Source of the DNA: Candidatus Heimdallarchaeota archaeon
GTDB taxonomy: Archaea > Asgardarchaeota > Heimdallarchaeia > JABLTI01
Assembly (NCBI GenBank): GCA_019056785.1
Contig: DXJV01000029.1
Span: forward strand, 64,001 to 128,000
Direction of reading: 5' to 3'
Length of the DNA: 64,000 bases
The notes below the pieces were generated by a model. The model was not told where the DNA came from and searched no databases. It saw only the letters and a list, made by a program, of their open reading frames with translations. The position numbers and the translations under genes were made by a program. Positions 1 to 64,000 of this stretch are shown one piece after another (the first letter of the stretch is position 1; each line of letters opens with the position of its first letter).

Positions 1-241
1 TTAATTTCGTCAATAAGGTTCTGAATTTGAGAAAAAACCTTCGGTTGAGAAGAAGAAGGAGTTTGCTCTACTTCCTTTTCTTCCGGAAACAAAACTTTTT
101 TCTCAGGCATGTTCTAACACTCGTGATTTTTTTTATGGTGGAGGTCGGCCTACTCTTGAACTTTTTTACCATCAACTAACATTTTACCGCTAAAAAAGAT
201 TTTTAGGATGTGGATTTTTCAAAAAAAGAAAAAAAGGTGGA

Positions 242-661
242 TTAACGCGCGGTTTTGTTGTTTGCACCCTCTACCGAGAGACGGTAAATGAAGCAATAAA
301 TTCCCCCAACAGTTAGCAACAAACCCACTAATGTATATGAACCAATTCCAAGAAAGATCATAATGATTCCTGTAATTGCCACATCAATTTTCGTCAATAA
401 ATTGTAAAATGGTTTAAAGAATAATTTCAAGCCGGAGAAAAAGGCAAGAAGACCGATGACAATATTAAGTGCCATACCAATATAGTGGAGGTTGGGGGTA
501 AGAAAGGTAAAGAAACCAAAACCATCTAGGAATGGCATTAAAGGATTCGTAGCACTAAATGCATAAATAAATGCGCCTAAAATGGAATTTACTACTAAGA
601 GAATTCCACCGAAAAATAAAAAGAAAAACGCCCATTCTTCAGTTTTTTTCAATTCTAACAT
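242..661 (-). CDS. Small membrane protein, about 4 TM, unknown function
   Basis: 139-aa ORF made mostly of hydrophobic helices; no recognisable motif. Confidence 0.7.
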   Translation of the reverse strand: MLELKKTEEWAFFFLFFGGILLVVNSILGAFIYAFSATNPLMPFLDGFGFFTFLTPNLHYIGMALNIVIGLLAFFSGLKLFFKPFYNLLTKIDVAITGIIMIFLGIGSYTLVGLLLTVGGIYCFIYRLSVEGANNKTAR

Positions 662-762
662 TAGTATTCCTCAATGCTCAATTATTTTCTGACCTTCTAT
701 GTTAAGCAATTAAGCGGTTATTAGTTAATAAGATTTTCCAGCAGTAGAGTACAAAAGACAAT

Positions 763-1932
763 TCAAGAAGGAGAATAGCTCTCCACTAAGGCAGCTAAAA
801 TAGTTTTTGCCGCAATTTCCAGGTCTTTCTTTGGAACAAACTCATTTGCTTGATGTAAAACCGCAGGATCACCAGCACCAAAAATAACAAATGGTATGGT
901 TTTTGGTGGGAGTAAAGCGGCAGCATCTGTAGCATAAGTAAGGCCTATGAAGGATTTTTGATTATTTGTTAGCTTCGTTGCCCATTTGAGCATTTGCTGA
1001 ACCAAAACGTCATTTTTATTTGTACTCAAAGCAGGAACCACATGAGTAAAAGTCAAGGAAACATTGAAAGGCTCATTACTCGAGAGCACATCAACAAGTG
1101 AGTACAAATCTGCTTTAAAAGTAGAAATATCTATCTCAGGAATGAGTCGGAAGTCACACTCAAAAGAACATCTCTCTGGAACAATATTAATTTTCGATCC
1201 TCCAGCTATTACGCCTACATTCAAAGTTGTTTTCCTCAAGAGCTCATTTTCAACCTGGGGTAGAGAATCTCTGAAGCCAGTAATGACTTTACACGCACCA
1301 TAGATGGCATTCACTCCTTTTTCAGGCATGCTCCCGTGGGCAGCCTTTCCCTTTACATCTACCCGCACCCACAACGGGCCTTTCTCAGCAATACCAACAT
1401 GCAAATTTGTTGCTTCGGTTATCACAAGGCAGGCGGCATTGTCCATATAGCCTTCTTTATTGATTTGAAATGCACCTTTCATTCCGACTTCTTCGTCAGC
1501 GGTCCCAATAAATAGTACTTTATACTCTAAAGGGAGGTCAGCATCGTAAAGAGCTGCCATAACTGCAATAAGAGTTGCCACACCACCTTTCATATCCACT
1601 GTCCCTCGACCATAATAGCGCCCATTTCTTTCTGTGAAAGAAAGAGGTGGATATTTCCATTTGGATTCATCCCCAACCGGCACAGTATCAAGATGCCCAC
1701 TTAGAACGAGGGAGCGGGGCCCAGTGCCAAAAGACAAGAGAACATTTTGTCGTTCGTTATCAAGAGGGACAATTTTTGTTTCAAGACCAAGACTCTTTCC
1801 CTCCTCAGCCAAGAACTTCGCAATGTGTTTCGTCCGCCCGGGGGGATTTTGGCTATCCATTTCTACTAATGTTTTCGTTAACTCTTTGATAAGAGTAGGA
1901 TCTACCTTTCTGAGAATAGAATCTATGTTCAT
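763..1932 (-). CDS. M20 family metallo-amidohydrolase (ArgE/DapE-like)
   Basis: GHLDTVP, GRGTVDMKGG, ADEE, AHGS and C-terminal HQANE motifs. Confidence 0.92.
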   Translation of the reverse strand: MNIDSILRKVDPTLIKELTKTLVEMDSQNPPGRTKHIAKFLAEEGKSLGLETKIVPLDNERQNVLLSFGTGPRSLVLSGHLDTVPVGDESKWKYPPLSFTERNGRYYGRGTVDMKGGVATLIAVMAALYDADLPLEYKVLFIGTADEEVGMKGAFQINKEGYMDNAACLVITEATNLHVGIAEKGPLWVRVDVKGKAAHGSMPEKGVNAIYGACKVITGFRDSLPQVENELLRKTTLNVGVIAGGSKINIVPERCSFECDFRLIPEIDISTFKADLYSLVDVLSSNEPFNVSLTFTHVVPALSTNKNDVLVQQMLKWATKLTNNQKSFIGLTYATDAAALLPPKTIPFVIFGAGDPAVLHQANEFVPKKDLEIAAKTILAALVESYSPS

Positions 1933-1987
1933 ATCACATCCCTCAACCTACTTGGAGTTAAAAGAATAAAAAAGTAATCATCAGCTG

Positions 1988-3052
1988 TTAAACTATTGGA
2001 AAGGATTTATTGTAGGTGTCAAGCAATGCTTTGTAGATGTTTTTCTCTTCAAGAGATTCCCAGATCTCTCCGAAGGTTTTGATATAAGGTTTTATTTGGG
2101 GTGTAGCATACGGATCAGGGTCATTATCTTTTAACCGGAATTGTTCAAATAGGTTGTGTTTGAGATAGCTACACGCCGCATCAACGATTAGCGATAATCG
2201 TTCAATATTTCCCAAAGCAATGGGTTTAACGATTTCATTGTTGAATATATTAGTATTAAGTAAAAATGCACGGCCAACTTCATGGATAATTATTTTGTAA
2301 TTTTCCAGATCCTCGCGCTCGTTGGCGATCATTATTTTTTCTGCCAACAAATTTGTTGCAATGGTTGTTGTTGGTTCGACAAGATAAACAACAAACTCCT
2401 GATAGGGAAAATCGAGTTTCAAAATTTTTTTCCAAGCATTTACAATGTTAAGAGGTTTTATTATCTGATTCAGCTGTTGTTGGTGTTGCTCTAAGCGGGG
2501 CAGTAAATCGTCAAACCAATACTTTTGATAGAAATTAGCCCAAACAATTTGTAATGCGTTTTTCATAAAGTCAAAAGTTTCGAGAATGATTTCATAATTC
2601 TCATGTAATTTTTGAAAGTGGCTTTCAAAGATGCTTTGTGGTGCATAAATTAGAAGATCATCAAAAACACTCCCATAGGTTATCATTAAAGTTTCAAATG
2701 ACCCTTCCTTTATAGCCGCACCAATATTATCAAAATTCTGGAGCAACATCTCCAAATCTTCAGCAGGAATATAACTTGGAATTTGGAATAAAACCTCATA
2801 GAGTTCAGCGCTACAACCTAAAGTCAAGCATTTCTTTGCATGCTTCTCCCAAAGAACATACTCTTCCTCTGTAAGAGTAAAATGATGTTTTAGCCCATAA
2901 TTAGAATGAAAAAATGAGCCATCTATTTCTAAACAAGAAAAGACATGCATTAAAATGTTTGGCGTTAAACTTGAAGAGACGATAACTTCCTGAGGCACTG
3001 TTCTCCACTTCACAAAACAAATTTGTATGACTAAACTTATAGTCATTGGCAA
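1988..3052 (-). CDS. Hypothetical protein, possible degenerate zincin (HExxH-like)
   Basis: 354-aa ORF with IIIHEVGRA, where Arg replaces the second His; start codon uncertain. Confidence 0.55.
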   Translation of the reverse strand: MPMTISLVIQICFVKWRTVPQEVIVSSSLTPNILMHVFSCLEIDGSFFHSNYGLKHHFTLTEEEYVLWEKHAKKCLTLGCSAELYEVLFQIPSYIPAEDLEMLLQNFDNIGAAIKEGSFETLMITYGSVFDDLLIYAPQSIFESHFQKLHENYEIILETFDFMKNALQIVWANFYQKYWFDDLLPRLEQHQQQLNQIIKPLNIVNAWKKILKLDFPYQEFVVYLVEPTTTIATNLLAEKIMIANEREDLENYKIIIHEVGRAFLLNTNIFNNEIVKPIALGNIERLSLIVDAACSYLKHNLFEQFRLKDNDPDPYATPQIKPYIKTFGEIWESLEEKNIYKALLDTYNKSFPIV

Positions 3053-3091
3053 ATAAAGAGTTTATGCTTTTATTCAAAAAAAAGGAACTCT

Positions 3092-3397
3092 TCACGCTTT
3101 TTCACTTACAGTTGTATAACTTAAAATCTCGTTCGTTTCGATACTCACTAAAGCAATTTTCGCATCATTGGATAAAAGGCGGAGATGGTTTTGAATGCAT
3201 TTTCCATGAACATGCTTTTTTTCTGTGAGGTCTTCATTAACAAAAATAATCATACAATCTTCTGCTTCTTTGAAACTAAAACCACATAAATAACACTGTT
3301 CCTTTTCTTCCGGCTTTTCAATAATAGGCGCTTTTTGTTCGCTCACAAGTAAGCCAAAGATTTTTTGAGATGACATTTTTGCAATTATAAACTCCAT
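3092..3397 (-). CDS. Small zinc-finger protein
   Basis: CYLC...C...HVHGKC (CxxC/HxxC ligand pattern). Confidence 0.65.
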   Translation of the reverse strand: MEFIIAKMSSQKIFGLLVSEQKAPIIEKPEEKEQCYLCGFSFKEAEDCMIIFVNEDLTEKKHVHGKCIQNHLRLLSNDAKIALVSIETNEILSYTTVSEKA

Positions 3398-3561
3398 TAA
3401 ATTCTATGATCAAAGATTTAAAAGTATAAATCTCGTAAATAATTACTAATAAAAATCAAATATAAGCATTCCCAATTAGGAAACAATAGAAAAAAAATGA
3501 GAATAAAACTAGAATGATTAATATTCGTAATTGAATAGATAAGTTATAAAAATCGATCAGA

Positions 3562-3972
3562 GTGGTAGATGCTATGACTATAAGTACAATCGAGCTCCCA
3601 TTACTTCTTAAAAACCTCAAGAAAGTATTTGGTGAGAAAATTCACGGCCCAGTTAATTCTAATGTTCGAGAATACCAATTAGTTTGCGAACCAGAACATC
3701 TTCACCAAATAGCTAACTTTCTACTTGTTCGAGGTGTAAAGAAACTTGTCGCAATCAACGCCTGGCGAGAGAATCAACAGAAAGTTAAACTCGCCTATTA
3801 TTTCATTGCAAAAATTGGCCCAGATGGTTTGGATTCAAAAATTGCTGTAATTGTTGTTTTGGATCCAGATAAAAAAACACTCGAGTCCCTCACCGATTTA
3901 TTTGTAAACGCCAGAATTTTCGAGAGTGAGATTAGTTCTAAACTCGATCTAAAGTTTCAAATAACTAAATAA
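3562..3972 (+). CDS. Orphan NuoC/MbhK-like (complex I 30-kDa subunit fold) protein
   Basis: LHQIANFL...LVAINA...LAYYF...LESLTDLFVNARIFESEI matches the NuoC pattern; the ERE/GHP tail is lost. Confidence 0.7.
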   Translation: MVDAMTISTIELPLLLKNLKKVFGEKIHGPVNSNVREYQLVCEPEHLHQIANFLLVRGVKKLVAINAWRENQQKVKLAYYFIAKIGPDGLDSKIAVIVVLDPDKKTLESLTDLFVNARIFESEISSKLDLKFQITK

Positions 3973-4133
3973 AATCTCTGTTTTCAAAATAAATTCTACC
4001 TAAAATTGAGAAAGAAAAGTCGCTTTTATACTGCCTTTTGAGTAACATAAATTAATGACTTTTGTCTTTATGTTAATAGATATTATATTAAACAATATAT
4101 TTCTAACAAACAAACCAAAAAGGTTGGTTACTC

Positions 4134-6512
4134 TTGTCTAATGAAAAAAATGAAGAAGTCGAAAAAACAAATTCAGAAGAAAATTTGACAGAAGAACCAG
4201 TAGAAGCAAAAGAAGCAAAAGAACCAAAAGAAGAAGAGATTGAAACAGAAGAAACCAAAGAGGAACTAGAGATACCAGAGATACCACTAGAGGAAAGTTC
4301 AGAAGAAGAGATAATTGAAGTAGCAACACCAACAGAAGAACCCGAGGTAGAAGAACTCCCAAAAGAAGAATACAGCTTTGAAGCAAAGAAAGCTAAACCT
4401 GTCAAAAAGAAGAAGAAAAAAGGGCCGCCATTTCTACTCAGCACTCTCATTGGTTTAGGCGTGGCCTTATTAATTGAGGTGCTATTCTCCATACCACTTT
4501 GGGTTGGAGGTGTTGGCAGACCAGACCTGTTTTATATAGAACTCGTACTTGTACTTATAGCGATGAGCATCCCCGGATTGTTTACCCGAAGCCTTCAAAA
4601 AGGGATCCTTGGGGCGTTCATGATTTTCATTGTAGCATTTGCTGTTCCATTACTACTCACAGTGCTTGGCTTAAAAGCCATTCTCAGTCCCCTCACACCG
4701 CTTTTTGCAAGCACTGACTTTTCGCTTGATGCATTTCAGATATTCAAATCGCTTTTCCCTGCATTAGAAAATTTGCCAATAGCACAAATCCAAAAATGGA
4801 TCTGGATAGTCGACCTTGTGCTAATGTTCATCCTGACAATCTTTGTTGTGGTGATTATAACAGCTTTGATCAAAAGCATCACCAAGAAAAAGAAGAAAGT
4901 TGGGACATGGATTGCTATTCCATTGCTAAGTATTGGCTTGATTATTTTTGCAGTGTTCACACCAATTATCTTCTCTTCAACATATGGTATTATTCAAGCA
5001 AGTACATCATTTCTAGCCGGTGCCACAAAAATGCAGGAAGCCTATGGCGTCTTTGAGGGAACAGGTTCCACGCCAAGCACCCAGGCAATGGAATGGATGC
5101 AAAACAATTTATCAGAAGCCAATTATTGGTTAAATATTTCTCGAGTCAATTATAAAGGATTACAAAATATTGGACTAATTAGAATTGCCGTTCTGGTCTC
5201 AGGACAATATGGACCGTTAATAGAAGCAGGCGATCAGCTGGCCTTAGCAACAATGGCAATGACTGGCATTTTACTGCCACTTTTTACCGGGATTTATGAT
5301 TTAACTCAAAGTTTAGAAAATGCCACGAATGACATGGCGAATTTCGGTTCCTCCTCGAGTGCAACGAGTGCAAAAAATGTTCTCACCCAACTTTCAACTA
5401 AAAGTTTAGAAGATATAGACCAACTGAAAGAGGACATTATTCGCGCTATTGAAGGGCTTGATAAGGCTGAAAATGCCCTCAATATTATTCAGCAACGAAT
5501 TGCCCAACAAGATATACAAGGATCTTTTGATGAAGTTAAAGCAAAGTTAGAGAGCATTAATATTGCCGAACTTCCAGCCAAGGTGGGCGATATCATAAAC
5601 GAGATTCGAGTTCGTTTAGACCAATTCGACGGGCAATTAGAAGGATTTGTAAATTTCATAAGTTATACAGCTGATAACTTGGAACCAACAAAGAAAATCC
5701 TCTGGGCGTCTTATAATACTATTGTGGGAAATGAATATTTAAAACTCAGACGATTTAAGAATGCTGCAGATGCCTTTACCTATGCTTACCAAAATATTTC
5801 AGCAATAAGTGGTATTGCCACATACACACCAACCGGCAATCTTACAAACATTTTTGCAGCAGCTATAACGGAAGATTTCACCTTCCTGTTAAATGACCTT
5901 ATAGGGATAATGTCACCACTCTTACAAGAAGAGATTGCATTCGCACAAACCTACGATGAAATAACAAAAATTATGCGGGCCTTTGCAGCTGAAGCGGATA
6001 TCTCTCAAGTTGATTACTCGTCTCTAAGTACACCACTTGCAACAGCAAACAGCACAGATGTCTATGGTGCAATAGCACAAAGTGCTCTCGATGCTTTCAG
6101 AACCAAACTTCAAAATACAACCTTTGGCTCGATGTTCAACAACATCGGCACACGTTTTGATAAGATTCTCACCGATGACTTTAGACCGCTCGAATTTGGG
6201 ATCATGACGAAGTTCATGGGGACAATTGTTGCATATTATTTAACCAGCTGCGAAAGCTATGCTAACCAATATTTCACAGAAGCAATTAACAACATAACAA
6301 TCGCCGATAATATTATGACAAACGATCTTTTACCCATTCTCAACGTCAATGATCCTCGCTATCTTCAAGACTATTATAATAATTGGTCTCTTGCTCTTGG
6401 AGAACTTAAGATAAAAATGGAGACATACAACACTCCCGCAAACTATAGCAATGGGCTTACTGCAATACAGGATACAATTCTAGTCCTTTATGCAAATGTT
6501 GAAGAAAAATAA
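4134..6512 (+). CDS. Large membrane protein: acidic N-terminus, poly-Lys patch, 5-6 TM, large helical C-terminal domain
   Basis: 792-aa ORF; Glu-rich residues 1-80, KKKKKK, hydrophobic helices to about residue 285, then amphipathic helices. Confidence 0.8.
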   Translation: MSNEKNEEVEKTNSEENLTEEPVEAKEAKEPKEEEIETEETKEELEIPEIPLEESSEEEIIEVATPTEEPEVEELPKEEYSFEAKKAKPVKKKKKKGPPFLLSTLIGLGVALLIEVLFSIPLWVGGVGRPDLFYIELVLVLIAMSIPGLFTRSLQKGILGAFMIFIVAFAVPLLLTVLGLKAILSPLTPLFASTDFSLDAFQIFKSLFPALENLPIAQIQKWIWIVDLVLMFILTIFVVVIITALIKSITKKKKKVGTWIAIPLLSIGLIIFAVFTPIIFSSTYGIIQASTSFLAGATKMQEAYGVFEGTGSTPSTQAMEWMQNNLSEANYWLNISRVNYKGLQNIGLIRIAVLVSGQYGPLIEAGDQLALATMAMTGILLPLFTGIYDLTQSLENATNDMANFGSSSSATSAKNVLTQLSTKSLEDIDQLKEDIIRAIEGLDKAENALNIIQQRIAQQDIQGSFDEVKAKLESINIAELPAKVGDIINEIRVRLDQFDGQLEGFVNFISYTADNLEPTKKILWASYNTIVGNEYLKLRRFKNAADAFTYAYQNISAISGIATYTPTGNLTNIFAAAITEDFTFLLNDLIGIMSPLLQEEIAFAQTYDEITKIMRAFAAEADISQVDYSSLSTPLATANSTDVYGAIAQSALDAFRTKLQNTTFGSMFNNIGTRFDKILTDDFRPLEFGIMTKFMGTIVAYYLTSCESYANQYFTEAINNITIADNIMTNDLLPILNVNDPRYLQDYYNNWSLALGELKIKMETYNTPANYSNGLTAIQDTILVLYANVEEK

Positions 6513-6524
6513 AGAAGATATTAC

Positions 6525-6543
6525 TCTTCTTTTCTTTTTTTTT
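6525..6543 (+). terminator. Oligo-T tract, probable archaeal intrinsic terminator
   Basis: tcttcttttcttttttttt just after the stop at 6512, between convergent genes. Confidence 0.5.
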
Positions 6544-6561
6544 ATACAAGCTTTTTTAGTC

Positions 6562-7380
6562 TTAATCAGTTTCTTCTGCTTCTAGTTCTGTTATGGGGTA
6601 GAAATAGCGCCGCTCTTTAAGGTAACCACCTAAGAGCCCTCCAGTAAATGCCATTATCGAAAACAACAAGAAAAAGAGTATGGAATTGAAGACTAATTCT
6701 GTTAGAGTTTCCCATTCTCTTGAAAAGAATGCCACAAATAAGACAAAAATCAATATCACTGACACAAAGGAAGCTATTATACCGAATTTCCTTTCTCCGG
6801 CAATCAGTCCGCCTACAAAACCGGCAATAATAAATCCAATCAACAGGATAATTAAACCAACAATATTACCGCCATTGGGGATAGCGGATTTAATGATGCC
6901 AATGAGGAAGTAATAGGCAATAAAAAAGAGGCCAATAGTTACCATAGAGGTTATTGCTCCTGAGAGCGTTGAAATCACTGTGCGAGCAGCAACTGTTCCC
7001 TTGAGTCGTTCAACAAGAACCTCATCAAATGTTCTAAAGGGAGAAACATCTGTTGTGGAATCCTTCAAGATGTCCTCGTATTTTTGTCTAAACATCTTCA
7101 GAATGTCAAGAAGAGTTTTGTTTATAAGAGGTTCGTAGTCCTTGGAATGGCAAATGGCAGCAATAATGAATCGGTCATCTGTTTTATAAGCGAGCTTTCT
7201 ATCAAGTCCTTCAATAGCTGAAATATCAACTAACCCCGCTTCACTTGAGAAATTACGAAAAGCAAGCAAGAGACCAGAAACGAGTTGTTCATCAATGGTT
7301 TTTTCTTTAGACTCGTGATACCAATCATAAATACAAATGCCACTATTTAAATCGATGATCCATACATTTTCAATTGCCAA
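6562..7380 (-). CDS. Longin-like domain fused to about 4 TM helices
   Basis: N-terminal VWIIDLNSGICIY...DEQLVSGLLLAFRNFSSE...ILKMFRQKY...FRTFDE is the typical Asgard longin-like pattern; C-terminal half is hydrophobic. Confidence 0.75.
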   Translation of the reverse strand: MAIENVWIIDLNSGICIYDWYHESKEKTIDEQLVSGLLLAFRNFSSEAGLVDISAIEGLDRKLAYKTDDRFIIAAICHSKDYEPLINKTLLDILKMFRQKYEDILKDSTTDVSPFRTFDEVLVERLKGTVAARTVISTLSGAITSMVTIGLFFIAYYFLIGIIKSAIPNGGNIVGLIILLIGFIIAGFVGGLIAGERKFGIIASFVSVILIFVLFVAFFSREWETLTELVFNSILFFLLFSIMAFTGGLLGGYLKERRYFYPITELEAEETD

Positions 7381-7594
7381 AAACTTTCAACCACACATTG
7401 AAATTTATATAACTATTTATAGGTTATTGGCTTTATTTTCTTTTTGGATAAGAACTCTCCTTGAAGATAAGCAGATTGGAGGAGCGCCCAGAGATTCCGA
7501 CAAAAACTCTGAAAAGGAAATTACCTCAAACGCAAGCTTATTAATGCGCGAATGAATAGTTCATACAATAAAAAATTGCAGGAGATCACACCCT

Positions 7595-8008
7595 ATGGAA
7601 TTAATCGAATGTACTAAAGTACATATACAAGATGCTTTGAATTCACCAATCCTCCCACAAAATGTTAAGAACGATTTAAAAGATTCCGGAGAAACCTTTC
7701 TTTCAGTTTATAGTAAAAAAAGCAAGTCACTTCGATTTTTCCCCATTAAGGACGAAAATATTTATTGGCTTAAAATTGCGATTGATAGTTTTAACCCTGA
7801 AATAAGCGGGAAAATCCTCGCAAAATTAAGTAGCCTTATCTCTCAATTTGTTTATTCAACAGGTGTCTGTGTTTCGAAAAGTGAATGCTTTTGGGATGGA
7901 ATTATTCTCGAGTCAGCATTTAAGAATTCAAAAGAAAATCTCATCAAAACGCTTGAAGAAATACCCAATGTCATCAATGTCACATTAAAACCGGTCGCCA
8001 AAGAATAA
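7595..8008 (+). CDS. Putative AbrB-like plus ACT-domain regulator
   Basis: N-terminal ILPQNVKNDL...LRFFP followed by an ACT-like pattern (GKILAKLS...LEEIPNVINV). Confidence 0.5.
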   Translation: MELIECTKVHIQDALNSPILPQNVKNDLKDSGETFLSVYSKKSKSLRFFPIKDENIYWLKIAIDSFNPEISGKILAKLSSLISQFVYSTGVCVSKSECFWDGIILESAFKNSKENLIKTLEEIPNVINVTLKPVAKE

Positions 8009-8064
8009 AAAGAAGAAAAAAGGTCTGTAATACGACCTAGTTATTTTATTGCTTTTTTTCGCAA

Positions 8065-8496
8065 CTAAATGTCCATTTCTTTAATTCTATTTACCAAGAA
8101 ACGATTCATGACAATCCAATATTCAACTTCAGCTGTTTTACCTGCATCTATTATCTCGTGAAGCTTTGCAAGGTGATTTGGGTCAGTCGGTTTCGGAATA
8201 GAAAGTGTCTCGTACGTTTCATTATCCATTACTGACATTTCCTCACCTTCTAAGGAAATTACTTGTGCGTTGCGTTTGTCAATTATTGGTACTTGAACTT
8301 TTGCAGTAGAAGGCATAACTGGTGATCGCTTCTTTTTATCAAAAAGACCAATAACTTCCATTCTTATTTTCGCATGACCATGTTTGCCGGTTTTTGAGTG
8401 GCTCAAATCTAGGACCTGACATGGTTCTCCATCAACAAGTATATAACTTCCTCTTTTGATTGAATTTGCATCAGCCGGTCGTGTTGACATTTTCAT
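8065..8496 (-). CDS. eif5a: Translation factor aIF5A
   Basis: Hypusine-site motif SKTGKHGHAK; PIIDKRNAQVIS. Confidence 0.97.
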   Translation of the reverse strand: MKMSTRPADANSIKRGSYILVDGEPCQVLDLSHSKTGKHGHAKIRMEVIGLFDKKKRSPVMPSTAKVQVPIIDKRNAQVISLEGEEMSVMDNETYETLSIPKPTDPNHLAKLHEIIDAGKTAEVEYWIVMNRFLVNRIKEMDI

Positions 8497-8685
8497 TCAC
8501 TTTTTTAATTAATATAGTTTGACTTACGAACTTCAGCATTAAAGTTTTTTGTTCTTTTTTACCTTTTCTTCTGAACAAAATAATGCGTAAATTCTGTTTT
8601 CAAGCCTTCAAAAGAACTTTTATTTTTAAGGATAAATATATAACATTTAAATTGATTTATAAAGTGTTAACAAAAGGATTAGAAA

Positions 8686-11616
8686 GTGATTGTTGTGCAG
8701 CAAGATGTTTGGCAAAAACGAACATTTTTCGGAGCTTTCCTCCTAGTTTCAGTAGCTCTTTGTCTAATTGCCACTCAATATACCGCTTGCAACAACATAT
8801 CAGCTTCCCTTTGGGATAAAGCACTACCAATGAGAGAGAGGAAAACTACCAATGCATTTCAAATGCTTGGGCCTTATTCTGCTGACAGTTTTATCACTAA
8901 TGGAGAGGAAAACGATGCCAATACCGGCGGTGATGCAGGAGACTCGATTGCTTTTGCAACAAATATCACAGAAGGAACGTATAATGGAACTTTAACCGAT
9001 GGTGATAAAGACTATTACCGATTTAATGTTAAAACAGGGGTTATTATTAATGTTTCAATGATCCCGTTGAATCTTTCAATTAATTTTGATTTGACATTAT
9101 ATTCGCCGGAGTCCAGCCCACTAATCCATGATTATAAGGATGCCGGCCTTCGCGAAACATTAATCTGGTCGACAGCAAGCTCAGGCAATTTCACCATCTC
9201 CATTCTCCCTACTACACCAAGTGATATTGGTAATTATAGTTTTACAATTATATTAACAGCACAAAATGACTTCAACACTCAAACAGATGCAGGAAACTCG
9301 TTCGGTGATGCCATTTTAATTACAAGTGGCTCATCTTATGGAAAATTGGTTGAAACTAGTGATACTAACGACTTTTACAAGATTGCAATCCAAAAAGGAC
9401 AGATTATCAGCATTTTACTCGAGTCAGAAAACACAACTAATTTAGACCTTTATCTCCTTGACAAAGAAAGCGTCCAGCTTGATAGCTCGACAAAATTAAC
9501 CGGGGTCAACGAATCAATTTATCATGCCATTAATCAAGAGAACAATTATATTATTCAGATTGTTTTTATTGAATCGTCTATTGGAGAAGTAATTGTCAAT
9601 TACAATCTCACAATCAGTATTACCACCCAAAATGACGGCAATTCTGGCACTGATGCTGGGGACAATGTTGACGATGCTCTTTATATTATCCCCCTAAGCG
9701 ATTCGAAATTCAAAGGGCGCGTTGTATATAATGGCGATAGAGCAGATTTTTACAAGTTTGACGTCACAAAGCCTACCAATATTATTGCCGTATTATTAGT
9801 TGACGATTTAGTGAATCTGGACTTGAAACTTTATGATGTGAACAAAGTATTATTGTATTCTTCAGAGGAAGAGTACCCCGGTGCAACAGAAGCAATTACA
9901 GATGTGATCCTCAACAATGGAACTTATTACATTTCCATCGAATTTGTTGCTTGGGAAGTGGGGGTTCCACTCACAGCCACTTACACGCTAAATATCGGCT
10001 TGTTGCCGCTTGGGAATAATAATGGAAACCAACACACTGCGGGGGAGATAATTATGATGGTCATAACATATGGTGTATTACCAATTTTTCTCATAGTAAT
10101 TATTATCCTGTTGCTCTATGTCTTTACAGACGTTAAAATACCCGGAATCTCTAATTGGCTTAACAAATATCTAAGTAAAGAGAACAAAGGGGAAACAGTC
10201 AAATCACTAAAATATGCCTTGAAAGTTCGAGAAGAACAAATAAACACACTTCGAGAAGAATCAATACAAAAAGATGCAAAACGCGCCAAGGATTTAGAGA
10301 CAATTCATCGCTTAGAAGAGGATCAAAAGTCAAAGGAAAAAGTAATTGAAAAATTGCGAGAAGAGAATAATACAATGAAAAGAGATTTGGACAATCTCGC
10401 CGTAGTCAGTGAAGATTTAGCGAATATTATTGATAGCACTATTCGAAGGCAACTAGCAAAACAAAATACAAATAAAGTAAAAATCTCCACGATTACATCA
10501 CTCCTTTGGCTGCCGGAAGAACGATTGATAAATTATCTCCATTCTGTTAAATTATTAAGTGAGCGTTATATCTTTGATAAAAACAAAAATTACATTATAA
10601 CTCGAGAGTATGCTCGTGAAACTGTCCGGCAAGCATACTGGAAGCGGGTTGGAGCAATGCATCTAAAGAAGATAAAGCAGGTTAAAATTTCTAACCTTGC
10701 AGATGACACGAACATTGATATTGACACTTTGAAAGGAATCATTCGGGAATTAGTCGAACGAAAAGAAATACCTGCACCAATTCACATGGACCGGGTGTCA
10801 CTCTTATTGTCTATTTCAGACGAACTTATTGCCGAGCTTGCTGAGGTTGCACAAAACACCCCGGTAATTTCGCTAAAAGAGCTTTCCGAGTCTTATGATA
10901 CTTCTTGCGAGAGTGCGAGAGTTATCCTCCAAAAAATCGCAGAAGAAGAATACACCAAAGGTGAATTTATTAGTGATGATATCTTCATCGTCTACGACCT
11001 TTTTGCGAAGAAAATTATCAAAGAAGGAAGCATCGAACTTTCAAAATTCATTAAGGAGAACAAACTCGAAAATTTGCTCGAAGAAACCAAGATCATAATC
11101 GAAAAATTGATTCAAGCAGGTCAGCTTGAAGGTGAATATCTAACAGAAGACATGTTCCTCTGCTTCAATAACCTTACAGAGCCCGTAAAGAATCTAATAA
11201 AGGAAAGTATTGAAGACATTCGAAACGGAAATACCCGCAAAGTAGTCTTTGATATCGGGAGTGTTGTTGAATCAATTGTAAAAGAACGCTTAATCTTAGA
11301 CATCCATGAATTTGACGATGTTGATAAACTACCAAAGTATCAAGAAGTAATTGAAGCAAAAGAACTGGGACGTATTTTACGAGCAGCAGAAGACTGTAAG
11401 ATTACGTTGCCAGCGAATGTTGAGTTAAAGTCTCTCAACAGATTTTGGGCTCAGAAAATTAAACATACAAAACCTGGAGAACTCCCCTATAACCCAACAA
11501 TTAAAGAAGCACGTGAATTCTTGTTTGAAGCTAATAAAGCATTGAATAAACTTCTCGAGCAAAAAATCCCCAAGAATTGGAAGAAGAAAATAGCAGCAAA
11601 ACTAAGCAAAGATTGA
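8686..11616 (+). CDS. Single-pass membrane protein: signal, 3 PPC-like repeats, TM, coiled coil, tandem winged-helix/PCI-like repeats, HEPN-like C-terminus
   Basis: Three repeats of about 120 aa starting NDxNxxxDAG at nt 8911, 9265 and 9631, each with D-D/FY-F and DLxLY PPC motifs; TM at about nt 10045-10125; heptad region; helix-turn-helix repeats. Confidence 0.75.
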   Translation: MIVVQQDVWQKRTFFGAFLLVSVALCLIATQYTACNNISASLWDKALPMRERKTTNAFQMLGPYSADSFITNGEENDANTGGDAGDSIAFATNITEGTYNGTLTDGDKDYYRFNVKTGVIINVSMIPLNLSINFDLTLYSPESSPLIHDYKDAGLRETLIWSTASSGNFTISILPTTPSDIGNYSFTIILTAQNDFNTQTDAGNSFGDAILITSGSSYGKLVETSDTNDFYKIAIQKGQIISILLESENTTNLDLYLLDKESVQLDSSTKLTGVNESIYHAINQENNYIIQIVFIESSIGEVIVNYNLTISITTQNDGNSGTDAGDNVDDALYIIPLSDSKFKGRVVYNGDRADFYKFDVTKPTNIIAVLLVDDLVNLDLKLYDVNKVLLYSSEEEYPGATEAITDVILNNGTYYISIEFVAWEVGVPLTATYTLNIGLLPLGNNNGNQHTAGEIIMMVITYGVLPIFLIVIIILLLYVFTDVKIPGISNWLNKYLSKENKGETVKSLKYALKVREEQINTLREESIQKDAKRAKDLETIHRLEEDQKSKEKVIEKLREENNTMKRDLDNLAVVSEDLANIIDSTIRRQLAKQNTNKVKISTITSLLWLPEERLINYLHSVKLLSERYIFDKNKNYIITREYARETVRQAYWKRVGAMHLKKIKQVKISNLADDTNIDIDTLKGIIRELVERKEIPAPIHMDRVSLLLSISDELIAELAEVAQNTPVISLKELSESYDTSCESARVILQKIAEEEYTKGEFISDDIFIVYDLFAKKIIKEGSIELSKFIKENKLENLLEETKIIIEKLIQAGQLEGEYLTEDMFLCFNNLTEPVKNLIKESIEDIRNGNTRKVVFDIGSVVESIVKERLILDIHEFDDVDKLPKYQEVIEAKELGRILRAAEDCKITLPANVELKSLNRFWAQKIKHTKPGELPYNPTIKEAREFLFEANKALNKLLEQKIPKNWKKKIAAKLSKD

Positions 11617-11648
11617 GAGAAAAAATTGTAAGGGGCAAAAGTGCCCAA

Positions 11649-14117
11649 TTACGAATAAATGTAAGTTAATTTTCGGCGGTTCTGTAAACGCATAAGAAGC
11701 CGCTCAATAAATGAGAGGGACGGTTTATAAAGAAGAGCAATAGTATCCTCATATAGATAGAGAAATTCTATGCGGTTCAATTTTATTTCCATGATCTCAT
11801 CAAGCGTTTGTAAAATAAGTGAATCTTCTTTTACATCGGTAACGATCCCTTTAGCAAGAGTATCGAGGTCATCCTTAGTCTGAAATGCAGCCGGTTTCCC
11901 TTTAAGATACTCAATAAGCGAACGCTGCTCCTTTTCATGGTCTTTTTTAATATAAACATCAAAAGGTTTGAATGCTACAATAAATTCATTACCAGCGAAG
12001 GTTTCAGAGCGTTTGCCAGTCACAATCAATTTCGAATCACCGAAATTCTTTTCAGCAAATTCTATGGCAGTTAATTCAGCTAGACGTGTGATGCCCTTTT
12101 GTGCAAAGAGTATAGCTTTCCCTTCGACAGATTTTAGATAGGAAAGAGGAATGCCAGGAACTGAGAAGTCTTTTATTTCCAGACCATTATTAGAAGTGAG
12201 CTCTGCTGTGAAAGCGAATTTTCCTTTTTTAGTGGTGATTTCTTTAATAGTAACAATCAGACCATTTTTCAAAACCTGTTTCTGACCTACTGCCATTTCA
12301 AAAATGTTGTAATCACTTAACAAGAGTTCTTTGGGCCCCTCCGGAGTTTCAAGAGTCAAAGTGAGAGGAGAAGTGATCATATTCGAAAGAGCAATTTTCT
12401 TCACTTTTCCGGTATAAAAGATTGCCTTGTCTGTTTTTGAAATTGCTACAACATCTTTCTTTTCAAAATATTTGTATTGATAAGAAAGATGAGACAATTT
12501 GTCATAATTTTTAATGCCTGTTTTTGGATATTGCTCATTAAAGGTCGCATTTATGATTGGTGCAACTTTGGAACGGACAGCTTGAAGCTCTTTAACAAAA
12601 CGTTTTCGCACACCAGGTAAGATCAATAGAAAAGGTAAAATTGCTGCTTTAAATGGTCGAAGTTTTTCTTGCTCTGTAAGTGCAACCACGCGATAGGCAG
12701 ATTTAGGATGGCTGGCAATGAGATTAATGAAGTTCTCCGTCCAGCTGGGGTGGATATAATTTTGATACATATTTCGTCCGGCATCACCTAAAAAGCGTAA
12801 TTTTTCTGCTGAAGTTTGTTCTTTGTTAGTTAAGAGATAAACACTTAGACCCATTTCGCTGGCAATGCCTTGATAAAAGCCATCAAGTTTGATTAGCGAT
12901 TTTGCCAGTGCAGAACCAAAACCAGCTCGCATAGTATAATTGTCTGCTCGCCCTTCTAGGAAGCGGATAAAGACATAGGAAAAGGCCAGCAAAGCGATAT
13001 TATAAAGATAATACCAAAGGAAGTCCAAACCAACATTTGGATTAAAAATATAGTCAAGTGGGGTTGCAGGAAGTTGTATGGCTTTGGTGATAGCAAACGT
13101 AACAGCCGAAATAACCATTAGCCAGAGAGTATGGACACGCTTTGAATGAGCCAACTCATGACCGGCAATACCACGGATGTCATCATCACTGAAATTGCTG
13201 AGATCTTTAGCCATGAAGGCAATGCGTTTATCAAAGAAAGCACCAAAGGCAAAAGCATTCAAAATTGGCGCTTTAACTTCCCCAACGCGCACCTTTCCAC
13301 GAATGTTTAATTTGGTCTTTACTTCTTCTACCAACTTTAAAATGCGCTCGTCTTTAACTTTCTTAACACCAAAAAAAACATGTAACAACGGACCCGAGAC
13401 GAGATATAATAGAATATTTGTACAAATCATGATCTCGTAGGTTCCAAAAGAAGCGAACAAAACACGTTTTCCAACTTCTTCGGGCACACCCGGAAAGCTA
13501 AAGTTAAGCCCCTTAGCACCTGCAAAACGATAGAGGATGAAATAGGATAAAGCAAACAAAAACAAATATATGACTTGAGGGGAGGTCAGCCGAGAGACCA
13601 GGAGGAATCGTCGCCCAAAGAAAATCAAACAAAGAATGATAAAGACATAAATGAAAATATTCCAAGAAATGCCAAACCACTGCTGTCCGGTAAGACCCCA
13701 ATAAGGCACTTGCTTAGGATGAGTAACCCAGGGAAAGTGTGTCCGGGCATGCCATTCTAACACAACCATAATAAAACGGCCACCTAAAACCACCATATAA
13801 GAGATGAGGGAGGCCAGCATTAATTCTCGCCAGACAGGACTTTGACGAATGGTCCAGAGCGAGTAAATCATAAGCCAACAGAGAGCTGCCAAGATGGCAA
13901 GGAGTGCATCCCGAGTGATTCCTTGAATCAGTCCACCTATGACACCTGCAAGAAGCATCATGAAAAGGTCCGGTTCATTCTTCTGAGTGAGAATAGAATA
14001 TAATTCAGTTAACATAAAAATGCCACAAAAAATAGCTATGGCATAACCCGTCAATGCAGGCAAATTTTCACGTGAAAACCAGCCACTTAAAACATCCATG
14101 AAAGCATTAAGATACAT
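11649..14117 (-). CDS. M48 (HtpX/Ste24-type) membrane metalloprotease with extra N-terminal TMs and a beta-rich C-terminal extension
   Basis: LNAFAFG, GHELAH (HExxH), EGRAD, SHPKSAYRV motifs. Confidence 0.88.
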   Translation of the reverse strand: MYLNAFMDVLSGWFSRENLPALTGYAIAIFCGIFMLTELYSILTQKNEPDLFMMLLAGVIGGLIQGITRDALLAILAALCWLMIYSLWTIRQSPVWRELMLASLISYMVVLGGRFIMVVLEWHARTHFPWVTHPKQVPYWGLTGQQWFGISWNIFIYVFIILCLIFFGRRFLLVSRLTSPQVIYLFLFALSYFILYRFAGAKGLNFSFPGVPEEVGKRVLFASFGTYEIMICTNILLYLVSGPLLHVFFGVKKVKDERILKLVEEVKTKLNIRGKVRVGEVKAPILNAFAFGAFFDKRIAFMAKDLSNFSDDDIRGIAGHELAHSKRVHTLWLMVISAVTFAITKAIQLPATPLDYIFNPNVGLDFLWYYLYNIALLAFSYVFIRFLEGRADNYTMRAGFGSALAKSLIKLDGFYQGIASEMGLSVYLLTNKEQTSAEKLRFLGDAGRNMYQNYIHPSWTENFINLIASHPKSAYRVVALTEQEKLRPFKAAILPFLLILPGVRKRFVKELQAVRSKVAPIINATFNEQYPKTGIKNYDKLSHLSYQYKYFEKKDVVAISKTDKAIFYTGKVKKIALSNMITSPLTLTLETPEGPKELLLSDYNIFEMAVGQKQVLKNGLIVTIKEITTKKGKFAFTAELTSNNGLEIKDFSVPGIPLSYLKSVEGKAILFAQKGITRLAELTAIEFAEKNFGDSKLIVTGKRSETFAGNEFIVAFKPFDVYIKKDHEKEQRSLIEYLKGKPAAFQTKDDLDTLAKGIVTDVKEDSLILQTLDEIMEIKLNRIEFLYLYEDTIALLYKPSLSFIERLLMRLQNRRKLTYIYS

Positions 14118-14298
14118 ATCGTCTGCACCTTGTATAACGATTACAAGTTTCGTTCTTGTTCAAACTACTTTAACAAAAATAAAAAGCATTACTCATAAAC
14201 ATTTCTTTCAAGTAACAAAATTCACAGAAGTGAAGATTGTTGTAGAAAAAGGGAGAAAGAAACGACTAAAAAAGACCACTTTGTTAATCGCCAGTTTT

Positions 14299-15600
14299 TC
14301 AAGTGCGCTTGAAAGTTACCTGCATTGCATGTGCTGAACAAGAGATACAGGGGTCATAAGAACGAACAAGCATATTAAGAAAGAGCTCGATTTCCTCATC
14401 CTTCTTATCGGCAAGGAGAGGGGCAAATTTCTTAGCATCATCTTCGATCTTGTTAACATTGTGAGCCGTGGGAGTGATAACGTCTGCTCTTAAGATAACC
14501 CCTTCATGATTTACATCATACGAATGATTTAACAATCCTCGCGGGGCTTCGGTTGCAATTGTTCCTGTTCCAGCTCGAATCTTGAACTTTTTGTTGTCAT
14601 CCTTAGGTGGAGTTTCGATGTATTTATCAACAATGGCTATTGCTTCGTCTACGCAATGCATCAATTCAATTACACGAGCCAAATTATTGGCGAAGGGATT
14701 GAAGCTGGGAAGTTTGAGACCAAATTGAATGATAAGTGCTTTTGCATCATCTGAGAGAAAGTCGTGATTAATATTCACTCGCGCAAGTGGCGAAACATAA
14801 TAAACAACATCGCCGTTCAACGTGGAAAATTTCGCTGTCGAATAGGCACGAACATCTTCAACAATGAAGTCTTTTTTATAATCATCCGCCGGCTGAACTT
14901 TGCCACTGAGCAAGCATTTAAGATCTCCCTCGAGAAAAGGATAGCTTTTACCATCATAAACAGCTACTTGTTCCGTCTTGTTTTCGTATTGGGGCATTTC
15001 TAAAAAGGTATACAAGTCAGCAAGCACTTGGGTACCATCTTTAAATTCAAGGAGCTTCTTTTTCATCTCCTCAAGTTGGTGAGTGGTTGGATAAAGGCCA
15101 AACCCACCTGGCTTGATGTTTACAGGATGGATTTCACGCCCGCCTATTAATGCTTGTAAGTCGTTTGCAATGCGCTTCATCCTAAGCACTAATTTCACTT
15201 CATTGGGGTAATCGGTGGCCATTTGAATAGCACCATCATAACCCAGAAAGTCCGGTAATGCTAACATACCCACATGGAGTATATGAGATTGTAAGTTTTC
15301 ACCGTGATCCAACAGAACCCGAAATTCTTGCACTTGGTCGCTTGGTTTAATGCCAACAGAGCGCTCGAGAGCAGAAACCGCTGATAATTGGTGAGAAACA
15401 CTGCAAATCGCACAAATTCTCGACATGATGTTAATTGCTTCGTCATATTTTCTTCCGACAGCAAAACCTTCGAAAAAGCGCGCGCCTTCAACAACTTGCA
15501 TCTCAACCTTTTTCACAGTTTCACCATCCATCTCAACGAGCAAATTTCCATGTCCTTCAACACGACAAATGTGTTCAATGTGATAGGTTTTTTTCGTCAT
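14299..15600 (-). CDS. hydA: Group 3b [NiFe]-hydrogenase (sulfhydrogenase) large/alpha subunit
   Basis: RVEGHG, L1 RICAIC, EAPRG, L2 RSYDPCISCSAH plus a short cleavable C-terminal tail. Confidence 0.95.
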   Translation of the reverse strand: MTKKTYHIEHICRVEGHGNLLVEMDGETVKKVEMQVVEGARFFEGFAVGRKYDEAINIMSRICAICSVSHQLSAVSALERSVGIKPSDQVQEFRVLLDHGENLQSHILHVGMLALPDFLGYDGAIQMATDYPNEVKLVLRMKRIANDLQALIGGREIHPVNIKPGGFGLYPTTHQLEEMKKKLLEFKDGTQVLADLYTFLEMPQYENKTEQVAVYDGKSYPFLEGDLKCLLSGKVQPADDYKKDFIVEDVRAYSTAKFSTLNGDVVYYVSPLARVNINHDFLSDDAKALIIQFGLKLPSFNPFANNLARVIELMHCVDEAIAIVDKYIETPPKDDNKKFKIRAGTGTIATEAPRGLLNHSYDVNHEGVILRADVITPTAHNVNKIEDDAKKFAPLLADKKDEEIELFLNMLVRSYDPCISCSAHAMQVTFKRT

Positions 15601-15615
15601 TTTTCATTCCACCAA

Positions 15616-16428
15616 TTATTCAATAAAGTACTCCATTTTCTTCCCTTGTTCTTTCCATTTCTCTCGAAGGAAAGCTTTGAGTTGTTCGTCCTCAGCAGTG
15701 TATTTTAGCAAATGTCTGGTTATGTCTTCAATAGAGGCTCCTTTTTCAAGCATCAAATCAACTTGTTGCTGATAAGCAGCTTGCAAGATCGAGCCACGAC
15801 AACCATCACAAGGCAAATTATGGCTTGGACAGAGAGCACCACAACCAGCTTGCATTACAGGACCCATACAGAGAATGCCATCCTCGAGGAAAATGCAGCG
15901 ATTGCCTTTTTCTTTGCACTGCTGGCATACGGGTATATTCGGCAATTTTGGTGCCCCACCGGCTAAAACATACTTCACAAAATTAAGAAAGTCATATTTA
16001 TTCACGGGGCATTCTAATAAATAGTGATCAACTTTTACAACTTGATTAAGAGGTTTCACTTTAATAACAGGATGCTTTTTCGCTCCTTCGGTTCCATATT
16101 GCCGTACGCGAACTTGTTCGTCGTTCATGAAATTGCGTAATGCTTGCACGCCACCAAAAACTGCACACGTACCAATTGCCACAAGGATCTTAGCCTTCTT
16201 ACGCAGCTCTTTTAACTCTTCTTCTTGTTTTTCATTGACAATACTGCCTTCAACAAAGAGAATATCGTAAGGACCTTCTTTATTACCTGTCATTGCCATT
16301 CTGAAATCGATGATGTCAACAAGTTGCAACAAATCAAGGAGTTCATCCTCTAAATCAAGAATACTTAATTGACAACCCGCACAACCAGTAAAGCCAACAA
16401 TGCCAATTTGAGGTTTTGCTGTAGCCAT
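15616..16428 (-). CDS. hydD: Group 3b hydrogenase small/delta subunit
   Basis: GCAGC, VEGS, GTCAVFGG, ECP, and CxxC/CMGP/CGALCP/CDGCRG Fe-S motifs. Confidence 0.95.
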   Translation of the reverse strand: MATAKPQIGIVGFTGCAGCQLSILDLEDELLDLLQLVDIIDFRMAMTGNKEGPYDILFVEGSIVNEKQEEELKELRKKAKILVAIGTCAVFGGVQALRNFMNDEQVRVRQYGTEGAKKHPVIKVKPLNQVVKVDHYLLECPVNKYDFLNFVKYVLAGGAPKLPNIPVCQQCKEKGNRCIFLEDGILCMGPVMQAGCGALCPSHNLPCDGCRGSILQAAYQQQVDLMLEKGASIEDITRHLLKYTAEDEQLKAFLREKWKEQGKKMEYFIE

Positions 16429-16430
16429 TT

Positions 16431-17294
16431 TTAAAGCGCCTCCAAAAGCCCTTGAATCTCTTCAAGCGAAAAGACCGGTCCATCAAGGCAAACAAATTTG
16501 TCGCCAATACCACAATGGCAACATTTTCCAACCCCACATTGCATTTTTCGCTCGAGAGAAAGGTAGATATTTTCGGGTTTAATCTTCAACTTTTCCAATT
16601 CCATCACCACAAACTTGTACATAATTGGTGGCCCACAGATCATTGCAACAGTGTTAGCTGGGTCAATTTCATCTTTAATGAAGGGGAAAAGCGTAGTCAC
16701 AACACCAATGTTTCCATCCCAGCAACGATCGTCGTCTCTATCCACGGTCTGATGAAAGATGATTTCTTTTTGTTGTTTATATTCATCTTTTTCTTCTGCA
16801 AAGAGCACATCTGTTGGACAACGGTCGCCATAAAGAATGAAAATTTTCCCAAAATCTGCTTTCTTTGCCACAGCTTCTCTAAAAGCAGAGCGGAGTGGTA
16901 AATAACCAATTCCCCCAGCAACAAAGAGAAGATCTTTCCCTTTATTTTCCTCAACAGGGAACCCATTTCCATAAGGACCACGAATACCAACGAGGTCGCC
17001 TTTTTTCAATTGGTGTATTTTTGTCGTAACATTCCCCACCATTCGGATGCCTAATTGAAATAAGCCTTTTTTATGAGGAGAAGAGGCAATACTGATTGGA
17101 ACCTCACCAACACCAAAAACAGAGAGTAAAACAAATTGCCCGGGTTTATAGGTAAAACGTTCATTCAATTGAGAATCAGTAAACTGCAGCTCAAAAAGCT
17201 TGGTGTTATCAGTTAAAGACCGAATATCAACTATTTTTGCAGTTTGGGGTGTACAGTCTCCAAAATCATTATATTTTGCGATTGTCTTAGTCAA
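16431..17294 (-). CDS. hydG: Group 3b hydrogenase gamma subunit (FAD/NAD(P)-binding, 2Fe-2S)
   Basis: PGQF, RGPYGNGF, AGGIG, CGPPIM, CGVGKCCHC; start placed at TTG 17294, overlapping the beta stop (TTGA), with GAGGTG upstream. Confidence 0.93.
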   Translation of the reverse strand: MTKTIAKYNDFGDCTPQTAKIVDIRSLTDNTKLFELQFTDSQLNERFTYKPGQFVLLSVFGVGEVPISIASSPHKKGLFQLGIRMVGNVTTKIHQLKKGDLVGIRGPYGNGFPVEENKGKDLLFVAGGIGYLPLRSAFREAVAKKADFGKIFILYGDRCPTDVLFAEEKDEYKQQKEIIFHQTVDRDDDRCWDGNIGVVTTLFPFIKDEIDPANTVAMICGPPIMYKFVVMELEKLKIKPENIYLSLERKMQCGVGKCCHCGIGDKFVCLDGPVFSLEEIQGLLEAL

Positions 17295-18349
17295 TTTGAT
17301 ACACCTCGAATCATTTTCAAAACATCTCGGACATCTATATTTGCTGGGCAGTAAGTGATACAACGGCCACACCCAACACAACCTTCTAAATTATATCTTC
17401 TTGGGATGTCCACAAATTTATGCAAGTAGCGGTAGCGAAACCGCTGAGATTGGTGCTCACGGAAATTATGCCCGCCGGCAACCAAAGCAAATTCAGGGTA
17501 GTAGCAAGAATCCCAATCACGGATTCGTTCGCCCGTTTTCAAATCAATTGAGAGATTATCTTTAGTGCTAAAGCAATAACAGGTCGGACAAACGAAAGTG
17601 CAGGAGCCACAGAAAAGACATTTCTTGGTGAATTCTTCCCAAACTGAAGACTCAAAATTGTCCTCAATCTCGCTTGCGAGCCCTTCGACTGGAAACTCAC
17701 TCTTAAAGTTCAGTCGTTTTTGTTCCAAAGCCTTAAGATATGCTTGGTGATCCTTGGTAGTAACCTCTTGGAATATTTCGCCATGTGTTCGGAGAAGAGC
17801 CTTCCCTTTATCAGAATTGGGAACAGCAATTAATTTTGTTTTTGAGATGGGCGTTAGCATAATATCATAACCGCTTTTTGGATCGTTCGAGTGCATCGTT
17901 TCACAGAAACAATTCTCATAGCAATGATCCAAACAATTCATACCAATTATCACAGTCCGATCACGAATCTGCGAGAAAAGAGCATCAGTATAATACTCAT
18001 GGAAAATGCGATTCAAAACATTGACACCTGTGATGTCACATGGGCTTGCTCCGAAAACAAGAATTTTTTTCTCAGCTACTCTGGCAGCTAATTCTTCACA
18101 GCTTTCTGTTACACCTTCAGAAAGGCTGTATTTAAAGACCGTTTGTTGGGATGGGAGGAAGATTTTTTTTAGTGGAATCATGGGGAGCTTTTCATTAAAA
18201 AGAATTGAGAATTCCACTTCTTCCGAGGATCGTACTTCCGAAAACGTTGGAACGTTCTTAGCCTTTGTGGGAGCAACGACAATGTGATCATTTACAAGTT
18301 CGTCTACAAGTTTAGGCAAATCTTTTTGTAAGATGATCTTTGAATACAT
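17291..18349 (-). CDS. hydB: Group 3b hydrogenase beta subunit (ferredoxin-like)
   Basis: CLFCGSCTFVCPTCYC and CVGCGRCITYCP; ATG 18349 chosen, TTG 18376 possible. Confidence 0.93.
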   Translation of the reverse strand: MYSKIILQKDLPKLVDELVNDHIVVAPTKAKNVPTFSEVRSSEEVEFSILFNEKLPMIPLKKIFLPSQQTVFKYSLSEGVTESCEELAARVAEKKILVFGASPCDITGVNVLNRIFHEYYTDALFSQIRDRTVIIGMNCLDHCYENCFCETMHSNDPKSGYDIMLTPISKTKLIAVPNSDKGKALLRTHGEIFQEVTTKDHQAYLKALEQKRLNFKSEFPVEGLASEIEDNFESSVWEEFTKKCLFCGSCTFVCPTCYCFSTKDNLSIDLKTGERIRDWDSCYYPEFALVAGGHNFREHQSQRFRYRYLHKFVDIPRRYNLEGCVGCGRCITYCPANIDVRDVLKMIRGVSN

Positions 18350-18501
18350 ATTTGTTTTCCCCGGTTTTAACTTCAAATTAAAATGTGCGAGTTGTTTCGA
18401 AAGAGCCCATATTTAATTATTGTCATAGCGGTTTAATTATAAAAAAACAATGCTTCAAATAAAAGGCAAAAAAAAGAACGAGCTAAAAAGGATGAAAAAA
18501 A

Positions 18502-19290
18502 TCATTCGATCAGGTGACTTTCTCGCAAGTGCAAAAGTAAATTCGCTAAATCAGGCAAAACAAGATCTGCTTGTTCAGCTAGTGCTGCTGAAGAAGCGAT
18601 GGATTCTTTGGTTAACTCACGAGTGATAAACACAGAACGAATCCCCATCCGTTTTGAAAGCGAGATTTCAGTTGTGGAGTTACCAATAAATAAACAATCC
18701 TCAGCTTTTGCACCAACAAGTTGAAGCATTTTTTTGTAGTAAAGGATGTCACTTTTCACAGCGCGTGTGTTTTCAAGGCCAACGATCGTAGTAAAATAGG
18801 GGAGTAAATGACAACCTGCCAAGATACCAAAAGTATGGCGAGTATGAGCAGAAGAGGCAATATGAAGTGTAGCAGCTTGCTCTTTGAAAGCACAGATTTC
18901 AGCCAGTACCTCAGGATAGCGGCAACAAATTTGGGAGGGGACAGTATATTCCAGGAATTCTGCCAGTTGCCGATAGTCGCCTTGAAAGTGATCTTTAACC
19001 AAGCTTTGTGCCCAAACTTCATTAGCATGCTCATAATTGGCAATAATTACCTCAGGCGGGAGACCTTTTGCTTTATCCCAGAAACGAACCCATTTGCGAT
19101 TAGCCTCTTCCACAGCACGAGAAGCATCTTTTTTGGGAATTCCAAATTGCTTTTCGAGAAAGGTAATAACTTTCTGGTCATATTTTTTACTCAATTCTTT
19201 TTTCGAAACAAGAACGCCGTGAAGGTCAAAAAGAATGTGTGCTTTTGCAATAGGAATGGGCTTTTTTTCTCGAAGATCAAATTTGCTCAA
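18502..19290 (-). CDS. HAD superfamily hydrolase, atypical motifs
   Basis: FDLHGVL (DxH instead of DxD), IASS, K, FIGNS..E. Confidence 0.75.
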   Translation of the reverse strand: MSKFDLREKKPIPIAKAHILFDLHGVLVSKKELSKKYDQKVITFLEKQFGIPKKDASRAVEEANRKWVRFWDKAKGLPPEVIIANYEHANEVWAQSLVKDHFQGDYRQLAEFLEYTVPSQICCRYPEVLAEICAFKEQAATLHIASSAHTRHTFGILAGCHLLPYFTTIVGLENTRAVKSDILYYKKMLQLVGAKAEDCLFIGNSTTEISLSKRMGIRSVFITRELTKESIASSAALAEQADLVLPDLANLLLHLRESHLIE

Positions 19291-19371
19291 TTATAGCACC
19301 ACTTTTTAGACTAATACCAGCCAATTGTTTCAATTGCTTTTTCTCCGTCATTTTAAAAGTTTTACTCGAGA

Positions 19372-20457
19372 TTACTCCTGTTGTTTATAAAACCAGCTTG
19401 GCTTTAGAAGCGTCTTTTGGGGATCGAGATACTCCAAACCTGTGAGGATGGCCTCCTTAGGGTGGACTGAGAATTTAAATCCTAATTGTAACAATCGTTC
19501 AGAATTAAAGTAAAAACTACGGCCAATATAATGCGAAGTTGTTGGTGAGAGAGCCACTTTAAGTAAGTTGATACGCGGAAAGATTTTGTGAAGCAAAACA
19601 ATGAATGGACGAAGGATTTTGAAAAACCAAAAAGTAATTGAGAATTTTGGCGGACGGCGATGGTAATATTCAGAAACTGTCTCGAGTATTTCTCGGAAGG
19701 TGATAAAACCTTGAGCAATATTGAAAATCGATTCTTGTAACATTCCACTTTGTTCTGCTAGGAAAACCTGTGCGCGAGCAATGTCAATTGGGGATGTCAA
19801 AGACATGATATATTTCCCTCTGTTGATCAATTTGGGGATGAATCGATAACTTAGAAGCTGAATAATAGTAGGTAAAAATTGTCTATCACCTGGTCCCAGA
19901 ATAGGCCCCAGTCGAGTGATGATAAATCTCTTTTCAGGATAATCTTTTTGATAACTTTTAACCATCGCTTCTGCAAGGCGTTTTGTTACTGCATAAGCAA
20001 GACCTTCGGTCGGACCAATAGGAAAGTCTTCATCAATCTGTAATTCTTTCTCTTTCTTTGACTCTGTGTCGTACACAGCTATTGAACTTGTATAAATAAA
20101 GCATTGAGCTTTTGAATTAACGAAAGCGTCAAGTATAATCCTGGTCCCAAGAACATTCGTAGGGTACATTTCCTCATATGAATGATTAACATTGATATCT
20201 GCAGCAATATGAAAGACAAATTGAATGCCATTGTTCATTGCTTCAGAAATAGTGTCACTTGCAAGAAGGTCGCCTTCAACAACATCTATCCCTAAATCAA
20301 TTAACTCTTGTGCTTTGCCGGGATTTCGAATTAAGCAGGCAATGTCTAGTGGGCTCTCAACACCAAGTTTTTTCTCTTTAAGTAAATAATTGACTAGCTG
20401 TCTTCCAACTTGACCTGTTGCACCTGTGATGAAAATTTTTGCCATTTGACTATCCAA
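19372..20457 (-). CDS. NAD-dependent epimerase/dehydratase (3-beta-HSD-like extended SDR)
   Basis: TGATGQVG, FHIAA, YTSS, YAVTK (YxxxK). Confidence 0.9.
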   Translation of the reverse strand: MDSQMAKIFITGATGQVGRQLVNYLLKEKKLGVESPLDIACLIRNPGKAQELIDLGIDVVEGDLLASDTISEAMNNGIQFVFHIAADINVNHSYEEMYPTNVLGTRIILDAFVNSKAQCFIYTSSIAVYDTESKKEKELQIDEDFPIGPTEGLAYAVTKRLAEAMVKSYQKDYPEKRFIITRLGPILGPGDRQFLPTIIQLLSYRFIPKLINRGKYIMSLTSPIDIARAQVFLAEQSGMLQESIFNIAQGFITFREILETVSEYYHRRPPKFSITFWFFKILRPFIVLLHKIFPRINLLKVALSPTTSHYIGRSFYFNSERLLQLGFKFSVHPKEAILTGLEYLDPQKTLLKPSWFYKQQE

Positions 20458-20534
20458 CGTTTCAAATTCTTGACAAGAGAACGATTTTTCTTGTCATAAT
20501 ACCGATGCTTCTCTACTTACAGCTTAGTGAGTTA

Positions 20535-21581
20535 TTAATTTTTTCTCTTGACCCAAGGTAAATTATGAATTGTTTCAATAACAAAATCAATGTCCTCTTT
20601 TTCAATGCCAAAGTGTGTTACTAGTCTGAAAGTCGTTTCCCACCGGCTGCTGACAAGGATGTTGTGTTTTGCCAATGCAGCTTTAAACTCTTTACCGCTA
20701 ATGCCCAAGCCACTGATATCGATGAAAAGAATATTTGTATAACAATCATGCGTCGTTATTCCTGGGATATCCTCTAAACCCTTTTTGAGTCTTTGGGCAT
20801 TCTTATGGTCCTCTGCAAGACGATCGATCATTTTTTCAAGAGCGATTAATCCCGGAGCGGCAATGATACCAGCTTGACGCATGCCCCCTCCCAGCATTTT
20901 ACGAACCCGTAAAGCCTCCTCAATGAACTCTTGACTACCTGCAATAATTGAACCAATAGGGCAAGCTAGACCTTTGCTTAAACAAAACATAACTGAATCA
21001 GCATCTTTCGTCAGCTCTTGTGCAGAAACTCCCAAACTAATGGCAGCATTGAAAATGCGTGCCCCATCGATGTGCACTTTTAGATCGTGTTTCCGGGCGG
21101 CTGATATTAGTTGCCGAGTCTCTGAGACAGTCCAGGGAATCCCTCCGGCCATATTGTGAGTGTTTTCAATGGCAACTAAAGAGCTGATGGGATAATGCAC
21201 ATCTTTTCCTCTTACTGCTTCTTGTAAAATCTCAGGCGTAATTAAATAGCCATTTTTTCCTACGACAGTTCGTGCTTGAAGAGAACCAATAACCGCAGAG
21301 GCGGCAACCTCATGTAAGAAGATATGGGAGGTTTGTTCCAGAATAATCTCATCGCCCCGATTTGTTTGGCTGACAACACCACAAATATTGCCCATCGTTC
21401 CTGAACAAACAAGCAGAGCTGCTTCCTTTCCCACTTTCTTTGCAGCTTTTTCTTGTAATTCATTAACCGTCGGGTCCTCTTTGTAAACATCATCACCCAA
21501 TTTAGCCGTTCGAATTGCTTCCAGCATCTCTTCAGAGGGAAGCGTAACAGTATCGCTTCGCAAATCTATTTTCTTCATCAA
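20535..21581 (-). CDS. ltaE: Low-specificity L-threonine aldolase
   Basis: DLRSDTVT, SGTMGN, ENTHN, HIDGARIFNA, CLSKGL (PLP Lys), LGGGMRQAG. Confidence 0.96.
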   Translation of the reverse strand: MMKKIDLRSDTVTLPSEEMLEAIRTAKLGDDVYKEDPTVNELQEKAAKKVGKEAALLVCSGTMGNICGVVSQTNRGDEIILEQTSHIFLHEVAASAVIGSLQARTVVGKNGYLITPEILQEAVRGKDVHYPISSLVAIENTHNMAGGIPWTVSETRQLISAARKHDLKVHIDGARIFNAAISLGVSAQELTKDADSVMFCLSKGLACPIGSIIAGSQEFIEEALRVRKMLGGGMRQAGIIAAPGLIALEKMIDRLAEDHKNAQRLKKGLEDIPGITTHDCYTNILFIDISGLGISGKEFKAALAKHNILVSSRWETTFRLVTHFGIEKEDIDFVIETIHNLPWVKRKN

Positions 21582-21734
21582 TTATGCCAGCACAAATTGT
21601 TTTAGAAAATGCTCTTCCTCTCAAAATTTAAAGGTTTTAATATGAATGTTTTTTTAGAGTAAAATGGGAGAAAAGACTTTAAAAAGAATGAAATTAATAT
21701 CATACAAAAATAAAAAGTTTGAGGGCACTTTATA

Positions 21735-22397
21735 ATGCATAAACTCGATAAGACAGATTTAAGGATTTTATCTACACTTCTCGAAGATTCAAGGACAAGT
21801 TATGCAGCTCTTGCACGAGAAACCAACTTGACTATTCCCTCAATTAAAACTAGAATCCAGAAATACATTGATTCCGGCTTAATTGAGAAATTCACCATCA
21901 TCCTAGACACACAAATGATTATGCGAGGAACCTCGATGACATTTTTAATGAAGGTTAAACCGAGCGACTTGGATCAAATTGCAAAAGACATTTACGATAG
22001 CCCGTTTATAGCCAATATGACTATTACTTCAGGTCATTATAATTTACTAATTGTCACTCATCCAATGAGCGATAAAGATAAGCTTGAATTTATTAAGAAA
22101 ATTAACTCCATCCCGGGAGATTCAGTAATGGAACTTGCTTCCTCAATTAACTTGGAAACATTTATGTGCAAACCCATTGAATTGCCAAATACGCCAATCA
22201 ATCTTTTAATCCGTTGTGATTATTGCCATCGAGAATTCTCCGGCGAGATTTTTTCGAAAGCAATTTTAGGAAGAAAGAGGTATTTCTGCAGTCCTTTATG
22301 CCAAGAAAAATACGAGGATCGGGCAGAAAAGTATATCAAAGGCGAATTATTCACTCACCCAGACAAGGAAGCAAAAAAAGCCGAAACGAAGGATTAG
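21735..22397 (+). CDS. Lrp/AsnC family regulator with C-terminal TRASH metal-binding domain
   Basis: LDKTDLRIL...DSRTSYAALA HTH; C-terminal CDYC...YFCSPLC. Confidence 0.9.
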   Translation: MHKLDKTDLRILSTLLEDSRTSYAALARETNLTIPSIKTRIQKYIDSGLIEKFTIILDTQMIMRGTSMTFLMKVKPSDLDQIAKDIYDSPFIANMTITSGHYNLLIVTHPMSDKDKLEFIKKINSIPGDSVMELASSINLETFMCKPIELPNTPINLLIRCDYCHREFSGEIFSKAILGRKRYFCSPLCQEKYEDRAEKYIKGELFTHPDKEAKKAETKD

Positions 22398-22459
22398 CAT
22401 CTCAAACCTTTAGTTAAAAAGCGAAAAGCTTGTTCGGTTAACAAACAGGAGAAATAGTA

Positions 22460-23164
22460 TTGGTCAATGATAGAGAAATTTTAGCAGTTCTGTTTGATTT
22501 GGATGATACATTATTCAATAGCAGCATGATGAGTTTGCGAGCACGAAGAAATAGCATTCGAGCAATGATTGAAGCGGGATTAGAAATCGAGGAAGAAGAA
22601 GGGCTTCAGAAACTTTTGGCAATCGTGGAAAAATACGGGTCAAATTATGGGCAACATTTTAATCGGCTCCTTGATAAGCTAGGAGTAAAGGAACAGCCAA
22701 AACTTATTGCGGCAGCTATTGTTGCGTACCATTCTACCAAACAAGCCTTACTACGACCATACCCTGGAGTAATTACCACATTATTAACATTAATGAAAAA
22801 AGTAAAGATCGGCATTGTTTCCGATGGAGTGAAAATAAAACAATGGGAAAAACTAACTTATTTGGGCTTACAACACTTTTTTGATGTCGTTATAGTAAAC
22901 GAGAAAAAAAACGAGTGGAAACCCGCAAAGGATGGATATGAGAAGGCATTGAAACAATTGAGGATAACAGAGCCAGAACGGGTCATCTATGTTGGAAATA
23001 AAATTGAAACAGATATTCTGGGAGCAAATAACCTGGGTATAATAAGTGTGCTATTTGATCCCCAGAAAAAATACTCTACAACAAAGGAAAAAGACAATCG
23101 AAAACCCGACTTCGTAGTACACCACTTTAAAGCCATCCTCAAGTTGTTAGAAATTAAAGGATGA
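22460..23164 (+). CDS. HAD-IA hydrolase (archaeal TIGR02253-type)
   Basis: FDLDDTL, AMIEAGL, YGSNY..HF, SDG..IKQWEKL, KP, VGN..ETDI. Confidence 0.92.
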   Translation: MVNDREILAVLFDLDDTLFNSSMMSLRARRNSIRAMIEAGLEIEEEEGLQKLLAIVEKYGSNYGQHFNRLLDKLGVKEQPKLIAAAIVAYHSTKQALLRPYPGVITTLLTLMKKVKIGIVSDGVKIKQWEKLTYLGLQHFFDVVIVNEKKNEWKPAKDGYEKALKQLRITEPERVIYVGNKIETDILGANNLGIISVLFDPQKKYSTTKEKDNRKPDFVVHHFKAILKLLEIKG

Positions 23165-23288
23165 AAGGAAAAAGAAGCCAAGAAAAAAGAAAGTCGTTTA
23201 GTTGAAAGGATAGGAGGAAAGAGGAGGAAAAAATTCCCCCAGATCAATTTCCAAATCAAATAGAATTTAAAAGGGAAAAAAGAAAGAA

Positions 23289-23555
23289 TTAAGCCTTACT
23301 AATGAAAGGCTTGGCTTTTTCACCATTTGAGCAAGTTGGAATATCTTTAGTGGAACCACAAGTCTTGTCGTGACAAACGAGTTTGTCACCTTCAAGCTCC
23401 ATTAGCTCTCCACAGCAAACAGGCCAATCGATAATTGTGCCATCGTCGCATTTGAACACGAGTTTCATTTCCGCTTCTTGAGCTTTGGTATGTGTTTCTT
23501 TCAATTTTACACCTTTTAAAGCATCTTCGGATATTTCAATTTCTTTGTCAGACAT
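23289..23555 (-). CDS. 88-aa protein: WH2/thymosin-like N-terminus plus Cys-rich desulforedoxin-like domain
   Basis: Start MSDK at ATG 23555 with GGTG about 10 nt upstream; C...PVCCGELM and CHDKTC...IPTC. Confidence 0.7.
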   Translation of the reverse strand: MSDKEIEISEDALKGVKLKETHTKAQEAEMKLVFKCDDGTIIDWPVCCGELMELEGDKLVCHDKTCGSTKDIPTCSNGEKAKPFISKA

Positions 23556-23679
23556 TGGTTTTAACACCATCCTCTTTTGTAGATGGATTTGCTTCCTATT
23601 TAATATTACGTTAGAGACATTCCAAATATAAATTTGATTCTCTAGCCACAGGCTAAAGCAAAAGAAAAGAAAGCAAAGC

Positions 23680-24879
23680 CTATTTGGCAAGATAGTTCCA
23701 AGCAGTTAAAGCCAGAACTGCACTGCCAACAGGCAAGGCATCTTCATCGACATCGAATTTGGGGCTGTGACCAGGATATTTAATACCTTTTTCTTCGTTT
23801 CGTGTTCCAAGCCAAAACATGGAGACGGGGATACGATAATTGTCACTGAAATCGTAGAAATCTTCAGCGCCCATTGTAGGTTCCTCTTCAATTACGAGTT
23901 GGTCCTCACCAAACAAGTCTATCACAGCATTTTTGATATGTTGATTCAAAGAAGGATCATTAAACCCCGGATTGTAGCCAAGGTCAATTTTTGTAGCAAT
24001 TGTTGCACCAAAACTTTTAGCAACACCTTCTGTGATTTGTTTTATTTGTTCCCAGGTGGCTTCGCGAACATCTTGCTTCAAGGCACGAATTGTTCCTGAG
24101 AGGTGAGCGGTTTCAGGGATAATATTATAGGCAGAACCCGCATGAAATGTTCCGACAGTTACAACTACCGGGTCAACAGGGTCCGTACTTCGAGAGGCAA
24201 CTGTTTGGAGAGCAACAACAAGATGTGAAGCAACAACAATGGGGTCCACCGTTTCGTGTGGGGCAGCAGCATGACCACCTTTTCCAGTAATATCGATATA
24301 GAATTTATCAGCACTGGCAGTAAAGCTGCCATCTTTGATAACAACTTTTCCAGTGTCATATTCATCAAAGACATGCAATGCTATAACAGCGGAAACCTCT
24401 GGGTCAGCTAAAGCTCCGGCTTCAACCATCGGTCGAGCACCACCAAGCCCCTCTTCTGCTGGTTGGAAGAAGAATTTAACATTCCCTGGTAATTGTTCCT
24501 TTAGCCGGCTGAGAATCTTTGCCACACCTAAGAGGATAGCAGTGTGCGCATCATGTCCACACATATGAGCTTTCCCATCGTGTTTTGATTTGTAAGAAAC
24601 ATCATTTTCCTCCTGGATGGGCAGCGCATCCATATCAGCACGGATTCCTATTGTTTTTCCAGTACCCCCTTTGCCTTTTAATAAAGCAATGACACCTGTT
24701 TTTGCCACACCTATTTTCACTTCGAGTCCCAGTTCTTTCAACTTCTTTGCAACATAAGCTGCCGTTTGATGTTCTTCAAAACCCAATTCTGGGTACATAT
24801 GAAAATGTCGTCTATCTGTGACCAGTTCCTCTTTTATTTCATTTGCAATTTTCCAGATTTCTTTTTTCATGTTTTTCAA
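23680..24879 (-). CDS. M20D amidohydrolase (hippurate/IAA-amino acid hydrolase-like)
   Basis: RHFHMYPELGFEE, RADMDALP, HMCGHDAH, FQPAEE, GGHAAAPH, AEDF. Confidence 0.94.
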   Translation of the reverse strand: MKNMKKEIWKIANEIKEELVTDRRHFHMYPELGFEEHQTAAYVAKKLKELGLEVKIGVAKTGVIALLKGKGGTGKTIGIRADMDALPIQEENDVSYKSKHDGKAHMCGHDAHTAILLGVAKILSRLKEQLPGNVKFFFQPAEEGLGGARPMVEAGALADPEVSAVIALHVFDEYDTGKVVIKDGSFTASADKFYIDITGKGGHAAAPHETVDPIVVASHLVVALQTVASRSTDPVDPVVVTVGTFHAGSAYNIIPETAHLSGTIRALKQDVREATWEQIKQITEGVAKSFGATIATKIDLGYNPGFNDPSLNQHIKNAVIDLFGEDQLVIEEEPTMGAEDFYDFSDNYRIPVSMFWLGTRNEEKGIKYPGHSPKFDVDEDALPVGSAVLALTAWNYLAK

Positions 24880-25196
24880 CGGCCTTTTTTCTCGGGAGTA
24901 GTAATGACGTCTCTCTTTTTATATTTCTTGATACTCTTTAGAATCGCTTTTTCAGGGTTTAAATCCAACCCCCGACCTAAAGCTATGACTGCAAAAAGCA
25001 AGTCACCAAATTCCTCGAATAATTTTTCCCTGCTGGTTGTTTTGTTGGGGTGCAATCCAGCGCTAATTTGTAATTCCTTAGAAAATTCACCCAATTCCTC
25101 AATCACTGGTTCTATCAGCCATTCCTTTTGCCAATAGCCACCCAGTGAGGTTATCAAATTGTCAATTTCAAAACAAATTTCCATAAAGTCAACCAT
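24876..25196 (-). CDS. MazG-like nucleotide pyrophosphohydrolase (YpjD-like)
   Basis: GYW...EELGE...EEFGDLLFA. Confidence 0.85.
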   Translation of the reverse strand: MVDFMEICFEIDNLITSLGGYWQKEWLIEPVIEELGEFSKELQISAGLHPNKTTSREKLFEEFGDLLFAVIALGRGLDLNPEKAILKSIKKYKKRDVITTPEKKGR

Positions 25197-25235
25197 TGTC
25201 CTCGCAAAAAGAGAGGAGATTATCCAAAAAAAAGG

Positions 25236-27287
25236 TTACGAAGACAAGCGGAGAAATTGGTCCCGCTGATGTTCGGATGCACTTACCAACCAAAAAGTTT
25301 CCCGTAAGAAGGAAATCGCTTCCTCAAGGAGAGCCTGTTTTTGAAGTTTCAAAGCATCCTCAGACAAAGTAGGTTGCTTTTCTTGAATTTTTTGTATTTC
25401 TATAAGGTCAGTTTGAATTGTTTGCTCAAAGGTTTCCATACCCAGATCTTTTGCCAAGTCGATTGCTTCAGTGAGCTCTTCGGAAGCCTCTTTGAAGTTA
25501 TCTTTATAGAGCAAAATTTTCGCAAGCACTTTTTTCGTGTACATCGTTAGTGGTAAAAATTCCAGATCGAGGGAGATAAATAACATGTCGTCTAAGTTTT
25601 GCATTACTTCTTCGAGAATCGTTTGGTCCTCTTGTACCAAATATTTCAATAATAAAACAGTTGTCTTTTCAATCAAAACAAGAGCCGGCGTTAAGGCAGA
25701 GGGGAAGTCCTGCACTTGCTCGTACATATTGGAAAGAAGCTTTTCTGCTTTCAGCAGCTCTTTCTTTTGTATCTGGAACCTAATCCGAGAAATTATTGCT
25801 TGGGCATTTTCTTCCTGGTTGGCATGAATAGAAGCGAAAAGATCGGCACGATTAATGTAGGATTCGGCAAGCGAAAATTTGCCCAGCGCAGTTGAAATTT
25901 CGAACAACCAGTTCAGAATATCAAAATAAATTTCATCCTTCTTGTTCAATTTGGTGCAAATATGTAATGCTTTTTCAAATTCATCAAAAGCAGTTGTTAA
26001 ATTACCGACAATGGCATTTAGCTGCCCCAGTTTGATATGGTCCATTAGGAGTTCTTCTGGAGGGGCGTGGTATTTCACTTTAAACTCCAGGGCATTTGTA
26101 CGTGTTTCCACTGCTTCTTTAAAATTTCCAGCGATGAAATTAACATAAGACAAACCATCAAAGATGGGTGTAAGAAGAATAGTGAAGCTATGATTCTGAG
26201 CGATTTCAAGGGCAGTTTGATAATTGGTCAATGCTTCTGCATACTTTCCTTTTCGCGCCAACAGCTTAGCAATATTAGTTAAGGCAATCACTTTATTGTA
26301 ATCATCAGTTAAATTTGTCGCTTGTTCGAGCAGTTCAAAGAAATATTCCTCTGCTTTGGTAAATTGTTGTTGACTTTCAGAAACAAAAGCAAGATTTTTT
26401 ATGCAATTTACAACGCCAATTTGATCCTTAAGAGCAACATAGGTTTTTCGTGCTTCTAAATAATTTTTCTCTGCATGCTCATAATCTCCCAATGCGGCTT
26501 CCCAATCTCCACGCAAGCAAATGGCTTTTGCCTTCAGTGCTTTGAAATTAAATGATTGGAAGATGACAGAAACCTCTTCAAATAACAATTCTAGCTCCTG
26601 AAAGTTCTTCTGGACGATGGAATAATGGATTAAATCCAAAAGGAATTGAGTCATAAAATAGGGTTCTTCTAATTGTTTTGTTAATTGATAGAGCGTTTTC
26701 GTTTCTTCAATGAGAGCAAGAGTAACAATCTCAGCTGCTTTGACATGCGAAAGGACAAGATAAGCAAGTAAAAAAAAATGATCAAAATCCGGAAGAGAGG
26801 CATTCTTCTCTTGAAACGAATGAATCTTCTCCACCACAGTTTTAAGGTTCTCTTTATTTTTATAACCACTTCTAAACAATATTTGAGCAAGAGCGCCCAA
26901 ACATTCGATGTAGACCATCGGGTCAGAAGTCTCTGAAATCTCTTTCTCAACTTGTTCTAAAAGCTCAATTGCATTTGAGATTTCTCCTTGTTGGGCCTCT
27001 GCCAGAGCAAACCAAACTTTCGCCCCGGCGTTTGTCTGAATTTCTTTGGCAAACTCATTCAAATAAGCATAATCTGCCAGCATATACGCGATTTTTGCTG
27101 CGAGGTAACGTAATTCATGATCGTCTTCTGGAAGGGTAGGGGATTTCGAAATGCGCAGAAATCGTTTGAAAAAAACCTTCGGATCTTTTGAGTCTAACGC
27201 AAGACGATCGAATTGAAATTCAATTGCATCTAGGGACTCTTGAGAGAGACGACTTTCATGCGTTTTAAATGCTGTTGGGAGGACCAC
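25236..27287 (-). CDS. Tetratricopeptide repeat protein
   Basis: Repeated G-Y-A-Y-AL TPR-like helices (GDYEHAEKNY, GKYAEALTNYQTAL, GNFKEA, GNLTTAFDEFEKAL). Confidence 0.85.
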   Translation of the reverse strand: MVLPTAFKTHESRLSQESLDAIEFQFDRLALDSKDPKVFFKRFLRISKSPTLPEDDHELRYLAAKIAYMLADYAYLNEFAKEIQTNAGAKVWFALAEAQQGEISNAIELLEQVEKEISETSDPMVYIECLGALAQILFRSGYKNKENLKTVVEKIHSFQEKNASLPDFDHFFLLAYLVLSHVKAAEIVTLALIEETKTLYQLTKQLEEPYFMTQFLLDLIHYSIVQKNFQELELLFEEVSVIFQSFNFKALKAKAICLRGDWEAALGDYEHAEKNYLEARKTYVALKDQIGVVNCIKNLAFVSESQQQFTKAEEYFFELLEQATNLTDDYNKVIALTNIAKLLARKGKYAEALTNYQTALEIAQNHSFTILLTPIFDGLSYVNFIAGNFKEAVETRTNALEFKVKYHAPPEELLMDHIKLGQLNAIVGNLTTAFDEFEKALHICTKLNKKDEIYFDILNWLFEISTALGKFSLAESYINRADLFASIHANQEENAQAIISRIRFQIQKKELLKAEKLLSNMYEQVQDFPSALTPALVLIEKTTVLLLKYLVQEDQTILEEVMQNLDDMLFISLDLEFLPLTMYTKKVLAKILLYKDNFKEASEELTEAIDLAKDLGMETFEQTIQTDLIEIQKIQEKQPTLSEDALKLQKQALLEEAISFLRETFWLVSASEHQRDQFLRLSS

Positions 27288-27593
27288 TTTTTTCCCTCGA
27301 GTTCTTCTTATTTAGCTAATTATTTTTCCCTGCATTCTAAAAACAAATTCCTAATATGTGGATAGTTTTTTACTCGTTTTTAATAAAAGATTATTAGTTA
27401 AATCTTTTTTAAAGGTTATTTTTAAGGGATTTTGGGGTTTTGACTGTTTTTTGGGATAGAAACAACAAAATACCCTACTTCAATAAATCTTTTGTCATTA
27501 CTAAAAAGTAATAAGTGAGTTTAACAGCTTTTTTCTCCAAGAAAAAGCTTTTTGTATTAAAATGCTTAAAATTTGACCAAATGGTGAGAGTCT

Positions 27594-29042
27594 ATGAGTC
27601 AACATGGAACCAGTAATCTAAATCCGAAACAACTCGAAAAATTAGCCGAAAAAGCAAAAGAACTAGGATATGACAATCTGAGGTTTTTTGTCGATGATAT
27701 TGACATGTTGTTGCGCCCGGCTGTTCTTTTGAAACAAAAAGATATGAAATATTTCGAGTTGGAAAACCTCATTTCCTTGCTAACGAGTAAAAATATTAGC
27801 CTGGGAATGGCGCCCCGGATGTTAAGTATGGTATCAAAATACGCTGAAAGAAATGAAGAATTAGAAGCAGAAAACGCAGAATTAAAGCAATCAAATATAA
27901 CTATGCGAAGTAAATACCAAACTGCTGAAGCCCAGGTAAAAGAATATCAAAAGCAACTTAAAGAACTCTCTGTTGGCGTCCAAGCTGATGCTAAAATCCG
28001 AGAAGAGAATATAAAACTTAGTGAAGAGAATAAGTATCTAAAAATCACAAATGAATCTCTCACCGGAGAACTAAAGAAAACCAAAGAAAAACTCGACGAG
28101 AAAATTGAAGAAGCAAATGATCTTGAAGTTGAAAATAGCCAGTTAGAATTAAAGATTAAAGACCTCCAGAGAGAATTGAAAGAATTGGAGTTGGAATATG
28201 AAGAACTAAAACGAGAAGGTATTGGTACCGATAAGACAAAACGACTCGTTGAGGACTTAATTGATGAAGTAGATGAAGCCTATAGTACTGTAGACGACCC
28301 CTTTAAGAAGGAATTCTTGGCATTTATGGGTGTGGAATTGAGCGAAATCGTTGAGGGACGAACTATTACAAAACAAAAAATTCTCAATCAAATAGCGATT
28401 CATGCACACGAAATTGAAAAAAAATTCGAGCCAAAAATAGCAGCTTTGCAACAAATGCCTGCCCGCAGTGCTACACCTCAACCGGTAATCAAAGAACCAA
28501 GAGAGGTTATGAAGAAAGAAGTTATTCCTGAACCCGTGAAAAAAACCGCTCCAGTTGCAGTTAAAAAAGGACAACCTGCTGAAGCGCCTTCAAAACAAAA
28601 GGCCAAGGAAGAAACCGAAGACCATTATGTGAAACCAAGTGAATTCTTGAAGAAAAAAGGCATCATCGTAAGTAGTGGAAAAGAACCTGCAAAAACAGAA
28701 GAAGCGAAAGAAAAAGGTGAAGAACACGCAGAAAAAACACCTGCAAAACCCGCTACCACTGTTTCACGTTCCAAACGTAAATTTAAGAAGAAAGTGGAAA
28801 TCGACCGCACACCAAGCCCTGAATTGATTCAGGTCTTTGACGTATTTATAAAATATCTTGAAGCTATAACTGACAATAAATCATTTAATGACCTGTGCGA
28901 CAAAATAATCGAGCAACTTTATGAACACATTGGCTCTCCCGGCATGACACAAGTTTACAAAATAAAAAGTAGTGGCGTGAAAAGAAAACAATTATTGATC
29001 GACCTAATAAAACAGTGGAAAGTGAGACTGCCTGACCTCTAA
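27594..29042 (+). CDS. Coiled-coil protein with disordered Lys/Glu/Pro linker and helical C-terminal domain
   Basis: About 125-aa heptad region (residues ~83-208), P/K/E-rich linker, compact C-terminus. Confidence 0.8.
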   Translation: MSQHGTSNLNPKQLEKLAEKAKELGYDNLRFFVDDIDMLLRPAVLLKQKDMKYFELENLISLLTSKNISLGMAPRMLSMVSKYAERNEELEAENAELKQSNITMRSKYQTAEAQVKEYQKQLKELSVGVQADAKIREENIKLSEENKYLKITNESLTGELKKTKEKLDEKIEEANDLEVENSQLELKIKDLQRELKELELEYEELKREGIGTDKTKRLVEDLIDEVDEAYSTVDDPFKKEFLAFMGVELSEIVEGRTITKQKILNQIAIHAHEIEKKFEPKIAALQQMPARSATPQPVIKEPREVMKKEVIPEPVKKTAPVAVKKGQPAEAPSKQKAKEETEDHYVKPSEFLKKKGIIVSSGKEPAKTEEAKEKGEEHAEKTPAKPATTVSRSKRKFKKKVEIDRTPSPELIQVFDVFIKYLEAITDNKSFNDLCDKIIEQLYEHIGSPGMTQVYKIKSSGVKRKQLLIDLIKQWKVRLPDL

Positions 29043-29089
29043 GAACTGAGGAAGGACCAGCTCACCTCTCGTTTTTTTCAAATGATTAT

Positions 29090-29737
29090 TTATAAGATAA
29101 TCTGGATTTTCTGATGGATCGCGTAAGAAGACATACCACCTGAATCGAAGCGAAGACGAATCAATTTAGACTTGTCTTGTCCGTGAATAGCAATGACTTT
29201 TCCGGTGACCTTAGTCTCACTTTCAGGATATTTTAAAATGAATTTTTTACCTATCAATGTCTTATGGTTATAGTCATCCAAAACTCTTGCAATTGCTTGA
29301 TTGGTTTTTTGAAGCCTTTTGTCTCGTCGATAGCTAGTTATAATTGCGCTAATAAATTTGACTTTCTTTGATTTTGGTTTAGTGGTTGGCTTGGGTTTGG
29401 TTGTAGTGGAGGTCTTTGACTTTGTGCGTGTGCTTTTCTTTGTAGCGGTTGTTTTTACTTTTGGGGTGGTCTTTTTAGCCGTCGTTGGTTTTTTAGCTGC
29501 AGTGGTCTTTTTAGTTGTAGCCGGTTTTTTTGTTGTAGAAGTCTTTTTGGCTGGTGAAGTGCTCTTTTTAGTGGTAGTGGCTTTTTTTGTCGTTGTGGAA
29601 GTTTTAGTGGAAGATTTTTTCGCGGGTGTTTTTTTAGTGGAGGTTTGTTTTGTAGATGCTTTTTTGGTTGTGGTTGTTTTAGCAGCAGGTTTCTTTGCAG
29701 AGGTGCTTTTTGAAGTGGTTTTTTTCTTTTCTGGCAT
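29090..29737 (-). CDS. rpl35ae: 50S ribosomal protein L35Ae with a long histone-H1-like N-terminal extension
   Basis: C-terminal SYRR...Q.TNQ...LIGK...GKVIAIHG...RLRF matches L35Ae; first ~125 aa are K/T/A/S/P repeats. Confidence 0.82.
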   Translation of the reverse strand: MPEKKKTTSKSTSAKKPAAKTTTTKKASTKQTSTKKTPAKKSSTKTSTTTKKATTTKKSTSPAKKTSTTKKPATTKKTTAAKKPTTAKKTTPKVKTTATKKSTRTKSKTSTTTKPKPTTKPKSKKVKFISAIITSYRRDKRLQKTNQAIARVLDDYNHKTLIGKKFILKYPESETKVTGKVIAIHGQDKSKLIRLRFDSGGMSSYAIHQKIQIIL

Positions 29738-29815
29738 AACAAATCACTCTAAGTTATTATTCGATAGGTAGAGGACAAAAGATGTCATTCAAAAATCTTT
29801 TCTCTGTGATTAATT

Positions 29816-31219
29816 TTATTTTGCTATTTTCTTGTCCTCTACTGCAAGAAGGACACTCTCCAGCGAAATTAGAAAGTTCTCTATCTCACTTTTTTCAACA
29901 GTAATCAGTCGCCCGGGTTGATGAACGAGAATATTCCGTTTTTTCCGGACATTATTAATAGCTTCCTCTTGTTCTTTAGTTAAGAGGTCACGCTCGCGTA
30001 AGAATTGCAAGATCATATTAAAATTGGTATAAATCTCCACAGGAGCACCGAAGCGTTCTATAAGGCTTTTGAATAATTGCTCTGCAGAACGGAAAAGAAA
30101 AACCAAAGCGGTAGCACGTTCTTCCTCTGAAATTTCGTCCCAATGTTTAAGACGGTTTTTGACATACTCAATATCCGTCTTTAAGGAAACGACCTCATGT
30201 TCGTAACTGAATACATGCCGAGCAATATCATAAAACGGGCTTTCAAAGAACCGGTCCTTTATTACGGCAGTTTGTTTTGCCGAAACTTTTAATTGGTCCA
30301 AAATCGGCTTGTAAATGCGCCATGCTTGTTGTTTCGCAACAAAATTGTTGGCGTAATTTCTCAGCGCCTCTGATAAAGGTTCCTCGTATTCTTGCTGATA
30401 GATAGGATCAATCCGACGAGCGAAACGTCTGAGAGTGGTCTCTCCAACTAACCCTTCTATTGGGAATTGGCTAACAGCACGAATGTAGTTGTTTCTATTC
30501 AGCCGTTCTTCTTCATTTGGCGGCATAACTATAGGCAATGTCTCAAGGATCAGTTTTCTTAATCTACCGATAGAATAGAAAGCAAGAAGGTCGCTGAGAA
30601 AAGTAAGAACAGTAAATAGAATAGTGAAAATGATAACATTCACAATATTATCAATTTTATCAAGAACTAAAAAGTCTAGAACAATTGGCCTGAAATGTAA
30701 ATAGATAATGCCAATCAAATCTGCCAAAGATAAAATGGACCAAATAATTGAAAAGAGAAACAAAGTCTCAAAACTACTTAAGAGGTTATTTTTTCTATTA
30801 ACCTGGCTTTGGCTAATATATGAATCAATATATAGCTCACGCACACGGGCCACAAGCGGGGGAACAAGCTCCTTTTCAATGGCAGCACGAATCTTTTCTT
30901 TTTGGGTTCTTGTAAGGCTTGCTTCATCATCTGAGAAGATAAAAAGCTCGTCGATATTTTCTTTTAATTTTGACTCGTAATGTTTTCCAACGCCACTAAT
31001 AAAGTAGATTAACATTGGAGAAATCATGTAGATAAAAAGTGCAGGTGCAATCAACATTAAAGCCCAGAGAATAAAGCCCCAGTTGGGGGTTATTCCTTTT
31101 GCCAGAAGATAAATAGCATAGACAATAAATTCCAGCACAATAGGAGCGTAGACTCCAAGAAGAAAGCGTTGATTGAATAAAGCATTGGTTATTTTCGACC
31201 GCCAGTTATTGGTTCCCAT
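29816..31219 (-). CDS. 4-TM membrane protein with C-terminal HEPN (DUF4145-like) domain
   Basis: Four hydrophobic helices in the N-terminal half; C-terminal RSAEQLFK...INNVRKKRNILVH...EIENFL with intact RNxxxH. Confidence 0.72.
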   Translation of the reverse strand: MGTNNWRSKITNALFNQRFLLGVYAPIVLEFIVYAIYLLAKGITPNWGFILWALMLIAPALFIYMISPMLIYFISGVGKHYESKLKENIDELFIFSDDEASLTRTQKEKIRAAIEKELVPPLVARVRELYIDSYISQSQVNRKNNLLSSFETLFLFSIIWSILSLADLIGIIYLHFRPIVLDFLVLDKIDNIVNVIIFTILFTVLTFLSDLLAFYSIGRLRKLILETLPIVMPPNEEERLNRNNYIRAVSQFPIEGLVGETTLRRFARRIDPIYQQEYEEPLSEALRNYANNFVAKQQAWRIYKPILDQLKVSAKQTAVIKDRFFESPFYDIARHVFSYEHEVVSLKTDIEYVKNRLKHWDEISEEERATALVFLFRSAEQLFKSLIERFGAPVEIYTNFNMILQFLRERDLLTKEQEEAINNVRKKRNILVHQPGRLITVEKSEIENFLISLESVLLAVEDKKIAK

Positions 31220-31347
31220 GAAAAAGCACCTTTTATTACCTTAAAGCGAAGAACTATTTTTAATACATCTTAGTGTTATTAGGTTAAATAGTCTTTGATG
31301 ATTAATAAAAGTGGAACTGTGAGGGATAGGCCATCCAGCAACAAAAA

Positions 31348-32727
31348 GTGATCAAAAACGAAGAAACACTCATTAATATAGAAAAAGACCCCTTAATTAA
31401 AAGGGGAAGAAAACTACTCCTCGAGCTAATCGCCACTGGCATTCAAGCAGCAGACCCTTTTAAAGCCGTACAAAAACATGTCAAATTGGAAGGAAGAACA
31501 ATAAGAATCGCTACCAAATGGGAACGAGATATCTCTTCTTTTGAGAATGTAATTATTGTAGGAGCCGGGAAGGCCTCAGCCAAAATGGCTTTGGCTCTTG
31601 AAAAAATTCTGGGAGAGGAAAACATCACAAAAGGCTTAGTAAATGTTCCATCAGAAACCGTGAGCAATTTAACTGGAACATCAAAAATAAGATTCCATCC
31701 CGCCGGACATCCCGTGGCTACTAAGGCTTCTCTCGAGGGGACTAAGGAAATCATTAAATTAATTTCAGGATTAACACGAAATGACCTTGTCATTTGTGTG
31801 ATTAGTGGAGGCGGTTCTGCCATGCTGGAGCTGCCGATAGCAGGTATCACTCTCAACGATTTTTCCACTGTTTTTAATTTATTGACACAGAAAGGGGCAA
31901 CTATTTATGAATTGAATGCCTTTCGCAAACATTTATCACAAGTGAAAGGAGGGCGATTGGCAAAAATAGCCCGGCCAGCGGAGGTTGTTTCACTAATAAT
32001 AAGCGATGTTGTCGGCGATGACCTATCGACCATTGCTTCTGGACCCACTGCTCCAGATAAAACAAGCTGGCATGATCTAATGACAATTATGAAAAAATAT
32101 GCTCTTACAGCGGCACTTCCACAAACAGTAATACAGCTGATTGAAAAGGGCGTTAAAAGAGAGCTTGCAGAGACCCTTAGAGCAACCGACCCGGTTTTTA
32201 TGCGGGTATATAATTTCTTAATTGCATCTAATACACTTTCCTGTCATGCGATAAAACAGGCTGCCTTAGGAAAAGGTTTTACAGCGAGAATTGTTTCGAC
32301 AACACTAACAGGTGAAGCCCGGTTAGTAGGAGAAAAGTTAGCCGAAGAACTCCTCCATAGTGAGAAAAACAATGTGCTAATTGCGGGAGGGGAAACTACA
32401 GTAACCATTACCGGAAAAGGAATTGGCGGACGAAATCAAGAGCTGGCCTTAGCCGCAGCAACACATTTGAGCAACAAGGAAGGGATTTTTTTTGCAGCGG
32501 TTGGTTCTGATGGAAAAGATGGGCCGACAGATGCCGCAGGAGCAATCATCGACTATCAGACAATCTTAAAAGGAGTGAAGAAAGGATTGAGGGCTGAAAC
32601 CTTTTTACTTGATAATAATTCTTACGCTTTTCTAAAGGAAACAAATTCATTAATACTTACAGGACCCACCGGCACAAATGTGAGTGACCTCTTTCTGGGC
32701 GTACACCTGGCCCGAAAAGCCGAATAA
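31348..32727 (+). CDS. gck: Glycerate 2-kinase (MOFRL family)
   Basis: GAGKAS, GHP, ISGGGSA, RKHLSQVKGG, SDVVGDD, GGETTV, GGRNQE, GPTGTNVSD. Confidence 0.95.
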   Translation: MIKNEETLINIEKDPLIKRGRKLLLELIATGIQAADPFKAVQKHVKLEGRTIRIATKWERDISSFENVIIVGAGKASAKMALALEKILGEENITKGLVNVPSETVSNLTGTSKIRFHPAGHPVATKASLEGTKEIIKLISGLTRNDLVICVISGGGSAMLELPIAGITLNDFSTVFNLLTQKGATIYELNAFRKHLSQVKGGRLAKIARPAEVVSLIISDVVGDDLSTIASGPTAPDKTSWHDLMTIMKKYALTAALPQTVIQLIEKGVKRELAETLRATDPVFMRVYNFLIASNTLSCHAIKQAALGKGFTARIVSTTLTGEARLVGEKLAEELLHSEKNNVLIAGGETTVTITGKGIGGRNQELALAAATHLSNKEGIFFAAVGSDGKDGPTDAAGAIIDYQTILKGVKKGLRAETFLLDNNSYAFLKETNSLILTGPTGTNVSDLFLGVHLARKAE

Positions 32728-32868
32728 AAAAGTTCTCGAATTTATTTCCAGAGTTTTAAATGAGAATTAACAAGCATTTAAGTAGTTTCTAAAGACAAAG
32801 CTTTACAGAAGAGCCTTAATTGCAATAAATGGTAAATATATAAGGTAGTTCTTAAAATAGAATATCGA

Positions 32869-34062
32869 GTGTGTTTAAAGTTGTCGAATTCGTCGTTGTA
32901 TCAATATGCCTCTAAATATGCACAAAAAGCCTATGAACAAGATAAAGCTGGAAATTACAAAGCAGCACATCAAAATTATTTGAAAGCTGCAGAAGTGTTG
33001 CAACAGCTCATCCAATTCACAAGCAATCCCCAATTAAAAAACATGTACTATGTTAAAGCAAAAGAATATCTTGCTCGCGCAAAGGAGCTAAAAGATATGG
33101 GAATGCAACCGGTAGAAGGGGGGAGACGGAGAAGCTCAAGAAAGGGCAGCCGGGGAGGTGACAGTGGAGGGGATGAAGAAGAGGATGAACTTGAAGAGGC
33201 TATCTCGGAAATTATCATCGTGGAAAAACCCAACGTGAAAATGAGCCAGGTGGCAGGATTAGAAGAAGCAAAGAGAGCCTTGCGAGAAGCAATCATCCTA
33301 CCAATGAAACGACCCGACCTTTTTAAAGGCGCTCGAAACCCATGGCGAGGCATCTTACTTTTTGGCCCACCAGGTACCGGGAAAACATTATTAGCAAGAG
33401 CAGTTGCAACAGAAGTAGATGCAACCTTTTTTAACGTGAGTGCCTCAAGTATTATCTCGAAATGGCTGGGAGAATCGGAGAAACTGGTTCAACAGCTGTT
33501 TGAAACAGCCCAGGAAAAACAACCCTCGCTCATTTTCATAGATGAAGTAGATAGCATTGCTTCTGCAAGAGGTGGAAGCGAACATGATGCAATGCGCCGT
33601 GTGAAAACAACTTTGATGACCCAGATGGACGGAGTAACAACAAAGAAATCAGACCGGATTGTAGTTATAGGTGCAACTAACCTCCCATGGGAACTCGACC
33701 CGGCCTTTCGAAGCAGATTTGAAAAGCGCATCTATATTAATTTGCCTGATTTTCCTGCACGAGCGAAAATTTTTGAAATCCACACAAAAGGAGTAGAAAT
33801 CGACCAGACAGTCGATTGGAACCTCCTTGCTGAGGTAAGCGAGGGCTATTCAGGAAGAGACATTCAGCTGCTCTGTAGAGAAGCAGTAATGATGCCGGTA
33901 AGAGAACTTGATATTGCAGGTGCTTTGGACAATCCCGACATTAAAGCCAGGGCAGTAACAATCGACGACTTTATGTTAGCAATGGAGAAAATCAAACCCA
34001 GCGTTGCTCCTGAAGAACTTCTGAAGCACAGAGACTGGGCAGAAGAATTTGGAAGCGTCTAG
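32869..34062 (+). CDS. vps4: Vps4 AAA+ ATPase with N-terminal MIT domain
   Basis: MIT (A...DKAGNY..A...Y..AAE.L...EYLARAKEL), GILLFGPPGTGKT, SKWLGESEK, FIDEVD, ATNLPWELD, C-terminal WAEEFG. Confidence 0.95.
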   Translation: MCLKLSNSSLYQYASKYAQKAYEQDKAGNYKAAHQNYLKAAEVLQQLIQFTSNPQLKNMYYVKAKEYLARAKELKDMGMQPVEGGRRRSSRKGSRGGDSGGDEEEDELEEAISEIIIVEKPNVKMSQVAGLEEAKRALREAIILPMKRPDLFKGARNPWRGILLFGPPGTGKTLLARAVATEVDATFFNVSASSIISKWLGESEKLVQQLFETAQEKQPSLIFIDEVDSIASARGGSEHDAMRRVKTTLMTQMDGVTTKKSDRIVVIGATNLPWELDPAFRSRFEKRIYINLPDFPARAKIFEIHTKGVEIDQTVDWNLLAEVSEGYSGRDIQLLCREAVMMPVRELDIAGALDNPDIKARAVTIDDFMLAMEKIKPSVAPEELLKHRDWAEEFGSV

Positions 34063-34184
34063 AGAAAAGATGCTCATAATTCTTACCAAACAAATAATTA
34101 ATGAGGAAAAACAGTTAAGTAAAAACTACAACCAAAGTCTTAGTTACAATTGGCTACTGAAAAAGCAAACATGTGGGATAACAT

Positions 34185-35021
34185 ATGTCAGTAAAACAAA
34201 AGAAGAAGAAAACGAAAGCAAAAACAAAAAAGAAGACAACGCAAAAAGAGCAGACAGTACAAGAGGAGCAGCCGTTACAACAACAAGAACTGCAAGAAGA
34301 GAAAACACAACCTGCGAAATCCACCTTAGAGAGCAAACCGCCTCGCGAAGCAACTGTAACTATTTCCTTGATAGAAAACCCAGTCACAACAGAAGATAAG
34401 ATTTACAATGCATTATTACGGATAGAGCAGCTAATACAATCAGATGTAGCTATTTCCCGTGAGGATCTTTTTGACTTAGGAGAGGATGTTGAAAGACAGC
34501 TTTTGGAAATTCTTCCGGAATGGATTAATAAACCCTGGATGTATGTCACCCCCGAACACCAGAAACAACTCGATTCCTGGTGTGCAGATTGGTCCAATTT
34601 CATTATGGAATATGCCCGCATTAATATTAAACACATTATTCACATCGAAGAAGAACGAGCGAAATATCCATTCAATAATAAACAAATAAAGAAACGATTA
34701 GACAGAAAGCAATTTCAAACGATAGGTGATTATATAGTCGCCCAGGAGATGGGCATTTGGTGGGATAAGAAAAAAATTCGCCTCCGTCTCTATTGGCGAA
34801 CATTGGATGAATGGGCGGACATTATTTATGAGTGGAGTTTGAAAACAGGGCGTGCGGCCGGCCCCGAAAGAGTCATGACTTTGCTAGATATTCAAGAGGC
34901 AGGCCAACCATGGAGCACCATACCGGTCGAGGACCTGAAACGAATTTTTGAGATCATGAAAGAAAAAGGATATATTGAATGGGCTGATAAAAAGAAAACA
35001 GCTATTGCTTTTATTATCTGA
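34185..35021 (+). CDS. vps25: ESCRT-II Vps25 homologue with N-terminal extension
   Basis: QLDSW...PFNN..IKKRL...W...LYWRTLDEWADIIYEW...MTL.DI tandem winged-helix signature; directly downstream of vps4. Confidence 0.88.
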   Translation: MSVKQKKKKTKAKTKKKTTQKEQTVQEEQPLQQQELQEEKTQPAKSTLESKPPREATVTISLIENPVTTEDKIYNALLRIEQLIQSDVAISREDLFDLGEDVERQLLEILPEWINKPWMYVTPEHQKQLDSWCADWSNFIMEYARINIKHIIHIEEERAKYPFNNKQIKKRLDRKQFQTIGDYIVAQEMGIWWDKKKIRLRLYWRTLDEWADIIYEWSLKTGRAAGPERVMTLLDIQEAGQPWSTIPVEDLKRIFEIMKEKGYIEWADKKKTAIAFII

Positions 35022-35028
35022 GCGCAGT

Positions 35029-37227
35029 TCACTTTCTTTTTTCGTTTTTTATTGCAATGGTTTCAAAAGAGAGCTTTGGTTGATGGGTTACTGGCAAGCA
35101 ATTAACAGTTTGAAGCGAGAGATGGGGATACAGCTGGATAGTGGGTATTCCAGATGAAAAACTGACACTAATTTTATTTATTGCTTGGTGAGGGGACGGA
35201 GCACTAGCAGAGCTTGGCGGCATGGTCTGTTCAATAGTAGTATTACTCAGCCATTCAAAAACATTGACTAAAAAGTCCAAGTTATTTGTAGACGAGTATT
35301 TTCCATTCACACCCCAATTGTCAGCCATAAAATTGGAACCCGAAACAATAACACGACCAGAGGAATTTGTTGCAGATTCATACGCTGCAACTGCAATGTT
35401 AGTAGAAGTCTGATACCAAGCGATACCTTTGGAATTGTTGCCAGAAAGAGCTAGCTTCGCACCTAAAAAGTCGAAGTTAGTTAAATCGGCAGTCACAGGA
35501 TGAGTCGAATCCATATCGGTAATTAAAACAACATTGTAGGAGTCGGTTTCTTCGTCATAAATAATCTGCGAGGGAATAGAATCATTTGTGAAAGTGATAT
35601 TGAAGTTCTTGGTTAATCTGTTGGTTTCATTTAATGCAGCAGTACCGCTCCAAGCCCCAAGAACAAACAACCCATGACCAGATTCCACAAAATTGACAAT
35701 ATTTGTTATAGTTTGGTTTGTAAAAGGAATATAATAATTGACGAGTTCTTGATCAGTTCTCATTGCTAAGCCAAAAGTATTTGGATCAGCAATAACAAGA
35801 GCATCAAAGTTTTCCAAGTGAGTGAAATTATCAGGATGAGTTAATTCCACAAAAGTAATCCCTTCATCGGCAAGCTTTAAGCGAAACTCGAGAAATTGCC
35901 CGAAGAGATGATCAATAGACCATGCTGAGTGGAAAATATCAAAACCAACACGAACTTTTGGTGGGGCAATATTGACTGAGACATCTATTGCAAATGACTC
36001 GCCTAAACTACTCTCAACGATGATTGACTCTTCGTGCACCCCAAGAGGAAAGTTACTCGAGATATTAAAGAGACAATCGACAACACCACTCTGGTTAATG
36101 AGAACACTATTGGGGGTCTGAACAAGAGAGTCGCCTAAGGTATTAGTAGTGAAAGTGAATGTTTGTTGAAGGGGGCTAATAATTGTTATTGGAAAATGCC
36201 AGATGTCACCTTGAAAAGCAGTTGGCATGGAAAAAGGCAACTTATCAGGAAAAATAAAGCTCACTAAAGGCCAACCATTGCTCTTCGGTGCTTGAGTGAT
36301 AATTGTTTTTGCCACCTCAACATCGGCTATGCCAGCACCCATTGAATAAGGCGGGTAGGGGTAGTCAAAAGAAGCGCTTTGCATTAGAGCGGCTTTCAAC
36401 AAGCCGGGAGAGGTTTTGTAGCCTTGAGCTCTGCACCAAGAGAGGAGGACGGCCGCTTTTCCAGAAACTTTTGGGGCTGAAAAACTGGTACCAATGGCGA
36501 TTAATGTAAAGCCGGAATCCAACAAATCAGGTTTTATACGATGATCCTTTAAAGGGCCAATGCTACTATAGGCAGCCACGCCCTCAACCGTGGAGGCGCC
36601 AACAGTAATCGCTTGTAATGCATCACCGGGAGAATCAATGGTAGAAAGTGCATAACCGGTTTCATCGCCACTATTTCCAGCAGAAACAACAGTCAAAACG
36701 CCTTTTTCAAATGCAATGCGATTAATGAGTTCCACAATGGTATTATTACTTATAATTGGCCCACCAATTGAGAGATTAATAATGTCTGCATCGGCTTCAT
36801 ATGCAGCCCAGTAAATAGCAGCGTAAATCGCTGGGTAGGTGGCAGAGCCTTCTGAATCAGCACACCGAGCAATGATAAGCTTTGCTTGAGGCGCAATGCC
36901 AAACGAACGGCTGGCAATTTGCAAAGCTACTAAAGTACCATGATGATAGGGAGTATCATCAACAATTGAAGCGTTATTAGCATAACCAAATTCTGTTGTC
37001 ACGAAACTTTTTGTAGTGATAATAGAACCCTGCAATTCTCGTGAAACTTTGTAGCCGGCAATACGAGCAGTCATGTCGATGCCTGAATCCAAGACAGCAA
37101 TTTTTACGCCCTCACCGCCTTCCCGCGGAGGAATCCAAACCGAAACAAACACAAGTGCTCCGATAGAAGAAACAACAATAATAATGACAATCGCCCAGAT
37201 CGCCGTTCGCAGATTTTTTTCAGCCAT
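35029..37227 (-). CDS. Membrane-anchored S8 subtilase with C-terminal GIFT/DUF4350-like domain (Site-1-protease-like layout)
   Basis: Catalytic D (VLDSG), H (HHGT), oxyanion N (AGNSG), S (GTSFS); NLSIGGP; C-terminal FDIFH...FVESGHGLFVLG...GRVIVSG. Confidence 0.88.
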   Translation of the reverse strand: MAEKNLRTAIWAIVIIIVVSSIGALVFVSVWIPPREGGEGVKIAVLDSGIDMTARIAGYKVSRELQGSIITTKSFVTTEFGYANNASIVDDTPYHHGTLVALQIASRSFGIAPQAKLIIARCADSEGSATYPAIYAAIYWAAYEADADIINLSIGGPIISNNTIVELINRIAFEKGVLTVVSAGNSGDETGYALSTIDSPGDALQAITVGASTVEGVAAYSSIGPLKDHRIKPDLLDSGFTLIAIGTSFSAPKVSGKAAVLLSWCRAQGYKTSPGLLKAALMQSASFDYPYPPYSMGAGIADVEVAKTIITQAPKSNGWPLVSFIFPDKLPFSMPTAFQGDIWHFPITIISPLQQTFTFTTNTLGDSLVQTPNSVLINQSGVVDCLFNISSNFPLGVHEESIIVESSLGESFAIDVSVNIAPPKVRVGFDIFHSAWSIDHLFGQFLEFRLKLADEGITFVELTHPDNFTHLENFDALVIADPNTFGLAMRTDQELVNYYIPFTNQTITNIVNFVESGHGLFVLGAWSGTAALNETNRLTKNFNITFTNDSIPSQIIYDEETDSYNVVLITDMDSTHPVTADLTNFDFLGAKLALSGNNSKGIAWYQTSTNIAVAAYESATNSSGRVIVSGSNFMADNWGVNGKYSSTNNLDFLVNVFEWLSNTTIEQTMPPSSASAPSPHQAINKISVSFSSGIPTIQLYPHLSLQTVNCLPVTHQPKLSFETIAIKNEKRK

Positions 37228-37348
37228 ATTTTAAACACCGATTGTAGCTTTTTAGCAATTAATTTTTTAAGAAGGTTTTCCTATTTAAAAAAGATACTCA
37301 TCTCATTAAAAGCTATTGTAATGAACATAATTCGCGAGGGTTTAAAAA

Positions 37349-37807
37349 GTGGAAGATTGTTTTGAAATAGTCCCAATTGGGTTGGTGAAAAAAACTGAAA
37401 CAGCTACGTGGCTTGAGGTTTTCGAAAAATATCAAAAGGGATTATTACGCCTCGAGGAATTTTCACATGTTAAAACGCACTGGTGGACAAGTGGACGCGA
37501 CTCAAAAAAGGACCGACAAAAATTACGCGTGTACCCTCGTGTAAAACTAGGACCCAAGCAACATAAAGTGGACACACCTCTTTGTGGGGTGTTTGCAACA
37601 CGAGCGCCCGTTCGCCCCAATCCGATTGGTTTAACAATCGCTAAAATTTCCCACATTGAGAAAAATCGTGTTTTCATTGATCGACATGATGCCTTTAATG
37701 ATACGCCACTTATCGATTTAAAACCCTATATCCCAAAATCCGATAGCATAGAAAATGTGAAATTACCAACTTTTTTCAGAGGACTGGCGGAAAAAAGAGA
37801 AAGATAA
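37349..37807 (+). CDS. trmO: tRNA m6t6A37 methyltransferase TrmO/TsaA family
   Basis: GLLRLEEFSH, GVFATRAPVRPNPIGL, TPLIDLKPY. Confidence 0.92.
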   Translation: MEDCFEIVPIGLVKKTETATWLEVFEKYQKGLLRLEEFSHVKTHWWTSGRDSKKDRQKLRVYPRVKLGPKQHKVDTPLCGVFATRAPVRPNPIGLTIAKISHIEKNRVFIDRHDAFNDTPLIDLKPYIPKSDSIENVKLPTFFRGLAEKRER

Positions 37808-37825
37808 AAAAGAAAAGAAAAAAAA
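37806..37825 (-). terminator. Oligo-T tract on the minus strand after leuS
   Basis: Plus-strand A-tract aaaaaagaaaagaaaaaaaa 10-30 nt downstream of the leuS stop. Confidence 0.45.
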
Positions 37826-37835
37826 GAGGGGGAAT

Positions 37836-40685
37836 TTACATGAAAGTTAGGGCAATGCCCGGCCGTCCTGGCTCCGCCGCACGAGCTTTTGCATGATCTG
37901 ATTTGGAGGCCAACATCACGACCACTTCTTTTGCTTTGAATTCTCGTTTGTAGTACTCAAGTGCATCTGTTATAGCTGCTAGTTCTGCTCTCTGGCTAAG
38001 AGTTGAGTCGTAGCCGGGGTTTTTCATAAGTTTTTGGGCATATTTTGCAGCAGCATTGCCTGCTTTCCGGATGGTCTCCTCTTGCATTATTTTTGCAATG
38101 AGATTGTCAGGTTTTTGCCGGCGAATGGAGAGCACTTTGTACATCCATTTCGGTGCGATAAAAATCTCGATTTTTTCCAATGCTTTCTTTTGCCGTTTCT
38201 TAATAGCATTAAAAATGCCTTCAATATCTTCTCGTACATTTCGAATTAGGCGTTCTTCTTCTTCGAGTTTCTTGTTAATCAATCGTTTATTGGGCTTCGG
38301 GAAGGGTCGATGACAAGCAAAAGTCTTTGCTTTCCTGACTTTTTCATTTATTTCTTCAGCAAAATGAGGTATAATGGGGGTCATGAGGTCTACCAAAGTT
38401 AAGAGTGCGGTTCTGTAGCCCGGTCCTCGAATTGCACCGGAACGTGCTTCGTACCATTTTAAGTCATTTAAAATGTCAAAGAAGCCCGAACTAATAGCAC
38501 TTCGAGTTCGCTGATTTTGATAATGATTAGCAGTATCGGCAATGCGTGTTTGTAATTTGCTCAAAATCCAGCGGTCAATCTGTCGTTCTTCGTCCGAGAA
38601 TTTCCCCTTGGTCAATTCGTGGAAGATCATTGACATGCGTTTCTTCGCAGCTTCAACATCAGCATAACGGAAACTGGCATCCGTGTATCCTTCACCACAA
38701 TAAGCTAAACCGAACCTTGAAGCATCAGCACCAAAACGTTGGACGATTTCGTCTAAGGAGATAGTATTGCCAGCGCTTTTACTCATTTTATCACCTTCAA
38801 CTTGAATCATCCCATTAGCTTCAATTTCAAGTGGGTAGTGCCCTTTCGGAAAGACAGCCAAGTGCTGAAAGATGTAGAATGTTAAGTGGTTAAAGATCAA
38901 TTCTTTTGCACTTGCGCGATAATCAGGGGGGTAGAAATATTCGAACTCTTCTTTCATTTCTTTGATCAAAGCCATGTCCAGCCCTGATTTCTTCTGAGCT
39001 TCTTCTAAGGTTGCTTTGTTCCGGAAGATATAATCGAATAATTCATTGGGTAATTGTTCAGGAGTTAAATTGTGCTCATTAACGATACGGGCGATGGTAT
39101 AAAATGCCATGTAAATGGTACTATCTGAAAGAGTTTCCACAATCCATTCTGGGTCCCATGGCAAGGGGGTGCCTAAACCGCTCTTTCTCGCACAAGCCTT
39201 ATCTTGCAACCAATCGATGGTATATTCAAATGATTGTCGAGCTTCGGGGGGATAGATTGTCATCTTTTTCGCTAAGTGATTACGAGCCCGTTGTTTCCAT
39301 TTCTCATTGCCATATGTGATGAACCATTGATCCTTGAGAATTTTTATATGATTTTTCGTTTGACAACGGCAAATGACAGGTGAGGCGGTTTCCCACATTG
39401 AGGAGGAGATCTTTTGCGCTTTAAGATCCTTTATCAAGTGCTCTTTAATTTCACTTACTTTAATGCCGGCGTATTTGCCGCAATTTTCACGCATCACACC
39501 GGAATGGAACTCTTTCTTGTAAATTTCCTGAGTTGCTTCCTCGGTTTTAGGATCATTTTGCGTTTGGATGCCCATCTTCTCAATGATATCTTTAGCTGGG
39601 TGTTCTCCCAGTCCTTCTGTTTTAATCATAGAGATCAATTGAATATCAGCAGCAAAATCTCCAGGCAAACCGTATTTCGTAAGCATTTCTGGCTTTGTCC
39701 ACAAATCACGTAAAGCGACATAATCAAAGGGAGCATGACTGGGAACACTCATCACAACACCGGTCGTGTGATCAACCTCTACAAAAGTTGCCGGCAAAAT
39801 TTTAATGTCAACTTCTCGAATAGGAGCATGACAAGTTTTTCCAATGAGTTCTAACCCTTTGAATTTTCGAATAACTTTTACTTTATGCAGCTGATCCTCT
39901 AACTTCAAGACAGTCGGTTCTGAAACAAACCATTTCTCGCCATCGACTTCGGCTTCCACATAATCGCCATCAGGGTTTATCCACATATTAGTAACACCAA
40001 AGATGGTTTCAGGGCGTAAAGTTGCCGGGACAAGATACCCATCCTCGAAGGGGAATTTTAGTAAGATGAACTCTACAGGTGAAACGCCTTCACCTTTTAA
40101 TCGGTCGTGGTCGCCTGTGGGGCTTTGACAGTGACTGCACCAAACAACAGGGTGTGTGCCTTTTTTCACGTAACCTAATTTCCGCAGAGTTTCATATTGC
40201 CATTCGATAAACCGGCTGAAAGGGGGGCAGAGAGTAGTGGTGACAAATTCACGTCGCCAGTCAATACTCATCCCAAATTTGGTAAAAGTTTTTTTCGCCA
40301 GAATTTTGTAATAGTTTGAGATGTGGAGGGGGTCAGTGAACTTTTTCATCTCCGATTCAGGGACACCACTTTGTTTCAAGATTCGAATTTGCACTGGGTC
40401 GCCTTTCTTCACTCGTTCAGCCACGCCTTGTATGGGTTGCCCGGTCGCATGCCAGCCTTGAGCGAAAAAGACATTGTACCCCTGCATTCGTTTATAACGG
40501 GCATATACATCCACTTTCATGGAGGTATAGCCATGCCCTACATGGATCTTCCCATTAAGATAGACGATGGGGAAAGAAACCAAGAATTTCTTTCGGGATT
40601 GGTCAACATTGGCTTCGTAAATTTTCGCCTTAGCCCATCGTTTTTGCCATTTTGCTTCAACTGCAAATGCATCGTATTCGTTCAT
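37836..40685 (-). CDS. leuS: Leucyl-tRNA synthetase, archaeal/eukaryal type
   Basis: YLNGKIHVGH, ATLRPET editing domain, SVPSHAPFD, LSDSTIYMAFY, KMSKS. Confidence 0.97.
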   Translation of the reverse strand: MNEYDAFAVEAKWQKRWAKAKIYEANVDQSRKKFLVSFPIVYLNGKIHVGHGYTSMKVDVYARYKRMQGYNVFFAQGWHATGQPIQGVAERVKKGDPVQIRILKQSGVPESEMKKFTDPLHISNYYKILAKKTFTKFGMSIDWRREFVTTTLCPPFSRFIEWQYETLRKLGYVKKGTHPVVWCSHCQSPTGDHDRLKGEGVSPVEFILLKFPFEDGYLVPATLRPETIFGVTNMWINPDGDYVEAEVDGEKWFVSEPTVLKLEDQLHKVKVIRKFKGLELIGKTCHAPIREVDIKILPATFVEVDHTTGVVMSVPSHAPFDYVALRDLWTKPEMLTKYGLPGDFAADIQLISMIKTEGLGEHPAKDIIEKMGIQTQNDPKTEEATQEIYKKEFHSGVMRENCGKYAGIKVSEIKEHLIKDLKAQKISSSMWETASPVICRCQTKNHIKILKDQWFITYGNEKWKQRARNHLAKKMTIYPPEARQSFEYTIDWLQDKACARKSGLGTPLPWDPEWIVETLSDSTIYMAFYTIARIVNEHNLTPEQLPNELFDYIFRNKATLEEAQKKSGLDMALIKEMKEEFEYFYPPDYRASAKELIFNHLTFYIFQHLAVFPKGHYPLEIEANGMIQVEGDKMSKSAGNTISLDEIVQRFGADASRFGLAYCGEGYTDASFRYADVEAAKKRMSMIFHELTKGKFSDEERQIDRWILSKLQTRIADTANHYQNQRTRSAISSGFFDILNDLKWYEARSGAIRGPGYRTALLTLVDLMTPIIPHFAEEINEKVRKAKTFACHRPFPKPNKRLINKKLEEEERLIRNVREDIEGIFNAIKKRQKKALEKIEIFIAPKWMYKVLSIRRQKPDNLIAKIMQEETIRKAGNAAAKYAQKLMKNPGYDSTLSQRAELAAITDALEYYKREFKAKEVVVMLASKSDHAKARAAEPGRPGIALTFM

Positions 40686-40814
40686 TTTCTCTTTAGACTC
40701 CTTTACATCGACTGTTTTCTATTGATTCTTCCGAGGAATTAGCTGCTTGTAAACAAATGGAGGTATAGCACAAATTCGCTTTAAAATTCTTCTGACTAGC
40801 AATGAAATGCCCTC

Positions 40815-40904
40815 TCAGGGGGGGTGAAGAAACAAAGATTGTCTGAGACTCATACCACGAGCCAGTAGAACTAACAGTAAAACTGGCAGGATAGTGACAA
40901 ACAT
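40815..40904 (-). promoter_or_regulatory. Candidate Leu-rich upstream ORF/leader peptide of leuS (MFVTILPVLLLVLLARGMSLRQSLFLHPP)
   Basis: ATG 40904 to TGA 40815; 9 of 29 codons are Leu; overlaps the hairpin gccagt...actggc. Confidence 0.3.
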
Positions 40905-41204
40905 CGGCGCGTGGAGAAGAAAAAGCAATTCGGGCAATCATGCCTTCTTTCCAATAACTAAAACGAGAAGAGAATCTGTTATTAGGTAAGAAGAACACTA
41001 TTCCTCATTTAAAATTCCTCGAATTATTCTACCCACCTATTCTTTTAAAGGTTTCTTAATTTCTGTGAGTAGGTTGAGCGGTAAAAAAAAGGGTCGAACC
41101 AGAAGAGAAAAACTGAAGAAAATTTGCCGAAAAAAGGATGTTTTAATATGGAAGATGAGCTGTTTAGTTAAACCCTACAGTTTGGAAAGGAGTTTGTAGA
41201 CAAA

Positions 41205-41945
41205 ATGCTTGTTGATATGCATATCCACACCAATGTTAGCTATGACTCAAAAATCAAAGTAGGGTTGCTAGTACGTAAGTTGAAAGAATTGCGAATTGCT
41301 GGATGTGCAATCACAGATCATAACTCTTTGGATGCAATTGCAAAAGCAAAGGAAATAGGGAAAAAATACAACATCAAAATCTTCGCCGGTGTGGAAATAT
41401 CAACACGAGAAGGGCATATTTTGGCCTATGGACTGACTGAGCGACCACCGGACCATCGCGCTGTTGCTGAAACAATCGAATGGGTGCATGAGCATGGAGG
41501 AGTTACTTGTTGTGCTCACCCTTTCAGAAAATACGAACATAGTGTAGGGGATAATGTCTACCATTATCATTTTGATGCGATCGAAATCAACGGCAGGAGC
41601 TTTTTCTCCCAAAACAGAGCAGCAGAACTGGCTAGCAAATTAATGAACGTAAGCTTAATTGGTGGAAGCGATGCTCATTACCTCCAAAAAGTTGGTAGAG
41701 TGACGACAAACTTCTACGACGAGATCGAAACTGAAGATCAATTAATCGAAGCAATCAGGAAAGGAGCATGTGAAGTACAATATGACATACAAAAAAGCTA
41801 CAAACCAGAGCTAATACAGGCGATACCAAAAGACGAACTAAACATACTGGAGAGGTTTATAGAAATAAGAAGAGAACCACAAGCAGCAATCATTGAATCG
41901 GTCGGGAAACGGATACGCTTTATCGATGCCAACTTGCAGAAATAA
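41205..41945 (+). CDS. PHP domain phosphoesterase
   Basis: DMHIHT, AITDHN, GVEIST..GH, AHP, GGSDAH. Confidence 0.93.
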   Translation: MLVDMHIHTNVSYDSKIKVGLLVRKLKELRIAGCAITDHNSLDAIAKAKEIGKKYNIKIFAGVEISTREGHILAYGLTERPPDHRAVAETIEWVHEHGGVTCCAHPFRKYEHSVGDNVYHYHFDAIEINGRSFFSQNRAAELASKLMNVSLIGGSDAHYLQKVGRVTTNFYDEIETEDQLIEAIRKGACEVQYDIQKSYKPELIQAIPKDELNILERFIEIRREPQAAIIESVGKRIRFIDANLQK

Positions 41946-42017
41946 TGGCACTCACAAACAATAAAAAAACGCCTTTTTCTATTTAAAAAAGAGTAATGCA
42001 AGATATACCACATTTTG

Positions 42018-42031
42018 CGAAAGCTTTAAAA
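42018..42031 (+). promoter_or_regulatory. BRE/TATA promoter of tRNA-Gly
   Basis: cgaaagc-TTTAAAA ending about 30 nt upstream of the tRNA 5' end. Confidence 0.6.
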
Positions 42032-42062
42032 TAAGAAGTTAAAAAAGGAAATTCAGAACATT

Positions 42063-42137
42063 GCACCGATAGTCTAGTGGCTAGGACCCATGCCTGCCTA
42101 GTATGGAACGCGGGTTCGAATCCCGCTCGGTGCACCA
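42063..42137 (+). tRNA. tRNA-Gly(GCC), CCA encoded
   Basis: Cloverleaf: acceptor GCACCGA/TCGGTGC, D-stem GTCT/GGAC, anticodon stem CATGC/GTATG with loop CT-GCC-TA, T-arm GCGGG-TTCGAAT-CCCGC, ACCA. Confidence 0.93.
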
Positions 42138-42519
42138 CAATTATTTTCTCGCCCCATCTTTTTTGTCAGCAATTTTTTTAGTCGACTCAGCTTAAAGCAT
42201 GAATTAAATGAACCAACCGCGATAGAAAAATTCTCAGAATAAAGGGCTGGTAATCCGAAAACAAGGTAAATTATCCCCAAAGCAAATAGAATGAAGAGAA
42301 GAAAAACATTGTTTCTGTCTTGATTTACAAGTCATTTTCGATTAAGAAAACAGCTAAAAATACAAGCAGTTTAAGACAATCGTCTTTTATTAGAATTATA
42401 AATCAAATAGAAAGACTTCATAAACTGAAAGATAATGAAATAGAGGGTCATTGTAGCTATACGTTTGGAAATAGAAAAAAAGCCAGCCATAGAGTAGATC
42501 TAGGCTTGGCAATTAGGCG

Positions 42520-43845
42520 TTATTTATTTAGAATAATGTCCCTCAAAATTTTCTCTTTTTTCTTATTTTGTCTCCTAGTATAAATGATTGGCAGAATGAA
42601 AATCGACCCAATTATGGTAATGTAAACTATTGTTTTGATATATGGCATCCAATACCCAGGAGGTTTACCACTATAGAAAGTCAGATTTAGAATACAGATC
42701 CCGTCTATAAAGGTTTGCAAATAGATATAACTTTCATGCGAAAAAACACCAACAGCACAACTAGAGGCCACTAAATTCTGTTCTAATAATTTTGGTTTAG
42801 AAGGGTCACTAGCATCGAGAACATAAAAACCGTTCATATCGGTTGCTTCGAAAACATATTTCCCATTGACAGCAATATCCCAAATATTTTCAGTCGTATA
42901 ACGATAACCTACTGGATAATCCTTTTCCCCATAATAATGACCGATTCTTATGGGGCTGGTGCTGTTTTTTGTGATATCAAGTATAAAGAGACCGTGACAC
43001 CCGGTGCCAAGATATACATATGAACCATTTATTGTGACACTAAACCCATATATGTCTGTATACATCTTATCTTCAAAATAGCCAACAATAACAGGATTTA
43101 GAGGATCACTTATGTTAATAATCTTTAGAGGAGGGCCTGTATTATCTGTCACATAAGCAAGGGAACCCTTAATTGCAAGATCCCAAACTTCCCCAAATAT
43201 ATCAAATTGTTCAACCATTATAGGTTGAGTTGGATCACTGATATTAACAATGACTAACCCGCCTCTATGAGCAGCTAAGTAAGCATAGTCACCTTGAAGA
43301 GCAATAGTTTGAACATTACCGGGAGTAGGACAGTGTCCTATGAACGTGATATTTTCAAGATCACTGATATTTAGGATCGTTAAGCCAGTTTTACCAGCAA
43401 CATACAAGTAGTTATCTCGTAAAGCGAGGGTTTCCAGACTATAATTGTCAAAAGAATACTCTGCAACAAATGTTGGTGAAGCCGGATTACTCACATCAAT
43501 TATTGTAGGGTTACGCCCGATAATGCTAAAGATGTAGTTATCTTGCATGGCAAATCCCAAGCCTCTTTTTACTTCATCAGGGGGGTAATATGCTAGCAAT
43601 GTAGATACAGTATAGTCATTAATTTGCATAGGCGGGTCAACTTTTGGATTAATGGCTCGTTGGAAATTATTCACTGTCAAAGGCGGAGCTGTAAAAATAG
43701 GCACTATTGAAAAAGTCATTACTAAAAGGAGAAAAACGGAACAGAAGATAGAAGTGATTTTTGTCAAAGAAAAAAGGATACTTATCGAACAAAAATTTCT
43801 GTTCTTGGTTAAGCGATTTTTTTTATTTGTCATTTTTTCTCCCAT
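42520..43845 (-). CDS. LVIVD-repeat beta-propeller surface protein with N-terminal signal/TM and C-terminal TM anchor
   Basis: Repeated YxYVA..GL.I.(D/N)ISDP..P units; C-terminal TM followed by basic tail. Confidence 0.9.
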   Translation of the reverse strand: MGEKMTNKKNRLTKNRNFCSISILFSLTKITSIFCSVFLLLVMTFSIVPIFTAPPLTVNNFQRAINPKVDPPMQINDYTVSTLLAYYPPDEVKRGLGFAMQDNYIFSIIGRNPTIIDVSNPASPTFVAEYSFDNYSLETLALRDNYLYVAGKTGLTILNISDLENITFIGHCPTPGNVQTIALQGDYAYLAAHRGGLVIVNISDPTQPIMVEQFDIFGEVWDLAIKGSLAYVTDNTGPPLKIINISDPLNPVIVGYFEDKMYTDIYGFSVTINGSYVYLGTGCHGLFILDITKNSTSPIRIGHYYGEKDYPVGYRYTTENIWDIAVNGKYVFEATDMNGFYVLDASDPSKPKLLEQNLVASSCAVGVFSHESYIYLQTFIDGICILNLTFYSGKPPGYWMPYIKTIVYITIIGSIFILPIIYTRRQNKKKEKILRDIILNK

Positions 43846-44208
43846 TTTATTATCAACTAGAACTTAAAGATAAAAACATATTTAGTTAAAAATAAATAAG
43901 TTCGAATATATTTTTATACCTTTGCTTTTCTTAAAACAATAGACACTTTTGTAGAAGAAAAAAACAATGGGAAAAATAAAGAATGCTTCTTCTCTCCTCT
44001 TTTACCTTAAACAAAACAATCTACTGTAATTGGGGGTCTTTTGCTGAAATTTCTTTTCAGAAAGATGAATTAAAAATTAGAGATACCAAAAATTCGTTAG
44101 GAATAACTACCACAAAATTAGGGGAACTTCTCAGAACAGATTATATACAATAAAAGTAACATTTAAAAAACAAAACAAACAGCACAACACTGGATGAGAA
44201 CTAACATT

Positions 44209-44314
44209 GGGCGTATGGCTCAGCCAGGTAGAGCGGAGGACTCTTAAGAGAAAAAGAGGTTCTTCACTCAGAAATATCCTTAAGTCGGGGGTTCGAATCC
44301 CCCTACGCCTACCA
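44209..44314 (+). tRNA. tRNA-Lys(CTT) with 29-nt intron at canonical position 37/38 (44247-44275), CCA encoded
   Basis: GGGCGTA/TACGCCT acceptor, GCTC/GAGC D-stem, GAGGA/TCCTT anticodon stem, CTT at 44243-45, GGGGG-TTCGAAT-CCCCC; relaxed bulge-helix-bulge motif. Confidence 0.93.
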
Positions 44315-44457
44315 TTTCTTCTCTTTCTAATGTTTTATTTGCTCATGATAAAAATAGAAGAAAATTGACCGTTTGTTTTTTTAAGAAAACTTTTTCTTTC
44401 GAGAAGGCGATAGTTTAGTAATGAATAAGCACGCAGTTGTTTAGGAGTTTCTTACTA

Positions 44458-44682
44458 ATGGTTGAGCCTAAATGTCCGGAATGCGGCAACAATGAATTTG
44501 AGTATCGTTATATTTTTCCCGAAGGGAAAACGCAGGAGTGGAAAGAGCGGAGGATCCAGTTTAAAGCCGACGGTCGTAATGACCAATGGATTGAAGACAT
44601 TAAGAAGCAATTCAATGAAGCGCATCCTTGTGCCATTGTTTTTTGCACTAAGTGTGGTCATATTATTGGTGCCGCCAAATAA
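44458..44682 (+). CDS. Small zinc-ribbon protein
   Basis: CPECG...CTKCG; ATG 44458 preceded by AGGAG. Confidence 0.75.
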   Translation: MVEPKCPECGNNEFEYRYIFPEGKTQEWKERRIQFKADGRNDQWIEDIKKQFNEAHPCAIVFCTKCGHIIGAAK

Positions 44683-44809
44683 ATTATGCTTTCATGTTAT
44701 GCTAACGTTATCACATCACCTTTCAGCCTCTTCTCTTTTACGTTATTTTCATTTTACCACAAGAGATAAAAAGAGGGGAACAGCCTAAAGTTCTTTAGAA
44801 GTAGAAAAA

Positions 44810-45355
44810 ATGCAGGAGGAAAATCCAACGCCCTCTGAGAAAGTTGCTGCTCTGCGGCAATTCTTTGTTTCACCACCCCCGAAAAAAGGCAAACATCATC
44901 GTATTCTTGTTTTTGGTACTTTTGATATTATTCATCCTGCTCATTTACGCTTTCTTACTGAAGCCCGAGTTGCGACAAACTGTCCTGACTGTGAGCTTGT
45001 TGTCGTTCTTTCACGTGACAGCTCCATCGAGCGCATTAAAGGCCGGAAACCCATTTTTAGTGAAGAGCAACGCTTAAAACTCATCAGTGGCTTACGGCTG
45101 GTAGATTATGCCTGCTTGGGCAATGAAGGAACGGACCATTTCCGAATCATCCTTGATATTGAACCGGATTACATCGTCCTTGGTTATGACCAGCTTCTGG
45201 AGGAACGGCCATTACTCGAGTTCATTCAACGGCATCAACTCCAAACAAAGGTTCTACGATTACCGAAATTTGAGAGTGGGGACCTCTGTAGCTCTTCTGA
45301 AGTGCGGAAAAAAGTCCTTCAAATGTATAACTCGGAAAAAGAAAAAGCAATTTAA
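44810..45355 (+). CDS. ribL: Archaeal FAD synthetase-like cytidyltransferase family protein
   Basis: FGTFDIIHPAH, VVVLSRD, EEQR, PDYIVLGYDQ, SSS. Confidence 0.8.
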   Translation: MQEENPTPSEKVAALRQFFVSPPPKKGKHHRILVFGTFDIIHPAHLRFLTEARVATNCPDCELVVVLSRDSSIERIKGRKPIFSEEQRLKLISGLRLVDYACLGNEGTDHFRIILDIEPDYIVLGYDQLLEERPLLEFIQRHQLQTKVLRLPKFESGDLCSSSEVRKKVLQMYNSEKEKAI

Positions 45356-45501
45356 CGGAAGTCTAATTAAAAGTAATTTTTCTATGCTTTAGAATTACCT
45401 CAATCTTTTTTTTATCAGCATGAGTCTAATTTCCTGTTTAGGAGGTTGTTACCATCACTTGCACTTTTTCTTTTTTTCCCATTTGCCCTATAATGGAAAT
45501 G

Positions 45502-46845
45502 TTAGTCCAATATATCGCTTGGGATTTTCAGGTTGCTGAGTTGCTTGAATTCTCTTTTTTCGAAATTGGCGATCTTTTTCAGAAGATTTTTCCTATCTTC
45601 GTTTGTTATGATACACTCATCGCTTTGAGCATATTCTGCCAATTCGTTGAGTAAGCTTTGATACTCTTCAATTAAATGTTCGTCATTAGCATAATTACCT
45701 TCAATCGATAGTTCTTTTAGGAGTTCAATAATTGGTTTATCTTTCTTAGTAATTTCACCAATTATGAAGGCATCACGATCGAGAGGATTATTATGTTGAT
45801 AGAAGCGCTCAATGATTGCTATATTATCATCCACTTCTCGAGCAGTAATACGTTTCTCTTTTATGGAATTCCGTAGCATCAGATAGGGTAGGGTCAGAGC
45901 ATATTCACCGAGTTTTGAAAAATCACCAATACGCCAGAGCTTTGGTGGTCGAAATGTGGAACCAGTGCGTTCAATATATCCTTCATGCAAGACCTCCAGT
46001 AGCGATTTTCCGAGATGATCCTTTTGTGAGAGTATCTCTTCGGCTGTCACTTCTTGTAAATAATTCTCAGAATAGAGATACGAATCGATGTTTTTTGCGA
46101 AAGAAGAAGTGATAACATCAATGCTACTCACCACCGGATAGTAGTAATTTGCCTGTGAAATGCCATGGGTTGCAACCATCAAATTCCAGTAAAATGTTGA
46201 ACCTTCTGTGGTCTTAATTTCGCTCCAATAATTCTTTAAATTCTCGTTTAAGAGGTCTTGGTAGGCACTAAATTGGGGCCCGCCATTTACGATAATATGT
46301 AATGCCATCTTCCGCTCGTCTAAAATATTTTTCTTGAACAACTCTGCATGCCCGCAGCTTTTATTTTTTATTAACCAATTTAGCGCCAAATATTCTATTA
46401 CTGTTTTAAGGAAGGTTTCTACAAAGAGTTTTGGATATTGGTATCGTAATTGAAGGGCTTTACTGACATATTGCCAATTTGATGAATCAAGGGTTTTTCC
46501 CAGTTCATAAAGTTTTTTCCCTTCAAGAATAGAGGTTTCTTGAAGGAGTTTAAATTGCTCTTTTGGCTCGAGTCTAAAAAGAGTCATTTTTATTGAATCA
46601 TTTCGCAATAAACTTGCGAAAAATTTCTTAGCGAGTCTATTATCCAATTTGTTTTTTCCTTTCGTTTTTGCTTCCATTGGCATACCAATTAAATTGACAA
46701 TGTGTTCCGAATTTAGCAAATTGTGTATTAAAAGTTTAATTTCATTTTCTTTTTCAATAGATAAAACACCGACAACAATGTCTTTTCCGATTTTCCCAGC
46801 TTCCGCAACTCCCAAACTTAAATTGCAGTCTATATTTTCGCTCAA
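45502..46845 (-). CDS. RNase HII-fold protein with substituted catalytic acids and a C-terminal extension
   Basis: LGVAEAGK (cf. GVDEAGR), IIVNG (cf. xxDG), ANYYYPVVSS (cf. ADxxYPVVSAAS). Confidence 0.55.
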   Translation of the reverse strand: MSENIDCNLSLGVAEAGKIGKDIVVGVLSIEKENEIKLLIHNLLNSEHIVNLIGMPMEAKTKGKNKLDNRLAKKFFASLLRNDSIKMTLFRLEPKEQFKLLQETSILEGKKLYELGKTLDSSNWQYVSKALQLRYQYPKLFVETFLKTVIEYLALNWLIKNKSCGHAELFKKNILDERKMALHIIVNGGPQFSAYQDLLNENLKNYWSEIKTTEGSTFYWNLMVATHGISQANYYYPVVSSIDVITSSFAKNIDSYLYSENYLQEVTAEEILSQKDHLGKSLLEVLHEGYIERTGSTFRPPKLWRIGDFSKLGEYALTLPYLMLRNSIKEKRITAREVDDNIAIIERFYQHNNPLDRDAFIIGEITKKDKPIIELLKELSIEGNYANDEHLIEEYQSLLNELAEYAQSDECIITNEDRKNLLKKIANFEKREFKQLSNLKIPSDILD

Positions 46846-46988
46846 AGTTTGACCCTCTCCAGGAGGATAACTGCTATTTTAAATGCTTTTTAAATTACTA
46901 AATACGCTCTTTTCTTTATTAGTATTCTTCTCAAAAGAGCGTTTCATTATGGAAAAAATGGTGCGGGGAGCGGTTTTGATAAGAAAGA

Positions 46989-47675
46989 TTATTTGGTTTT
47001 CGAGAGTTTTTTATATTCATCCAATTTTATCGAGAGCTTGATCATTGCATCGTTTAGTTCAAAAGCTTGGAAGGCAGTAATCAAGTCGGTTCGGGTTCGA
47101 TTGACCAGATTCCTGGCAGAATCCAATTTTGTTCGCAATGGTCCCACCAACATTTTTGTGTAATCGACAGTGATCAATTCTGAGAACAAAAAATCCATGT
47201 AATTAAAGGCTCGTTGAGCATTTTCCATATCTCTCCGTCGCAACGAATCAAGCAGATACCGTCTTAACTCTCCTATCGTATCACTTGCAGCCAACATGTA
47301 ACTTGTAAAGGAAATCTCACATTCTTCCACTGAAGGGATCTCGTCGTAACGAATGATAGAGTTTATCATTATTGCCTCCCCTAATTCTTGTGCAGCATCA
47401 TCTAATCCCCGCCAGCACTCGAGACTTTTTGTTCCTTCGACTCTTTTGCTCATCTCCTTAAAGAGCTTCTTTGCTTCCTTTATTTTTTCATCAGCAATTT
47501 TGAATTCTTGCCGGTGAACAGATTTTATCGCTTCACTACAGATTCTTATTAATCGTCGTTGCTTAGTAAGGATGATATCTCGAGACTTGTCCTCCTCTTC
47601 TAGGAGAAGTTTTATATGATTCATTGATTCTTCAAATTTCTCTGTCTTCAATTTGGACAACTCTACTTTATTCAC
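46989..47675 (-). CDS. Translin/Trax family protein (archaeal C3PO-like)
   Basis: AIKSVHR, AQELGEA, YMLAASDTIGELRR, LRTKLD. Confidence 0.9.
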   Translation of the reverse strand: MNKVELSKLKTEKFEESMNHIKLLLEEEDKSRDIILTKQRRLIRICSEAIKSVHRQEFKIADEKIKEAKKLFKEMSKRVEGTKSLECWRGLDDAAQELGEAIMINSIIRYDEIPSVEECEISFTSYMLAASDTIGELRRYLLDSLRRRDMENAQRAFNYMDFLFSELITVDYTKMLVGPLRTKLDSARNLVNRTRTDLITAFQAFELNDAMIKLSIKLDEYKKLSKTK

Positions 47676-47878
47676 TCTTTTATTAAATTTAAATTAATCT
47701 TTTAAATGAAGAATTTTTTTCCCGTTTTGCCTCCTCCCGATTATTTTCAGTTATCTCCGGTGATTTTTTGTTGTTTAAAGAGCACAAATATCTGTAGTAA
47801 GTCAATAGTTTCACCAATCACTCTCAACTTTTTATATAACCGATACAATAATTAGTAGTAGTATGGAGCGCGATTTAG

Positions 47879-48187
47879 ATGGAACGTAAGCGAAGATTGA
47901 TACAGAAAGTGAAAATCGAAACAGTGCAAGCGAAAGTTTTACTCGAACTGAAGCCTTGCCCTGAATGTGGCAGCGAAATGAGTTTTTATTTAGATTGCCC
48001 TTTTGGTAACGGTAATATTGTCAATCCTGAGATTTGTTCTGAGCGATGCAATGTTAGCTGTGAAGCATTAATTTATTGCGAACAATGTGACTATGAAGAA
48101 TTTGTCGAAATCTTTCCACTTTCCGGTCTACCAATTAAGGAACGGCTTTCAAAACGTGAGTTTCAGGAAAAACCGAAGTGGGAATGA
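47879..48187 (+). CDS. Cys-rich zinc-binding protein
   Basis: CPEC...C...C...C...C...CEQC (8 Cys in 102 aa). Confidence 0.7.
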   Translation: MERKRRLIQKVKIETVQAKVLLELKPCPECGSEMSFYLDCPFGNGNIVNPEICSERCNVSCEALIYCEQCDYEEFVEIFPLSGLPIKERLSKREFQEKPKWE

Positions 48188-48203
48188 GAATGGGTGGAGA
48201 GCG

Positions 48204-48668
48204 CTAATCTTCTTCGTCAGGCAGGTCTGGAATTATTAAATTCTCATCGAAGTCTTCATCCCAATCAGGAAGATATTTATCTCCGGGAGGCAATAAACTT
48301 GGATTTTTAGCGAGAATTCGTTCTATCTTTTGGGCAATAAACACCAAAGTGATTGCTTGTGAAACATATGATTCTCCTTCCAACACAGCCATAACCAAGG
48401 CATTTTTTCCAGCACTTACAGCAACGATGTGTCGATCACCCGGCACATTGATTTGGATATCTCTGACACCTTCAAATTTGAGCAAATCAGAAACATATTC
48501 TGAAATATGGACAATACCGGAGGCAGCAGCACTGAGAGCTTCTTTAATATCCTCAGAATCGTTTGGTGCAAATGTTTGAATTGGAATGCCCGATCTCGAA
48601 GCAACGACGATTGTGTTTACACCTGTTGATTGTGAAAAATCATTCAGGATGGTTTCAATATCTTCCAT
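48204..48668 (-). CDS. Roadblock/LC7 domain protein with acidic C-terminal tail
   Basis: VVASRSGIPI...ALSAAA...IVAVSAGKNALVMAV roadblock pattern. Confidence 0.88.
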   Translation of the reverse strand: MEDIETILNDFSQSTGVNTIVVASRSGIPIQTFAPNDSEDIKEALSAAASGIVHISEYVSDLLKFEGVRDIQINVPGDRHIVAVSAGKNALVMAVLEGESYVSQAITLVFIAQKIERILAKNPSLLPPGDKYLPDWDEDFDENLIIPDLPDEED

Positions 48669-48776
48669 TTTTACCTACTCTAAATGGTAACTGTTTTAGG
48701 TTATTTATTTTACTGTTTAGACTATTTTTAAGAGCTTTTTGAGTTTTTTTTGACAGAAAAAAATGTCAGTAAGCGT

Positions 48777-49502
48777 TTATTTTAGCGCTTGGAAAGTGTC
48801 TGAGAGGACCTTAGGATTATTTGTAATGAGTGTTTGGACGCCCATTTTTGCTAATTTTACTGCTAAATCAGGTTTGTCCACCGTCCAAGTGCGCGTTATT
48901 AAGCCAAATTGTGCGGCACGGGATAACAGTCTTTTTGTGACTATTGACTTATGAGGATGTATCCCTTCACAGTGAAGAGATTTTCTAACTTTTTTTAGAC
49001 TCGTAAAGGGATTAGTGAATAGGAGAGCTGTAGGAATACTCGCGTTTAGTTCCTTAACTTTCCGTAATGTTTCTGGGATAAAGGAGGAAATTACCAGCCT
49101 TTTGGTAATTTTCAGATCGGTTAACATATCCACTAATGTTTTTTCGAGCCTTTTTTCTTTAATTTCTATGTTCAACCAATATGTATTCCCAAAAAGTTTG
49201 AGAACTTCTTCTAGAGTGGGGATTTTTTCGCCATGACCAAAATCAAATTTCCGGAGCTCGGTTAGCGTTAATTCTTTTACAATTCCAGTACCATTTTTAA
49301 TTGTTCTATCAACTGTACTATCATGAATGATAACAATTTCCCCGTTTATCGTTGCTCGGATATCAAATTCCAAACCATCAGCACCATCATGAAATGCTCT
49401 GGAAAAAGCTGCAAGTGTATTTTCGGGCTCAACGGCAGAAGCTCCTCGATGGGCAAAAATAAGAGGTTTTAGTAGGGGGTATTCCATGACAATCAGCAAC
49501 AA
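48777..49502 (-). CDS. ugpQ: Glycerophosphodiester phosphodiesterase
   Basis: AHRGAS..PENT, EFDI, IHD, IPTLEE, NIEIK, SSF, WTVD. Confidence 0.94.
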   Translation of the reverse strand: MLLIVMEYPLLKPLIFAHRGASAVEPENTLAAFSRAFHDGADGLEFDIRATINGEIVIIHDSTVDRTIKNGTGIVKELTLTELRKFDFGHGEKIPTLEEVLKLFGNTYWLNIEIKEKRLEKTLVDMLTDLKITKRLVISSFIPETLRKVKELNASIPTALLFTNPFTSLKKVRKSLHCEGIHPHKSIVTKRLLSRAAQFGLITRTWTVDKPDLAVKLAKMGVQTLITNNPKVLSDTFQALK

Positions 49503-49603
49503 ACAAAATTATTTATTAACCAGCTATTGAAATTTTATTCTCATCTAATAAATTATATTGCTTAAAAACAACTTTAAAACCATCGATTTGTTTGTGATTC
49601 GAC

Positions 49604-50686
49604 ATGGAGCTAAAATTAGCATTCAAAAAAACGATAGACAACGTTCAGAGGGAACTGAAGAAACTCTTTAAAAAAAATGGCTCAAAGACAGTATTATTGG
49701 GTGACTTTAGTGGTATTTTCTATGACTCTTTAGACGAGTATCTCACCCATGGCGGCAAACGCATTCGCCCTTTTCTTGTTCAGACGGCTTTCGATGCAGT
49801 GGGAGGCGACCATTCGAAGGGAAATATTGTTCGGGCCTCGCTGGCACTTGAATTGCTACATAATGGATCCCTCCTTCATGATGATGTAATAGACAAAGAC
49901 GAAACGCGCCGTGGTAAACCTGCATTCTACGTTAAATTCAGAAATTTCTACCAACAACAAGTAAACAACGAGTCTTTTGACAAGGCAAATGATTTTGGTG
50001 AAGCGATGGCTATTTTTGCCGGAGACCTTTGTTTTCCCTACGCCATTGAATGCATTATTAATAGTGGTTTTCCAATGGAAGCAAGGATTAAGGCTTTACA
50101 AGCATTTGCAGATGCTTTTCGAGAAGTTATTAATGGTGTTATTATTGAAACCGGCGATGCCACATTAAACACGGGTACTGAGAAGTCTTATTATCGAATG
50201 GTTAATTTGAAAACTGGGGCCTTAATTCGCAAAGCAGTTGAAATTGGTGCCATTCTCGGTGGCGGATCAGAAGCGCAAAGAAATGCGTTAGTTACCTATT
50301 GTAAGGAAATCGGCATAGCCTTCCAAATACAAGATGATATTCTAGGTATTTTTGGTGACCCAGAAAAACTGGGAAAACCCATCGGAGGGGACATCAGAGA
50401 GAATAAACAAACGATTTTAAGAATTTATGCGATGGCAAATGGCTCTAGTGAACAAGTGAATCGTCTTAGCGAATTGATGGGTTCGGATGACATTACAGAA
50501 GCCGAAGTCGAAGAAGTGCGAAAAATTTTCCGAGACACAGGTGCATTGGCTTTTGCCCGTGAGAAAATTAAGGAAGCAACAGAAAAAGCGATCCAAGCAT
50601 TAGAAACAGCAAAACCACCGCTTAAGGAAAAACCAAAGAAATTGTTCATTGCACTGGCAAAATATCTAGAAGAACGGAAAAAGTAG
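49604..50686 (+). CDS. Trans-isoprenyl diphosphate synthase (IdsA/GGPP synthase family)
   Basis: GGKRIRP, LLHDDVID..RRG, LKTG, FQIQDD, GKPIGGDIRENK. Confidence 0.93.
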   Translation: MELKLAFKKTIDNVQRELKKLFKKNGSKTVLLGDFSGIFYDSLDEYLTHGGKRIRPFLVQTAFDAVGGDHSKGNIVRASLALELLHNGSLLHDDVIDKDETRRGKPAFYVKFRNFYQQQVNNESFDKANDFGEAMAIFAGDLCFPYAIECIINSGFPMEARIKALQAFADAFREVINGVIIETGDATLNTGTEKSYYRMVNLKTGALIRKAVEIGAILGGGSEAQRNALVTYCKEIGIAFQIQDDILGIFGDPEKLGKPIGGDIRENKQTILRIYAMANGSSEQVNRLSELMGSDDITEAEVEEVRKIFRDTGALAFAREKIKEATEKAIQALETAKPPLKEKPKKLFIALAKYLEERKK

Positions 50687-50771
50687 CCTTTTCTCGTCTT
50701 TGCTCCAAGAATATTGCCTTTTTTATACTTCTTTTTGAATTTTCTTTTATAACAGGATGAGATGAATGTGA

Positions 50772-51116
50772 ATGGTTGAAACAGGCGAGAACAATACTCC
50801 AGGAAAAACGGCTGTAAATACGCGAGAAATGCTTGAGAATGATGTTCGCTCAAACCTCCGCTATTGCTGGCAACGAGCAATGGTTTTTGCCATCCAATAC
50901 AAACCAACGATTCAAGAAGTGCTGGACGAACTTGTTAAGGGGTTTTTAGTCTTTATACCAAAATATCACCCAAAAAGAGAGGCTTTTCGACAAGCACTTG
51001 TGGAGGTGTTCCATGAAATGCTGGGAAAATTCTTCTCGACAGAAGATATTTCTGGAGAGATGCTCGAAAACCACTTTATAGAAAAAGCCATTGACAAGAT
51101 AAAGCAATTGCTCTGA
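50772..51116 (+). CDS. Hypothetical helical protein
   Basis: 114-aa ORF co-oriented with neighbours; no motif recognised. Confidence 0.6.
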   Translation: MVETGENNTPGKTAVNTREMLENDVRSNLRYCWQRAMVFAIQYKPTIQEVLDELVKGFLVFIPKYHPKREAFRQALVEVFHEMLGKFFSTEDISGEMLENHFIEKAIDKIKQLL

Positions 51117-51193
51117 ATTCTCCACCTTAATAAAAAAGTTAATTTGTCTTCAAGTAGAGATAAAAAAACTGGAAAAACTCGGAGGAAAAACCA

Positions 51194-52267
51194 ATGGATG
51201 TTCTCGTAATAGGTGGTAGTCGGTTTAGTGGTAGAAAATTGGTTGAATTACTTGCCAAAAGAGAACACTCTGTTATGGTGATTAATCGCGGAAAATCAGA
51301 AAAAGCGGCCCCGCCCTTTATTCAGCCAGAGAAATACCAATATCCTGAAGGTGTGGAAGTTCTCCATGCTGATCGTAAAAATACCAGAGAGTTTGCGCGA
51401 ATCCTTCGAAAAAGCACTTTTGAAGCGATTATCGATACCTGTGCGTATACAGAACCAGATGTCCGGACAATTTTGCAAAACACCCCAAAAGGATTAGAAC
51501 ATTATGTTATGGTCAGTACAGCCAGTGTATATGATGAGAAAAAATTAAGAATGTTTCCTATTGCAGAAGAAGCCCCTATCGGTTCAATGGGTGATGATGA
51601 GCAACTCCTTTATAGTAGAGATAAACGCAAAGCAGAGGCAGCACTAAAAACTGCCTATCAAGAGACCGGCTTCCCCATGACTATTATCCGCCCAACATAT
51701 ATTTATGGGCCAAACAATCCACTCTACCGAGAGTATTATTTTTTTGACAGGCTTCTTGACAAGCGCCCCATTTTTCTTCCGGGCAGTGGTGACTTTATTA
51801 TTGACTTTGTTTTTGTCTCTGATGTTGCATGGCTATTAGCCGCGCCACTTGAAAGTAAAAAAGCTAAAGGGGAAGTCTACAATGCCACCGGCGAAGGTGG
51901 GCTCACACTCAACAGCTATATTGATATTCTAGCTGAAATCGTTGGGGTTAAACAGCCTGAAGTTATTCATTATAACCCAGAAATTTTACAGCAAAAAGAG
52001 CTGCAGCCAAAAACAATGATGCAAATGTTTCCTTTTAGCTATAGTGAGCATCTGCTTTTAAGCCGAGAAAAAGCTGTGAAAGACTTTGGTTATAAACCAA
52101 CCCCCTTCTATACAGGAGTACGCATAACGTTTCAATGGTACGAAAAACGACGCAACCGCGACTGGCAACCTGATTACTCGCTGGATGAAAAAATCAGAAA
52201 ATATCTCGAGAAAAAAAATACAACAATGACTAATTATAAGCGAAACCTTGATTTTTCAGCAAAATAA
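51194..52267 (+). CDS. Atypical NAD-dependent epimerase/SDR (CSP41-like)
   Basis: IGGSRFSG, NRG, STASVY, YSRDK, IRPTYIYGP. Confidence 0.88.
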   Translation: MDVLVIGGSRFSGRKLVELLAKREHSVMVINRGKSEKAAPPFIQPEKYQYPEGVEVLHADRKNTREFARILRKSTFEAIIDTCAYTEPDVRTILQNTPKGLEHYVMVSTASVYDEKKLRMFPIAEEAPIGSMGDDEQLLYSRDKRKAEAALKTAYQETGFPMTIIRPTYIYGPNNPLYREYYFFDRLLDKRPIFLPGSGDFIIDFVFVSDVAWLLAAPLESKKAKGEVYNATGEGGLTLNSYIDILAEIVGVKQPEVIHYNPEILQQKELQPKTMMQMFPFSYSEHLLLSREKAVKDFGYKPTPFYTGVRITFQWYEKRRNRDWQPDYSLDEKIRKYLEKKNTTMTNYKRNLDFSAK

Positions 52268-52285
52268 TAATTATTCTGGAGAAAC

Positions 52286-52981
52286 TTGATGAACGAGCGG
52301 AAACTGCAGGAAGAAAAAGAGAATCTTATTGCACATTACAAAATGAATGGATATATAAAATCCCCAGAAGTGGTCCGAGCTTTTCGTATGGTTCCCCGTG
52401 AGGAATTTATCGAGAAAAACCTCAAACGAATGGCCTACCTAGACCGCCCTCTCCCCATTCTAGCCGGGCAAACAATTTCCGCCCCCCATATGGTGGCAAT
52501 GATGGTTAGCAAGGACATTCTCAACTTGCAAGTAGGAGATAAATGTCTCGAGGTGGGTGCAGGCTCCGGCTATCATGCTGCTGTTATTGCTGAAATTGTT
52601 GCTCCCACAGGAACCGATGAGAAAACGCGGGGGCATGTCTACACTATTGAGCGTATAAAAGAGTTAGTTGACTTTGCAAAAGCAAACCTTGAACGCACAG
52701 GGTATGCTAACCGCGTCACTGTGATTCACGGGGATGGCTCCATGGGTTACCCCGAGAAAGCACCTTATGATAAAATTACCGTCGCTTGTGCGGCCCCGGA
52801 TATTCCTCCTCCACTCCTCAAACAGTTAAAACCAGGCGGTCGGCTTGTCATTCCTGTTGCCGGCGGAGGATATTTTCAAGAATTAAAGGTTATATTCAAA
52901 CGAAAGGATGGTTCTATTAAAAGCGAAACAAAATGTGGTGTTGCTTTCGTACCCTTAATCGGAAAGTATGGTTACAAATAA
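52286..52981 (+). CDS. pcm: Protein-L-isoaspartate O-methyltransferase
   Basis: VPREEF, GQTISAPHMV, LEVGAGSGY, GDGSMGYPEKAPYD, QLKPGGRLVIPV. Confidence 0.96.
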   Translation: MMNERKLQEEKENLIAHYKMNGYIKSPEVVRAFRMVPREEFIEKNLKRMAYLDRPLPILAGQTISAPHMVAMMVSKDILNLQVGDKCLEVGAGSGYHAAVIAEIVAPTGTDEKTRGHVYTIERIKELVDFAKANLERTGYANRVTVIHGDGSMGYPEKAPYDKITVACAAPDIPPPLLKQLKPGGRLVIPVAGGGYFQELKVIFKRKDGSIKSETKCGVAFVPLIGKYGYK

Positions 52982-52992
52982 AACTGTTGTTC

Positions 52993-55900
52993 TTATGCTG
53001 CTTCTCCAAAAAATTCTGTTAAACTTCGCTGAGTTTTCTTTTCTTGTATAAAATATTCATTAATCGCTTCATTGAATAGCTCCAACCGTTGTTTCAAATA
53101 ATTAGAAAGATTGTAATCTTCCATTAATTTCTTTGCAGTCTCATAATATTTGGTAATGGTCTTTTTATGTACCGTCAAAATAATTTTCCCGCCATCTGGA
53201 CAATTGGTACATTTTCCAGTGAGGGGCATTCGTCGATATTTTGTATTACATTTAACACAGCGGAAAGTTTGGGCACCAAAGGCACGGAGACAACCGATCA
53301 TGTCCGGGAAGAAATGTTTATTGATTACGCGTTCTGCCACATCCTCAAGGTCCACTGCTCGAATCATTTTTGCTATTTTTAACTGCGCCTCGAGTTTATC
53401 GACCATTTTCCCCAGCCGGGAGTAGATGGTAGATGGCGGTCCGAGGGCAATATCGCTTGTTTCATGCGTATAATGGAAGTTTTCGAATTGCTCTAGTGTA
53501 TCTAAACGATTAGCAATAAGGTCAATAATTTGAGCGATTTTTTTCGAGTCTATAAAATCATAAGAACGTTCGTAGAATTCCAGCGGGTAGCGTTTAACAC
53601 AATCAACAGCATGAGATTCGTCATCCACTTCATTTGGGTTAATGACTGTTCCGAGAGTAAGAGGGGCGTCCATTGAACCTCCGCGTGTAACGGGGAGGAA
53701 CTGTTTGGAAAAATCGAGAAAGCCCTCAAGCATGAGAATAATGGCATCTTCATCCCCATCACAATTTCGCCTTTTTGCCGCATGCCAATAAGGATGTGCG
53801 AGATTCCCTTTGACAGTTGTAAAACCGACTATTCTACCGGTTATTCCTGAGGAAGTGTGAGGAGCTAACCCTATGACTAGATGCCCGATGAGATCAGATA
53901 TCTTCTTAATGTTATAAAATCTCGGGAGACCATAAACAGACTCGAGTAAATCATCTACATACCGGGCCACCCGCACTAAAAATTCACCATTGTCGATATT
54001 AAGAACGACATCCTGTATTTTCAATTCCAGAATCTGGTTATCAGTAGTGAGTGGTTGCCCTCGGATGTCTTTTGTATAACCAATTGCTCGCAATTGTTCC
54101 ACTGAAGCACTTACTTCCTTGGGTTTAAAATGCATTAGAGGAATATCGGTGGAATCAAAACGGATTGTTCCGTCTTTATAGACGTTCAAATCATGTCGTG
54201 CCCTTAAAAAGCCTTTTTCGAGAAGCTCGGGAATCTTGTTGCGATTCATTAGTTTCTTGACACCTTTAGTGTTTGCCGGAATGGACCCCCCTAAGGTTTT
54301 TTTCACTCGAGTAATATCTTTACTAAGATCCACCATGCGTGTTGTATAGGGGACGGGATAACGATTGCATTGCTCACAAAAATCATTTTCAGCCAACTCC
54401 CGCCCACAAGAAGGACAACTTGTTAGGATTTTTGTGGGGATGGCACATTTCGGACACAAGGAAAGATGTGTAATTGTATTGCATTTTGGACATTCTCTTT
54501 GAACAACAGTAATCTCGATCGTCTTCTTTTTTGCTGCCTCCAGAATTAAACGACTATTACCATTTCCTTCCATTTCGAGTGGAAAGAGAGAATGCACCGG
54601 GGGCTTCATTTTGCGTTCTTTCGCCTTTTCTGGTCGCCCCATCCTTGCACCCGAATAGATTGGGATTTTCATTTTAATCTCGAATGGCACAAGATGCTTG
54701 AAAGGAGGACGTACGTCTCGCTCGATTTCTTCGGGGTGTAAGGTAGTGTTTTTCAATTGCATGCAATGTTCAAGGATTAAATTACATTCATCAATGATGA
54801 TATAACCGTCTTTAATTTTATGAGGAAGTCCAATGCGCTCTAACAGAACTTTTGCATTAAAGGATGGATCAAGAACAAGAGCATCTCGCTTTTTCGCAAG
54901 ATTAATTATGAGTTCTTTGTCAGTCACACGAGCACGTAAAATTTTGTCGCGCAGCTCAAAAAATTCATCAAAGGTTATATCATGCCAGGCATAGGTATAA
55001 TAGGGATGAAGGGGAATCATCAACTCATAACTAAAACTTAAAGCCTCGAGTTGGGTAGGCTTGGTTGTTATTGGGTTGCTAAGAAACTCTTGTAATCGCT
55101 CTGGCGACATGCCCAACAGCTTAGCTGCAATTTGCAAATCGTTATTGCATTTTGATTTAAGCCGCGACTCGAGATAGAGAACCCACCATTCTTCCACAAA
55201 ACCCGAAGGAATTAAGGGATGGTTATTTTCCAGAAACTCACCAAAACCGACTAGTAAATCCCCTAGAAAAAGGATTTTAGCAATACGCTTCTGGAGTTTT
55301 ATCGCTTGTCCATAGGTCTCGATTTTCACCACAGAACCATCTTTCAACAAAACGGTGGGCCCTTCTATCGAATCCACTGGCATGACAACACTGCCTTTGC
55401 CGGGGCGTTCTGTCCGGATGTGTGTTCCTGGTGCCAAGAAATCCATGAGAACTTTCATCGTAGCAGGGTGGATGCCAATTCCTGCTAAACCAGTATTCCT
55501 TGAGTGTCCATAGCGTATACGAAATCCCCCTGCTTTGGAAGGGTGCGCGAAAATTGGCCGTCCACCGATGATATCCTTAATATAGCCATAAGAGGGTTGT
55601 GTTTTAGCCTTAAAATCTTCTTTCTCTTTTTGTGCTTGTTTCTCGGAGATGGCTACTTTGAGTGATTTTAACCAATCCCATCCCGACAAACCAACGGTTT
55701 TGACTGTCTTCAAGATTTTCATTGCCCGGCCAACAATACCATCATTTAAGACCAGGCATGCTCCCCCTCGTAAGGTATTTGTCTCGACACGCGGGAGGTC
55801 CCGAAAAGCAGACACTTCATCGGGGTTTGTGCTTTCTCCTGTGACTTCTACAGGCAAATTTTGAACGGCAAACTCGATCTGTTCTGCAGTTGTAGGAATT

Positions 55901-56496
55901 TGTAAATGTACAACGCGTTTATAGAGATCTATCTCCTCCACAAAGCGCATCATTTCTTGTCGTGTGGCTTTGTAACGAGATAACTTCAAAACCTTCCGGA
56001 CATGGTCCGATATGAGAACGGTTAAAGCTGCTTCCGTACCCCCTGCAGAACGTATTGGCCCCGCAAAATAAACCGCAAGATACTTGGTATTATCATCATT
56101 TGATTTAATCTTTACTTTTGCGATTCCTTCCAATGGAGCAGCTGTAACTCCTTCTGTAAGAATGGCCAGCGCGGTCCGGATAGCTATGTCGGCTTTCTTT
56201 TCGTCTGAGGAGCTGGGATCAATGAACCGTCCCTGAGCAATTTCTTCGGCAATTTTGAACGCAACATTCTCTCGATCCATTGTTGTACTTAAATGTCGGA
56301 TCTGCTCCGCTATTCCTGGCAACCCCATCAACCCTTCCACTTTGCCGGCAACATCTTTTGCCAGGTGGATCTCTACTTCTGGTTCTGGGTCCAAGCCTTT
56401 TCGACGCGCTTCTTGTGCCACCTGATAAATCCGGCGCACTTCCTCTTCAAGTGCATTGAAATAAGATTTCATCTGATCTGAAGTTGCCAGTTCCAC
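52993..56496 (-). CDS. polC: DNA polymerase D large subunit DP2, no intein
   Basis: GPIRSAGGT, GFRIRYG, RMGRPEK, Zn fingers, KDGTIRFD, HAAKRRNCDGDED, C-terminal PIP box QRSLTEFF. Confidence 0.98.
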   Translation of the reverse strand: MELATSDQMKSYFNALEEEVRRIYQVAQEARRKGLDPEPEVEIHLAKDVAGKVEGLMGLPGIAEQIRHLSTTMDRENVAFKIAEEIAQGRFIDPSSSDEKKADIAIRTALAILTEGVTAAPLEGIAKVKIKSNDDNTKYLAVYFAGPIRSAGGTEAALTVLISDHVRKVLKLSRYKATRQEMMRFVEEIDLYKRVVHLQIPTTAEQIEFAVQNLPVEVTGESTNPDEVSAFRDLPRVETNTLRGGACLVLNDGIVGRAMKILKTVKTVGLSGWDWLKSLKVAISEKQAQKEKEDFKAKTQPSYGYIKDIIGGRPIFAHPSKAGGFRIRYGHSRNTGLAGIGIHPATMKVLMDFLAPGTHIRTERPGKGSVVMPVDSIEGPTVLLKDGSVVKIETYGQAIKLQKRIAKILFLGDLLVGFGEFLENNHPLIPSGFVEEWWVLYLESRLKSKCNNDLQIAAKLLGMSPERLQEFLSNPITTKPTQLEALSFSYELMIPLHPYYTYAWHDITFDEFFELRDKILRARVTDKELIINLAKKRDALVLDPSFNAKVLLERIGLPHKIKDGYIIIDECNLILEHCMQLKNTTLHPEEIERDVRPPFKHLVPFEIKMKIPIYSGARMGRPEKAKERKMKPPVHSLFPLEMEGNGNSRLILEAAKKKTIEITVVQRECPKCNTITHLSLCPKCAIPTKILTSCPSCGRELAENDFCEQCNRYPVPYTTRMVDLSKDITRVKKTLGGSIPANTKGVKKLMNRNKIPELLEKGFLRARHDLNVYKDGTIRFDSTDIPLMHFKPKEVSASVEQLRAIGYTKDIRGQPLTTDNQILELKIQDVVLNIDNGEFLVRVARYVDDLLESVYGLPRFYNIKKISDLIGHLVIGLAPHTSSGITGRIVGFTTVKGNLAHPYWHAAKRRNCDGDEDAIILMLEGFLDFSKQFLPVTRGGSMDAPLTLGTVINPNEVDDESHAVDCVKRYPLEFYERSYDFIDSKKIAQIIDLIANRLDTLEQFENFHYTHETSDIALGPPSTIYSRLGKMVDKLEAQLKIAKMIRAVDLEDVAERVINKHFFPDMIGCLRAFGAQTFRCVKCNTKYRRMPLTGKCTNCPDGGKIILTVHKKTITKYYETAKKLMEDYNLSNYLKQRLELFNEAINEYFIQEKKTQRSLTEFFGEAA

Positions 56497-56583
56497 TACT
56501 TTTTCACGACACCGTTTAAGTTCTTATTAATTTTATATCGAAGTATTTATTTAATAACACTAGTATGATGCTTCTGATTTTTT

Positions 56584-64000: not shown

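Follow-up and report, generated by a model that had tools for sequence, protein, structure and literature searches.

The microprotein gene and its family

The window, by which we mean the whole 64,000-nucleotide stretch of DNA that was analyzed, carries on its minus strand the coding sequence of an 88-amino-acid microprotein, P0001 (23289..23555, stop codon included), with its ATG at 23555-23553 and its stop codon at 23291-23289. The translation given in a first-pass annotation of this locus was exact, beginning with MSDKEIEISEDALKGVKLKETHTKAQ and continuing through C...PVCCGELM and CHDKTC...IPTC. P0001 matched no family in Pfam or NCBIfam. The open reading frame is a real gene, since it has both close and distant homologues. 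A word-indexed search returned 19 proteins with 62 to 78% identity to P0001, nearly all of them 88 amino acids long and from Heimdall or Asgard bins. About 20 more distant homologues (30 to 48% identity) were recovered by a profile search and by an exhaustive HMMER search that covered 1.8 billion representatives. The named sources of family members are Heimdall, Hod, and "Asgard" bins, and these searches found no eukaryotic homologue of the whole protein.

Signals that may serve transcription and translation can be read from the sequence upstream of the gene (23564..23607, minus strand), where a putative AT-rich TATA-like box, TAATATTAAATA, occupies 23607-23596 and a Shine-Dalgarno-like element, GAGGATGGTG, occupies 23573-23564. 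A terminator-like hairpin followed by a T-rich run spans the stop codon (23262..23312, minus strand). The gene is flanked upstream by an M20 peptidase gene on the same strand and on its other side by a convergent HAD hydrolase gene, and given this arrangement it looks like its own transcription unit. Also nearby are genes for a 683-amino-acid TPR-like protein (25236-27287, minus strand), whose place is kept in related genomes, and for a 482-amino-acid coiled-coil protein rich in Lys and Glu (27594-29042, plus strand). An AsnC/Lrp-type HTH regulator gene (21735-22397, plus strand) lies ∼0.9 kb away, at a position kept in two related genomes. Pfam calls only the HTH of this regulator, and its C-terminal C-x2-C-x20-C-x3-C has the spacing of TRASH metal-sensing motifs.

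Alignments and AF2 models divide P0001 into an acidic N-terminal tail (residues 1 to 29; 23469..23555, minus strand) and a Cys/His/Met double-ribbon module composed mostly of beta strands (residues 30 to 88; 23292..23468, minus strand). With the 19-sequence alignment, AF2 gave a mean pLDDT of 80, a helix at residues 16 to 27, and tail values of ∼66 to 82. With a 40-sequence alignment, the ribbon domain scored 73 to 81, and the tail was coil at 47 to 52. The strands of the ribbon module were predicted at 73 to 85 across both alignments. The tail is thus probably flexible, yet the confident helix obtained with the shallower alignment suggests that the tail may not be free, which counts against its being a docking peptide. 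Foldseek against the PDB and a wide VIA-align search produced no fold match better than an E value of 0.5 or a Z score of 4.0. The PriA and Hfq rows among the fold-search results were weak and were set aside as uninformative.

The double ribbon and its homology to copper pumps

The first-pass annotation described the Cys-rich part of the protein as two degenerate desulforedoxin-like units, and our alignments bear this out. Relatives show the full pattern C-x2-C-x7-P-x-[H/C]-C-G-x-x-M twice, and the window's clade lacks the second and eighth ligands. Unit 1 of P0001 (23400..23450, minus strand) reads C36 ... P45-x-C47-C48-G-E-L-M52 and has lost the second Cys of the ancestral CxxC, which is retained in the close homologues P0017, P0018, and P0037. 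Unit 2 (23313..23375, minus strand) reads C61-x4-C66 ... P73-T-C75 ... A81, the ancestral H-C-G-x-x-M having become T-C with loss of the Met. The ligands present are therefore C36, C47, C48, C61, C66, and C75, together with M52, which is nearly invariant across the family. The complete set would be eight Cys/His ligands arranged as four knuckles, along with two Met; P0001 is short of two of the eight ligands and the second Met. Ligand loss has gone further in P0021 and P0023, in which five of the eight ligands, and most Cys, are gone and the tail is retained.

The proposal that this region is a metal-binding domain is supported by homology. By hhalign, the P0001 family matched the C terminus of a Loki-type CopA pump (97.9%; E value of 3.2e-13; 64 columns), which makes it a homologue of the C-terminal domain of these copper pumps and a presumptive metal binder. 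The family profile also matched the C terminus of open frames of ∼960 to 1070 amino acids in many genomes of Asgard family f20, with E values of ∼1e-12 per genome. Two of these frames were examined, and Pfam identified both as copper pumps: each has HMA, E1-E2 ATPase, hydrolase, and YHS domains, and YHS is followed by the ribbon module. Loki-type CopA pumps of ∼965 amino acids with a C-terminal double Cys/His/Met ribbon that has no Pfam family lie at L021:3429-6326 and L022:3110-6013, both on the minus strand. In all, the family profile found matches in 267 of 400 Asgard species genomes. The ribbon module is also common in other Asgard families as tail-less open reading frames of 56 to 87 amino acids.

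Matches to other Cys-rich families were weaker. The desulforedoxin/desulfoferrodoxin N-terminal domain (PF06397; cut-off of 23 bits) matched below threshold in 7 of 40 members, with a best E value of 0.017, and P0025 matched at 0.00093. Profile matches to SRCR domains in the PDB were rejected as chance, being sums of ∼3- to 10-bit matches to repeated Cys-rich units. DUF7130 (PF23458) matched 12 members weakly and, in the window's own genome, picked loci other than the P0001 gene.

One reading of the pump homology is that P0001 serves as a chaperone, buffer, or sensor for copper or zinc. It would then be a soluble counterpart of the pump's C-terminal metal domain, much as CopZ is the soluble counterpart of pump HMA domains. 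Its tail would dock on a pump or regulator, and the likeness to thymosin described below would be a product of chance. The Cys/His/Met ligands, the homology to CopA, and the many tail-less stand-alone copies in other Asgard families all argue for this possibility, as does the AsnC-type regulator, bearing Cys residues in a TRASH-like motif, that lies ∼0.9 kb away in the window's clade. We nevertheless consider it doubtful, given that the ligands decay while the tail stays, that the three P-type ATPases of the window's genome (G000) lack the ribbon domain and the genome holds only one match to the family, and that no pump or metal gene is adjacent to the family gene in any clade examined. An apparent CopA pump beside the LEHVET-type gene P0045 proved to be wrong, as the large upstream open reading frame has no ATPase domains.

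Gene neighborhoods were conserved only within clades. The order in the window's clade is TPR, MazG, M20, P0001, HAD, and the AsnC-type regulator. In a Hod/Thor-labeled clade (L013, L014, and L016; gene at 6001-6270), the homologue and FtsZ share a strand, with the homologue lying 125 to 265 nt downstream. The surrounding block, which is conserved, contains ribosomal protein S12, gelsolin, PrmA, an exosome subunit, RpoL, ribosomal P1, Trm1, FtsJ, and SRP19, with the gelsolin gene ∼5 kb from the homologue. Neighbors in the remaining clades are TFIIB, RNase HII, or a CitMHS transporter, and no linkage to actin, profilin, or gelsolin was conserved across the clades examined. The neighbors differ between clades, and genomic context names no partner. 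The position just downstream of FtsZ, in a ribosomal, exosome, and RNA polymerase block, would suit a generic zinc-ribbon housekeeping factor serving nucleic acid, the ribosome, or the division machinery, with the acidic tail as a regulatory arm. A match to the PriA Cys-rich region profile (E values of 0.016 to 0.045, below the curated cut-off) points the same way. Such a role seems improbable, since the matches are weak, the FtsZ synteny is confined to one clade, the tail is acidic with no basic surface motif, and the family is patchy within its class.

The conserved tail and its likeness to thymosin beta-4

Within the window's clade, the tail is the most conserved part of the protein: in the 19-homologue alignment, invariant positions make up 16 of the first 32 residues, compared to 17 of the remaining 56. 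When distant members are included, E10, L18, T23, and E29 remain nearly invariant. The cross-clade consensus opens with an acidic stretch that includes ...E-L...; a spacer whose length varies comes next, followed by L-E-H-[VT]-E-T-K. The corresponding motif of the window's clade is L-K-[EK]-T-x-T. In P0001 itself it is L18-K-E-T-H-T23 (23487..23504, minus strand), the counterpart of the family's L-E-H-[VT]-E-T and of LKKTET in thymosin, and two close homologues, P0002 and P0003, read LKKT. The first-pass annotation had proposed that the N terminus binds actin and had set its conservation among homologues as a test of that idea, which the proposal survived.

A profile built from the tail matched 24 of 400 Asgard species genomes, all from the window's class, Heimdallarchaeia, and with one copy per genome. 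By family, these were f1 (all 11 genomes plus the window's own), f5 (2 of 12), f6 (9 of 22), and f7 (1 of 2); the same scan found the tail in none of the 135 genomes of f20. Across the 400 genomes, the tail was found on no other domain type and always formed part of a single small open reading frame per genome. A further diverged copy occurs in f32. The diverged homologue at L024:2592-2918 (plus strand), from another Asgard family, has a tail that reads ...KLEHVEP... and lies beside a cysteine desulfurase gene and a gene for a small HTH protein with C-terminal Cys.

If the tail's likeness to thymosin reflects function, P0001 would be a true beta-thymosin/WH2-type binder of G-actin. Its N-terminal helix would lie in the barbed-face cleft, and L-K-E-T would run up the face of actin as LKKT does. 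The metal module would replace the thymosin C-terminal helix and block polymerization, possibly under metal or redox control. We regard this reading as tentative, and the evidence on it is mixed. We searched a tail-only profile (alignment A5) against 177,635 distinct PDB sequences, of which four were returned at E values up to 10. Thymosin beta-4 constructs ranked second and third (4pl8_H, E value of 0.079; 4pl7_A, E value of 0.58), behind the C terminus of the unrelated yeast chaperone Ssb1 (E value of 0.057). With an unrelated protein at rank 1, the thymosin beta-4 score is not significant at the database level, and E values for such charged segments may be optimistic. A whole-PDB E value of only 0.08, equaled by the Ssb1 tail, thus weighs against actin binding. 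The Ssb1 segment in question is its extreme C terminus (...DPSADELRKAEVGLKRVVTKAM), a match that we take to be chance; charged peptides of this kind match readily.

Tests directed at the thymosin segment itself were more favorable. HMMER placed the tail motif onto LKKTET and ...P-x-x-x-E-L... onto ...P-D-M-A-E-I... of thymosin beta-4. The whole-family profile scored 18.9 bits against this segment, a value reached by none of 20,000 composition-preserving shuffles (maximum, 13.8 bits). A profile restricted to the window's clade scored a weak 5.9 bits, which 145 of 20,000 shuffles reached (P of ∼0.007). A profile that excluded this clade, built from sequences to which the first-pass annotation had no access, scored 16.4 bits (0 of 20,000 shuffles; HMMER P of 3.6e-7). 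Since the other clades score above the window's clade, the resemblance strengthens toward the family consensus. We conclude from these sequence comparisons that, at the family level, the tail genuinely resembles the actin-binding half of thymosin beta-4 in an order-specific way, which argues for an actin binder, and that this likeness is insufficient to class P0001 as a thymosin or WH2 member.

The reciprocal comparisons failed. Pfam Thymosin (PF01290; cut-off of 24.8 bits) matched neither P0001, nor 40 family members, nor 10 isolated tails, and Pfam WH2 (PF02205) likewise matched neither P0001, nor the 40 members, nor isolated tails. In six-frame Thymosin scans of the window's genome and five genomes with LEHVET-type genes, the family gene was not among the weak matches, nor was the P0001 gene among those of a six-frame WH2 scan of the window's genome. 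The claim of a thymosin/WH2 motif held in part. The tail is conserved and grows more thymosin-like with distant homologues. Against the claim stand the silence of both Pfam models, a Glu in place of Lys in most clades, the conservation of only one of three helix hydrophobics, and the lack of cross-clade linkage to actin, profilin, or gelsolin genes.

The N-terminal amphipathic helix of thymosin beta-4 makes three hydrophobic contacts with actin, through M6, I9, and F12. In the P0001 family, only the counterpart of I9 or F12 (L13 in P0001) is conserved, the other helix-contact positions being polar or acidic, and the helix that AF2 predicts at the start of the tail is short (residues 10 to 13 or 12 to 15). 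This weakness of the amphipathic helix argues against actin binding, as does the missing linkage to actin genes. The window's clade does carry G at −3 from the motif Leu, as do WH2 and thymosin, and a hydrophobic residue at −5, as is F12 of thymosin; these features, together with LKKT in P0002 and P0003, favor it. The G15-V-K-L18-K-E-T of P0001 fits the G-to-L spacing of WH2, with the hydrophobic residue before G one place off and an acidic residue at position 3, and in other clades the G is absent or differently spaced from the motif Leu. Beyond the motif, ∼6 residues lead to the first strand of the ribbon domain, and there is no thymosin-type C-terminal linker and helix, the elements with which thymosin caps the pointed face of actin.

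Insect thymosin repeats carry LKHTET, and actobindin repeats carry LKHAET. The [VT]-E-T ending of the family motif follows this beta-thymosin style (PMC3284464; PMC2132640). Motif position 2 is Glu in most clades, which counts against an actin binder, because K18E/K19E in thymosin and LEEAET in verprolin abolish actin binding (PMC2132640). In crystal structures, Asgard gelsolins lay LKKT-like motifs on actin, including the acid-containing LVDV of a Loki gelsolin, whose Asp bridges Ca2+ to actin Asp25 (PMC9433394); an LKDV motif is known from Promethearchaeota gelsolins (bioRxiv 10.1101/2025.11.30.690169). The acidic third residue of the P0001 motif could, in the same manner, bridge a cation to actin.

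The window's genome encodes an actin (L001:1483-2619) that Pfam matches at 443 bits and that is ∼60% identical to eukaryotic actins. It keeps SLYASGRTTG, YSVWIGGSIL, and AGEDQPR, which we take to correspond to the WH2-binding cleft of eukaryotic actin, and presumably keeps the acidic patch as well. Within this patch, E27 and D28 are invariant in 15 Asgard actins, so the Glu-bearing motifs are not matched by a compensating change in actin. The conserved cleft, the LKKT-like gelsolin motifs seen on actin (PMC9433394), and the restriction of the tail to Heimdallarchaeia are consistent with an actin-binding tail; its absence from most Asgard genomes, all of which are expected to have actin, weighs against one. 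By eye, the genome's two-domain gelsolin (L028:1105-1818, minus strand) apparently has FKVV between its domains, compared to LKHV, LRRV, or LKDV in other Asgard gelsolins. The proteins reported from Lokiactin coimmunoprecipitation were limited to profilin, gelsolins, and an Arf GTPase, with no P0001-like protein among them (bioRxiv 10.1101/2025.11.30.690169). This absence weighs little against an actin-binding tail, since the cultured Loki species apparently has tail-less forms only.

A proposed docking-tail model and its relation to known systems

In the interpretation that we favor, with a probability of roughly 0.6, P0001 is an adaptor or regulator loaded with metal, in which the double ribbon binds the metal and the conserved tail provides the docking through which the protein acts. 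Residues 30 to 88, as a double ribbon of two CxxC...[H/C]CGxxM units, would most likely hold one or two metal ions, either Zn or Cu(I). Residues 1 to 29 would form a flexible acidic tail with the core L-K-E-T-x-T, a short linear peptide that may dock on another protein. We read the tail as a functional peptide because it is conserved above the domain, is kept despite Cys loss, has low pLDDT, and occurs in one small open reading frame per genome. The single most likely partner would be monomeric actin, bound in the manner of the thymosin beta-4 N-terminal half or WH2, yet we hold this particular assignment to be unlikely, and the odds favor a partner other than actin. We rate a partner in metal trafficking about as highly as actin and other housekeeping roles lower. 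Less probable still is the full combination, in which P0001 would be a stand-alone, metal-regulated, G-actin-binding microprotein with a beta-thymosin/WH2-like tail, confined to Heimdallarchaeia.

To our knowledge, profilins and gelsolins are the only Asgard actin regulators, and the window's class is the one closest to eukaryotes. A thymosin/WH2-type monomer binder, if true, would constitute a third class of regulator in the pre-eukaryotic cytoskeleton and the first thymosin-type actin regulator outside eukaryotes. Such a protein would imply that actin control of this kind had its origin, or an independent origin, before eukaryogenesis, and would tie the regulation of actin to metal or redox state. 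Even with a different partner, the family would bring to light an uncharacterized domain of metal-binding type common to P0001 relatives and archaeal copper pumps, as well as a conserved linear motif in the tail.

Among known systems, the metal domains of P1B pumps and the CopZ chaperones offer one parallel. The P0001 ribbon has a homologue in the final domain of Loki-type CopA, and its stand-alone form resembles the relationship of CopZ to HMA domains. It differs in that its fold is uncharacterized and not HMA, two ligands are lost, a conserved tail is added, and no pump is adjacent. With the desulforedoxin/desulfoferrodoxin N-terminal domain (PF06397) and double zinc ribbons, the family shares the CxxC ... 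CC-G-x-x-M spacing, present twice, although in the P0001 family the first residue of the Cys pair is often His.

The resemblance to beta-thymosins lies in a hexapeptide ∼17 residues from an N terminus that begins M-S-D/E, in the arrangement P-x-x-x-E-[IL]...K-x-K-L-x-x-[TV]-E-T-x-E common to both at the family level, and in the probable flexibility of the tail segment. In contrast to beta-thymosins, the P0001 family is archaeal, matches no PF01290 model, has Glu rather than Lys at motif position 2 in most clades, and carries a metal ribbon domain in place of the C-terminal helix half. The central LKKT motif of Asgard two-domain gelsolins (LRRV, LKHV, and LVDV/LKDV; PMC9433394) comes after a gelsolin domain, which occupies the cleft of actin, whereas the motif of P0001 is preceded only by a short acidic stretch. 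Both are L-x-x-[VT] motifs of Asgard proteins, and the L-K-E-T of P0001 matches the Loki LKDV in charge pattern, position 3 being acidic in each.
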